In this document: positions 1 to 64,000 of the stretch, one piece after another | Layout of the letters: each line of letters starts with the position of its first letter | Position numbering within the stretch: position 1 is the stretch's first letter | Assembly (NCBI RefSeq): GCF_963921235.1 | Contig: NC_086097.1 | Span: 99,264,001 to 99,328,000 of the forward strand | Reading direction: 5' to 3' | Length of the DNA: 64,000 bases | Source of the DNA: Mobula hypostoma | Lineage: Eukaryota | Notes under the pieces: model-generated | The model's database searches: none | What the model saw: only the letters and a program-made list of their open reading frames with translations | What the model was told of the DNA's origin: nothing | Translations under genes and position numbers: made by a program

Positions 1-67
1 ATGAGGTGCCAGTCGAGCAGATTACTTTGTTGTAAATACTGTCTTATGTGTTGCTGGTAGAAAGGCT

Positions 68-3000
68 TTAAACATAGAAACATAGAAAACCTACAGCACA
101 ATACAGGCCCTTCAGCCCACAAAGCTGTGCCGAACATGTACTTACTTTAGAAATTACCTAGGGTTATCTGTAGCCCTCTATTTTTCTAAGCTCCATGTAC
201 CTATCCGGGAGTCTCTTAAAAGACCCTGTTGTATCCGCCTCCACCACCGTCGCCAGCAGCCCATTCCACTCACTCACCACTCTCTGAGTGAAAAAAAAAC
301 TTTCCCCTGATATCTCCTCTGTACCTACTTCCAAGCACCTTAAAACTGTGCCCTCTCGTGTTAGCCATTTCAGCCCTGGGAAAAAAGCCTCTGACCATCT
401 ACATGATCAATGCCCCTTATCATCTTATCCACCTCTATCAGGTCACCTCTCGTCCTCCATCGCTCCAAGGAGAAAAGGCCGAGTTCACTCAACCTATTTG
501 CATAAGGCATGCTCCCCAATCCAGGCAACATCCTTGTAAATCTCCTCTGCACCCTTTCTATATTTTTCACATCCTTCCTGTAGTGAGGTGACCAGAACTG
601 AGCACAGTACTGCAAGTGGGGTCTGACCAGGGCCCTATATAGCTGTGACATTACCTCTCGGCTCCTAAACTCAATCCTACGATTGATGAAAGCCAATGCA
701 CCGTATGCTTTCTCAACCACACAGTCAACCTGCGCAGCAGCTTTGAGTGTCTGATGGACTCGGACCCCAAGATCCCTCTGATCCTCCACACTGCAAAGAG
801 TCTTACAATTAATATTATATTCTGCTATCATATTTGACCTACCAAAATGAACTACTTCACACTTATCTGGGTTGAACTCCATCTGCCACTTCTCAGCCCA
901 GTTTTGCATCCTATCAATATCTCACTATAACCTCTGACAGCCCTCCACATTATCCACAACACCCCCAACCTTTATGTCATCAGCAAATTTACTAACCCAT
1001 CCCTTCACTTCCTCATCCAGGTCATTTATAAAAATCACAAAGAGCAGGGGTCCCAGAACAGATCACTGAGGCACACCACTGGTCACTGACCTCCATGCAG
1101 AATATGTCCCGCCTACAACTACTCTTTGCCTTCTGTGGGCAAGCCAGTTCTGAATCTACAAAGCAATGTCCCCTTGGATCCTATGCCTTCTTACTTTCTC
1201 AATAAGCTTGCATGGGATACCTTGTCAAATGCCTTGCTGAAATCCATATACACTACATCTACTGCTCTACTTTCATCAATGTGTTTAATCACATTCTCAA
1301 AAAATTCAGTCAGGCTCATAAGGCACGACCTGCCTTTGACAAAGCTATGCTGACTATTCCTCATCATAATGCCTCTCCAAATATTCATAAATCCTGCTTC
1401 TCAGGATCTTCTCCGTCAATTTACCAACCACTGAAGTAAGACTATAATTTCCTGCGCTATCTCTACTCTTTTTCTTGAATAAGGGAACAACATCTGCAAC
1501 CCTCCAATCATCCAGAAGCTCTTCTATCACTATTGATAATGCAAAGATCATTGCCAGAGGCTCAGCAATCTCCTCCCTTGCTTCCCACAGTAGCCTGGGG
1601 CACATCTCGTTCAGTCCTGGTGACTTATCCAACTTGATGCCTTCCAAAAGCTCCAGCATATCTTTTTTAATGTCTACATGCTCAAGCTTTTCAGTCCACT
1701 GTAAGTCATCCTTACAATCACCAAGATCCTTTTCCGTAGTGAATACTGAAGCAAAGTATTCATTAAGTACCTTTGCTATCTCCTCCGGTTCCATACACAC
1801 TTTTTCACTGTCACACTTGATTGGTCCTATTCTCTCATGTCTTATCCTCTTGCTCTTCACATACTTGTAGAATGCCTTGGGATTTTCCTTAATCCTGCTC
1901 GCCAAGGCCTTCTCGTGGCCCCTTTTGGCTCTCCTAATTTCATTCTTAAGCTCCTTCCTGCTAGTCTTATAATCTTCTAGATCTCTATCATTACCTAGTT
2001 ATTTGAACCTTTCGTAAGTTTTTCTTTTCTTCTTGACTAGATTTTCAACAGCCTTTGTACACCAAGGTTCTTGTATCCTACCATCCTTTCCCTGTCTTAT
2101 TGGAACGTACCTATGCAGAACACCACACAAGTATCCCCTGAACATTTGACACATTTCTGCTGTGCATTTCCCTGAGAACATCTGCTCCCAATTTATACTT
2201 CCAAGTTCCTGCCTGATAGCTTCATATTTCCCCTTATTCTAATTAAACGTTTTCCAAAGTTGTGTCCCCCATCCCCCTCCAATGCTATGGTAAAGGAGAT
2301 AGAATTGTGATCACTATCTCCAAAATGCTCTCCCACTGACAGACCTGACACCTGACCAGGATCATTTCCTAATATCAGATCAAGTACAGCCTCTTCCTCT
2401 TGTAGGCTTATCTACATATTGTGTCAGGAAACCTTCCTGAACACACTTAACAAACTCCACCCCATCTAAACCCTTTGCTCCAGGGAGATACCAATCAATA
2501 TTGGGAAAATTAAAATCTCCCATCACAACAACCCTGTTATTATTGCACCATTCCAGAATCTATCTCCCTACCTGCTCCTCAATGTCCTTGTTACTATTTG
2601 GTGGTCTATAAAAAAACTCCCAGTGGAGTTATTGACCCCTTCCTGTCTCTAACTTCCACCCACAGAGACTCAGTCGACAATCCCTCCATAACCTCCTACT
2701 TTTCTGCAGCCGTGATACTGTCTCTGATCAACAGTGCCATGCCCCCACCTCTTTTGCCCCCATTCCTGCCCTTTCTGAAACATCTAAACCCTGTCACTCT
2801 AAGTAGCAACAACCTCATAGCTCCAAGTTCTAAGCTCATCTGCTTTGTTCATGATACTTTTTCCATTAAAATAGACACATCTCAAACCATCGAGCCGAGC
2901 GCGTCCTTTCTCTATCACCTACCTATCCTCCCTCTCACACTGCCTACAGGCTTTCTCTATCTGTGAGCCAACCGCGCCTTCCTCCATTTCTTCAGTTTGG

Positions 3001-4150
3001 TTCCCACCCCCCAGCAATTGTAGATTGAACTCTCCCCAATATCTTAGCAAACCTCCCCACCAGGATATTGGCTCCCTTGGACTCAAGTGCAACCCATCCT
3101 TATTGTACAGGTCACGCCTGCCCCAAAAGAGGTCCCAATGATCCAGAAATCTGAATCCCTGCCTTCTGCTCCAATCTCTCAGCCACACATTTATCCCACA
3201 CCTCACTCTATTCCTATATTCACTGTTGCACGGCACAGGCAGTAATCCTGAGATTACTACCCTTGTGGTCCTGCTTCTCAGCTTCTTTCCTAACTCCCTG
3301 TAGTCTGTTTTCAGGACCTCCTCCCTTTTTCTACCCATGTCGTTGGTACCAAAATGTACCACAACCTCTGGCTGTTCACCTTCCCACTTCAGGATATCGT
3401 GGACAAGATCAGAAACATCCCGGACCCTGGCACCTGGGAGGCAAACTACCATCTGTGTTTCTTTCCTGCATCCACAGAATCGCCTCTGATCCCACAAGTA
3501 CAGAGTCCCCTATCACTGCTGCCATCCTCTTCCTTTCCCTACCCTTCTGAGCCACAAGGCCAGACTCTGTGCCAGAGGCACGGCCACTGTTGTTTCCCCT
3601 GGTTAGACTGTCTTCCCCCAACAGTACTCAAACAGGAGTACTTATTGTTAAGGGGAACAACCACAGGGGTGTTACCAACTTATCTGTCTCCCAAGGCGCC
3701 TATGAGACTAGCTGCCTATAGCTCCTATCTATCACCTCCCTCACTTTCCCTGACCAGATGAAGATCATTGAGCTGCATCTCCAGTTCCCTAGCGCGTTCC
3801 CTAAGGAGCTGTAGCATCTGCGCAGATGTGGCTGTCCAGGAGGCTGGGAGTCTCCCGGACATCCCATATCCAACACTCAGTACAGAACACCAGCCTCGCA
3901 GACAACTTCCTATTCCTATTCTTCACAAGTAACTTACCACACCTTGACCTGTTACCACCAAAGCCCTGTTGAGTCAAAGCCCTCCTACTCTGACTCCCTC
4001 AACTCTGGCGCCCACCCTATAATTCTTTTTAAATTTTCCCCATCGGTCTAATTTGCTGACATTCACACACCTGCACAGTCGTGCCTCGATCAAACCGTTG
4101 AAGAAAAAATGCTCTCCTTTTAAATTCTTCCCACCAGTCTAACTTGCCTG
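68..4150 (-). mobile_element. Near full-length, degenerate CR1 LINE (ORF1 with SGNH esterase; ORF2 APE + RT)
   Basis: (TTCTATG)n-type tail at 68-90. RT pieces WAEKWQMEFNPDKC, YMDFSKAFDKV and KSPG. ORF1 IGDS.../GARVRDV...HFGTND...DGLHL. Frameshifts and stops throughout. Confidence 0.92.
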
Positions 4151-4154
4151 CTCA

Positions 4155-4364
4155 GTTGTGTCTCGTAAAATGTACAGCAACGTCTTACTCAGTGTCAGCA
4201 AGACCAAGGAGCTAATTATTGACTTCAGGAGGAGGAAACCGGAGGTCCAGGAGCCAGTCCTCATCGGGGGAGGGGGATCAGAGGTGGAGAGGGTCAGCAA
4301 CTTTAATTCCTTAATTTTATCATTTCAGAGGACCTGCCCTGGGCCCAGCATGTAAAAGCAATTA
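4155..4364 (+). mobile_element. Rex1/Babar-type LINE fragment, 5' part
   Basis: LSVSKTKELIIDFRR...VERVSNF motif. Continues at 6241. Confidence 0.75.
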
Positions 4365-6240
4365 CCATAAGGCCATAAGACATAGGAGCAGAACTAGGCC
4401 ATTTGGCCCATCGAGTCTGCTCTGCCATTCAACCATGGCTGATCCTTTTTTACCCTCCTTTACCCCATTTCCTGGCCTTCTCCCCATAACGTTTGATGCC
4501 ATATCCAATCAAGAACCTATCAATCTCTGCTTTAAATAAACCCAATGAGCTGTCCTCCAAAGCTGCCTGTGGTAACAAATTCTACAAATTCACCACCATC
4601 TGGCTAAAGAAATTTCTCTGCATCTCTTTTAAATGGATGCCCTTCTATCCTATCCTGAGTCCTAGACTCCCCCACCATGGGAAACAGCCTTTCCATATCT
4701 ACTCCATCTGGGATTTTTAACATTCAAAACGTTTCTATAAGATCCTCCTTCATCCTTCTAAATTCCAGCCAGTACAGACCTGGAGCCATTAAACATTCCT
4801 CATATGATAACCCTTTCATTCCCAAAATCATCTTTGTGAACTGTCTCTGGACCCTCTCCAATGCCTGCACATCTTTTCTTAGATGAGGAGCCCAAAGCTG
4901 TTCACAATACACAAGGTGGGACCTCACCAGTGCCCTATAAAGCCTCAGCATCACATCCCTGCTCTTGTATTCAAGAACTCTTGGAATGAATGCTAACATT
5001 ACGTTTCCCTTCCTCACCATTGACTCAACCTGCAAGTTAGCCTTTAGGGTGTTCTGCACAAGAACTCCAAGTCCCTTTGTACGTTAGGTTTTTGGATTTT
5101 CTCCCTGATTAGAAAATAGTCTGCACATTTATTTCTACTACCAACGTGCATGCCCATGCATTTTCCAACAATGAATTCCATTTGCCACTTTCTTGCCCAT
5201 TCTCCTAAATCTGTCTAAATCCTTCTGCAGCCTACCTGTTTCCTCAACACTACCTGCCCCTCCAACAATCCTTGTATCATCTGCAAACTTGGCAACAAAG
5301 CCATCTATGCCATCATCTATTCTAAATCATTGATGTATCATCAAAATAACCGGTCTCAACACCAGTAGTCACTGGCAGCCAACCAGAAAATGATCCTTTT
5401 ATTCCCACTCGCTACCTCCTACCAGTCAGCCAATTCTGTAACCATGACAGTAACTTTCCTGTAATACCATGGGCTCTTAACTTGGTAAGCAGCCTCATGT
5501 GTGGCACCTTGTCAAAGGCCTTCTGAAAGTCCAAATGTACAACACCCACTGCATCCCCTTTATCTATCCTACTTGTAATCTCCTCAAAGAATTCGAACAG
5601 GTTTATCAGTCAAGATTTTCCTTTAGAGAAGCTATGCTGACTGTCCTATCTTGCCCTGTGTCACCTAGTACTCCATAATCTCATTCTCAGCAATTGACTC
5701 CAACATCTTCCGAACCACAGAGATCAGCTAACTGGTCTATCATTTCTTTTCTGCTACCTTCCTCCTTTCTTAAAGAGAGGAGTGACTTTTGCAGTTTTCC
5801 AGTCCTCTGGCACTATGCCAGAGCCCAATGATTTTTGGAAGATCATTGCTAATATCTCCACAATCCCTAACACTACCTCTTACAGAACCCTAGGGTCATC
5901 TGTTCAGGGTGACTTACGTACCCTTAAGTCTTTCAGCTTTTTGAGCAGCTTCTCCCTTGTAATAGTAACTGCACTCACTTCTCTTCCTTCACACACTACA
6001 ACATCTGGCACGTAGCTAGTGTCTTCCACAATGAAGACTGATGCAAAATACTTTAGTAGATCTGCCATCTCTTTGTCCCCCATTATTATTTCTCTGGCCT
6101 CATTTTCTAGTGGTCCTACATCCACTCTCATCTATCTTTTATTTTTTACATACTTGAAAAAGCTTTTGCTATCCACTTTGATATTGTTTGCTAGCTTGCT
6201 TTCATACTTTATCTTTTCCCTTCCAATGATTCTTTTAGTT
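4365..6240 (-). mobile_element. 5'-truncated CR1 LINE inserted into the Rex/Babar copy
   Basis: ccataag tail repeats at 4365-4385. RT C-terminal ORFs LERVQRQFTKMI and GPLENEAREII. Confidence 0.88.
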
Positions 6241-6660
6241 GTGAAGAAAGCACAGCAGCACCTCGCCTTCCTTTAAAGTTTATGAAGATTCAGCATACCA
6301 TCTAAAACTTTGACCACTTTCAATAGATGTGTTGTGGAGACTAGATTAACTGGCTGCATCACAACCTGGCATGGAAAAACCAATGCCCTTGAATGGAAAA
6401 TCCTACAAAAGGTAGTGGATAATGGCCAGTCCATCACAGATAAAGCCCCCCCCCACCCCCACCACCACCATTGTGCACATCTGCACAAAGTGTTGTCACA
6501 GGAAAGCAGCATCCATCATCGCTATCCAGGTCATGCTCTCTCCACACTGTTGTCATTAGGAAGGTGGTACAGGAGTCTCAGGACTCACACCATTAGGTTC
6601 AGGAAGTTATTACACCTCAACCATCAGGCTCTTGAACCAAAGAGGATAACTTCACTCAAC
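6241..6660 (+). mobile_element. Rex1/Babar-type LINE fragment, 3' part
   Basis: KKAQQHLAFL, LTGCITTWHG and HALSTLLSLGRWYRSLRTHTIRF motifs. Confidence 0.75.
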
Positions 6661-6769
6661 TTCATGTTGTTGCATGAACAAAATCACCAGAGAGAAGTAC
6701 AGTACTGGTAAGTATGAAGCAGTCTCTTTATTCAACAAAATATCACAAATAAGCTGACAGCCTTTGGAG

Positions 6770-6912
6770 AAGAGAGAAGGAGAGGGAGAGAGATGGGGAG
6801 GGGAGAGGGAGACAAACGGGGCAGAGAGAGTGGGAGATGGAGGGAATGGGAAAGAGGGAGGGGGAGAGGGGGCGAGAGGGAGGGAGGAGGCGAGGGAGGG
6901 GAGAGGGAATGG
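6770..6912. repeat. Polypurine (GA/GGGA) low-complexity tract
   Basis: Almost purely G/A for ~140 bp. Gives rise to several spurious Pro/Ser- and Gly/Glu-rich ORFs. Confidence 0.9.
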
Positions 6913-7049
6913 AGATATACACACATTTTATACGCTGAAGATCATTCAAGCCAAGGTCAAAGGACAATTCCATATTTACAGTGCTACCTTTCAACTACAT
7001 GTAACAGTTTCAAATGCTTGGATCTTCCCACCACCATACCTTCCTGATA

Positions 7050-7420
7050 AGATGTTTTCCTTCGTGTGAAGGAAGCTGAGGATGTACTTAACAGAGGTGT
7101 GAAATTTACGAGGGCCACAGCAAGGGTAGATAGCCATAGCAGAAGTATGTTAAACCAGAGACATGGGCTTAGGATAAGGAGCACAAGGTTTTAGAGGGAA
7201 TTGGAGAAATTTTCCCACCCCTAAAGATGATCAGAATCTTGAAAATACTGACTTAGTTGGTGATGGATACAGATACCCTAACATTTAAAGAGTATTGATG
7301 TGTACTTGAATTGCAAAGACATGGACCAGGTGCTGGTAAGTGTGATTAGTATGTGGTCACCATGGATTTGGTCATCTGAATGGTCTTTTTTTCTTGTTAC
7401 ACCACACTATGATTCTATGA
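7050..7420 (+). mobile_element. Old CR1 3' fragment
   Basis: CR1 3'-end similarity, ending ctatgattctatga. Confidence 0.6.
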
Positions 7421-7719
7421 TGTCGGAGCCAAGTAGACCTACTGAAAACCAAATTTGACACTGGTAAGCCCAATAATATGGAATAAGTACCACTCTTAGC
7501 ACTGTCAACACCAACCACATGAAGTGAGTGTCAGAATCTGGGGCTCACTCTCAAATTTAATTATTCTGATCAATAACCTAAATTACCATGATCAAGAGCA
7601 AATCTGTTTTCTCCCCAAACATATGACTATTGACTTTGAATAATAAGGTCATGGTGATTTGTAGATTCCCCTATTAACACAAATGAGCAGAATCCCTGCA
7701 TGTTTCTCCAAAAGCATTC

Positions 7720-8975
7720 AAGACTATAAGGGAGGAGAAGATGAAATGTGAGGGTAAACTGCCAATAAACTGAAGGACACCCCAGAGTTTTGTAAGTAGC
7801 TGAAGAAATTATGGAGGCATGTGGCCTTTCAAGAACTGCTGGAATCAGATAGGCAATTTTCCAGTCCTCTAGGGCCCTTGCTGATTCCAGTTTAAAAAGA
7901 GGGAGGCAAAGGACAGGAAATTACAGGGCAGTTAGCCTGATCTCAGAAGTTGATAAGATTTTAGAGTCCTTTATTAAGCATGAAATCTTGGAGCACTTGG
8001 AAGAGTACATGATAAAATAGGGCAAAGTTAGCTGTTCTGTTAAGGGAAAATTTGCTTGACAAATCTGATGGCAATACTTTGAGGAAATAAGCAGGTTAGA
8101 TAAAGGAGAATCCATGGAAATTATTTACTTGGATTTTCAGAAGGTTTTTGACAATGCTGGTAAACAAGAGCCTATGTTATTAGAGGCCAGGTACTAGCAT
8201 GAATAGAAAGCAGGAAGCAGAGAGTGGGGGTAAAGAGGTCCTTTTCATGATAGTCATTGGCAAATAATGGAGTTCTGCAGAACCAAAAAGTTTCACTTTA
8301 TGTATTAATGATCTGGACGAAGGAACTGATGGTATTGTGGCCATGTTTGCAAACAATATACACATAGGTGGAAGTACAGTAAGTCTTGAGGAGACGGAGG
8401 GCCTGCAGTAGTACTTGGACAGATTAGCTGAGTGGTCAAAGAAGTGGTAGCTTTGACCAGGTGGGGTTATGCACTAGGAAGAATAAAGGTGTAAATTATT
8501 TTCTAAATGAGAATAGTATTCAGAAATTGGAGGTGCAATGAGACTTGGAAGTACTAGTAAGAATGATCTTGGTAAAGGAAGACATAACATATGAGGAGCA
8601 CTTCATAAATCTGGGTCTTTACTTAACAGAGTTCAGAAGGACAGGGGCGGTGGGATTCTCATTGGAACTTGCCAAATACTGAAAGGCCTGGATAGAGTGG
8701 ACTTAGAAAGCACGTTTCTACTAGAAGGAATTTCTTTAGCCATATGCTGGTGCATCTGTGGATTTTTTTTTGCCACAGGGGACAGTTAAAGCCAAGTCAA
8801 TAGGTGTATTTAAGGCAGAGGGTGAAATGTTCTTGATTGGTAAGGGGGCTAGAGGTTACAGGCAGAAGAAAGGAAAATTGGAGTTGAAAAATAAATCAGC
8901 TACAATTGAATGACAGAGCAAACTCCATAGGATGAATGGCTTAAATTTGCTCCTTTCTCATACCTTATGACCTTA
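7720..8975 (+). mobile_element. Old degenerate CR1 ORF2/3' end
   Basis: ttggattttcagaaggtttttgacaa (LDFQKAFDK-like) and gagtggtcaaagaagtgg. Tail ccttatgacctta. Confidence 0.75.
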
Positions 8976-9169
8976 AGATACTGATGACTGTGATGTGACA
9001 GATGATCCAGTTACAACCCCAAATGAAATGAAGAACTGGGTGTGTACAAATGAACAGTCAATTGCAACAGGGACAGAGTGTAAAACTCTTCTGCACAGTA
9101 CAAGCTCCCTGGTCACATCATGAAATGAACATAGGAGGCATATAAGAAGACATAATAAAGACAAAAAAG

Positions 9170-12100
9170 TCCATTATGAGCAACTAAAATTTTATTTATA
9201 GAGAATCTTTTAATGCAATTTCACACTGAAGATATAAATGTAACAATTAAAATGATAAAATCTCTCATCTTCATTAGATATGATTAAAAAAATAGATGTG
9301 CTAAACTCAGGATTAGAATTTATAGATTACAGTGTCTACAGCAGAAATAGATTTTAAAATATACAGAATCATTAATCTTATGCGCAACCTAATATTCAGT
9401 TTTATTCCCAGAAAATCTATTTCTTGATTACTTTAAGGATGGCAAGTAAAATGATTACATCATAATAATCTTGGGGAATACTTTGAAGTGTGTTCTCACT
9501 TCAATGTGCCAGACTTGAGCTTACTTCATAAATGAATGGTGCAATATGGAAGGTGTTAACCAATAATATCCACAGAACAGTGGCTTCAGGGTTGAGGAAC
9601 AGTATAAGCAGGTAATCAAAATCACCCATATGCATCAAAATCAAACTGCCTCTGTGATACAATGAAAAATTATATTCACCTTTCAAATCAAGTTGATGAC
9701 ATTTTGATTTTCTATGTGTGAGGTACTTACTCTTTGCACCTACTCAATCTATTTTTGAGTTTTGCTTCCCAACTGCCTGCTGCAAGAAGCTTTTTCTCTG
9801 AAGATTGGAAGATTTGACATATTCACTATGAGAGGAACAGCATCATTTACTTCAAACCCCCAGCAACAATAATGCTTTAGCAACATTTATGCTAACACAA
9901 CTTTTCACTTGGGCAACTTATTTAGATTAATGACCATAAGATAAAGAATGCCCATCAGAAGCAATCTAGTGTTCATTGCATCATTCATGTGTTGCTGTAG
10001 GAAAGTATGCAGCTGTAGGAGTGAGACAGACTCTACTAAGCTTGCAGTCAGTGGGAGATGGAATTTGGCAGCAGTGAAGTGCATTTAATTGCTGGATTTG
10101 TATTTTTGAATATATCATAAAATTTGATTAAAACATGGGAAGTAAATATAAACTCTTTTCAGTTATAATAACCGTACAGATTGGTACAACATATTTCAGC
10201 ATTTATAAAACTAAAATGCTGTGATTTGTGGGCAAATGTTTAACTTCTACATAAAGCACTGTAGTAAAGATAATAGAACTATTTGCATTTTATCCAAGTG
10301 CAAACTTACCCGAAGAACGCATCACTATAAATAGAAAACTTAGTTTTAGGGCACACCTAGACCACTGGATTACTCTGGTGAACTACACTATCTCAAGCAG
10401 AAAGGCAAGCTGTTATTCCTTCTAAATAAAATATAGTGGCCTGAAAATCTTCTGATAAAAAGCAGGCTCAGGCAACTGACATGACATTAAAAAGACATTT
10501 TCTGAGGTAGAAGATGCAGAGGATTCTTAAGATTTTGATAAAACTGAAAACAAAAGTAATTAAAATCTAAACAGATGTTCTAGGATGTTGTGAAATCACC
10601 AATCATGTAAATCTTCAAGAATTCTTTGAGTTTGCAGGCAATATTAATGACGGACTACCTTCCATGATATGACACCTAAATTAATATAAATCTGAGAGTA
10701 AGGGGCATTGTCAGGAACATCACCTTGTGCAGGCAATAAAAATACAGAAGCAGCAAATGTTATTAATTAAAACATAGTTTTCAAAGCAGCTTCGATGTGT
10801 GTATACTGTTCATTACAGCCCTCCTATTATAATTTCATGTACTTCCTAAAATGCAATTTATTTACTACTATAATAAAGGCCTAAAACTTAACTCATTATC
10901 AGTAGTATATTTATTTTGTATTGATATCTGACTCAAAATTACAAATTAATATCAGAGTCACTGAAGTCATCATAACTACAGTAAATTTCCCTCCGAAATG
11001 ATCTAGTGAAGTACTCTGAAGTTGCAGCACTACACTGACAGAGGAGGCTTTGTTTTATAGCAGTGACAGCAAGGACAGTAGAACTTGGAAATTCAAAGAA
11101 ACACCCACCCCAGGCTCATTCTTCATTTGAAAGCTCACAATAAACATTCTTTACAGCCTCCACACCACCAACATCCACATTGCCGAAGGCACTATTTCAT
11201 GTTATTATACTGAGAAAAACTATGAAACATGCTGTATAATTAAAGAAAACCACAATATTAAAGATGCTGGCTAATTGTAAAACAGATCTATTCCATTAAT
11301 ATAGAATATTTTCCAGTTAAATTTGTATTCTCCTGAAAAACAAAGACTATTTAAAAACCTTATTCATTTCTTCATTTTGGATAGTGGAGAAAAAGAATAG
11401 TTTGAACAATGTCAGCATTTTTTTCCCCCAGGAACTGACTAGATTCTATTTCAATTATCTTCTGACACAGGGGAACCATATTGAAAACTCAATGCAAATC
11501 CCTGTTATTTCTCAGAATTTGTTTATAAATGCAGATTGAACTTTTTGGATTCATGGCTGCTGTTCTTCTAACTGGAAATGCACGAGTCAAGTTCTCTTAT
11601 GCCAGTTTTCTTCAGTAATGTTTCTGGAGGTAACATTTCATTAACAGGCCTGCAGGTGGCAGTCAACAGTTGACTCAGTTTGTTCTTTGCCTCACAGTTA
11701 TCGTCATGTCCTCAGTTATTAATGGTTTAGCATTTCCTCATTTCAGTAAAGGTTTAGAATTTCAGCTCCAAACTAGTACAGCTTGCTGTTTTGAACAGAT
11801 GTTTAAAATAATTGGCAACCATGGAAGAGAAATACACAAACTTTATAACAACTGAATTATTCTGAACAGCTGGGATAGTTCACAGAGCAATTAAAATTTT
11901 CGTGAACAGCAATGCTAGGTGAGACAGTTGCAATGTAGAGTGAAATTCTAGTCAAAAATCCAAAACAAAATGACAACTTTTACAACATTTAGACAGACAA
12001 ATGTCAAGAAATATTTATAATTTATACCATTTATAATTTAGACACTCCTAGTGAAGAAAACAGGCAGATTGCAGCTTTACCACAAATTACCAATATGCCT

Positions 12101-14343
12101 AGAAACATATCCAGGAAAAAGTTTGGGAGCCATATTTATTTGCGAGAGCATAGATGCTTTACTTTTCATTAGCTGTGTGAGATCATTTACAACAGCTCAC
12201 ACTTCCTTTCTACAGTTATAATCTGACTTCCCCCCATTCATTACTATAAGGATGCTTGGATAGAAAGGTGTATGAATTCTTAAAATTTCTAAGGAAGTTC
12301 CAATGAACACCTTCTAAATCCTTACTGACAATTTAGTGGTAGAGCCAGCAGTTTCCATGTTCAGTATTTTATATATTCTCCTGACAATTCAATACATCTA
12401 AAAAAATAGAAATATGCTTAAATCAACTATATCTCATAAATTGAAACAAAACTTCTATGAAAACTTGCAGTCACATTATCTGCACTCAATAGAACTAACC
12501 TAAATCATGATTTTCCCTGTACTGGACTGAAGCTGGCTGAGTTTAGAAATTGAACTCTTCCTAAAATTTCAGGATTTGACGAGGCTTGCAAAAGTATATT
12601 AACCAAAATGGTTTCATCAGCTCTCAAATTATAGTTTTCAGCAGTTCACCCTGTTAAGAAATTACAGATGATCAAGAAACAAATTTACACTTTGCTGATT
12701 TAGCACATTATTCAAATGTGCAGCAAAATAATGTAATAAAGAAATGTTAGTAGCACAAGCATGCATATATTCTGCACTCAGTTGATACATTGATTTTGGC
12801 ATGTTTCAAAACACAATGTAGTTTAATAATATTTGCTATTCCTTACCCTCTAGAAGCACTGACCATAGAGCTAATAAAGATTTAGTGCAGGCTAGTTTGG
12901 ATTTTTAAGACCGTCGTTCCAAACATGAAAAAAGAAAGCATGTGTAATTGCATAGATCAAGCTACTTTGCAGCTACTTATACATTGTGTGTTACAATGTA
13001 TAATGTGCATTACTCTTTCATATCCACACTGTCAAGTTCAACTTAGAAGTGTAATTTATTTTTCATGATACCCTTTTCTTGAACTAGTTTGAGAGTTCCA
13101 TGTTAATCATGCTATAAATGCAATCTTCTGCCATTATTTTGAATATAGATACACCTCAAAATTTACCATTCCTGCCAAGAGCATGCATGTCCCTATTGGG
13201 ACATCACCTTTTACACCAGATCAGATTATTTTCAGTCTCCAAAACCATTGTGAAGTGCAATGACATTAAAAATGAGGAACAGCATCTGCTTTCAGCAGAT
13301 CAGTCATTTGTGATGAGGCATTGGAGCACATCTTTTTGACATGTATAGCGTACATTGTCAAATATAGCTGTATTTTTTTTTTCAAGTTTTCAGTAGAATG
13401 TAAATACTTCATTCTCCATCACATGATTCATACTGTTATTGCACTGGTACAGATTCTGGGATTTGACCCTTTGCCTCCTTGTAAATATGTTGCTACTCAG
13501 TGTTATGGCCAGGGCAGCACACAAAACTTCCTCCTTCACAGTTTTTGCCTTTTTTCCAATTAGTAAAAATATTTGAAGGCAAGAACCAATTGCTAAATTT
13601 TGCCCACTGCAATCTTTCCCCCAGGAAGTTTTAAATGATTTGGTAAAAGTAGCCTACATATAAACTCTACTTTGACAACACTAATAGAATGGATTAACCA
13701 GTTAATGCATAGGTCAAATCCAAACAGTACATGCCAAAGAGCTATCTTGAGTTTCCAATTTACAGTGCAAGGCTCTTTTAAGATGTTTTACTTATATACA
13801 GTTAGCAGTCATAAAATTATTTGAAGTAGAAGATGAAGCCTGTAACAAACCCTGGCCCAATGGGGTACTGCATATTGGCAGCCCTCTCAGGAGCATGAAG
13901 TTTCCTGTCTTGAAAGCACTAAAAACACATCAAACTTGTCAGATTTCCCAGCAATCCAGATAACAGGGAGATGACAAGTGCTGAAATATTAAATAGACTT
14001 AGATAATTAAAAAAATAGAAATATCTCTGCACAACTGAAATCAGTCAGGAGATTGTAGAAACAAATTATAGAAAACATTGAATTAATTTATCACAATGTG
14101 CACTCTGGGGGCATGTAAGTTTTAGAAACTGCAATGAGGAACACCAGTATTTTTACCACTGTTAAAAGCACACAATTTAACATAAAAGTTTAAATGCCTA
14201 GCTTAGCTTTAGAACATATAGTACTTTGGCTTTTATTTTAAAGCAGAACCTGCACATCTTTCCATCATACCCTTGAATTTAAAAATCAGCTCTTTCTCCC
14301 ATCCCATCACCAGTTAGACTCCATCCTAAACTGCTAAATAAAC
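9170..14343 (-). other. EHD4: Probable long 3' UTR of EHD4
   Basis: AT-rich, no recognisable TE over ~5 kb directly after the stop codon, ending at candidate polyadenylation signals. Confidence 0.6.
9191..9214 (-). terminator. Candidate polyadenylation signals (ATTAAA 9214-9209, AATAAA 9196-9191)
   Basis: Plus-strand tttatt/tttaat followed on the minus strand by a U/GU-rich tract (ttttttgtctttattatgtcttc), near the edge of the TE-free zone. Confidence 0.5.
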
Positions 14344-14865
14344 TCAATTCTTTCTTTGGGATGGAGGTATGAGGTGCTCTGGTAATTCACCAGGCAAGTC
14401 ATAGCCTTCAAGTTTAATGCTAATCAGGTGACAGGCCAGAGCAAATTCCTCATCATCCAGCATTCCATCATGATCGTAGTCAGCCAATTTCCAGATCTTC
14501 CCCAAGACAGTGTTTGGCAATTTAGACTTGACCATTTCTTTCTTTGCATTGTTCCCATTGATTTTGCCATTAATTGGAGACAGTGTGTAGAAAATTTCAT
14601 CATATTTTGACTTCTCCCTTGCCACAATCCACTCACTCTCATCTATTCCTGCTTCAGCTCCTTCACCATAGCCTTCATTAAAGGGTCCATTAACATTGCC
14701 ATCAAACGCGCCACCTGTCACTTCCTGTGCTGGCTGGCTTGCTTCTTCACGCCGGATCAAGTTCATCAGTTGGGCAATGTGATTGGCTAACATTTCATCT
14801 ACTGCCTCAAGCAGTTTGGGTTTTAGACTATGAAATTTGCTGAAGTCATATAACTGCAACATTTC
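14344..14865 (-). CDS. EHD4: EHD4 last coding exon: helical region, GPF linker and EH domain, ending PPSQRKN*
   Basis: gacag|GAAATG acceptor and TGA at 14346-14344. Motifs YDFSKFHSLKPKL, GPFNEGYGEG, LGKIWKLAD and EF-hand DYDHDGMLDDEE. Confidence 0.95.
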   Translation of the reverse strand, partial: EMLQLYDFSKFHSLKPKLLEAVDEMLANHIAQLMNLIRREEASQPAQEVTGGAFDGNVNGPFNEGYGEGAEAGIDESEWIVAREKSKYDEIFYTLSPINGKINGNNAKKEMVKSKLPNTVLGKIWKLADYDHDGMLDDEEFALACHLISIKLEGYDLPGELPEHLIPPSQRKN

Positions 14866-16799
14866 CTGTCAACACAAACAAAATACAAGTTATATAGAAG
14901 TAAAAATTCAACAGATCTGAAAGCCATCCTTTCATCCTCCGATCAAACCAAAAACTAAAAGGCAGAATTTGATACCAAAGTTATTGAGCATTTTCTACTG
15001 GATTCTTCTGACAATCTTGCATAAGAAAGTTTGTTCTAACTGGTGCTAGCACAGCTAACTTGCTCTTAAATCCACCCAGGTGCCAGACAAGGAAAAGATG
15101 CTATCAGTGATGTAGTTAGATGAAAAGGACTGTAAGAAATACACCATTATTCATGAACTGCAGTGCTCAGGGACAATGTATTTCTGCATCGGAACTCTTT
15201 GCACCCTTATGTATCCCATCCACATCTCCAGCTACATTCACTGGTGGCCAAATAATGGCAGAGACAGAAAGCAAAAATGCTGGAATGACCAAGCAGCAAG
15301 AGTAGGGAAAGGAGCAGAGCTGGAAGTTTATGGTCAAGGATCCTTCCACAGAACTGAAAAAGTGAGAAAATAAGTCTGTTAAGCTGCGGAGAGGGAAAAG
15401 GGTAGGGAGTAAAAGGGAATTTCTATAATAGAGTGCAGACCAAAGTAGTCAAAGCAATAATCACCTACTAGACACAGAAGAAAGAAACAAGTTGAAACAA
15501 AGGCATCTGTGGAGAGATATACAATGAGAGAGGTTTGTTGGGGTGAAACACTAATAGGATAGAACTTCTCAGACTTTCCATTTTCCAATTAATAGAAGTT
15601 TTATTTATTTTCCCATAAAATAGGATTTAATTTCAAGAATATTCATCCAATTTTGTTAATGGCCATCCTAATTTATTTTCCAGATCAGAAAGTCTACAGC
15701 ATTACTGAACCATAACAATCAATGACTGCTTTTAACATGAAACATTCAGCTAACAATCTATGACATTGTGCAAAGGAACTTAAACAGCCAAGAAAATGCG
15801 TCATTATTTGACCTTTTAATCACTGACAAAACACTGCCATTATATTCTCCTATTCTTTGCTACAATGTGTTTACACTAGAGACTGCAGCATGAATTATTT
15901 CCAAACTTTTCAAACAATTACAATGCAGTGCACAGACTGTAAATTCCAAACAGCATGCTGCGGCTTCTTTGTTCTCCTGACTTTATTACAACACATGAGC
16001 TGCGAACTACAGTACAATATTGAAGAGAAAAAATTGTTCCGCTTTTGGGAATATGCATTCCTGTACAAGTAGGAATGAAGTGCATTATGCTACACAATGC
16101 TTTCACTCAAGACAGTAAAATTAATTCCCAGTCTAATGACCCTGGATAAAAGCAGGAGGTTGAAATGTTCAACTCTGTGGAATTGTGTCTATTACTAGAC
16201 AACTTCCACAATGAAGGAAGCAGCTCCAAGATAACAGCTTGAAGTGTCAACATCGTCAGTACGTGATAACCATCACTTCAAAAAGGAAAAAACTACCACG
16301 ATTTAAACCCTAGGTGACAGCATGTACTTTCCATGTGTAGAGTTTTGTTAAATGTAAAGATTGCTGGATGTAAATGGCTTTTGTCTCCACTGGTTATGAT
16401 GCCAAGATTTGGTAACATTTCCACATTTTGAAGTTTCATTCACTATCTATAAAGGGATTGATTCTCCTTGCTATATGCAAAGCAGATCATTGTAAGTTTA
16501 ATTAACATTCCACAGACCTGTCAGATCAAAGAGACCAAAAATAAAAACCCCACTGATACCGACTAGGTACATCAAGCCACTTTCTTGCCTTAATCGCCCA
16601 CAAATATCTGTATTTAATAATTGCTAGAACTCTAAAATTCAAATGCAAGGAAAGACTTCCTTTGTTACTTTTAAGTGCATAAAATTGCAACTCCAGACCT
16701 GCTGGGCACCTTCCAGAATTTAAAGCGATAACTGACTCCGGAATGTTCTAATCTTCAATTCACATCTCTCTTGCATTACGTTTTAATATTGGTATTTGC

Positions 16800-17700
16800 T
16801 TGGTTTATTACTGTCACCTGTACTGAGACACAGTGTCATCCAGGCAGATTAGTCCATACACAAATACACTGAGCTTTGTAAAAAGAAAACAGAATGCAAA
16901 ATATAGTGTAAACAGCTACAGAGAAAGCACGGTGGAGTTAAACAAATAAAGAGCAAGGTCCACAAGAGGCAGAATAGGAAATCAGGAATTCAAATGGGCA
17001 TACAAGAGGTCCATTCAAGTCTGATAAAAACAGGATAGAAGCTGTCTGAGTCAGGTGGCACATCCTTTCAAGCTTCTGCCCAGCAGAGAGAACGACTGGA
17101 GTGCGAAGGTCCTTGATTATGTTGACTGCTTTACCAAGGCAATGGAAAGCGTAGACAGTCAATGGAGGAAATACTGGTTTGTATTTACAATTCTCTGCAA
17201 TTTCTTGCAGCCTTGGCACATACTAAGCAGTGAGGCATCCCAAATAGGATGTTTTCTATGGTGCATCTGTAAAAATTGTTAAGAAGCATTGGAGACATGC
17301 CAAGTGCCTTTATCCTTACAAAAAAGATGATGTATTGGCACACTTTTTTTTGGCAGTACCATCAATGTGGTTAGACCAGAACAAATTATTGGTGATATTT
17401 AACCTACAAATTTGAAGCTCTCAACCACCTCCATCTCAGCATCACTATACATATAGGGGTGTATACTCCATCAGCTTCCTAAAATCAATGTATTGCTGAC
17501 ATTGGCAGAGATCGCCATCTTAGAACCATGCCACTAGACTCTCTATCAACTTCCTGTAAACAGTCGCATCATTGTATAAGATTCAGTCTGCTATGGCGTT
17601 GTTATCTGCAAACTTGTAAATGGGGTTAAAGCAGAATTTGGCCACACAGGTGAAAGTATATAGAAAGGAAATGCTCTGCTTTGCCAATGATCTCATGCTT
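16800..17700 (-). mobile_element. Degenerate Rex1/Babar LINE 3' part
   Basis: Minus-strand FNPIYKFADNN and LQEIAE...KAVNIIKD motifs. Confidence 0.6.
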
Positions 17701-17799
17701 AGCTTTCCAGAAATAAAACCATACAACAGGTTTTCCCAACATGCACTGTAGTATCCCTCAGTGCTGGAAAAACACACCTTGATTTTAATCTGCATCAGT

Positions 17800-18250
17800 A
17801 AAGGGTGAACAGTAAGGACACCAATGTCAGATTATTATTTGACTACAGCTCCACCCGCAATAATTCCAAACTCATCAACAAATGCTTGACCCTGGAAACC
17901 AACACCTCCTTCTGCAACGGGATCCTTCGCATTTTGACCAACAGAGTATGAACAGCAAGGGTAGGGAGCAACACGTCTGCTGTGATTATTCTAAACACTG
18001 GTGTTCCACAAGGTTGCATGCTCAGCTCCCTGCTCTACTTCCTGTACTTCCTAAATGATTGGCCAACTTCTACTCTAACTCCATTCTACCAGTTTGAAGA
18101 TTATACCACCATAGTAAGCCACATCTCAAATAATGATGAACTGGCATACAGGAAGGAGTTAGAGAACCTAGTAACACAGTGTCATGAAAACAACCTTCCA
18201 CTCAATGTCAGCAAAACAAAAGAGCTGGCTATGGGCCACTGACTTCAGGA
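17800..18250 (+). mobile_element. Rex1/Babar RT fragment
   Basis: LNTGVPQGCMLSSLLY, (K)FEDYTT and LNVSKTKEL. Confidence 0.75.
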
Positions 18251-18546
18251 AGTGGTCGGGGGGTGGGGGGGGGAGAGTGTGATAGTGGTGCAGTGCACAT
18301 ACTACTGTCTACAACCTTTTTATGCCACGGAACAATACCATTAAGCAAGGGGAAGAGTATGCCTCTCACTCCTGATGCAAAGGTATTGATATGCCAAGTA
18401 ACATGCCATAGGAATATTATACCCACTCTTGCAGCCACAGTATTTTTGTGACCGGTCCAGTTGAGTTTCTGGTTAGCGGTGACCCTGGGATGTTGATGGT
18501 GGGTGGAACGTCAAGAGTGAGGTTAGAATATTTCCTACTGGAGGTG

Positions 18547-19698
18547 CAGTTGCAAGAAAAGGTTTGTGAACTCTTTGCAATAGCCTGGTTTTCTGCATTA
18601 ATTTCTGTATAAAATGTGGTCTGATCTTCATCTGTCATAATAGACAAACACAATCTGGCTAAACAAATAACACACAAACAATTGTACTTCTTCTCGTCAA
18701 TATTGAAACACCATTGAAACAATCACAGTTTAGGTTCAAAAAAGTATGTGAACCTCTGGGGTGATGCCTTCTACAAAAGCTATTTGGAGTCAAATGCTCC
18801 AATCAATGAATGCTGAAGGAGGTGACAAGGGTAACAGCAAAAGACCTGCAGATGTCTCTAGAACTTGCTAAGGTCTCTGTCCATGTGTCCACTATAGAAA
18901 AAACTGAACAAGAATGGTGTTCATGGAAGAATACCACAGAGAAGACCACTGCTCTCCAAAAAAAAAATGCTGCTGCACATCAAGTTTGCAAAAGACCACC
19001 TGGATGTTCCATAACACTTCTGGGACAATGTTCTGTGGACAGATGAGACAAATGTTGAACTTTTTGGCAGGAATGCACACTGCTATGTTTGGAGGAAAAA
19101 GGATACTGCACACCAACACCAGAACCTCACCCCAACTGTGAAGCTTGTTGGAAGGAGTATCATGGTTTGGGACTGCTTTGCTGCCTCAGGGTTTGGACAG
19201 TTTGCAATTGCTGAGAGAACAATGACTTCAAAATTGTATTAAGACATTTTACAGGAGAATGTCAGGTTAGCAGTCTGTCACCCGAAGCTTAATAGTTGGA
19301 TGATGCAACAAGGCAATGATCAAAACACAAGAGTAAATCAAGAACAGAATGGTTTGAAAAGAAGAAAATTTGTGTTTTGGAATGGCCAAAGTCTATACCT
19401 TAACCCGATTGAGATGCTGCGGCATGACCCAAAGAGGATTGTTCATGCTAGATGTCCCAGAAATATTAATGAACTGAAGCAGTTTTATATGGAGGAATGG
19501 TCTAACATTCTTCCTTGCCATTGTGCGAATCTGATCAGCAGCTACAGGTAATGGTTGGTGGAGGTTCTACAGCTTGTAGCTTAAGCAGATTGTTTGTCTA
19601 CCATTGTGACTTAGATGAAGATCAGACCACATTTTATAAATAATTAATGCAGAAAACCAGGTAACTGCAAAGGATTCACAAACTTTTTCTTCCAACTG
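18547..19698 (+). mobile_element. Tc1-family DNA transposon, internally deleted, both long TIRs present
   Basis: Left end cagttgcaagaaaaggtttgtgaac, right end ttcacaaactttttcttccaactg. TIR homology extends >100 bp. Flanks tg/ta (decayed TA TSD). Transposase remnants VLWTDET, QQGND and LNPIEML. Confidence 0.9.
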
Positions 19699-19779
19699 TA
19701 TATATTATCTTGCACTTTGCAACATAGCTATTAATTGCTCCTCTGCAACTAGATCCTTGAGTTTCTAACCAAGACTTTG

Positions 19780-20520
19780 CAATCACTAAAGACAGGCAAC
19801 AACATCTGCTCCATGATAACTTCAACAGCAATGCTCCACAAGGCTGCATGATTGTGGCCAAATTCTGCTCTACCTCAATTTTTTAAGTTTTCACATGATA
19901 TCTATGTTGTGGACCAGATCTCAAACAAAAAGGTGAAGTACAGTAAGGAGTTAGAGAGTCCTGCTGCATGGTTTCAAGACAACAACTTTTCCCTCAATGT
20001 CAGCAAAATGAAGAAGCTGGTCATTGACTTACAGATGCACCATAGAAAGTATCCTATCCAGATGCCTTCACAGCTTGCTTTACCCAAAACAGCAAGAAAT
20101 TGCAGATAGTTGTGAACACTGTCCAGTGCATCATTGAAATCAACCTCCCCATTGAATCTGTCTACATTCTCTGCTGCTACAAAATAAAGGACCTCTCCCA
20201 CCACAGTCTTTCTCTCTTCTCCCCTCTCCCATCAGGCAGGATATACAAAAGTCTGAAGGCATGAACCACCAGACTCAGGAACAGCTTCCCACTGTTATCA
20301 GATTCTTTAACAGACCTCTCATCTGCTAAAAGATGAACTCATGATTTCCATTCTTCCCACACTGCACTTTATCTGAATCTACAACAATATATTCTGCCTT
20401 CTGTTTACGTTTTACTACTTTAATGTAATTTTGTATGGAGTGACCTGCCTGGATGCAGACAAAACAAAATCTTTGCACTGTACCTCAATCATAAGTTAAT
20501 ATAGCAATAATAAACCAATA
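19780..20520 (+). mobile_element. Degenerate Rex1/Babar LINE 3' part
   Basis: WFQDNNFSLNVSKMKKLVIDL and ctcccatcaggcagga. 3' end aataataaacc. Confidence 0.7.
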
Positions 20521-21239
20521 CCAGTTATCAGCTCATGACTAAACATTGCCTAACCTTGTTGTGTTTAGAGATGGGCTGCTTCAATTGCTAAGGAATCAGG
20601 AATGGAAATGAACATTATGAAACCCTTGGTGAACAGCCCATTTTCTTGGGTAGGAAGATCAGTGATGAAGGTCAGTGAGACCACTGAGCATCTCAAATGA
20701 TGTCCTGGGACTGGGATAACTCCCAACAACTGCAACCATCTTTTTTTGGTGTGAGGTATAACTCCAACTATAGGATAGTTTTCCCCTTAATGATTATTGA
20801 TCTTAGTTTTACCAAGGTTCCTTGATGCCACATTTAGTCAAGTGCTGCCTATATCAAGAACAATCATCCTCATCTCTGAAACAAGGTTCTGATGAGACCT
20901 GAGGCAAATGGTTCTGGTGAAACCCAAATTGAATATTCGTGGTATTTGACTGCCAAACAATGTTTCTTTTATATGCACAATTGACCCAATCCACAAAAGA
21001 TGAACTGGAAACAAACTTCAAACGCTGGTAAAGTTAACCAAAATTTCTCAAATTCCTGAACTTCACATAAGGAACTAAACAGCTGTCTGAAAATAACAAC
21101 TGCTGATGTACACAACCAAGCAAAGCCTAGTAACAGAGAATGGAAGGGTGCTCAAAGCATAAGCAGTTTGCATCTTAGTGTACACCATGTCCATTTCAGA
21201 ATCTGTATATTTTAAACATTGAAACAAAAAATGATTATT

Positions 21240-21593
21240 CTTCACCATTCCCCATTCCCATTTCCCTCTCTCACCTTATCTCCTTACCTGTCTATCACCT
21301 CCCATGGTGCTTCTCCCACTTTTCTTTCTTCCATGGCCTTCTGTCCTCTCCTATTAGATTCCCCCTTCTCCAGCTCTGTATCTCTTTCACCAATCAACTT
21401 CCCAGCTCTTTACTTCACCTCTCTCTCCCTCCCTCCCTATTTCACTCATCACCTTGTGGTTCTTCCTCCCCTCCCCCCACTTTCTTACACTGACTCCTCA
21501 TCTTTTTCTCCAGTCCTGATGAAGGGTCTCAGCGTGAAAACATTGACTGTACTCTTTTCCATAGATGCTGCCTGGCCTGCTGAGTTCCTCCAG

Positions 21594-21634
<41 letters not shown>

Positions 21635-21670
21635 GCTTGTATTTCCAGCATCTGCAGATTTTCTCATTTG
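21240..21670 (+). mobile_element. Penelope-like element 3' fragment with expanded (TG)n at ~21598-21633
   Basis: Reverse complement of the terminus at 46260-46650 (gatgctgcctggcctgctgagttcctccagcattttgtgtg), whose element carries Penelope RT/GIY-YIG. Confidence 0.8.
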
Positions 21671-22863
21671 TAAATGATTATTCTTTGTGATTTAGGAACT
21701 TTGATGGCATCTGTCTGCTAACAGCCCTGACCACATTCCAGTGAGAAAGAATGCATTATTCAGTAACATTTGAACAGCCTATACTGTATGGTGCAGTGGT
21801 TGTTGGGGTGCTTCACAAAACTGAAGCAGCACTAATGGTCATTCATAGTGAATTCTGCAACATATTTAAATGCTCACTGGCCAAAGGAACCAAGATAAAA
21901 TATTTAATTAAACAATTGGCAACACCATTGTTTCTGGGGCCATTTCTGATTTTTGTTTGATAACGATTTTGATTATGGTTCAAAGTTCAGGTCAAAACAT
22001 CCTGCAGCTACAGCCACCTTGTAGAATAGATTTGTCTACCTCATGGCCCCACTTCTGCCCTGTCTGACCACTTGCCATACCACTGTCCTTAGGAATCCCC
22101 AAGGCAGCCCAAATTCCTTAAAATTTGTGGCCCAAGATAACATTAGAGGAAGCATCGTGGAAGCAATAACTGAAGACCCAAGGTAGAACTCAACTGCATC
22201 AACTTGCTGCCAGGGTCCCTAGGGACCTCATCTGACCACTTTCCAGGGATACCAGAACCAAGAGACTAGGGACTCAGTAACCATTTGGGAGTTAATCCGT
22301 TCATCTGTATCAAGATCATGACTCAGGTATGCACTTGTCTGACATGATAAAATGGAGGAGGAAGATCAATGGATTTTGGAATGGGCAAATGAAATTAGAA
22401 TTATTTGCTTGGGTGGAGACAGAGACTAGAATGAAACAACCCATTTCTGTATTGTAACTTGTAACAATATGCACATAAGCCAAAATTCATATCAAACTCC
22501 AGTTCACTTCCTTCAGATAACTCAAATAATAAAAAATAACATGATTATCAGGGGTCACACTCAGGGAATTACATTAAACATCTACTGTTTCTTGTTGAAG
22601 CTTCTCCTACAGTTTATACAGGACATTGAAAAAGAATAAAGAATGGCAATTACCCACATAATGACTTTTCAGTAGCACAGGAATACATGGAATATTTTCC
22701 CCTTTTTGTGCAACAGGACCGGTTTATAGTAAAGTAAATTAATCCTAGAATTAAAAAATACCACTTTCTTCTTTCACTCATTCAGATGTATTCTTGAAGA
22801 AATGATAGTACCCACCCATTGTCAAAAGGAAACTTACTGGCATATTCATCTGCGTTACTGTAC

Positions 22864-23028
22864 CTGCATTTTGTTTACATTGGGAAAATCACCAGCAGAG
22901 ATATTATGTTCCTGCTGGAGGTTCATATATATCTCTGGAAGTCTGCTTATCATTTCTCTTTTCTTTGTATCTTTTCCAAACATTGCTGGCATCTCCTTCT
23001 TTAAGTAACTGATGATATACGCATGAAC
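22864..23028 (-). CDS. EHD4: EHD4 coding exon, not in the ORF track (VHAYIISYLKKEMPAMFGKDTKKREMISRLPEIYMNLQQEHNISAGDFPNVNKMQ)
   Basis: 165 nt, ttttctag|GTTC ... GCAG|gtacag, phase 0/0, translated by hand. ISYLKKEM, ISRLPEIY and ISAGDFP are EHD4-type. Confidence 0.95.
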
Positions 23029-23099
23029 CTAGAAAACATAGATAATAATTAGGAAATAAATTAAATATTTAGTGTGCCAGCGAAAAAATTTCCTACAGA

Positions 23100-23380
23100 T
23101 TATTTATTTCCTTTATTTAATGATGCAGTGTGGAGCAGGCTTTTCCAGCCCTTCGAGCTCACTAACCCAGCAACCCCACAACCACGATTAACCCTAACCT
23201 AATCACAGGACAATATACAATGACCATGGAACCTACCCAGTACTTCTTTGGACTGTAAGAGGAAACCAGAGCACCCGGGGAAATCCTACGTATTTCATGG
23301 GGAGGATATACAGACTCCTTACAGAACGGTGCTGGAATTGAACTCCAAACTACAGAACACCCTTTCTCAATACAGCCTTT
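23100..23380 (-). mobile_element. V-SINE (HE1-like) copy
   Basis: Core gaggaaaccagagcacccggggaaatcc...gactccttacaga, the reverse complement of the V-domain gggtgctccggtttcctc. A second copy is at 62780-63050. Confidence 0.7.
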
Positions 23381-23641
23381 GCTATGATTGCATGAGACCA
23401 GTAAACCTAACATCAATGGCAGTTGTTACTGTCCAGAATTCTGAGGAGTAGATATACATTCAACTAGAAAGACAGGTTTTGATGTAGCCAGCACAGCTTT
23501 GTGCACGGGAGGCTGTGTCTTAGGAATTTGATTAAGCTTTTTTTTTGTAAGTGTGCAAGAAGACCTGACAGAGCAGGGTAGTAGATATGTTCCGGAAAAT
23601 TAGATCAGATAGAATTCAGGGAGAGCTAACTGGATAAGTAC

Positions 23642-23950
23642 ATTGAATTGAATTGAATTGACTTTTATTTCTTACATCCTTTACATACATAAGAGTAAAA
23701 ATCTTTACATAACGTCTCTGTCTGAATGTGCAATGTGCAAATTATAGTAATTTGTAATACATAGTATGTACAGTACGATATACAACAGAATAGTCAATAT
23801 AGCTTAGAAATACAATTGTGTCAGCGTGATGGCCTGGTGGAAGAAGCTGTCCCGGAGCCTGTTGGTCCTGGCTTTAACGTTGCGGTACCGTTTCCCTGGA
23901 TGGTAGCAGCTGGAACAGTTTCTGGTTGGGGTGACTCATGTCCCCAGTGA
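23642..23950 (-). mobile_element. Rex1/Babar 3' fragment with (CAATT)n tail nested in CR1
   Basis: attgaattgaattgaattgac tail and LFQLLPSR motif. Same subfamily as 58345-58735. Confidence 0.8.
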
Positions 23951-24919
23951 TCCATTGGCTTGATGGTAGGAAGTGGAAGATGAAAGTGGAAGGTAGTTTT
24001 TTAGACTGGAAGGCAGCGACTAGTGAGTGGTGGGTCCAGCTGTTGTTTGTCATCTTTGTCAATGATTTGCATGATAATATGCAAGGCATGGATAGTAAGT
24101 TTGCAAGTGATATTAAAATAGGTGGTATCGTTGACAGTGAAGGTTATCGAAAATAACACTGAGATTTTGATCAGCTGAATTAGTGGACTGAGGAATGGCA
24201 AATGGAGTTTAATTCAGGTAGGTGCAAAGTGTCGTATTTTAGAGAGTTAAATCAAGCTAGGATTTTAACAGTGAACAGTAGGCCTTGTGGAGTATTGAAG
24301 ATTAGAGAGACCTTCAAGTTCAAGTATATGGTTCCTGGAAATGGAGTCACACGTAGGCAGAGTGGTAAAGGGGGCTTTTGGCACTTCTGCCTTCATCAGT
24401 CAGGGTACTGAGTATAGAGTTTGGAGTTCTGTTGTCGTTGCATAAGTTGTTGGTGAAGCTACAATGAGAGTATTGTGTTTAGTTTCACTCATATTGTCAT
24501 AGGAAAGGTGTTATTAAACTGGAAAAGTGCAGAAATTATTTACAAGAATGCTGCCAGGACTCAACAGACTGAGTTATAGGGAGAGGTTGGACAGGATAGG
24601 ACTTCTTTCCTTTGAGTGTAGCAGACTGAAAACTGATTTTATGGAAGTCTATAAAATCACAAGGGGCTTAGATAGGGTGAATGCAGTGAGTCTTTTATTC
24701 AGGCTGGGGAAGCAAGAACTAAAGAGCACAAGTTTAAAGTGTGGGGGAAAGACTTGGAAGGAACTTGGATGAACTTTTTTTCTTACACTGAGGGTGGTAT
24801 GTATATGGAAGAACTGCTAGAGGAAGTAGTTGAGGCAGGTACATTAACGACTTTTAAAAGGCATTTGGGCACGTACATAGAAAGATTCAGAAGGCTTTGG
24901 CTCAAACACGGCAAATGGG

Positions 24920-25750
24920 TCAAAATGGTGCCTACGTCCACGCTCCTTTGATTGACATCTTTTAGATAGATCATGAAACCATTTATTTCCCCATTTCTTT
25001 TATATCTTTTACATTTGTTTCTCATCTTGAATGTGATTCTGGAACCGTTGGAGCCTGTGCTTTGCTGTTTGGAGATCATTTGGGTGCTTCAGTACCCTGC
25101 AGTCTCCGAGAGGATTCTGGGAAGCAGAGGCAGCGTGAGTGAACCTTGTGGCAGGGAGGCTGCAGGACAGGGTGCAAGCTGATGTTTGGCTCCATTTCAT
25201 TGATTAAAGCTTCCATTGTTCGCCGATTAAAGCGACAAGGATGAGTGAAGCATTGAAGTGAGTGCAGAGGGTGAGCGCCGGCTGCTTGCCTTTTGTTCGG
25301 TTGCTTAGTACTGGAGAAGGGAGAGCCAACTGCTGCACATGGAGAGTGCTGACCAGGTTTTTTTCTGCATTTTGGATGTGGACTTGGCCGATAGATTCCC
25401 TTTTTCAACCTTATAGTTTTTACATTCTGTGTTTTATCGTCTGATTTTCTCTTTTTTTTTGTGTGGGGAGATGATTTGGGGGTTAAGGTGCCTGATCCGT
25501 TTTGTTCATTTTTTTGTGTGGGAAGAGGAATTTGGAAGTCGAAGTGTCCAATCTGTTTTATTTGTTTTTTTTGTGCGGGAAGAGGGATTTCGGGGTCGAT
25601 GTGCCTTATCCATTTTTATTTGTTTTTTGCAGGGAGGGGGCACTTGGGGATTGATGATCATGCTGCTTTTTTCTCCTTTCTTAGTTGCATGGCTACCCAG
25701 AGAATTGAAGAATTTCAGATTTGTATACTTTGGTAATAAATGAATCTTTG
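24920..25750 (+). mobile_element. Unclassified non-coding insertion with 7-bp TSD (AAATGGG) and internal tandem repeats
   Basis: aaatggg at 24913-24919 and 25751-25757. Ends aataaatgaatctttg. Splits a CR1 3' end cleanly. Confidence 0.65.
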
Positions 25751-27009
25751 AAATGGGAGTAGATTAAATGGGCATCTAATATCAAAATAGACAAGTTTGG
25801 TCAAAGGGGCTGTTTCTGTGCTCTAGGACTCTATGTATGAGAGTCCCCAGGTTGTAGAGTGCTGTTGCATGTTACACAGAAAGACCACTATCTCCTTACA
25901 GACCTTCTTTGCAAACACACATTCCAGAAGATGAAGGGAATGTCATTACCAATATAGCTGCCTTTACAACGCAGTGGCACAGAGACTCTGATTGCGTGCA
26001 AAGGTTCTGACAGGGAGGGCCTGGCCTTTGTCACCACCAGCCAAGTCAGAGCCTGATACTTATTTAATAGTTGTGGTAATGAAGGGTGCTGGAAGATCAT
26101 TTTGACAATATACTCAGTGTATACATATCTTTGCAGACACTATCATTTTTCTAGATACAAGGGCCTGAATGACTGCTGCAGTACAGGGTCAGGGAGTGGG
26201 ACCATGACTGCATCGTACACGTAATGATCAGGTTCTTTCCTGCAATTCCAGTTGACGTTTCAATTTGGTTATATGCTCCACTCGGCTTAGTGCATGACCT
26301 AGTTCCTACAAGCCATTTTCCCAGGCATGGGAATCAGATATGAAATTGAAGGGGTCATTGTATCAGTCAGCTCTGTTGCTAAAGCATACAGCATAGAATA
26401 GCTATGAAAGACATATAGAATATGATTTTGCTGCTACTAACCATAGCCCAAGGCTAGTTCAAATTAATCATAGATGCTCATCAGTGTGAAAGAGAATGTC
26501 AATGTCATGCATGTATACTGAAACTGTGCTCTAACTGCTTAGAATCATCACTACTCCTATACCTACATCCTTCCTGCTGAACTTGGCAAAAGAATCAATA
26601 TGTGAAACAAATAAAACAGAAACAGAGGGTAGCCTTGCCCAAATTCAGGTTTGACTAGGAAGCTTCGGGTTTGTAAACCATTAACTTGCAATGCACTTCA
26701 GACATGCCCACACACTGGTGTATTTAATACTTAATCCCCCCAGTAAAATAAATCTATGTATACTTCCAGTTTAGGATCTTAGTTCATGCCCTCATCACTT
26801 GATTCAAAATTTGCATTCTAAATTGTCCTATTTACAATGGAAATACCATATAAATCTGTCACACCTCCCACCAATCATGGCACAGCATCTCCATTTTGCT
26901 TTGCCGAAGCCTGCAAGCCTTACATCAGAGAAACTCCTCCCTCCCTTTCAGCCCAGTTTCTTTCACTGTTCTGTAAGTTATGGACTTTTCTCCAATTAAA
27001 GAGAACTGA

Positions 27010-28060
27010 GAGCACATAGCTCCATGTCAGTGGCCACACAGGCAGGATGGTGATGAACGTATCTGGAACACCTGCCTTCATCGTTCACAACACAGAGTAC
27101 AAGAGAAGAGATACCATGCTACAACTGCACAAGTTGTTAATGAAACACCATTCTCACTGCCATAAGGAAATCATTAAGCCAAACAAATTGTAGAAAAGAT
27201 TCATAAGAATAACACTGGACTTGATGGTATGAAATATAAGGAGCTACTGGATAAGCTGAGAATTTTTTTCCCCCCGGAGCATAAGGCGGCTACAACTTCG
27301 TCGTGGTTTGGAGGCTTGCGTGCCTCAATGACCTGGAGAGCTTTGTTGGCTGGAGTCAGGGCTTTATGCTTTGGCTCTTGGTAAGGTCACCCACTTCAAA
27401 CAGGTCAAAGGCTAGAAGCCAGACCAAGAGTGGTCCACCAGTCCTCCAGGTTTGGGGGCTCAGCTCAGGGCTAACAACCCTGACTGATAAAACAAAACTG
27501 TTACGGAAACAGCAATGAAGATCACATTTCTGAGTCTCCACCCAGGACTTGCATGACTGACAGTATTTGAAAATCAAGGGGAATCTAGTGACATGATGAA
27601 GGAAGCCCTGAACACCGCCATAGACGGAGAACCTTCACTGTTGCCCTAAACGGGCAAAGGAGAGAAGAGACATGGGGCTGAGATTCAACCTTAGAGAAGG
27701 TTATAAAACCATAAGGCACACAGATAGGGTGAATGGTCACAATCTTTTTCCCAGAATAGAGGAGGCTCAAACTAAAGGACACAGTTTTAACATAAGAAGA
27801 GGCATACTTAGAGGGGACCCAAGGGCAACTTTTTCCACAAAGGGCATAGTTGGTGCATGGAACTGCCAGAGGAAGTGGTAGGGGTAGGTACAAGTACGAT
27901 ATTTAAAAGACATTTAGGCAAGTATATGGATAGGAAAGGATTAGAAGGATGAGGGCTAAACACAGATAGACAGGACTCACTGTGGTATGCAAATTGGTCA
28001 GCATGGATAAGTTTGGCCAAAGGGCCTGTTTCCATGCTGTGTAAAGCTATGACTCTGGAA
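27010..28060 (+). mobile_element. Old CR1 3' part, interrupted at ~27292-27668
   Basis: DRVNGHNLFPR...KGHSF...VGAWN and tail ctatgactct. Confidence 0.75.
27292..27668 (+). mobile_element. Bipartite RTE-derived non-autonomous element
   Basis: Start resembles the Rex3/Expander RTE 5' UTR (cttcgtcgtggtttggaggcttgcgtgcctcaatgacc...ggtcaccca...caaacaggtc), joined to an RTE-like 3' end with a GA-rich tail. Confidence 0.6.
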
Positions 28061-29265
28061 TCTGGTGATTCACATCTGAAATACATACCCAAGTATGCTC
28101 AAACTTTCAATAAGAGTCCAGAGAAGCTTTACCAGATTGATTCCTGGATAGTGCATAACAACAAAATTAAACAGAATGAAGCTGACCTCGTTCGAATTTT
28201 GAAGAATTAGAGATAATTTCTTTAAATTTACAATTTTTTAATGGAGCTTGACAGGATAAATGCAAAGTTGATATTTTCTACAACTGTGCTCGAGTCAGAC
28301 TGAAATGTTATAACACTGAGTGAAACTGAGGAGGAGGACTGATGCCTTTATTTGAGATGAGTTTTTATTCGTATATTAATGAGTTAACTATACTTGTTGA
28401 CAGTGTTCAAATAATTCCTTGGAAGTTGCAATAAAATCTGTTTAAAACACAGCACTTTGGATTATATTTACGTAATATAAATGGCAGGTCCTGTCCTGAA
28501 ACTACTTAAGCTCTCTTCCAGGCTTACCAACTGACAACTGGCAATGTCTATAAATGACTTACAAACATAGGAAAATATTCCAAAAACAGTACTTCATCGT
28601 ATTATCGAAAATAAAATCTAAAATGAAAATTAAACTTCAGAAATGCAATTGAGATGTTTAAAATACTAGAAAAAATTGTTAACAAATACATTCGAGGTTA
28701 TTAAATTAACTCAAAATATGTAAATCACTTGAAACCTCCTATCTGTCTTACTGCGACTCCTCACCACAGAGATGAAGGATGACTCTGGGTCTAAATTAGG
28801 ACTACATTGAATCACAGGTTCAATGTCGACACGTCTTAGTAAAACTGTGTAGGAATGCAACTTGGAGATACTGGGGACTGGAGCAACACACAACAAGTTG
28901 GAGGCACTCAGCAACTCAGGCAAAATTTATGGAGGGGAACAGACAGTTGATGGTTCAGGTCAAGACCCTCCATCTGGACTGAAAGATGGAGGGGAAATAG
29001 CCAGTATAAAAAGGAGGAGGCATGGGGTGGAGTAAGAGCTGGTGGGTGACAGGTGGATCCAGGTGAGGTTGGGTAATAGGCAGATGGAGGAGGAAAGTGG
29101 GAATAGTACCAGAAGCTGGCAGAGACAAGGTACTAGAATCTAATAGGACAGGAAGGCGGAGCATGGAATCAAGGTAGGGAGGCAGAGAGGGCTGATGGTA
29201 GTAAAGGGGGAAGGAATTGAGTGGGAGGAAAGGAGGAAAGAAAAGATCAGGGAGATGGAGTCTGC

Positions 29266-29765
29266 ATTGATCTGGGGAGGGGCTACTGCACAGGACTGAA
29301 AGAAGCTGCAGGAGGTTGTAAATCTAGTCAGCTGCATCTTGGGCACTAGCTTACAAAGTACCCCGGACATCTTTAGGAAGCGGCGTCTCAGAAAGGCAGC
29401 ATCCATTTTTAAAGATCTCCAGCACCCAGGGCATGCCCTTTTCTCACTGTTGCCATCAGGTAAGGGATACAGAAGCCTGAAGGCACACACTCAGTGATTC
29501 AGGAACAGCTTCTTCCCCTCTACCATCCGATTCCTAAGTGGACTTTGAAGCTTTGGACACTACCTCAATTTTTGTATTTCTGTTTTTGCACATTTTAAAT
29601 AATCTATTCAATATACATAATTGATTTACTTGTCTATTTATTATGTTTTATTTTATTTATTATCTTTTTCTCTCTGCTAGATTACATATTGCATTGAACT
29701 GCTGCTGCTAAGTTAACAAATTTCACGTCACATTCCGGTGATAATAAACCTGATTCTGATTCTGA
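29266..29765 (+). mobile_element. Rex1/Babar 3' fragment with (TTCTGA)n tail
   Basis: HPGHALFSLLPSG...YRSL motif and aataaacctgattctgattctga end. Confidence 0.8.
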
Positions 29766-30016
29766 AAGGTCAGAGGGCAAACAGTTTACTGGAAGTTGGA
29801 CAATTCAATTTTCATGCTACCAACTTGTAGACTACCAGCATGAGGTGCTTGCGCTTAGCCTCACCTTAGTGGTACGGGAGGCTAAAGGCAGACATATCAG
29901 TGTGGGAATAAGAAAGAGAATTAATACTGGTTGGAATTCAGGAAATCCAGATGGCCTTCAGCAAAGTGGTCACCCAATCTGCTTCCTGATGAGGCCACAT
30001 CAGAAGCACTGGATAC

Positions 30017-30246
30017 TATTATGTATTTAATATTTCAATAATATTGTAAATTTATTGTTTGTTAAAGCATTCTTGTTGTTTAAATAATTTATTATCTTTA
30101 TATGTAAGAAGTATGCAAATAGCATATGCCATCATGCTACCGTGTCATACATACATACATTACCACTTAAAGTAAAAACTTGCATTCCCAGTTCTCTTGT
30201 TTTCTTCTCAGTTAGTTATTGTGTTTTGGAGTTATAAAGTATAACA
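30017..30246 (+). mobile_element. Probable solo LTR
   Basis: AT-rich 230 bp with termini tattat (decayed tgttat) and ataaca, flanked by gatac/gatgc, interrupting a Penelope copy. Confidence 0.5.
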
Positions 30247-32719
30247 GATGCAATAAATAAAGCTGGAGTATATGCAATTAAATTTCTGCCTCACCTGGAA
30301 GGACTGTTTAGGACTCTTTTGGTGGGAAGGGAGGACGCATAGGGATAGGTGTTACACCTCTTACGGTTACAGGGGAGAGTGCCCAGGAGGGAGGGGGTAG
30401 CAAATTGATGATCTGCCACTCACCATGAATAACGATGGCAAAGACATCGCATAAAGTTCATGACTTCCATGTTTATGCAAGTGGCCAAAAACAATTCATT
30501 CTGGGCCTCTGTAAATAAAGTTTCACACTACTTCCCTATTTTGTCCTCACTGCTTTTCTCTGAATGAGCCTTCTATTGTCTGCAAATTTGGATTACACTA
30601 ATATTTAGACATTAGACATAATTTCATCTGTAAGGGCAAATTGTGCATGAAATTAATTTGCCACTTATTTTAAAGTGTTTGCACCAACTTTATTATGCAT
30701 AATAATAGATCACGACAATATGACCTTCACAAATAACTTACCAAATAACAAGATGTCCGACATGCTGAAAGTAGTGAATTAAAGTGTTCCACTAGCAACA
30801 GTTACAATTCAGAAAGAGTAGAAATAGGAATACTCATGAGATACTTAAGCAATTTACAAAGGCATTTTGTAGAGATTGAGTACAAACAACTGTCTCAATG
30901 CCACTGATATTCAACAGTTTTGAACTTGTTTTCTATATAAATTAAAAGGATATAAAGTACAAGCAATTTCAAAGTGCATCTGCAAATAATTTGTTAATTG
31001 CTATAATTTCCAAAGCAAAATCCAAATTACTGCTCTGTAACCAGTTGTGCTTGGTTGTTTACAAAAATAAAATATCAGACATAAACAAGAAATCATTTGG
31101 GGAAACTAAGAAGAATGCATCAGTATTCTATTGTAAATAGAAATGTGACATTAAAATATAATGCAGTACACGACCTTGCAGTTGAGACTTCCAAAAGTCT
31201 CCAGCATGACCACGAAGTATATCCTCAGGATACAAGTGACATAAATATAACACACCCTTCAGCCTGGGTTATAACAAGGTCACCATTACGTGTGTGGAGT
31301 TTCTATAGGATTGCTACTAAATAACTGCTGCCAGCTATGGTACACCAAGACTGCAGCACTAAAGAATTGTGTGTCACCAGTGGAAGGAAGCCATTTGCTA
31401 CTAACTCCATGCCACAGTAATTCGGGTATTCCTACTCACTGGCAATTACCCCATTGTGTGCATATTCTTTTCCTTCAGATAGTCACCTAGCTCTCTTTTG
31501 TCAAATACAGTACTCATAATATATATGGGTACATTTGGAACAGAAAACACACTATATGGAGATATACTGTACTCTGGACCTATTTTGTACAATGAAGCAA
31601 TAGCGATGATTAAATTATAATACCTAAATTATTCCTACAGCCCAATGCATCCTGTCTGACTGATTTAGGATGGCCCATCGCTCACAACCTGATTCATGGC
31701 AAAGTCATCTTCATTATTGAAATTAATCTAGTATTGTATTAATACAATGTTCAAACCTGTGCAGCTTAACAGAAGGAAAATTAAAATTAAAAACAAAAAA
31801 AAACTGATGTAATAAATGTCATGGCAGCCAGTTACACATTTAATATTCTTTCCTTAGAAGCTAAACCAGAGAAAGCTCTATGAAATCAGAATTGCATTGC
31901 ACTACACACTACAAGCTTTTCTAAGATTTTTTAATATTTTGTTAATATGAAGTTCATTGTAGGTAGATGAATGATGCTGCCTCCGTAAAATCCTCTAAAT
32001 TCACTGGAAGGATTAAGTAACTGAAGATCAATGATTTTGTTTTATCTTTGTGAAGCAATGTTTGTCATGTAGGAAAGCAGCCTTGGATGTTTAAAAAGTA
32101 GAACAAGAGGCATCATTCCTCTCACCAGAGCAAAAGTCTGATATCTAGTTAGCCTCATTGATTTCATTTAAACAATTCCCACCATTGTTTTCACATTATA
32201 ATGCTTATATCAAATCTTCAGATGTTTAAGGTACCTGAATAGATAGAATACATATAATCCTGAAACTGGTTCAACATTCTCACAGTACTTTCTCCAAAAG
32301 ATTGGCCAATAATTTGTCTGAATTTCTTGATTAGGACTTTCCTAAAATAGAGAACTTCACTTATGGAGTTAACACTGCATAAATTTTGGGGAACATACAA
32401 AATGCTGGAGGAACTCGGAAGGCCAGGAAGCATCTATGAAAAAGAATACAGTCAACGTTTCAGACCGAGACTCTTCAGAAGGACTGATTTTGAGGCTTTA
32501 CTTCACCTACTTCTTGGTTTATTAAAAACACTCACCATTTATTAAGAAGAAATGCTGATTACATGCTTCAATCCAACCTACAGAACGTATGTAAAATCTA
32601 TCTAGTTAACTGACAAGCAACACTCACAACATGCTGGAGGAACCTCCAGCGTGTTGTGAGTGTTGTTTTGACCCCAGCATTTGCAGATTATTTTATGTTT
32701 ATAATGAACTGACAAAATC

Positions 32720-33270
32720 ATGCATCAGGAGTAGGAGCAGGAGCAGGCCGATCAGGTCCTCGAGTCAGCTCCACCTTTCAAAATGATTGTGGATAATGCA
32801 ATCTTGACAATCACAACCATCAACTCACTTGGAATTCAAATCTTCGTCAATCTCCACAATGAATATGCCTCCACAGCTCATTGGAAGAACAACCCTCAGA
32901 AAAGTAATTCCTCTTTACTTTTGTTTTAAGACGTTATACTAAAAGAATAATATACCTTATTCTACATCCATTCTTGAATGACATCATCATCCGCATTGAC
33001 AAATACCCTTCAGGCTCAATTCATTCTTCTAAACTCCAATGAATTTGGACTCAATCTGTTCAACTTCTCTTTATACATTAACTCTCTCATCCCAGGAATC
33101 AAAATAGTGAAACTCACCTGCACTCTTCCAGTGCAACTCTGGAGTGCTTAAGTATGGTGAGTAAAAACATACAGAGTACTCTAGGTGTGATCTCACCAGT
33201 ACCTGTAAAAGTTGCCTTAAGTCTTCCACTATTTTATACTCCTCACCTATTGAAATAAAAGCTTACATCC
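32720..33270 (-). mobile_element. Old CR1 3' fragment
   Basis: caggagtaggagcagg...cattcttctaaactccaatgaa and ctctaggtgtgatctcacca, as in other CR1 copies here. Confidence 0.6.
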
Positions 33271-33876
33271 CCTTAAAAGTAAATTTTAAAAATGGCTTCA
33301 GTTTTTCAGGACTCCTTTATGCCATTCTCCATTACTTTGTTGACAGCTTAAGTGCGAATTAACCAGCCACTGCATGCAGATTTCCAATGCATCAATGAAA
33401 TTCAACTGCTACAATTGCAACAAATAGTTTGACTATTGATACACATAGATATGAGGTATTGTTGGGTGTCATGGCACTTACAGTGTTCAATTTTTAATAT
33501 CTTATTGCTAGATGTGATGATGGGGACTTGAGGAAGAGTTAAAGAGGGATTATCCGATTGACACAATTGGCTAAATTATGGTTGTAAATGCTTCATTATT
33601 GTCTCTGGCTAGACTCCTGATTGTATATCATGCCGCTACCTACTCTCTGTTATGAGACAGAATAAGCCCAGAAAGAGATGGGGAAGTTTGGAATGTTGGC
33701 TGGAAGATATCAGATCCATGATTATAGTGTTTGATTAGTCTGTAGAATAGCTCTCCCCAGCGTTTTCTATCACTCTGCAGTATTTTACTTTCATTGAGAA
33801 TAGTTAACATGCCAGCTTTAACTCATCACTTACTGTTGTGCAACGAACCAGGTTCAATATTTGTTTAAACTCATAC

Positions 33877-34289
33877 CTTTGCAAGCCTGGCTCTTTTGAT
33901 GAGGTCATTAAGTTTACGTAGTGCAGCATTCCGGGGTAAACTCTTAATATCCTTGAAGAGATCCTCTGCTTCCATTTCAAAGAGTTTCCGATTTTCTGTA
34001 ATCTGGAGGGGTTTTGACCAGAAAGAACCTATGTAGACACGGACGACCTCAGGGGTGTCAATCACTTTGCCAAGGGACCACATCAAGGCACCATATACCC
34101 TCATCAGTTGCTGTGTATCAACTTGATCAGCCTTGTTCAGAACAACTCTGATTTTGTCATCTTGGCCTCTTAGTGCCTTGATAGCCTCTGAAAACTCATC
34201 AGATATATCCAACTTGTGGGCATCAAACAGCAGGATTATGCGATCAACTCGTTCAGCAAACCATCTCAAGACTTCTGAAAAGTCATATC
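33877..34289 (-). CDS. EHD4: EHD4 coding exon ([16 protein letters not shown]...[10 protein letters not shown]...RARLAK)
   Basis: 413 nt, ttttag|GATA ... AAG|gtatga. Contains the NKAD (G4) motif. [20 protein letters not shown] matches EHD4 as I recall it. Confidence 0.95.
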
Positions 34290-34369
34290 CTAAAATAGCA
34301 AGTGTACTGTGATTAGTCATTTTTTTTCATCAAAATCGGCACAACCTATGTAGAAAACCCACAGCATTA

Positions 34370-34662
34370 AAATATCTGGCAACCATTACTGTTATATTTA
34401 GAAGAGACTAACAGTTGAACTAAGTGTTGGGGGGGCGGTAGGACCTAAACAGCACATACGGGAGGGGTGAGGGGAGGGTAGGGCTGGGAAGGGGAAAGGA
34501 GACGGGGTGGTAGGGTTTCCTTTGCTTTTTGCTTGTTTACTATACATACATTCATTTCACTTTCATTATGTTGTTATAAGAAAGAAAAGAAAAAAGAAGC
34601 ATTGCACGTTAATACATTGTCGGTTGTGGTTAAGCTGATGCTGCTTCACAATAAAAACATCT
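34370..34662 (+). mobile_element. 5'-truncated L1-like 3' end with G-rich UTR and ~16-bp TSD
   Basis: ORF2-terminal-like KPLLLYLEETNS*, G-rich tract, AATAAA at ~34650. Flanked by gaaaacccacagcatt (34353) and gaaaacccacgcatt (34663). Confidence 0.6.
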
Positions 34663-36559
34663 GAAAACCCACGCATTTAAAAACCCTTATGGAATTTCCT
34701 ACTTAAGAGCATAGGTAAAAAGACAGCTCACTACTAATTTCTCAAGCAGGATTATGTTTGAACATTGAAGAGAAGCTTTGGTGGAAAGCTTCACATCTCA
34801 AGGGTGATTAATAAAAGTTTTAACTAAAAGGTTTGTAAAATAATAAAGGGGTGCACTTTTCAGAACATAGTAGATATGGCCATATTGAAACTACTCCCAG
34901 ACTTTCGGAAAATGAAATTGACTGCAGCTTAGAATCTATAGCCCTGACTTATTTTTGGGAGGAGGCAACATAAAAAATGCAATTGGCAATCACACACAAA
35001 AATAGTACCCGTGGAATTAAAAGGGTGAATAAATGGGGGAAAAAAAGAATCCAGTTTATGCAAGTAATTTCTAATTTACCATTTCTATACAAATTATGCC
35101 AAAACTGAAACAAAAAGGTTTGGGCCTGTCAAGACCACCTTAAACCAAAAAGGTGCCTAAGCCCAAGCGGCACTACACATTGATCAAAGCAAAAAAGAAC
35201 AGTTAGAGCATATCTGCCCAACAGATCACCAGAGTACCAGTTGAATAAACCCAGCTGGGATCAATAACTCAGCTTGTGGATGCTGACTAGCCTATGAATT
35301 TCTATTACTTCCTTCTTAAACTTAAAGTTTTCAGCAGCAGTATTTCAGTTTTGTTTCAGAATACGTAAGTATCATTTATGGAAACAAAACTAACTACTAT
35401 AAACTGAAAATATTTCTACTTCTTTATAAAGTGGTCCAGCTCTGACGAATAAAGGAAAAATACCAAGGGAAACAACTTTTCTTTAAAAATACAATATTAT
35501 ACTATTCGTTTGATGCAACATTTCATGTTGTTCGGGATATCAATTTATGGCAAATTTAAAAAGGATGAGTTTAGAGCCTGAAGACCTTTACTCACCCTAC
35601 TATTAGAGCATTTTTATTACAAGCATACCGTGAACAAAATCCAGTTTGGGATAAATTATTAATTTTGATGTGAAAACTGAATGAAATTCCTCAACTCCCC
35701 TATTGAATAAAATTTTGCTTACTTATGTAAATCAATTAGCCAAGTAGAAATATGCACATCTATAATTCCATCTGAAAAACTGGCAAAGTAACAAAGTCTC
35801 TGAAGAAATAATCTGATTACTGACCAAAATCATCATACAAAGAGACTGTCAAACATAACAATGGAAGGAAAACCAGACACAGTTCCTTTTCAAGCAACTT
35901 TGATGTATGTTGCTTGAATTTCCAGCATCTGCAGAATTCCTGTTGTTTACAGTTCCTTTTCAGGTGTCCTGAAATAAATTCCCAACAGTCAAACAGGCAC
36001 ACATTTATGGACGGTACTGCTGCTGCAAAAATAACAAATTTCACATCATTTAAGTCAGTGATAATAAATCTGACTCTAATTAAACCGTAATCAATCAGAA
36101 CAAAACTAAACAACACTATGCGGAAATCCTAACCACTGGGTGTTTTTCTTCGGTTAAGAGAACATGAAATCAAACAGAACTATGAAAAAAAACCCAAGAT
36201 TTATTCAGTTCCATAATAAAACAACTGAATTATTAATTCAAAACCTCACATTTCAACAACCTACAAAAATAAACAAAACAACTAAGAAACAAAACATAAT
36301 GGAATATACTCCAAGTTTCTACTTTCTTCAAAAGAAACTATGCAGCTGGCTTAATTTGGTAAAACTGAAAAATTAGTCTAATTTCTCAATTTTACTGGAA
36401 GTACAGCAATGGAATCAATATAATGAAAATGTTTTAGAAGTAGATATATGATATCAATAGAATAAACCTTCATATAAACATACAATGCACTTGCAGCTAT
36501 TGTCGTTCTTTAGTGTAATAATATGCATTAACCATTACAAGAATACTGGTACTGACTTC

Positions 36560-36965
36560 AGAACCAGAATCAGGTTTAATATCACTGATATATATCGTGA
36601 AATTTGTTGTTTGCAGCAGCAGTATATTGTAATACATAATAATAAAAACCATAAATTACAGTAAGTATATATTTATAAAAAAAGAAAATTAAATAAGTAG
36701 TGCAAAAAGAGAGGGAAAAAAATAATAAGTTAGTGTTCATGGGTTCATTGTCTATTCAGATTCCATAGGCGGAGGGGAAGAAGTTGTTCCTGATACGTTG
36801 AGTGTGTATCTTCAGGCTCCTGTGCCACCTCCTTGATGGCAGCAATGAGAACAGGGCATGTCCTTGGTGATGGGGGTCCTTAATGATGAATGCTGCCTTT
36901 CTGAGACATCGCCTTGTGAAGGTGTCCCCACGATGCAGCTGGAAGAGTTTACGACTTTCTACAGC
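36560..36965 (-). mobile_element. Rex1/Babar 3' fragment
   Basis: cagaaccagaatcaggtttaat tail and ggggaagaagttgttcctga. Confidence 0.75.
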
Positions 36966-37845
36966 CTGCTATTAACACCAAAGTTGTATAAGCAACAAAT
37001 ACACAAAATTTATATTAGAGAAGGTGGGGGCTTTAAGGGCAAGATAAAAAGATTACATCTCCTCAGATACCAGTGTATTCTTGCTTTTCATGTCAAGTAC
37101 ACGTGCTGTACTTTTCTATGACTCTACACTTAGGTATTGCTTCCCCACCAGCAACAAACAGGTACACACATAAATGTCTGCCTTGTGTATCTAATTGGAA
37201 TTTTTTTTTTACCCAGGATAGAAAGAAATTAAAATTACATGACTTTGGAATATCTGTTCTGTCCAAACACATTGGGCACAGGAAGCTCAAATGCTGACCA
37301 AGGAATCAGTAATTGAAAACGCAAGTTTCAATACTGTGCCTATTTGATAGTTCCCAAATTGTGGTCAGTGCGACACTGAGCAAGCAGCATGATTGCTGAA
37401 TTAATAAGTTTATCTGAAAGTACTTCCAGATTGTAGATAGCCCTAAGTAATGTGCACAAACTAATTGCTCATATCACAAACAGCTAGATAATTTTAGATT
37501 TTATATCCACTTCCTCATTTGCTAGATTCACGTGAGTTGAACAAAATGTAGCCTCAACTTCTGCAATTTTCAATCTGAAATACTGGGGCAATTGATCAGT
37601 GGCTGGCATTGCCTAATCTATTGGACAGGTTTTATCTGCTTTCATGTTAAAAAAAGTAGGAACATTTAAAATTACAAGTATAAACAAAAACAAAGTGCTG
37701 AAGGAACTCAGCAAGACAGTCAGCATCCATGGCAAGCAATAAACAGATGAAAGAATTTCAGCTCCCAGTGTGAAATGCAGGCAGTTCACCCCAGAACCGG
37801 AAGTGATGGTGGTCTGGCATCGAGCTGAAGCCATTTACTGTAAAT

Positions 37846-38924
37846 CATCAACATCATCAGGTGCCATGCCCAATTTGAGCTTTGACTGTCATGGTCCACA
37901 CACTCCTGTTTCAGGTCAAGTGGATCAATTCATTGGTATTCATTTCCAGTTCTCTGGCTGCTGTCTCCATCATCATTTGTCTTTGTCTTCCTCTTGCTTT
38001 CTTCTCTTCAATCTTTCCCATAATTACCGTGCATTCTAACTCCTCTTTCCTAATCACATGTCCAATGAAGTTACGTTGCCTTTTCATGATCTCATATATT
38101 ATTTCTCTTTTTGTGCTTGCTCTGTTCATGACATTCTTGTTAGATATTCATTTCGTCCATGATATTCTTTGCATCCTCCTCAAAAACCACATCTCTGCTG
38201 CTTCAATTCCTTTCCTCATGTTACTAGATATGATCCACCATTCTGAGCCATATAACATAACTGGATAAACTTAACATTTTAGTACTCTGAGGCGGGTTGT
38301 CATGCCTAGTTTAGTGTTGGTCAGTATATTCTTCATTCTCGTAAAGGTGTCTCTTGCCATCCCTATTCTTCTTTTGACGTCCATGTCATCTGCCATCTGA
38401 TGTCACCCAGCTTCCTAAGTAGCAAAAGTTCTGTACTTGTTTTATGTCTTCCCTGTTTATTTACAACCTACAGATAGGATTCTCCTTCTTTTTGGATATC
38501 ATCATACATTCTGTCTTTTTGTAATTGATAGATAGACCCATTTTTGCACTTTCTTCAACAACTATATCAATCAAGTTTTGTAGTTCCTCCTCCGTACTTG
38601 CAATTAGCACAGTGTCATCCGCATATCTAAAATTATTGATGTTTTCACCACCAACTTTGATTCCTAACATATCTCTTATTCTTTGTATTATTTCACTGTA
38701 CACATTAAACAAATCTGGGAGAAAACACACCCTTGTCTACCGCCTCTCTTGATTTCACTTCTTCATCTATTCTTACAGCGGCAGTTTGTTCCCAGTACAG
38801 ATTTCTGATTAGGTGGAGGTCTTTCCAATCTAGATCTACAGTTTCCTGTAATATTTCAAATAACTTACTGATTTAATCAATGACATTGACTGGAATAATA
38901 CCAGAAGAGATGAAAAAAATCAGT
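37846..38924 (-). mobile_element. 5'-truncated RTE LINE with 5' inversion, inserted in the Gypsy 5' LTR
   Basis: PDLFNVYSE, NNFRYADDTVLIA and GKIEEKKARGRQR. (GAT)n tail. TSD atttactgtaaat at 37833-37845 and 38925-38937. Confidence 0.9.
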
Positions 38925-41900
38925 ATTTACTGTAAATATGTATTAATTTTACCCACCCAAAGTTTGTCTTTTATCAAGAACGTATATAACATGGTTTCAG
39001 GAGTCAGCGTGAGAATCAAATAAGAAAAGTAAATATACCGCAAGCAGTTACGAAAGAGACTCAGTTCTGACAGAGAGAAGCTGCCAGCCAGAGAGCGTGT
39101 TGTGTCCCAAAGCTGGTGTTGTTCAGTAAATTCACCAAGAGGCATTCAGGTGAGACCCTAAAATGGATAACCTAAGTCTTCCTGCACCTATGCAGTTTAC
39201 CAGCAATTTAACGATAACTGGAAATGCTTCAAACATCAATTCAATATATATTTAATGGATGAAAAGTTGAAAGTGTCCATCTGTCTACATTGTAATTAGC
39301 AAAGATGATTTGGACATCTATAACAGCTTTCTAATTGATGAGACAACCTTGACATTGGACACTCTAATGACAAAATTTGAGGAGTATTTTGCCCTAGAGT
39401 AAAACATCACGTTTGAAAGATACAAGTTTTCCTCTGACCAGAAACAAGGTGTTAGCTTTGACCAACACTTAGCTGAGCTTCACACACTGAGCAAGTCCAT
39501 AAGTTTGGAGATTTGAGAAACTTACTAGTTAGAGTCAAAATAGTTTGTGGATTCCCAGATAATGTTCTCAGAGAAAGATTGCTTCACAAAAAGATTTGAT
39601 GCTGGAAAAGGCTGTGGATATGTGTAGGGCAGTGGAGACCACAAGCTAAGGAACTGCACAGGGCTGAAACAACAGGGCATGCTGTGAAAACAGAGCGGAT
39701 GAGCACAAGGCGTTTCCCAAATCAATAGCAAAGCAAAGAGTTAGGCTCAAACAGCAAATGTGGAGGTAGGCACATCCCAAAGATGTATCCTGCTTATGGA
39801 ACGTCCTGCAGTCATTGTGGGAAGCGGAATCATTTCACTAAGTACTGCAAAGCTGGGGCTACCAAGAGAAAGATGCATACAGTTGCTAAGGAAGTGGAAG
39901 AAGTCTTTGTACATTTTCCACAGACTGCTGGTGCTGGTAAAACAGGATGGGTCGTTCCAGTGACTGAATGAGACAGTAATTCCATTCAAGCTTGATACTG
40001 GAGCCCAGGTTAATTTGTTATCTATGGATGATTACAAGACTCTCAAAGTAAAGAGCATGAATTACACAGTTAAGTTAAAAACGACAGGCTATACTGGAGA
40101 GAACATTCCAGTAAAAGGGGGCTGTTTAGTAATCTTCAAGCACAAGAGGCAGCACCTAAAGGCACAGCTACTGATTGTTGAAAAGTGATTTCAGCCAATA
40201 TTAGGTCTGAGTGCATGTAGAAGTCCCAACCTGGTGAAAAGAGTTTTTGTAGTGGTTTCACAGACCAAAGATGACCACACTTCATTCATGGAAGAGTACA
40301 CAGATGTCTTTGAGGGGCTCAGATGCTTACCTGGTGTACACAAAATTCATGTAGATGAGACAGTATCTCCTGTTGTCTATGCATGCAGGGAAGTTGCAAT
40401 TGCACTTAAAAACAACTCAAACAAGAACTAGCATGCATGAAATAGATAAATGTCATACAGAATATTGAGAACCAACAGATTGGCTGAGCTCACTGGTCAT
40501 TGTGCAAAAGAAAAGTGGAGTAAAGCGGATATGTCTAGACCCAAGAGATCTCAATGAAGCCATCAAGAGAGAGCATTTTAAATTGCCAATACGGGAGGAG
40601 ATCATGTCCCAGTTTGCAAACTTGACACGTCATCTGTGTTTTGGCAGATGAAGCTTGGTGAGGCAAGTTCAAGACTGTGTACTTTTAACACACCAGAGGG
40701 AAGATATCGCTTTCTTTGGTTACTATAAGGGATCCTGTCAACACCAGAAATCTACATGAAACCATCCACGTAATCTTTGAGAGCACACCTGATGTTGAAA
40801 CCATTGATATCATTGTCTGGGGGTCCACCAAGGAAGAACCCAATGCACTACTGAGACAGATACTAGACATGACATGAAATGTCAATTTGAAATTAAATAA
40901 AGAGAAATGTGAGCTTTGTGTTAAGACACTTTCATAGGAGATGTCATATTGGAAGAATGAGTGAAGTCTGACCCAGGAAAGATGTCAGCTATTGGGAACA
41001 TAGAGAGGCCCCAAAACAAAGAGGAGATAAGACGTTTCCTAGAGATGGTGACTTACCTGGTAAGTTCATCCCTCAACTATCTACTGTATCAGCACCAGTT
41101 AGGTCGTTCCTTAAGCAGGGAAATGAATGAATTTGATCTCACCAGAGGCTGAAATGAATCCTAACTGAAGAGCCCATACTGAAATTTTACAATCTGGAAA
41201 GGCATATGAGGATCTTGGCTGATGTGTCCCAGCATGGCTTTGGAGCAGTAGTACTGCAGCAGCATGATAACACATGGCAACCTGTGGCCTATACATCAAG
41301 GGCTTTAACAAGTGTGGAAGCCAACTATGCACAGGTAAAGAAAGAGCCTCTTGCCAGCACATATACATGCAAAAGGTTCTATTTGCAAATCTATGGATAA
41401 GCTTGAGAAGTGGAGACAGACCATAAACCATTGGTCTCTATTATGTCCAAACCACTGAATGACTATCCCATGAGGATACAGCACTTGTTGATAAGGCTGC
41501 AGAAATATGACGTGAAGATGATCTACACACTCAAGCAGTCAACAAAAAAGGAAAAAGTGACCAAGAGATTTACACTGATATACAGGCCTACATCCACATG
41601 ATTGTCACCTCCATTCCAGTATCTCCCAATAGAACAGAGATTAGGACAGCAGCAGGGACAGAAGAAACAATGAAAGTAATCAAAGCGACTATACATTTGA
41701 TTGTAATGGAAAGAGTCATATTATGGTAATTGATTTACTTTTTAAACTACTCAGAAGTTGCAACACTGCAATCAACATTCATCACCTTCCTGAAAGCTGT
41801 GTTTGCGAGGAATGGAGTTCCATGTGAAGCAGTATCCACAATTTTCAAGCTGTGAATTAGAGTCCTTTGCCACTGATTCAAGGTTTTGACATATAACTTC

Positions 41901-42162
41901 AAACCACATTACCCAAAATCTAAGGCCTAATATAGAGTTTTGGTCAAGGTAGTGAAGGGCCTCATGAAGAGGGCACAAGATGCATGAAAGGACTTCTACA
42001 AAAGTCTGATGATTTACAGAAGAGTGCCACAGTAGAATGGTTTTTCACCAGCCCAAACACACACACACTAACCTTCCAGTACACAAAAATCTGTTGACAC
42101 CTGAAAGAGCAGACAACACCTAATTGGCTATAAGAGAAAGGGAAAGGGAAACAGAAACAGAA

Positions 42163-42973
42163 CCATGCACCTGGCCGCATGGAATGCTGACAACAACCTG
42201 GCCCTCAACACCCAGAAGACCAAGGAGATCATTGTGGACTTCAGGCATGCTAGGAGCCACACTCACGTCCCCATCAACAGAGCTGTAGTGGAGCATGTAT
42301 CAAGCTTCAAATTCCTTGGTGTCCACATTTCCGAGGATCTCACCTGGTCCCTGAACTCCTCCGTCCTGATCAAAAAGGCGTAACAGTGCCTTTATTTCCT
42401 GCGGAGCATCAAGAAAGCTCACCTCTGTCCCAGGATACTGACGGACTTTTATCGCTGTACCATTGAGAGCATGCTCCCCAACTGCATCTCAGCGTGGTAT
42501 GGCAATTGTCCCCTATCGGACCGTAAAGCACTCCAGCATGTGGTGAAAACTGCCCAGCAGATTATCAGCACCCAATTGCGCACTATTGAGAACATCTACC
42601 ATAAACGTTGCCTGGGCAAGGCGAAAAGCATTATCAAGGATGCATCTCACCCTAACCATGGACTTTTTACTCTCCTCCCATCCGGTAGGCGCTACAGGAG
42701 CCTCCGCTCCCACACCAGCAGGCACAGGAAGAGCTTCTTCCCTGAGGCTGTGACACTGCTGAACCTCACATCACAGCACTAAGCAGTATTGCACCCATAC
42801 TGTACTGTCTCAGTACTTTTATATTTGTGTGCTGTAGCACTTACTTTTTATTCGCAGTTATTTTGTAAATAACACTATTCTTTGCATTTCTGGTTAGATG
42901 CTAACTGCATTTCATTGGCTTTGTATCTGTACTCGGCACAATGACAACAAAGTTGAATCTAATCTAATCTAAT
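42163..42973 (+). mobile_element. Relatively young Rex1/Babar 3' fragment nested in the Gypsy pol region
   Basis: LALNTQKTKEIIVDFR and HPNHGLFTLLPSGRRYRS. (AATCT)n tail. Confidence 0.85.
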
Positions 42974-44882
42974 TTAATAACAAGACTTCAAAAAGCCTAC
43001 TGGTTCTAACGCCTGGAGATCAAGTGCGAATCCAAGATCAATATTCCAGCACATGGTCCATGCAAGGATATGCGCAAGAGGAAGTTGCTCCACATTCTTA
43101 CCAGATCCATATGGAGCAAGGAACACCTCTGAGAAGGAACAGGGTGGATCTACGATCACGAGCTCCAACCCAAAGCTGTGACACATCACCTCTTAGTACA
43201 GCAAAAGGGCCAGCAGAGGTGATAAATAAACTTGTTGTTCAGAGTTATCAGAAAGACACAAATATTAACACAGCAAGTGAAAGCAATGTTTATGAAGACA
43301 AACAGCAGACCAAGGATCATCAAACCACCTTAGATGCTGACTGAGAGTTGATAAGTGAATAAGGGGCTGTATTTGCTCATTGCAATTGAACTTAATATAA
43401 ATATCTTTGTTGGAAAGCATTATTGTTTCTTGCAAGTTTATGAGGACATAGTATTGTGTTTGTTTTTTCTTTAAAGGGGAAGATGTGTTACGTGTGTACA
43501 TAATAAAGAACTTCAGTTCCCAGTGTGCAATGCAGGCGGTTCACCCCGGAACTGGAACTGATGTTGGTGGTTTGGCCGTATGCGCTGGTATCAAGCTGAA
43601 GCCATTTACTGTAAATAAATTTGTGTTAGGAAAATATACAAACTTCACACCGGCAGCACTGGAGGTCAGGGTGGAACCTGAGTCACTGGAATCATGCAGC
43701 ATTGAGTCTACTAGCTGCATCACTGTGCTACCTCTATTTATAAAATTCAGTCTTCTAAAGTTTGATAAAATATCAATTATTGTCAACACAGTAGTCTATC
43801 AGCTCTACTATTTGCTTTGGTTTTAAAATTACGTTGTGCGTAAACTGCTGACCCATTATACTCATTTGTGGAATGCGATTCAACAATTATATCTGTAACT
43901 TGGAATTGAAATGATTCAGATTTGTCAACTTGCAAGCACCAATAAACAATAGATAATTATTCAGCTTTGCCATTACAAATGTAGCTGTATTCCTGAAACC
44001 AAAAGTTAGTACATTTTGTTACATAGCTGAGAATACTCCATTTTGTTAAGCAATAATGGTTGAACTGAACCTCTGAATCAATAGCAGAAAAATGTTTATT
44101 AAATACATCCAGTTTATTAACTATACAATGCTTTCTAATCTCATGCAAATATTCTCAACTTCCTTTTAGATGTCCATAGAGTACAAAACAATAAATTTAG
44201 TTTTCTGTTGTGATTTTTTTTCTGCCTGAAATTTTCCCCTGTTTGAATTGAACAGTTTATCCTGCATTTCTACAGTTATACGTACTCCCACATCACATCC
44301 AGACACTCTACATTACCACATATTGCCAGTTTCCTATCCAGTCAACCACAACTGGTCTCTCTCTGAACTTTATAGCAGTTCTTTTGCACATTCTGCAAAT
44401 GGCGCCTACAGCTAAATTAGCATCGCACTTTGAAGACATGATGCTCTTTTAGTTAATGCAGTGATGTAAAAGTGGCACTGCAGTGATCTGCAATTCAATC
44501 CAGTGCTTAAGTATAAACCCTTCCCACACTTATTTAATTCTTTTTATATATTGTCAGATTTCATTCTTTATTCCTCAATAATTAATAGTTCAGTAAGCAA
44601 ACTTTAGCCTAGTCAGGGTTCACAGGAAAGGTAACAGCAGAGACAGTTATTTTTAAAATAAGGGAGACAAAGTAAAGGAAGGAAGAAATTAAATTTTGTA
44701 AACCAAAAGCAAAAAAATCTTCCTGCTTGGGGTAAGTTGAAAACTGAATGACAGTCACTGTCGCTATCAATAAAATAAAGCTGTCAAGGAGGAAACAGAA
44801 AACAAAATATTTGGCTTTTCCCATAGGTAATTCAAGGGGAAGATACTAGACAGCCACCCACTTCCACTTTTGGTACTCTTAC

Positions 44883-44980
44883 CTCTGCTCATGCGTTGCT
44901 TCTCCCCAGAGAGGATTCCAGGTGTGTCAATAATAGTAATGCTTTCCAGCACTTGATTTGGCAGCTGAGCACACATGAAC
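44883..44980 (-). CDS. EHD4: EHD4 coding exon ([32 protein letters not shown])
   Basis: 98 nt, tgcag|GTTC ... AGAG|gtaaga. Contains the DTPG (G3) motif. Exon size is the conserved EHD size. Confidence 0.95.
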
Positions 44981-46129
44981 CTGCAAATGGTTAAGAACAC
45001 ATTAGTTAGATCTTGAACATGCACCAGTGGAATTATGAATAAGTCCCAAAATCAGAAAGATCCTGAACATACACGAGAGGAATTATGAATATGTACCACA
45101 GTCCAATCGATGATTAGCTAAATAGTTCACCATAATCAAAACAAACTTGAAATTTAAATATGAAGATACAATTATCAGAGTACATGCTAATACCTGAGAA
45201 GGTGCTGCACATTTCCACCAAGAGTTCTGAGCTCCCACAGAATGTGTTAAGAGTAACCGGTCCAACATACAACTCATTGTAGTTAAATCTATCAATGATA
45301 TATACTTAAAGAAACAAGGATTGACATTACAAGACCACATAATATGTTTGTTTCATAAAAATAACCAAAGCAGTTATGTAGTAATCTGCACTGAAAACAA
45401 TTCAGGGCTTTCCAATAATTCAATGAATTCTGCGCTAAGCCATACAAACTGGTTTGTGTTGGGTTCGGTCTACAGCCAACTGTAGGAGCACTAGGACTGA
45501 TTACATCATCAGACTACTGTTTGAGACCAAGTTCTCATACTTCTGCTTTCCACCAACCCTTGAACGGAATGTTGACACATGTATTATATACAAACGTAGG
45601 TTCATGATCTGCTCCTCAGACACATCCATGAAAATATGATGTTCATTATGGTCTGACAGCACCAGTAAAACCCTTTTCCTACATTGGAGGATGAAATGGA
45701 TGGAGAAAAAGTGCTAGGAAACTAAAAGTGGAAACCAACTGACTTTAGGTTGGGGCATTAAAATTCAACTTTCCTCAAATCATTTTCCATCTATTACATA
45801 GGGAAGAAAACAGTCACTACATTTGAAAACTTATTTTGCCTCTTTGGTCTTGAGAGGCAGGAGGCAGAGCAGCAGCAGGAAGCTTAAAAAAAGAGCCTTT
45901 CAAAATGACGAATAGAGCTTTTCAGAAAAGTATTTCTTACTAGGTAACTGTGAGAAACATCAGCCATAAAAAAAGGGAAAGTAGGCTCTAGCAGAGTGAC
46001 CATGGTGAGAGTGGATCAGTATTTGGTAAATTAGGAGGCTTTGATGAGAAAAGATGCAGATAAGGTTCTTTGAATTTCCTCTTTAGCCTTAGAGCAATCA
46101 GGGCAATGTCCTGATCCTTCTTGTTTGGA

Positions 46130-47865
46130 AGACTCACAAATAAGAGAAAATCTGCAGATAACACACATCAAAGTTGCTGGTGAACGCAGCAGGCCAGGCA
46201 GCATCTCTAGGAAGAGGTGCAGTCGACGTTTCAGGCCAAGACCCTTCGTCAGAAAATCTGCAGATGTTGGAAATACAAGCAACACACACAAAATGCTGGA
46301 GGAACTCAGCAGGCCAGGTAACATCTATGGAAAAGAGTAAACAGTTGATATTTCAGGGTGAAGCCCTTCATCAGGACTAGAGAAAAGAGATGAGAAGTCA
46401 GGGTGAGAAGGTAAGGTGAAGGAGAGGAAGAAAGACAAGGTAGTAGGTGATAGGTGAAACCGGGAGAGGGGGAGGGGTGAAGTAAAGAGCTGGAAAGTCA
46501 ATTGGTGAACGAGATAAAGGACTGGAGAAGGGGGAATCTGATTGGAGAGGACAGAAGACCGTGGAAAAAAAGGAAAGCAGAGGAGCACCCAGAGGGAGGT
46601 GATGGGCAAAGTAAGATGATAAGGTGAGAGGGGGAAATGGGAATGGGGAATGGTGAATGGTGAAGGGCTTAGGGTGGCATTACCAGGAGTCTGTGAAATC
46701 TATATTCATGCCATTAGCTTTGAGGCTACCCATATGGAATATAAGGTATTACTCCTCCAACCTGAGTGTGGCCTCATCGCGACAATAAAGGAGACCATAG
46801 ACTGACATGTCGGAATGGGAAGCGGAATTAAAATAGGTGGCCACTGGGAGATCCCACATTTTCTGGTGGACAGAGCGTAGGTGCTTGGCGAAGTGGTCTC
46901 CCAGTCTATGTCAGGTCTCACCAATATACAGGAGGCCATACCGGGTGACCCATATGTGAAATGTGACTCACCTGGAAAGACTGCTTGGGGCTTTGAATGG
47001 TACTGAGGGAGGTAGTGTAGGGGCACATGTAGCACTTACTCCACTTACAATGATAACTGCCGGGGGGAGGTCAGACGAGGAGTGATGAATGGACAAGGGA
47101 GTTGCATAGGAAGTGATCCTTGCGGAAAGCAGGCAATGGGGGTGAGGGAAAGATGTCCTTGGTGGTGGGATCCTGTTGGAGATGGCAGGAGTTACAGAGA
47201 ATTATGGGCTGGATGTGGAGGCTGGTGAGGTGGTAGGTGCAGACAAGAGGAACCCTATCCCTGGTGGGGTGGTGGGAGGAAGGGGTGAGGGCAGACATGC
47301 ATGAAATGGAAGAGATGTAGGCAAGGGCAGCATTGATAGTGAAGGAAGGGAAGCCACTTTCTTTGAAGGAGGACATCTCCTTAGATCTGGAATGAAAGGC
47401 CTCATCCTGAGAGCAGATGTGGCGGAGACAGAGGAATTGTGAGAAGGGGATGGCATTTTTACAAGTAACAATGTGGGGGTCCAGGTAGCTATGAAAAACA
47501 GGTATAAAAGATATCAGTAGATAGGCGGTCTCCAGAGATAGAGACAGATAGTTTGAGAAAAGGGAGGGAAATGTCAAAAATGGGCCAGGTAGGGAGAAAA
47601 TTGGAGGCAAAGTTAATTGTCAAAAAGCTCCGCATGGGTGTAGGAAGCAACACCAATGCAGTTGTCGTGTAGCACAAGAAAAGTTGGGGACTGATATTAG
47701 TGTAGGCTAAGAACATAGACTGTTCCACGTAGCCAACAAAATGACAGGCATAGCTGGGACCCATGGTTGTGCCCAGCTACACCTTTTGTATCATGGAAGT
47801 GGAAGGAGAAATTATTGAGAGTGAGGGCCAGTTCCGCCAGACAGAGGAGAATGGTAGTAGAGGGG
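46130..47865 (-). mobile_element. Penelope-like element (RT C-terminal half + GIY-YIG endonuclease, degenerate)
   Basis: MGPSYACHFVGYVEQ, KNAIPFSQFLCLRHICS and ctcctgtatattggtgagacc (LLYIGET). Confidence 0.85.
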
Positions 47866-47984
47866 AACTGGTTGGATGTGAAAGATTACGTCTTTGGGAA
47901 GTGTGCCCAGATGCAACTCCTGACTGACTACATGAAGAAGATGAATTTGGAGTTGGACATAATCAGGATATGGGTGGAAGTCAG

Positions 47985-48681
47985 TGTAAGGGGGTTTCGA
48001 TTTTTATGTTACTGCGGAGGCTAATTAAAATGGCGTCTTTGTTATGTTAATCTGGGGAATGCTGCTTTGTTGTCTTAAACGCTGAGAAAGTTTGCGCTAG
48101 CAGCTTGTTGTGGTTTAGAGGGTGATAAGAAATACGTTATTAACCAATTGGGATAGTTGTTATGGTTTTGGTGTATTTGAAGATACTGTATGCATGGGGT
48201 TTTGGGGTAGAAGGCGGGAGAGCGAGACAGAGGATGGACGAAGTGCTGTGAGTCCGCTAACGGGGTCAGACCCCGAGCGGGACGTTCGGCAAGGAGACGG
48301 AGACAGATTCATGTGGAGCGTCTGGTCGACCACCGTTGTTGGTCCCAGGCAGCCGGTCGAGGTGGTCCGAGGGGATCGCAGGGCGAAGAAGAAGGTCCTT
48401 GAGCTCCAACGGGTTTTTTTGTGCACAAAGAGATTGAACTTTGATAAGTGTGGTGCCTTTTATTTTCCTTTTATATTTTATTCTCTTTTAATTACATAGT
48501 TCCAGTTATATCTATAAACTGTAAATCATTTAATTGCATCTGGTGTATTGTCTGTTATTTGGGCGGGGTGGGGTACCTCACACAGCATCTGCACAAACAA
48601 GTTATCCAGTTTGGCGGGACCGAGGCTGTTTCCCTAGACGACAGCGAGCCGAGCGACCCTGAAAGTGGCCGGGGGGCTACA
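47985..48681 (+). repeat. 5' LTR (697 bp)
   Basis: tgtaagggg...gggctaca, a direct repeat of 51393-52082. Confidence 0.95.
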
Positions 48682-50299
48682 TTGTGGGGGCTTTGTCCGG
48701 GATGCTTGAGTCTGTTGGTATGCTGTGTGAGTGCCCTGTTTAAATCTGTAGTGTGTCTCTCTGTGGGTTATTTGCTGGTTATTGCTGTATGCATGGTGGG
48801 TGAGGTCTTTGTTCGAGTTCAGTCTGGCATTGACGAGTTGGAGGTGGCACTCGGGGCTGTCCATGCGGTTGGGAGAGAGAGGAAAGAGTGGTCTGATTTG
48901 GAGGTAGAGTCTGCGAATAAATGTTCTAGCTCTGGCAGGCTCCGCCTGGCACTTGGGATAGTGTCCACCCCAGGAGAGGCGGAGGCATGTGAGACGCGGG
49001 CGGAGAGGATCTCTCAGTTGTTAGATGAGTGGCAGTGCTCGGTTGAGGGAGAGCGACAGGGATTGGTTGAAAGTTTGAGTAGGCGGGCTGGTGACAGTGT
49101 TAGAGCTGTCAGGTTCACTTACACCGTAGTGACAGCTGTCGGTTATTTGAAAGAGGGGGGAAAGTTTTTAGTGAGTCTTCTCTGGCAAGGAGGGCGGCTA
49201 AATTGCTTGTAGTGCCAGGGGGATCATTTCAGGGGATCAGCCCCTCCCTCAGTTGTTCAGCTGATCAGAGAGGGATCGAGAAACTTAGTGGAGGCCCAGT
49301 GGGGGAACGGCTTGGGGTCTCTGGGGAAGCACGTTCCCAGCAATGTACCACTGAACTTCCGCAAGGAAAAGACCCTATTCCTGAAGGTTTAGAGGGACCA
49401 CGCCCCAGGGTGTCGTTATGAATAGAGGGAAGCGATGCTAAAGCCATCCTCGACCTCGGGGCACAGATCAAGTTGTTGTACAGTTCGTTTTACAACCGGT
49501 GTCTGAAGCATTTATCCTTGACAACCGCAAGGGCACCGGAGACTTTGGGTACTAGTGGCAGTAGTTATCCAGAAGACGATGATTGGTTAATGACCCTGGA
49601 GTTCATGGAGGCATTTTCTGGGCACCCAGCGTGTCGAGTTGCTTCTGAGGACGTGTGTAGCAGGCTTGAGCCAGTACCGAATTTAAACGAGACCCAGCGG
49701 TGGTACGGCTTGGGGAAAGTAGCTGAGGGTGAGACCCTCTTAGTAGATGCTCCGAACCACCACGAGGGAGGGGAGTTGACTGCTGAGGACACCTCAGAGA
49801 GAGAGAGGTCGCAGCAACTGGACCCTGGCGGTGTGGAAGATGAAGGCAGCGTGTGTGTGGATGATGCGATGTGGTTTAATGTGCTGCATCTGAGGAGTGG
49901 ATGTTGCCAGATCCTGAGGAGTGCGGCTGTTGAGCTGGAGATGGCCTTTACTAGTTCCCTAGGATTCTTTCGATCCGAAAAGATGCCCAAGGGCATATCC
50001 GGAGCCCCTGCATCCTTCCCGCGGGGCATGAGGAAAACCATGGAGGAAGTGAAGGTGTGTGGAGTTTTGACGTATGTGGATGACCGCCTAGAGCTTGGAT
50101 TCACCTGGGGGGACTATGAGGCGAGGCGAGGCGAGTGGCTGAGCCCGGGCGACCGAAGTGAAGTGTCAAATGTGGAGGAGTTTTTGGCCGGAGGAGTTTG
50201 GTGCAAAATGACCCGACATACCAGTTGAACTTCCTGGTGTTGGGACAGACGGTGGTGGACCTGGGGATGAAAACCTGGGTCGTCAATCTGAATGAGACA

Positions 50300-50890
50300 C
50301 AGGGGAGAGAGGGGATTTGCACCGCACTGCGGTCATATACTGACGAATTAATCTAGCGAGAAGAAACAATGACCCGCCTTCGAAGGGATCAGCAGAAACT
50401 CAAGACGTCGATTCAGAACAGATTGGAAGACTTGCAAGTTGGGGAAGATCATGGAAGTGTTCTGACTAAGGTCAACAGAAAACCGAGAGCCCAGGGAGGG
50501 GAGTTTGACTACACTCCCGAGGAGGTAAAGAAATGGAGGACAGATCTCGGAAAAGGGAGGCAGACGCTTGAAAGGAACCTGAAGATGACTATCGCGAGTT
50601 TAAATGAAGTGGAAAAACTGAACGTTGACCTGGAAGACGCCCTCAGGAAGAAACCGCCGGAGGCTGAACATTCTTTAACTGCTGCTTTTCAGGTCAGGGA
50701 GGGAGAAGCTGGTGGGGTAACTGCATCCCAGACTGAGATGGCCAGGAACCCTGAGTCAGAACTGCGGAGGCTGTGGCGAGAGTTGAAGGAGTCCCTGAAG
50801 AAGCTGACGTCTCGACTGCAGGAGGCTGAAGGGGTAGCCCCGGCTAAATGTTTCAGTTTGGAGAAACTTAACCAGCAGCTATCGATCGAG
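50300..50890 (+). pseudogene. Captured sarcomeric myosin heavy-chain rod fragment (MYH16-like) within ORF 50369-51103
   Basis: LEDLQVGEDHGSVLTK ~ LDDLQAEEDKVNxLTK; EEVKKWRTDLGKGRQTLERNLKMTIASLNEVEK ~ EQEKKxRxDLExxxRKLExDLKMTIDNLNEME; ELKESLKKLTSRLQEAE...AKCFSLEK ~ ELEEAKKKLAQRLQEAE...AKCSSLEK. Compared from memory. Confidence 0.75.
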
Positions 50891-51392
50891 GGAATGAGGA
50901 AGGATATGGATTCGAAGGATGATGTGCTGCACATGTGGAACATGCTGCCTTTCGCTAACTTCCCCATGATTGAGGAAGAGACCTTTGGCCCTTCTCCCAC
51001 TGAGTCAGGTGTAGTGGGGAGGGCTAGCTGTGGGCAGTCTGAGTTCCGGCAGAATTGGGAAGGAGGAGAGGCGGGGCCCTGGACACGGGACTGGGGGCTC
51101 TGAGCTGTAGTGGTGGCCTGAGTGACAGAGGAGTTGGCAAGCAGGCCCGAGGTATCCCTAGTAGTGTCTGAGCCTTTTGGGTTTAGGTGAGGGGGGTACG
51201 GAGGTCTCAGAGGGTTAAGAAGCTCCCAGATAGGTTGGCGTATTTAGCGCCCGTGGGACGGGAGTAAGGTCCACTGTTTGGGGAGAACTGTCACTGTGTG
51301 TATCTGTGTAAGTTTGTGTTGTGTGTCTGTAGGACTGGGTGGCGAGTTATTTAGAAGTCATGAGGACATGACTTTATTTGGTGGGGGGAGAG

Positions 51393-52082
51393 TGTAAGGG
51401 GATTTCGACTTTTATGTTACTGCGGAGGCTAATTAAAATGGCGTCTTTGTTATGTTAATCTGGGGAATGCGGCTTTGTTGTCTTAAACGCTGAGAAAGTT
51501 TGCGCTAGCAGCTTGTTGCGGTTTAGAGGGTGATAAGAAATACGTTATTAACCAATTGGGATAGTTGTTATGGTTTTGGTGTATTTGAAGATACTGTTGC
51601 GAGGGGGTTTTGGGGGTAGAAGGCGGGAGAGCGAGACAGAGGATGGACGAGGTGCTGTGAGTCTGCTAACGGGGTCAGACCCGAGCGGGACGTTCGGCAA
51701 GGAGACGGATTCGTGTGGAGCATCTGGTCGACCACCGTTGTTGGTCCCAGGCGGCCGGTCGAGGTGGTCCGAGGGGGTCGCAGGGTGAAGAAGAAGGTCC
51801 TTAAGCTCCAACGGGTTTTTGTGCACGAAGAGATTGAACTTTGATAAGTATGGCACCTTTTATTTTCCTTTTATATTTTATTCTCTTTTAATTATATAGT
51901 TCCAGTGATATCTATAAACTGTACATCATTTAATTGCATCTGGTGTATTGTCTGTTATTTGGGTAGGGTGGGATACCTCACACAGCATCCACACAAACTA
52001 ATTACCCAGTTTGGCGGGGCCGAGGCTGTTTCCCTAGACGACAGCGAGCCGAGCGACCCTGAGGGTGGCCAGGGGGGCTACA
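51393..52082 (+). repeat. 3' LTR (690 bp)
   Basis: tgtaagggg...gggctaca, preceded by the polypurine tract. Confidence 0.95.
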
Positions 52083-55000
52083 TCAGGAACAGGAAGGAAG
52101 CAGTTACTCTACTGGGGGTATCCTATAGGCCCCCTGGTAGCAGCAGAGATACAGAGGAGCAGATTGGGAGGCAGATTTTGGAAAGGTGCAAAAATAACAG
52201 GGTTGTTATCATGGGTGACTTTAACTTCCCTAATATTGATTGGCACCTGATTAGTTCCAAGGGTTTAGATGGGGCAGAATTTGTTAAGTGTGTCCAGGAT
52301 GGATTCCTGTCACAGTGTGTGGACAGACCGACCAGGGGGAATGCCATACTAGATCTAGTACGAGGTAATGAACCGGGTCAGGTCACAGATCTCTCAGTGG
52401 GTGAGCATCTGGGGGACAGTGACCACCGCTCCCTGGCCTTTATAATTATCATGGAAAAGGATAGAATCAAAGGGACAAGAAAATTTTTAATTGGGGAAAG
52501 GGAAAATTATGAGGCTATAAGGCTAGAACTTGCGGGTGTGAATTGGGATGATGTTTTTGCAAGGAAATGTACTATGGACATGTGGTCGATGTTCAGAGAT
52601 CTCTTGCAGGATGTTAGGGATAAATTTGTCCCGGTGAGGAAGATAAAGAATGGTAGGGTGAAGGAACCATGGGTGACAAGTGAGGTGGAAAATCTAGTCA
52701 GGAGGAAGAAGGCAGCATACATGAGGTTTAGGAAGCAAGGATCAGCTGGGTCTATTGAGAAATATAGGGAAGCAAGAAAGGAGCTTAAGAAGGGGCTGAG
52801 AAGAGCAAGAAGCGGGCATGAGAAGGCCTTGGCGAGTAGGGTAAAGGAAAACCCCAAGGCATTCTTCAATTATGTGAAGAAAAAAAGGATGACAGGAGTG
52901 AAGGTAGGACCAATTAGAGATAAAGGTGGGAAGATGTGCCTGGAGGCTGTGGAAGTGAGCAAGGACCTCAATGAATACTTCTCTTCGGTATTCACCAATG
53001 AGAAGGAACTTGATGATGGTGAGGACAATATGAGGGAGGTTGATGTTCTGGAGCATGCTGATATTAAGGGAGAGGAGGTGTTGGAGTTGTTAAAATACAT
53101 TAGGACAGATAAGTCCCCGGGGCCTGACGGAATATTCCCCAGGCTGCTCCACGAGGTGAGAGAAGAGATTGCTGAGCCTCTGGCTAGGATCTTTATGTCC
53201 TCATTGTCCACGGGAATGGTACCGGAAGATTGGAGGGAGGCGAATGTTGTTCCCTTGTTCAAAAAAGGTAGTAGGGAAAGTCCGGGTAATTATAGACCAG
53301 TGAGCCTTACGTCTGTGGTGGGAAATCTGTTGGAAAAGATTCTTAGAGATAGGATCTATAGGCATTTAGAGAATCATGGTCTGATCAGGACAGTCAGTAT
53401 GGCTTTGTGAAGGGCAGATCGTATCTAACAAGCCTGATAGAGTTCTTTGAGGAGGTGACCAGGCATATAGATGAGGGTAGGGATGTGATCTATATGGATT
53501 TTAGTAAGGCATTTGACAAGGTTCCACACGGTAGGCTTATTCAGAAAGTTAGAAGGCATGGGATCCAGGGAAGTTTGGCCAGGTGGATTCAGAATTGGCT
53601 TGCCTGCAGAAGGCAGAGGGTGGTGGTGGAGGGAGTACATTCAGATTGGAGGATTGTGACTAGTTGTGTCCCACAAGGATCTGTTCTGGGACCTCTACCT
53701 TTCGTGATTTTTATTAACGACCTGGATGTGGGGGTAGAAGGGTGGGTTGGCAAGTTTGCAGATGACACAAAGGTTGGTGGTGTTGTAGATAGTCTAGAGG
53801 ATTGTCAAAGATTGCAGAGAGACATTGATAGGATGCAGAAGTGGGCTGAGAAGTGGCAGATGGAGTTCAACCCGGAGAAGTGTGAGGTGGTACACTTTGG
53901 AAGGACAAACTCCAAGGCAGAGTACAAAGTAAATGGCAGGATACTTGGTAGTGTGGAGGAGCAGAGGGATCTGGGGGTACATGTCCACAGATCCCTGAAA
54001 GTTGCCTCACAGGTGGATAGGGTAGTTAAGAAAGCTTATGGGGTGTTAGCTTTCTAAGTCGAGGGATAGAGTTTAAGAGTCGCGATGTAATGATGCAGCT
54101 CTATAAAACTCTGGTTAAGCCACACTTGGAGTATTGTGTCCAGTTCTGGTCACCTCAGGATAGGAAGGATGTGGAAGCATTGGAAAGGGTACAGAGGAGA
54201 TTTACCAGGATGCTGCCTGGTTTAGAAAGTATGCATTATGATCAGAGATTAAGGGAGCTAGGGCTTTACTCTTTGGAGAGAAGGAGGATGAGAGGACACA
54301 TGATAGAGGTGTACAAGATAATAAGAGGAATAGATAGAGTGGATAGCCAGCGCCTCTTCCCCAGGGCACCACTGCTCAATACAAGAGGACATGGCTTTAA
54401 GGTAAGGGGTGAGAAGTTCAAGGGGGACATTAGAGGAAGGTTTTTTACTCAGAGAGTGGTTGGTGCATGGAATGCACTGCCTGAGTCAGTGGTGGAGGCA
54501 GATACACTAGTGAAGTTTAAGAGACTTCTAGAGAGGTATATGGAGGAGTCTCAGGTGGGGGCTTATATGGGAGGCAGGGTTTGAGGGTCGGCACAACATT
54601 GTGGGCCGAAGGGCCTGTACTGTGCTGTACTATTCTATGTTCTATGTTCTAGGATCATATGATACACTTCCAATTTCATAGATATTTATCTTGGTAAGGT
54701 GGTCACACCCAAGGTACAGGCAAAAGTATTTGGTGACCCAAAGGAAAAGGGGGGTAAATAGAGGGTGCAGGTCATTCCCCTCAAAAACAGGTATACCATT
54801 TTGGACACTGTTGGGTGGAATGACCATTCAGGAGAAGACAGTACTAGTCTGGTCGGTGGCATGAGTACTGGCTCTGAGACTCAGCAGGGAAGGGTGAATG
54901 AATAAAGGACAACAGTGATAGGGGACTCTATAGTTGGAGGGGGGCAGATAGACAATTCTGTGGCTTCAAAAGGGACTCTAAATAGCTGTGTTGCCCCCTT

Positions 55001-56327
55001 GGTGCCAGGGTCTAGGATGTTGCAGAGCAGCCACAGAACATTCTTAAGAGAGAGTGAACGGACAGAAGTTGTTGTAATTTATGCCAACGTATACGTGGAT
55101 AGAGAAAGAGATGAGGTCCTGTGGGATGAATATAGGGAGCTGGAGGAGAAGTTAAAAAGCAGGACCAAGGATAGTAATCTCTGTACTATTCTCCAGTGAG
55201 AATAATAATAGGAGGATATGACAAATGAATGTGCGGCTGAAAAATTGGTGTAACGGCAGAGATTCAGAGTTCTGGACCATTGGGATCTCTTCTTCAACAG
55301 GGGTGACATGTACAAGAGGGGCAGGTTATACCTGACCTGGAGGGGGAGCTGACAGGTAGTTTTGCTAGTATTACAGGCTGGGGTGGGTCTTAACTAGACT
55401 GGGATCCTAAGCAACAGGGAGGCAAATGAGAGGCTGTAAAGTGTTGCAGAAGTCAAGGACAGCAAGTTGAATGGGCATGACAGACAGGAGAGTCCATTGG
55501 ATTAAACAACAATTTCAATGCAAGAGGTACTACAGATAAAGGCAGATGAACTTGGAGCTTGGATAGCTACGTGGGCTGAGGGTAATATACCCAAATGCAG
55601 AACATGGCTAAGGAGGGAAAGAACTGGCAGCTTAATGTTTGGGGAACAGGTGCTTTAGATGGGATAGAAGCAAAAGAAAGAGAAAGGAGAGTTACAGAAG
55701 TATAATCAGGAAGGCAAAAAAAGAGGCATGAGATACTTTGGTAGAGACTACAATGGAAAATCAAAATATTTTTATGTATTTTAAGGGGGAAAAAAGTAAC
55801 CAGAATGAAAATAGGGCCCTTCAAATTCCAAAGGGGACACCTTTGTGTGGAGCGCCACAGGAAATGGGCAAAGTTTTTAATGACTATTTGCCCATAGGTT
55901 TTACTGTTGAGAAAAACAAAGATGTGAAAATTAGGAAAATTAAATGAGGAGGTCCTGCAGATATTCCACATTGCAGTAGAAGCGATATTAGATTTTTTAG
56001 TAAGTGTGAAGGTAAACTAATTACTAGGGCCTGACCAAGTTTGTCCAAGTACTATGTTGGAGGCCAGAAAAGAAATGGCAGGAGCCCCAGCTAAGGTATT
56101 GCAACATCATTAGCCACGGGAGAGCTGCTGGTAAACGAGAAGGTAACGAATGTTGTGCCTTTATTTTAAAAGGGCAGCAAAGAATAAATCTGGGAAATAT
56201 AGGTCATTAATTCCAATATTCTGTGGTAGATAAGTTACTGGAGAGGATTCTGTGGGGTAAGATATACATATATACACAGAGACAGAGGTTGATTAGTCAA
56301 AGTAACTTTACTATTAAAGTACATATA

Positions 56328-56516
56328 CGAGGGGTGATTGATAAGTTCGTGGCCTAAGATAGGAGTCAATTTTAGAAAACCTAGGACATTTATGCTCCAT
56401 GACCGCTAGACTGAGTGTGTACATGTAGGAGGGGGCTATGTTGAAAAATAAATGTGCTAGGTTTTCTAAAATTGGCTCCTTCTACCTTAGGCCACGAACT
56501 TATCAATCACTCCTCA
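56328..56516 (+). mobile_element. Mariner-derived MITE, TA TSD, ~65-bp TIRs
   Basis: ta|cgaggggtgattgataagttcgtggcctaag ... cttaggccacgaacttatcaatcactcctca|ta. The interior encodes a mariner-like C-terminus (...ECVHVGGGYVEK*). Confidence 0.88.
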
Positions 56517-58344
56517 TATATGTTACCATATAATTACCTTGAGATTCATCTTCTTGCAGGCATTTACAGGGAAACAAATACAATAGAATTTATAAAAAAG
56601 TATACATAAGGACTACAACTGTGCAAAAGAAGACAAATTGTGCAAATAAAACAATAAGTAATACTGAGAACATGAGTTGTAGAGTCCTTAAAACTGAGTC
56701 TGCAGTTTGTGGAATCAGTTCAGGGTTGAGCTGAGTGAAGTTATTCACACCTGTTCAGGAGCCTGATGGTTATAGGGTAATAACCCTTCCTGAACTCGGT
56801 GCTGTTGGACCTAAGGCTCCCGTACCTTCTGCCCAATGGTAGAAGTGAGAACACAGCATGGCCTTAATGCTGTGGGTCCTTGATGATGGATTCTGCTTTC
56901 TTGTGGCAACACTCCTTATGAATGTGCTCAGTGGTGGGGAGAGCTATGCTTGTGATGTACTGGGCTCCATCCACCATTTCCTGTAGACCTTCTCTGTTCT
57001 TGGGATTGATATATCTACAGTAGACCCTGATGCAACCAGTTAGAGTAGTTTCCATTGTGCATCTATAGAAGTTCGTCAAAGTTTCTGATGGCATGCCATA
57101 TCAATGCAAACCCCAAAGGAAGTAAAGGCACTATCATGACATTTGCATGCTGGCCCCAGGACAAATCTTCTGATATGATAACGCCAAGAAATTTAAATTT
57201 TCTGACCCTCACCTGATGAGGACTAACTCATGGAGCTCCAGTTTCTTCCTACTATAGTCAATAATCAGCTCTTTGGTTTTTCTGACATTGAGTGAGAGGT
57301 TGTTATTCAACAAGATTTTTCAATTTCCCTCCTATATGCTAATTCATCACAATCTTTGATTTGGCCAACAACAGTGGGTCATCAACAAAATTAAATAAGT
57401 CATGGGAGCTGTACTTAGCCATATAGTCATAAGCAAGTAAAGCAAGGGTCTAAGCACAAAACCTTGTAGTGCACCTGTGCTAATAGTGATTGAGGAGATG
57501 TTATTGCTAATCTGAACTGACTGAGGTATGCAAGTGAGGAGATCAAAGATCAGTTGCACAAGAAAGCATCAAAGTCCAGGTCTTGGACCTTAGTAATTAG
57601 TTTTGAGAAAATTATAATGTTGAATGCCGAGCTGTAGTCAGTGGGGAGTATCCTGATGTATGCATCTTTATTGTCCAGGTGCCCCAGAGCTGAGTGAAGG
57701 GCCAATGAAATAGCATCTGCTGTTAACCTGTTGTGACAGTAGCCAAAATAGAGTGGATCCAGGTCGCTCCTCAGGCCAACTTCTCAACCAATTTCTAGAA
57801 GCACTTCATTATGGAAAGTGTAATTGCTACTGGATGATAGTCACTGAGGCATGTTATCATGTTCTTCTTGGGAACCAGTATGACTGAAGCCTCCTTGAAG
57901 CAGATGGGCACCTCAGACTGCCGAAGCAAGAGATTGAAGATGTCTGTAAACACTCCAGCCACAGGTCTTCAATACTCAGCTAGGTACACCATCTGGGCCA
58001 AGTGCTTTCCGTGGATTCACCCTCCAGGAGGTTGCTCTTGCACTGGCCTCAGAGATTGAGATCACAGGGTCGTTGAGGGCTATGGAAGCTTGTGAAGGTC
58101 CCTCCATTTTCTGTCAGTCAAAGTAAGCACAAAAGGCACTGAGCTCATCTGGGAGTAAAAACTTGTTGTTTATGTGACTTAGTACTGCTTTGTAGGAGGT
58201 GATAACATTCAAGCTTGCCACAGTTGTTGAGCATCCTTCAAGTTTAGTCCAGAATTGCTATTTTGCATGTGAGATAGCTTAATAGACCCCTTGTACTTTC
58301 CTGGGTCACCAATCCTAAACACCACTGATCTAGCCCTCAGGAGA

Positions 58345-58735
58345 TAATTGAATTGAATTGACTTTATTTCTTACATACTTCACACACGGGGAGTAAAAAT
58401 CTTTACATTACGTCTCTGTTTAAATGTGCAATGTGCAATCATAGTAATTTACAATAATTTATAATAAATAGAACAGTCAATGTAACATACAAATACACTC
58501 AAATCAGCATGAGTTAATCAATCTGATGGCCTGGTGAAAGAAGCTATCCCAGAGCACGCTGGTCCTGGCTTTTATACTGCAGTACCGTTTCCCGGATGGT
58601 AGCAACTGGAATAGATTGTGGTTGGGGTGACTTGGGTCCGTGATGATCCTTCGGGCCTTTATTTCACACCTGTCTTTGTAAATGTCCTGAATCATGGGAA
58701 GTTCACAACTACAGATGTGCTGGGCTGTCCGCACA
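58345..58735 (-). mobile_element. Rex1/Babar 3' fragment with (CAATT)n tail
   Basis: HPNHNLFQLLPSGKRY. Highly similar to 23642-23950. Confidence 0.8.
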
Positions 58736-59003
58736 TAATCAATCTCTTAGTTCATCCAGAGCTTCTGCTAGCGGAAGACTCCAAATGATTTTGTTGACAC
58801 ATACTCGTCCATGAGTGTCTTTATAAAGTCCGACAAACTTGGTGTCTTCTGAATCCTAAAACATGCCCTAGGCCACCAACTTGAAGCAAACCCGTAGCCA
58901 CTCCTCTGCTTCTTGTGACAATACATGTTCAAATTGGAGCAGTCACTTAGTTGGGCCAAAATGTACTGGTCCTGATGTGTTGCAATTAACTGGATGGATT
59001 TTG

Positions 59004-59026
59004 ATGGATAGATAGATAGATAGATA
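59004..59026. repeat. (GATA)n microsatellite
   Basis: ggatagatagatagatagata. Confidence 0.9.
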
Positions 59027-59904
59027 TTTATTCTACATATACTTAGGGCACTAAGACTTTTACACAGTACTGAAGTAATTTTATGTATTGCACTATACTG
59101 CTCTGCTGCAAAAAAAATGTTATAATATACGAGTGACGGTAAACCTGATTCTGATATGCATCTCTATTGTGGACTGAGAATGGGAAGGGGACAGGGAGAG
59201 GGGAATCATGATTGGGGAAAGGACAGAGAAGGGAGCGGGAAGCACCAGAAAGAGATTCTGTAACGACCAATGAAGAAATTGTTTGGAATTAAATGACCTT
59301 GCCTGGCATCTCAGGGCTGGGTTTTGCTGTACTCATGCCAACACCACCCCTGACATTCTTTCTCTGCAACCTGCCCCACATATCTCCCACGGCACTCCAC
59401 CCTCGCTATTCCCAACATCTATTGTTCCTGCCAGGTTTATAAATGCACTCTCCGTTCCACGTTGACAAATACAGTACTATTGCAAAGGTCTCCAAAATAC
59501 TTCGATTTATAAAAGTCTTAGACCTTTTGATTGACTGTAAATGAACAAAATCAACACAGCCACCTAGGACAGATTATGGACTGCTTACATACAATGCTGT
59601 AGGCAAATGCATCTTCCAAATCTTCATTTTCATTTAACATTCAAGGTGATTGTTGAAACCTTTAATTCTTCTTAATTCCTAACTTGAAGTAGTGAAATAG
59701 TTCCCAGCCATTTCTGGCATCTCCAATATGCCTGCTTGAAATTGCAGTGAGCAAAACAGTTCCGAATTGTCTTGCTGTTATTTCTCAACAACTATAATAA
59801 AACAAAGGGGATCCTGACTATGTTCTCCATTTAGTTTTTGTTCTTAAGAGTTGTGCCAAATAAATAGTTGCCTCGATTAATTGATGGCCCAATTAACTGG
59901 ATCC

Positions 59905-59952
59905 GTGTGTGCGTGTGTGTGTGCGTGCGCACGCACGCACAGACACACACAC
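59905..59952. repeat. Alternating purine-pyrimidine (GT)n-(GC)-(AC)n tract
   Basis: gtgtgtgcgtgtgtgtgtgcgtgcgcacgcacgcacagacacacacac. Confidence 0.9.
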
Positions 59953-60450
59953 AGTGCTTTGTAAAAGTATTCAGCCCCCAACCTTTCGTTCACATAAATG
60001 ATTATTACAACCAGGGATTTTGATCAATTCAACTGAGAATTTTTATTTGTAAATCACATGCTCCTTTTTTTCCCATAATAGAGCCCAACAGACAGGGAAA
60101 AATGTAAAGCATGAAAAACTAACAATTCAAAAACTTAAATGTCAGCAGTTCAAAGATCTTCCTTTCCCTTTGCTCAGTACTTCGTTGAACCATCTCTTAC
60201 AGCCAGTAGTTCATTTTGATTAGTCTCTCTTAGCTTTGCACAATGTGATGAAGCAATATTTGCCTATTCTTCCTTGCCAATTGTTCAATCTGTGCCAGGT
60301 TAGTTGGGGAGCAGCAGTGGACAGCAATCCTGAAATCTTGCCAGAGATGTTCAATCGGGTTAAGGTCAGGACTCTGACTGAGTCATTCAAGGACATCAAT
60401 TTTCTTCATTTGCAGCCACTTAATGGTTGTTCTGGCAGTGTGCTTTGGGT
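59952..60450 (-). mobile_element. Tc1-family fragment (one TIR + transposase C-terminal remnant)
   Basis: cagtgctttgtaaaagtattcagcccc terminus. Minus-strand SQSPDLNPIE at ~60350-60385. Confidence 0.75.
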
Positions 60451-60771
60451 CACTGTCAAACCACATCCTCCCCCACAAGCAAGAAAACAAATTGTGCAAA
60501 CAGCAACAAAAACATCAAATCCCAATCCCAAATTCTCCCTTGCCATAAAAAAACAATTCACACAAATGGCAACAAGGAAGAACAGGTGAAAACACAGAAT
60601 ATAAAAACATAAAACTGAAAGAGTCCAAGAGAACTACAGTCCAATCCATAAGTTACAGATCCAGGACTTCAGTACCATGCTCCAACAGCATCAAGGGAGA
60701 GAGACCATTTGAATGCAGGAGCCTTCCTTCAGGAGCAGTGAGTGAGAGACCATCACATGCAGACACTTTCC

Positions 60772-61035
60772 ACCTTCCTTATCCTTTTCTAGCCCATCAC
60801 CTTCAGGGTCATAGGCTGCTGACGGCAACTTGCCAGAGCCATCTGTCTTGGGCCAGTCTTTCAAGTTGTCGCCAGGCGTAGTCCATCTTTGAATATCCTT
60901 CATCTCCCAGGGTTAAGGTTCTTGGAGCTTCTATCAGAGTTTCTGTAGCGCGTATTTTTTTTTACGGGATGTTGCTGTACATGTACAACCCTCTCCTTTC
61001 GCAGCGGGGCTTGGGACCATCCATGATGGAGTTAC
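60772..61035 (-). mobile_element. Second bipartite RTE-derived short element
   Basis: RTE-type 5' motif ggtcccaagccc...ggagagggttg...atcccgtaaaaaa joined to an RTE ORF end (LERLAQDRWLW) and an AAGG-rich tail. Confidence 0.6.
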
Positions 61036-62208
61036 TGCCCTATTTAGAATATTAAAAATAGTATTTCCGTTCTTCATGCTCCTTTCATCTGCACAGATGA
61101 ACATATCCATAAATCCTAAACAACATCCCAAAGCAACGATTATCTTAAAAGTGACAAGATAAAAGAGTATCATTTATGTTCTTTATGGAGACACACATAT
61201 CCAACAGTTTTGTTTGACCTGAAGACTTCCAACAGGTGAAAATGACAGCCCCAGCTCAATTTATTATTACATGCTAAGCCATTCTTATGAAAAACAAATT
61301 CAATTATTGTGCAACAGCATGAACTCCCTTCATTCCTTTCTGACAATATAGCTTTGAACTCTGGTAGATGTACTACATAATTATTTAGTTCACAAAAGTT
61401 TCTCATAAGTAGAATTGATCCACATACAATTATTTGTACAGCTTTCCATTATATTCATTGAGGTGAGCAGACTTTTTTAATTAACAACTTCATCTGGGGA
61501 GATGTTTCCGATGATCATCCTTCCTTCTTTAAATATCAATAGTTTAACTCACACACAGTCCACTCAATCAGAGAATAAGCCAAGTGACATTGCCAGCATA
61601 ACTTGCAACTCTTAAGTGCTAGGTTGGTTCTACACAGAATATTTGTATGGCCATATGAGAGGTGTGAGAAGCTCCAGCATCATAATTCCTGCATGTCTGA
61701 ATAAAGGTAGGAATAGGTACAACACCTACTATATTGAAATATTATGATGACTTTTGCTGTTTAGACTAACCAGGCATGGACGAATACTTGGGGAAAATAT
61801 CCTAGGACAACTTTGTGCTTTTAAAAACAAAATAGAGACAGTAAAACAGCTAAACAAAGGTGAAGCATTTATTTTCCAGATGTTTCATTTAAATCCAACC
61901 AATGACCACCATTTGCTATCCTTCCTCAGTGGCCATGCGGGAAGAAGTTTGCCATGGTAAGTTATGGGCAGCATTATATCGTGGACTAGTACACACTAAC
62001 CTGGATAAAAACTGCCCAAGTTTATACCACGCTACAAGCTTACAGTCAGCAGGAAAGTGTCTGTTCAAGACTACAACACTAACCCTTGGTGGAAGCATAG
62101 CTTTTTTCAATCTCGTACACAATACTGCTTTAACTTGTAGTTAAATATTTTGTTATCTTATCATTTTGAACAGTTTTACAAGTTCATCCATAGAACAGTC
62201 ATACATAC

Positions 62209-62385
62209 CTGTTTAAGAAAGCATTTCCAAAAGAATTCAGTTTTCGGAAGGGTTTTTTGGGATCCACAACAAGTGCATTGCCAGGAATGATGCCTTCTTC
62301 TTTTCCATACATCACAGCAATGAAGGAATCAGTTGTTGGTTCAGGTCCAATTCTCATCCCTGGAAAATCCTGTTCCAGGAGGTAT
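62209..62385 (-). CDS. EHD4: EHD4 internal coding exon (probably exon 2; G domain, YLLEQDFPGMRIGPEPTTDSF...KPFRKLNSFGNAFLNR)
   Basis: 177 nt, acceptor catag|ATAC and donor CAG|gtatgt. Carries the EHD switch-I motif GPEPTT and the KPF motif. Phase 2/2 joins the next exon in frame. Confidence 0.93.
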
Positions 62386-62779
62386 CTATGGTATAACAAC
62401 ACGTTAATCAGACCTTAGATATTACAACACTCTGCAGCACACTAGAAAAAATGTCATCTGATTAACTTTAGAATACAAACTCAAAGATATTTTAAAAAAT
62501 AATTCTGTTGCACAATTCTTTTCCTGAAAATTCCTCATTCTGATGAGGATATAGACCTGTAATAGTTGAAGCAACAAGATTATATTAAAGTACAAGGTAT
62601 AATAAATTATTTTAAAGATTACTAAAAAAAAGCTACAAAGAGTTAGTGATATAAATTACAATTTGATAGCAAGAGTAGATTACTTAGTTCTTTAAATTTG
62701 CTGTCATTTAATAGGGTCATGGCGAATCTAATTATACCCTTAGTTACACACTACCATCTTGCCCCAATGATCATTTACT

Positions 62780-63050
62780 CCTTTATTTATATATTTTTAT
62801 TCAGAAGTACTGTACAGCACAGTAACAGGCCCTTCCAGCTCATCAAGTCCGCACTGTCCAAATACACGCACACGACCAATTAACCTACTAATTCAAGTGT
62901 GTTTGCACTGTGGAAGGAAACCGGAGCACTCAGAGAAAACCCATGTGGTCACGAGGAGAATGTACAAACTCCTTGCATACAGCGGAACGGAATTCAACCT
63001 GGTTTGCTGGCGCTGTAATAGCATTACACTAACCACTATGCTACCTTGCC
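62780..63050 (-). mobile_element. V-SINE (HE1-like) copy
   Basis: ggaaaccggagcactcagagaaaacccatgtggtcacgaggagaatgtacaaactcc core with a tRNA-like head at the right end. Confidence 0.75.
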
Positions 63051-63289
63051 ACCCCTTACTTATCAAGATTCAAAAGCTGAATCATGCTTTGAGGAAGATG
63101 TTCTCTAAAACTCTTTGGGAGAAAATGTTCATCATAGGCAACTCTTCATTTTAAACAATGATCATTAGTTCTGAATTATCTCACAAGAAGAAACATCCTC
63201 TCCACATCTCCCCTCAGGATCTTGCATATTTCAATCAAATTTCTTCTTAGCCTCAGCAGATACAGGCCTAAAAAGAAGGCAGGGAGAAG

Positions 63290-64000
63290 TTAAGATGGCA
63301 CTAAACGGCAACTCCTTTGCTTGCATCTCTGTAAACAACTTTATTTCTATCTTTGCTATCTCTTTTTTCCTTTTCAGGGTGTGGGGGGTTCTTTTGAAGA
63401 CCCTGATCTGGAGTTACACTCTGACTTCGGTTCATTATGGGAATGGGACCTGCTCTTAGGGCCTCAAGTCCAGCTGCTTTCTGATATCCCAAGGACGCAG
63501 CCTGGAAGATGAGCGCGCCTTCAGGGTTCCGGGATTTCATGGCTCTGGAGACATGCTGATTCTAGGCCGGTGCCCCTGACTGAAGTGTTATGGGAGAACA
63601 CGTAACATCAGGAGCAGTGGGTTAGCTGCTGGGGGTAGTCTGCCCAGAGAGCTGCGCCTTTTTGGTGCCAACTCTCTGGGTGCAGAGCTCGTAAAATGTG
63701 ACACAACGGACTCTTAACATAGTAAATCAGTGAGTTTTTTGTTATGTCTCTCCTCTTGCTGTGAAACAGGGATACCTCTTTTTCCCTTATTAGGGAGACA
63801 GAGAGAGCCTGTGATATGTCGAATTATCAGGTGAGTGATTAGTCTTTGGGGTACTGCACCTGTGTCTTTACTGATGCTTTGTTGCATGCTTGAGTGCTCG
63901 GTAGAGGGTGCTGATGCTTTTTTTGCCAGTGGGGTGGGGAGGGTTCGTTGCCTTGCTGCTGCTTGTGCTCGGGAGGGGGGAGCGGGGGGCTTTGGGATTC
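63290..64000 (+). mobile_element. Unclassified interspersed repeat beginning aagatggc, running off the window
   Basis: Abrupt GC shift and a YY1-like aagatggc start, similar in style to 24920-25750. No credible ORF. Confidence 0.4.

Follow-up and report, generated by a model that had tools for sequence, protein, structure and literature searches.

The window, a 64,000-nucleotide stretch of the Mobula hypostoma genome (contig NC_086097.1), contains at 47985-52082 a 4.1-kb LTR element of the Ty3/Gypsy type that is non-autonomous and nested in a LINE. Its features, in window coordinates, are as follows.

47981-47984 and 52083-52086, + strand: left and right copies of the target-site duplication TCAG (direct sequence inspection)
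47985-48681, + strand: 5′ LTR, TG...CA (LTR-pair alignment, repeat families D1-D4, ends inspected)
48685-48702, + strand: putative primer-binding site, a TGG... stretch 3 bases past the LTR (sequence inspection)
48964-49137, + strand: gag remnant, the N-terminal part of a PNMA-type gag (Pfam PNMA, E 0.0022, below the cut-off)
49422-50098, + strand: decayed protease-like part (AILDLGAQ, 49443-49466) and reverse transcriptase (RT) remnant (YVDD, 50073-50084), recognized by motifs and an RVT_1 match of only E 0.034
50207-50260, + strand: remnant of RNase H limited to its N-terminal part (collinear with the same domain in older and autonomous relatives)
50261-50893, + strand: myosin-rod-derived segment of five collinear blocks with an in-frame TAG at 50354-50356 (PDB and BLASTP matches; block limits set by way of the less deleted relative L044)
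50894-51103, + strand: tail derived from pol sequence C-terminal to integrase, continuing the myosin frame, which closes at 51103 (nucleotide, tblastn, and BLASTP matches to autonomous relatives)
51380-51392, + strand: polypurine tract GGTGGGGGGAGAG, abutting the 3′ LTR (sequence inspection)
51393-52082, + strand: 3′ LTR (LTR-pair alignment, repeat families, inspection)
52087-54584, + strand: host LINE with endonuclease and RT, outside the element (Exo_endo_phos_2, E 7.1e-11; RVT_1, E 2.8e-26)

The element has the direct TG...CA repeats and short target-site duplication of a Ty3/Gypsy element, and its pol remnants stand in Gypsy order with integrase absent; on its domain families and PNMA-type gag, we class it as Ty3/Gypsy. 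The two LTRs, which an earlier note on this DNA had called close, are 93.7% identical over 703 columns, and the LINE frame picks up again directly past the 3′ LTR. The PNMA gag is clear in relatives, with Pfam E-values of 1.2e-14 at locus L044 and 5.5e-37 at L055. The region equivalent to window 49422-50098 matches RVT_1 at 5e-12 in L042, the older relative L041 matches RT_RNaseH at 2.7e-11, and L044 carries an identical polypurine tract ahead of its 3′ LTR.

The reading frame of the window copy is broken between the RT remnant and the next part, with 49422 and 50162 lying in different frames. An open frame of 248 codons extends on the + strand from 50357 to 51103, of which 244 follow the first ATG at 50369; a TAG at 50354-50356 lies just upstream in the same frame, as the earlier note had it, and the peptides quoted there occur in the sequence. 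That note also placed a switch to coiled coil just after the YVDD motif. The switch itself is present, but it lies at about 50261, some 60 codons past YVDD, with the RNase H remnant in between.

Myosin origin of the coiled-coil segment

In the numbering of shark MYH16 (P0261), the blocks of the window copy correspond to residues ~905-926, 967-1079, 1089-1098, 1141-1173, and 1381-1417. The internal deletion proposed for the myosin fragment is seen here as four separate deletions, and the proposal of two separate rod regions gives way to five collinear blocks, including an EAGG..SQ.EM block. Judged from its sequence, the segment is a fragment and not a myosin gene: it covers rod residues ~905-1417 only, with one stop codon and helix-breaking residues, and a motor domain and an unbroken rod are absent.

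When the window ORF was searched against all PDB chains with phmmer, 13 sequences were returned at E ≤ 10. The best ten are all either striated-muscle myosin II or a fragment of MYH7, with ORF residues 2-103 forming a gapless alignment to Myosin-7 986-1087 (E 2.1e-5), and the three non-myosins lie at E 0.42-0.89. A profile built from 11 family members matched 12 PDB myosins at E 5e-14 to 1.6e-4, followed by three non-myosins at 0.43-0.7. Among these solved structures, only striated myosin II scores well, in agreement with the class II sarcomeric rod resemblance first noticed in the letters. By BLASTP, the window copy is 27-34% identical to myosins. Older loci such as L041, which are 77-79% identical to the window element along the internal region, align more extensively: over 222-258 contiguous residues, the identity of L041, L042, and L044 is 42-43% with a ray myosin-7-like protein and 43-49% with shark MYH16, shorter copies going up to 54%. 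Taken together, the less decayed relatives show 43-55% identity with myosins along 228-258 contiguous residues. All 74 of the longer matches contain both myosin head and tail domains. The myosin search proposed for this region therefore succeeds with PDB and BLASTP and fails with Pfam on the window copy: none of the 11 family proteins, the window ORF among them, matched Myosin_tail_1 at E ≤ 1, and only sub-threshold, mixed coiled-coil families appeared. L044 matches Myosin_tail_1 in two collinear stretches, one at 6.4e-10 with 38.0 bits, just below the cut-off of 38.1, and one at 3.3e-4.

The missing Myosin_tail_1 matches (0/11), the weak and mixed Pfam matches of the window ORF, and its low identity could point to a native Gypsy-lineage domain or generic heptad similarity with no myosin descent, a reading of negligible probability that is refuted by the 43-55% identity of older copies to myosins across more than 220 contiguous residues, by the L044 Pfam match, by a host exon on contig C68 that is 90% identical to a transposon copy, and by autonomous relatives in which integrase and no coiled coil occupies that place. 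Coiled coils other than myosin also fare no better than E 0.4, against 5e-14 for myosins.

The rod exons of the host MYH16 gene (contig C36) encode ~20-90 residues each and are separated by introns of ~0.5-2.4 kb. One copy on contig C91 is contiguous over residues 881-1138 and crosses seven canonical MYH16 exon junctions; the window copy crosses at least four. Since the myosin stretch is uninterrupted across seven host junctions, it derives from spliced mRNA, as the intronless capture proposed at the outset requires, and it is practically certain that the segment is both myosin-derived and intron-free. An intron-free copy of an intron-bearing parent is one mark of an LTR-mediated retrocopy, and the exons of the putative parental paralog lie more than 100 kb apart.

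The fragment in place of integrase

In the autonomous relatives L055 and L056, PNMA gag, RVT_1, RT_RNaseH, and RT_RNaseH_2 are followed by Integrase_H2C2 and rve. The chimeric element matches these relatives as far as ...ALSR, where RNase H ends, and once more from a VWY.LPF motif onwards, with the myosin piece in between. The full motif, VWY.LPF...GPS..ESGE, lies 3′ of integrase in the autonomous relatives at 63% identity, and the L044 tail aligns at 63% with residues 1111-1137 of the L055 pol (pol55) and 1145-1171 of the L056 pol (pol56) by BLASTP. At the nucleotide level, the tail is 70% identical to the autonomous relatives at the same place, with tblastn matches into their pol frame at E 2e-7 to 5e-9. 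Across 20 kb of host MYH16, neither the DNA nor the peptide of the tail found a match; on this absence and its derivation from pol, we reject descent of the tail from the myosin locus.

Both flanks of the insert, the RNase H end and the C-terminal motif of pol, come from one LTR element, a second mark of an LTR-mediated retrocopy. The earlier note's in-frame run into a normal post-integrase Gypsy tail holds good, and its proviso that the segment might be a standard part of autonomous Gypsy pol falls away, with integrase found there instead in L055 and L056. There is little doubt that the myosin fragment replaces integrase in a Gypsy element. The fuller claim, that it stands in place of RNase H as well, fails for RNase H, which is whole in older relatives and a remnant in the window.

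Proposed capture of the myosin mRNA

The anatomy suggests that in a family ancestor the portion of pol that encodes integrase, from just past RNase H to just before the conserved C-terminal motif, would have been replaced in frame by ~1.6 kb of spliced host myosin mRNA. This replacement would most likely have come about when reverse transcriptase changed template twice, moving between element RNA and myosin mRNA packaged together. The chimera retained LTRs, a putative primer-binding site, and the polypurine tract, and internal losses since then have taken away portions of gag, RT, RNase H, and myosin.

A route resembling oncogene transduction, in which an insertion in the myosin gene produced a read-through transcript spliced from a donor site in the element, with recombination later restoring the 3′ end, is conceivable but rather unlikely. 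The 5′ limit of similarity (~886) lies within ~3 residues of the exon junction 885|886, which speaks for such a route, although with exons of 30-75 residues this closeness would arise by chance about once in seven cases. The 3′ limit (~1413-1420) falls inside exon 1406-1427, the tail resembles pol and not the myosin locus, and the junction sequences have decayed past reading. We therefore lean towards template switching rather than read-through plus splicing.

A high-copy family of rays

A 36-mer specific to the junction has 456 matches in the genome, and its reversed control has none. A first look yielded 1560 candidates, all 40 of those scored being 95-100% identical, and later searches with long transposon queries yielded ~3400. 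The mean pairwise distance among 30 copies is 4.1%. Three ray genera, Mobula, Hypanus, and Hemitrygon, contain relatives, some of them annotated as ‘MYH16’ or ‘myosin-like’, and contigs from three studies of unknown kind cover the entire element, which speaks to presence only. The window copy is a member of a high-copy Ty3/Gypsy-type family of myliobatiform rays; the junction matches and the three ray genera substantiate the propagating, myosin-bearing family that had been predicted.

That this family is non-autonomous, also foreseen, is borne out by the absence of integrase from every copy examined (the window, L001-L030, L041-L048, and L050-L053); RT and RNase H are truncated in the copies examined. 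Because the chimera lacks integrase, its copying in trans would have fallen to autonomous relatives whose gag is of the PNMA type. The autonomous relatives share gag, protease, and tail with the myosin-bearing family. A helper with an identical LTR was not found, L055 and L056 sharing ~79-89% over parts of the LTR only.

Coding constraint on the myosin frame

Across 30 young, 4 sister, and 3 older copies, the Nei-Gojobori dN/dS of the myosin frame is 0.53-0.58, compared with 0.47-0.96 in two wrong-frame controls and similar values in the dead RT remnant. As the in-frame values fall inside the wrong-frame range, dN/dS is uninformative here, and no coding constraint was detected in the myosin frame by this measure and these controls. 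The fragment is thus most likely a passenger; we judge it probable that it has no function, and it would be decaying about as fast as the remainder of the element.

Selection could instead keep the fused protease-RT-myosin-tail frame open, whether for RNA protection, for riding in helper particles, or for use by the host. Both junctions are in frame, open frames of 560-716 codons occur in several copies, and the segment is part of an SDHAF3 isoform model in Hypanus. The 30 young copies contain 11 in-frame stops versus ~20 expected, and 21 of them are stop-free over 248 codons versus ~52% expected, but the expectation is rough and the copies are the least diverged of 1560, a sampling that inflates the openness of the frame. 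Selection is also opposed by dN/dS values that lie within the control range and are akin to those of the dead RT remnant, by the plain decay of the catalytic parts of the same frame, and by the repeated loss of pieces from the insert, and we regard it as improbable. Slightly more doubtful still is that an open pol-myosin-tail frame is favoured in transposing lineages, where translation reaching close to the 3′ LTR would shield the element RNA from decay or the rod fragment would let the fusion protein enter helper particles. If true, a host structural module would have been co-opted by a non-autonomous retrotransposon, helping it to outnumber its helper.

The probable source gene

With the window ORF alone as the BLASTP query, the 30 best-scoring of 192 full-length myosins are without exception from the MYH16-type list (78.6 versus 66.6 bits). 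Of 120 listed best matches, ~88 by our count are named myosin-16, MYH16, superfast, or masticatory. In a phylogenetic tree, the transposon and MYH16 rows stand jointly apart from other myosins with support of 100/100, and the transposon clade, on a long branch, lies outside all sampled MYH16. A Narcine protein, P0093, groups with the transposon rows at 100/99, and transposon copies are 73-74% identical to it. The gaps in its alignment to MYH16 match canonical exons 886-960 and 997-1026, so P0093 is a spliced product. The exons of its host orthologue are spread over 14.40-14.61 Mb of contig C68. One of these, at 14612355-14612510, matches the L041 copy at 90% identity along 52 residues and ranks fourth of the best 150 matches; C36 exons are absent among the 150 best matches of the same search. 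Long transposon queries returned only transposon copies and no further C68 exons.

On the basis of this one 52-residue exon and the hit tables, the gene nearest to the transposon segment, and its source lineage, is quite likely a divergent, intron-bearing MYH16-like paralog on C68 and not the canonical MYH16 on C36; the captured piece would be rod residues ~886-1417 of this paralog. The earlier judgement that the segment looks most like MYH16 is therefore right as to type, given the 30 best myosins and the tree, and wrong if taken to mean that canonical MYH16 is the nearest gene. AU tests weakly reject nesting of the transposon rows within elasmobranch MYH16 (p 0.031) and chondrichthyan MYH16 (p 0.015), in groups that were named after tree inspection and with long branches involved. 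We read this weak rejection as pointing to a paralog source, in favour of which an ancient capture as the cause of the outside position was set aside.

Canonical MYH16 on C36 remains a very improbable source, its odd position in the tree then being a long-branch artefact. The transposon branch is indeed long, and the best named matches are canonical MYH16 proteins of many vertebrates, but these are only 43-56% identical compared with 90% for the C68 exon. The lack of C36 exons among the 150 best matches, the grouping of the Narcine orthologue of the C68 gene with the transposon rows, and both AU tests argue in the same direction. Taken as a whole, an exchange of integrase for mRNA of the C68 paralog, spread by copying in trans, and carriage of the insert as a passenger very likely explain the family.

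The C68 paralog has very long introns, adjoins the fast-skeletal myosin cluster, and is unstudied. No motor-domain exons of this gene were present among the 100 matches listed of 125 scored, and it is apparently, though tentatively, a head-less myosin gene.

Relation to known systems

Transforming retroviruses with v-onc genes carry a spliced host fragment in place of part of pol or env and are defective and helper-dependent. Unlike them, the ray element is germ-line and non-infectious, and its insert is a structural rod with no sign of a growth advantage. Pack-MULEs and Helitrons amplify host gene fragments widely and generate spurious gene models, with capture at the DNA level and introns kept; the ray family resembles them in its amplified fragments and spurious models but is RNA-mediated and intron-free. 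LARD and TRIM elements are non-autonomous LTR elements moved by relatives. These and MaLR elements, like the ray family, have kept LTRs, primer-binding site, and polypurine tract, have lost their enzymes, and exceed their helper in copies; they carry no host gene, whereas a host coiled-coil fragment makes up a quarter of the internal region of the ray element. MaLR, moved by MERVL, is likewise a non-autonomous LTR element driven by a relative (PMC5131818).

The ray element is of a kind already known, namely LTR-mediated gene capture followed by secondary amplification. In the animal retrocopies described by Tan et al. (2016, Genome Res 26:1663, PMC5131818), an intron-free piece of host mRNA lies within a discontinuous LTR retrotransposon, with microsimilarity at the fusion points as a hallmark. 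As in the ray family, the unit can be re-retroposed as a non-autonomous element and the insert can be in frame; the cases described there are young and number one to a few copies, whereas the ray family is old, spans at least three genera, and numbers hundreds to thousands. Maize Bs1, as presented in the same source (PMC5131818), is an LTR retrotransposon with host exon sequence inside and switch points common to all copies; it has 1-5 copies and sequence from three genes, in contrast to the single gene fragment that stands for integrase in the large ray family. A full-text literature search, with bioRxiv supplements outside its scope, yielded neither a description of an LTR element that bears myosin nor one of MYH16-like ray repeats. 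Set beside the animal and maize cases of one to a few copies described in that source (PMC5131818), the family is a clear vertebrate case of a host fragment transduced by an LTR retrotransposon and amplified to hundreds or thousands of copies.

The family also explains misleading ray gene models: short proteins annotated as ‘putative uncharacterized protein MYH16’ and the chimeric SDHAF3 isoform are transposon-derived, and its copies should be masked when myosin genes are counted or jaw-muscle myosin is studied in elasmobranchs. The thousands of scattered segments that code for coiled coil supply material for exon shuffling, and they could yield small RNAs matching the source gene.

Anatomy of the myosin-bearing element

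The myosin-bearing element (47985-52082) is a non-autonomous Ty3/Gypsy-type LTR element with the following landmarks:

47985-48681 and 51393-52082: LTR pair with TG...CA ends, 93.7% identical
50073-50084: YVDD motif of the reverse transcriptase (RT) remnant
50261-50893: myosin segment
50354-50356: lone TAG dividing the open frame from 64 preceding in-frame codons that are also open
50357-51103 (+): open frame of 248 codons, 244 of them from the first ATG at 50369

The target-site duplication TCAG flanks the element, and a polypurine tract adjoins the 3' LTR. The internal region comprises, in order, a PNMA-type gag remnant, a protease-like motif, the RT remnant, 18 codons of RNase H, the myosin segment, and a 70-codon tail. 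In this copy, a single TAG and a shift of frame from the RT remnant to the RNase H remnant interrupt the coding sequence. The open coiled-coil frame described in an earlier note is present, with its single upstream TAG, and every peptide quoted there is found in the sequence. The element is nested in a LINE (52087-54584 (+) and about 47719-47984, divided by the LTR element), whose endonuclease-RT frame picks up again past the 3' LTR; the LINE is therefore older than this copy. Farther downstream, two 45-base arms (56321-56365 and 56479-56523) separated by 113 bases form an inverted repeat with 91% complementarity, possibly the termini of a small DNA transposon.

The coiled-coil segment is related to MYH16

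When the open frame was searched with phmmer against every PDB chain, 13 sequences scored E≤10. The ten best are striated-muscle myosin II or a MYH7 rod fragment, with ORF residues 2-103 forming an ungapped alignment to Myosin-7 986-1087 (E 2.1e-5); the three non-myosins have E values of 0.42-0.89. A family profile matched 12 PDB myosins (best 5e-14), followed by three unrelated proteins at E 0.43-0.7. Among 5.8 billion clusters, all 74 longer-protein matches at E≤1e-3 possess both myosin head and tail domains. The HMMER comparison proposed in the earlier note gave a divided outcome: Pfam Myosin_tail_1 did not match the window ORF, which drew only sub-threshold hits to mixed coiled-coil families, or any of 11 annotated family proteins, but it did match the older chimera L044 (6.4e-10 at 38.0 bits against a cut-off of 38.1, and 3.3e-4, the two hits in collinear order along the model). 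All tests other than Pfam on the window ORF and family proteins agree in pointing to myosin.

Across the internal region, the older genomic relatives L041, L042, and L044 share 77-79% identity with the window element. Their insert, which is far better preserved and provides the decisive material on the myosin origin, shares 42-43% identity with a ray myosin-7-like protein and 43-49% with shark MYH16 over 222-258 contiguous residues.

The MYH16-like identity suggested previously holds. By BLASTP, the best 30 of 192 full-length myosins for the window ORF all come from the MYH16-type list (78.6 bits versus 66.6 for the best other myosin). A profile of older copies, which also included the proteins P0093 (from Narcine) and P0095, best matches MYH16 (superfast) myosins of many vertebrates, to 6e-72; by our count, about 88 of the best 120 rows are so named. 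We built a maximum-likelihood tree from 14 transposon rows, P0093, P0095, host MYH16 exons, and 24 reference myosins hand-chosen for taxonomic spread (12 MYH16 and 12 others). All transposon rows and P0093 form one clade (support 100/99). Its sister group comprises all sampled MYH16 (99/97), and both together split from other myosins (100/100). AU tests weakly reject a position of the transposon clade inside elasmobranch or chondrichthyan MYH16 (p 0.031 and 0.015), with long branches and groups named post hoc.

The insert derives from a spliced transcript

In the canonical host MYH16 gene (contig C36), introns of about 0.5-2.4 kb divide the rod region into exons of about 20-90 residues, with junctions at residues 885/886, about 960, 996, 1026, about 1073, 1104, 1123, 1153, and onward. 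A transposon copy on contig C91 is unbroken over residues 881-1138 and thus crosses seven junctions; the window copy spans at least four (996, 1026, about 1073, and 1153). The fragment is intronless, as had been proposed.

P0093, which is not transposon-borne, covers MYH16 residues 797-877, 964-996, and 1024-1123. The two stretches missing from the alignment match canonical exons 886-960 and 997-1026, which makes P0093 a spliced isoform of an intron-bearing gene. Exons of its host orthologue, 72-87% identical to P0093, lie on contig C68 at 14,401,226, 14,480,487, and 14,612,355, 79 and 132 kb apart. The last, bounded by a 55-codon open frame, is 90% identical to L041 over 52 residues and ranks fourth among the best 150 matches, on a par with the similarity among transposon copies themselves. 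Transposon copies share only 73-74% identity with P0093 and 43-56% with canonical MYH16. This makes the C68 gene, a divergent MYH16-like paralog of the ray's own lineage, the most likely source, as judged from one exon and the match tables. That P0093 belongs to this intron-bearing paralog would explain the placement of the transposon clade with it.

The C68 gene (~14,401,226-14,612,513) lies ~0.7 Mb from a fast-skeletal myosin cluster (15.3-15.9 Mb), and the orthologue in Narcine carries the annotation 'myosin-6-like isoform X4'. No motor-domain exons appear nearby among the matches listed (best 100 of 125 scored), so the paralog may be a head-less, rod-only myosin.

The myosin piece occupies the position of integrase

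A search for RNase H identified the autonomous relatives L055 and L056 (LTR pairs 94.6-95.2% identical), which encode PNMA gag (5.5e-37) and a long pol frame with RVT_1, RT_RNaseH, Integrase_H2C2, and rve. L044, the least deleted chimera, matches them through the RNase H end (...YRPGSRNID.D.LSR, 71-73%) and again, in the pol frame, beginning well past integrase at VWY.LPF...GPS..ESGE (63%, E 4e-7 to 2e-8). Between these points lie MYH16-like residues about 886-1173 and 1381-1417, the insert's single gap falling inside a repeated ELEE[S/T] motif. The myosin piece thus took the place of integrase, and RNase H was lost only afterwards. The earlier reading of a normal post-integrase tail is borne out by the same motif in the autonomous relatives; its proposal that myosin replaced RNase H and integrase stands for integrase, while RNase H is still present in L044.

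The window subfamily further lacks most of RNase H and residues about 1080-1088 and 1099-1140. Compared with its sister subfamily (L050-L053; 88-92% identical, same LTRs), it also has a 120-base deletion that takes out residues about 927-966.

The chimera joins the 5' part of pol, a spliced myosin mRNA, and the 3' part of pol in frame. Two template switches during reverse transcription probably account for these joins, a process proposed for animal LTR-mediated retrocopies (PMC5131818). A read-through transcript followed by splicing is a live alternative: the 5' limit of myosin similarity is no more than about 3 residues away from the 885|886 junction, although this closeness is not significant. 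The chimera was probably trans-mobilised by PNMA-gag Gypsy relatives. The myosin-bearing family is a well-supported, real feature; capture by LTR elements and re-retroposition are already described (PMC5131818). Full-text literature searches returned no mention of a myosin-bearing element in rays.

The family is large and shows no coding constraint

The 747-base ORF yields 1560 first-look candidates in the 3.48-Gb genome, and all 40 scored are 95-100% identical. With up to 3 mismatches allowed, the genome contains 456 matches to a 36-mer over the myosin-tail junction and 0 to its reversed control, corroborating the propagating family envisaged earlier; older-copy queries give about 3400 candidates. 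The family has lost integrase, amplified secondarily, and undergone progressive internal deletion.

Thirty copies differ pairwise by a mean of 4.1%. Nei-Gojobori dN/dS among copies is 0.53-0.58 in the myosin frame, against 0.47-0.96 in the two wrong frames and 0.63-0.84 in the dead RT remnant, and thus shows no coding constraint. The thirty copies, the least diverged 2% of candidates, contain 11 stops versus about 20 by rough expectation.

Annotated relatives occur in Mobula birostris, M. hypostoma, Hypanus sabinus, and Hemitrygon akajei, several named for MYH16 or muscle myosins. The internal deletions of the window subfamily recur in the Hypanus and Hemitrygon proteins, so this architecture either is older than these families or passed from one to another.

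Among public gene models from M. hypostoma and H. sabinus (P0005, P0008, P0010, P0085, P0087, P0088, and P0089), those called 'putative uncharacterized protein MYH16' or 'myosin heavy chain ... -like' are pieces of this transposon family with its RT remnant or pol tail, and the LYR domain of an SDHAF3 'isoform X1' model is fused to the transposon's myosin-tail segment. In one public run, contigs join across 50430-50797 and 50619-50753, leaving out 366 and 133 bases, pointing to additional copies, each with deletions of its own inside the myosin segment.

L042 contains a second, unrelated Gypsy-type RT-RNase H frame (6425-7426, 334 codons) 2 kb downstream of its myosin-bearing copy. A long tandem array adjoins the family copy at L052 (reverse-complemented 1-2783; C22:70153000-70162999), with 825 open codons of STPTLNYPAP-like decapeptide repeats. 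In the autonomous PNMA-gag Gypsy relatives L055 (6994-7635) and L054 (7222-9766), 84-base tandem repeats in the pol C-terminal region, just past the tail motif, encode GEGVAEPPVFQPGL-like units whose number varies greatly between copies.
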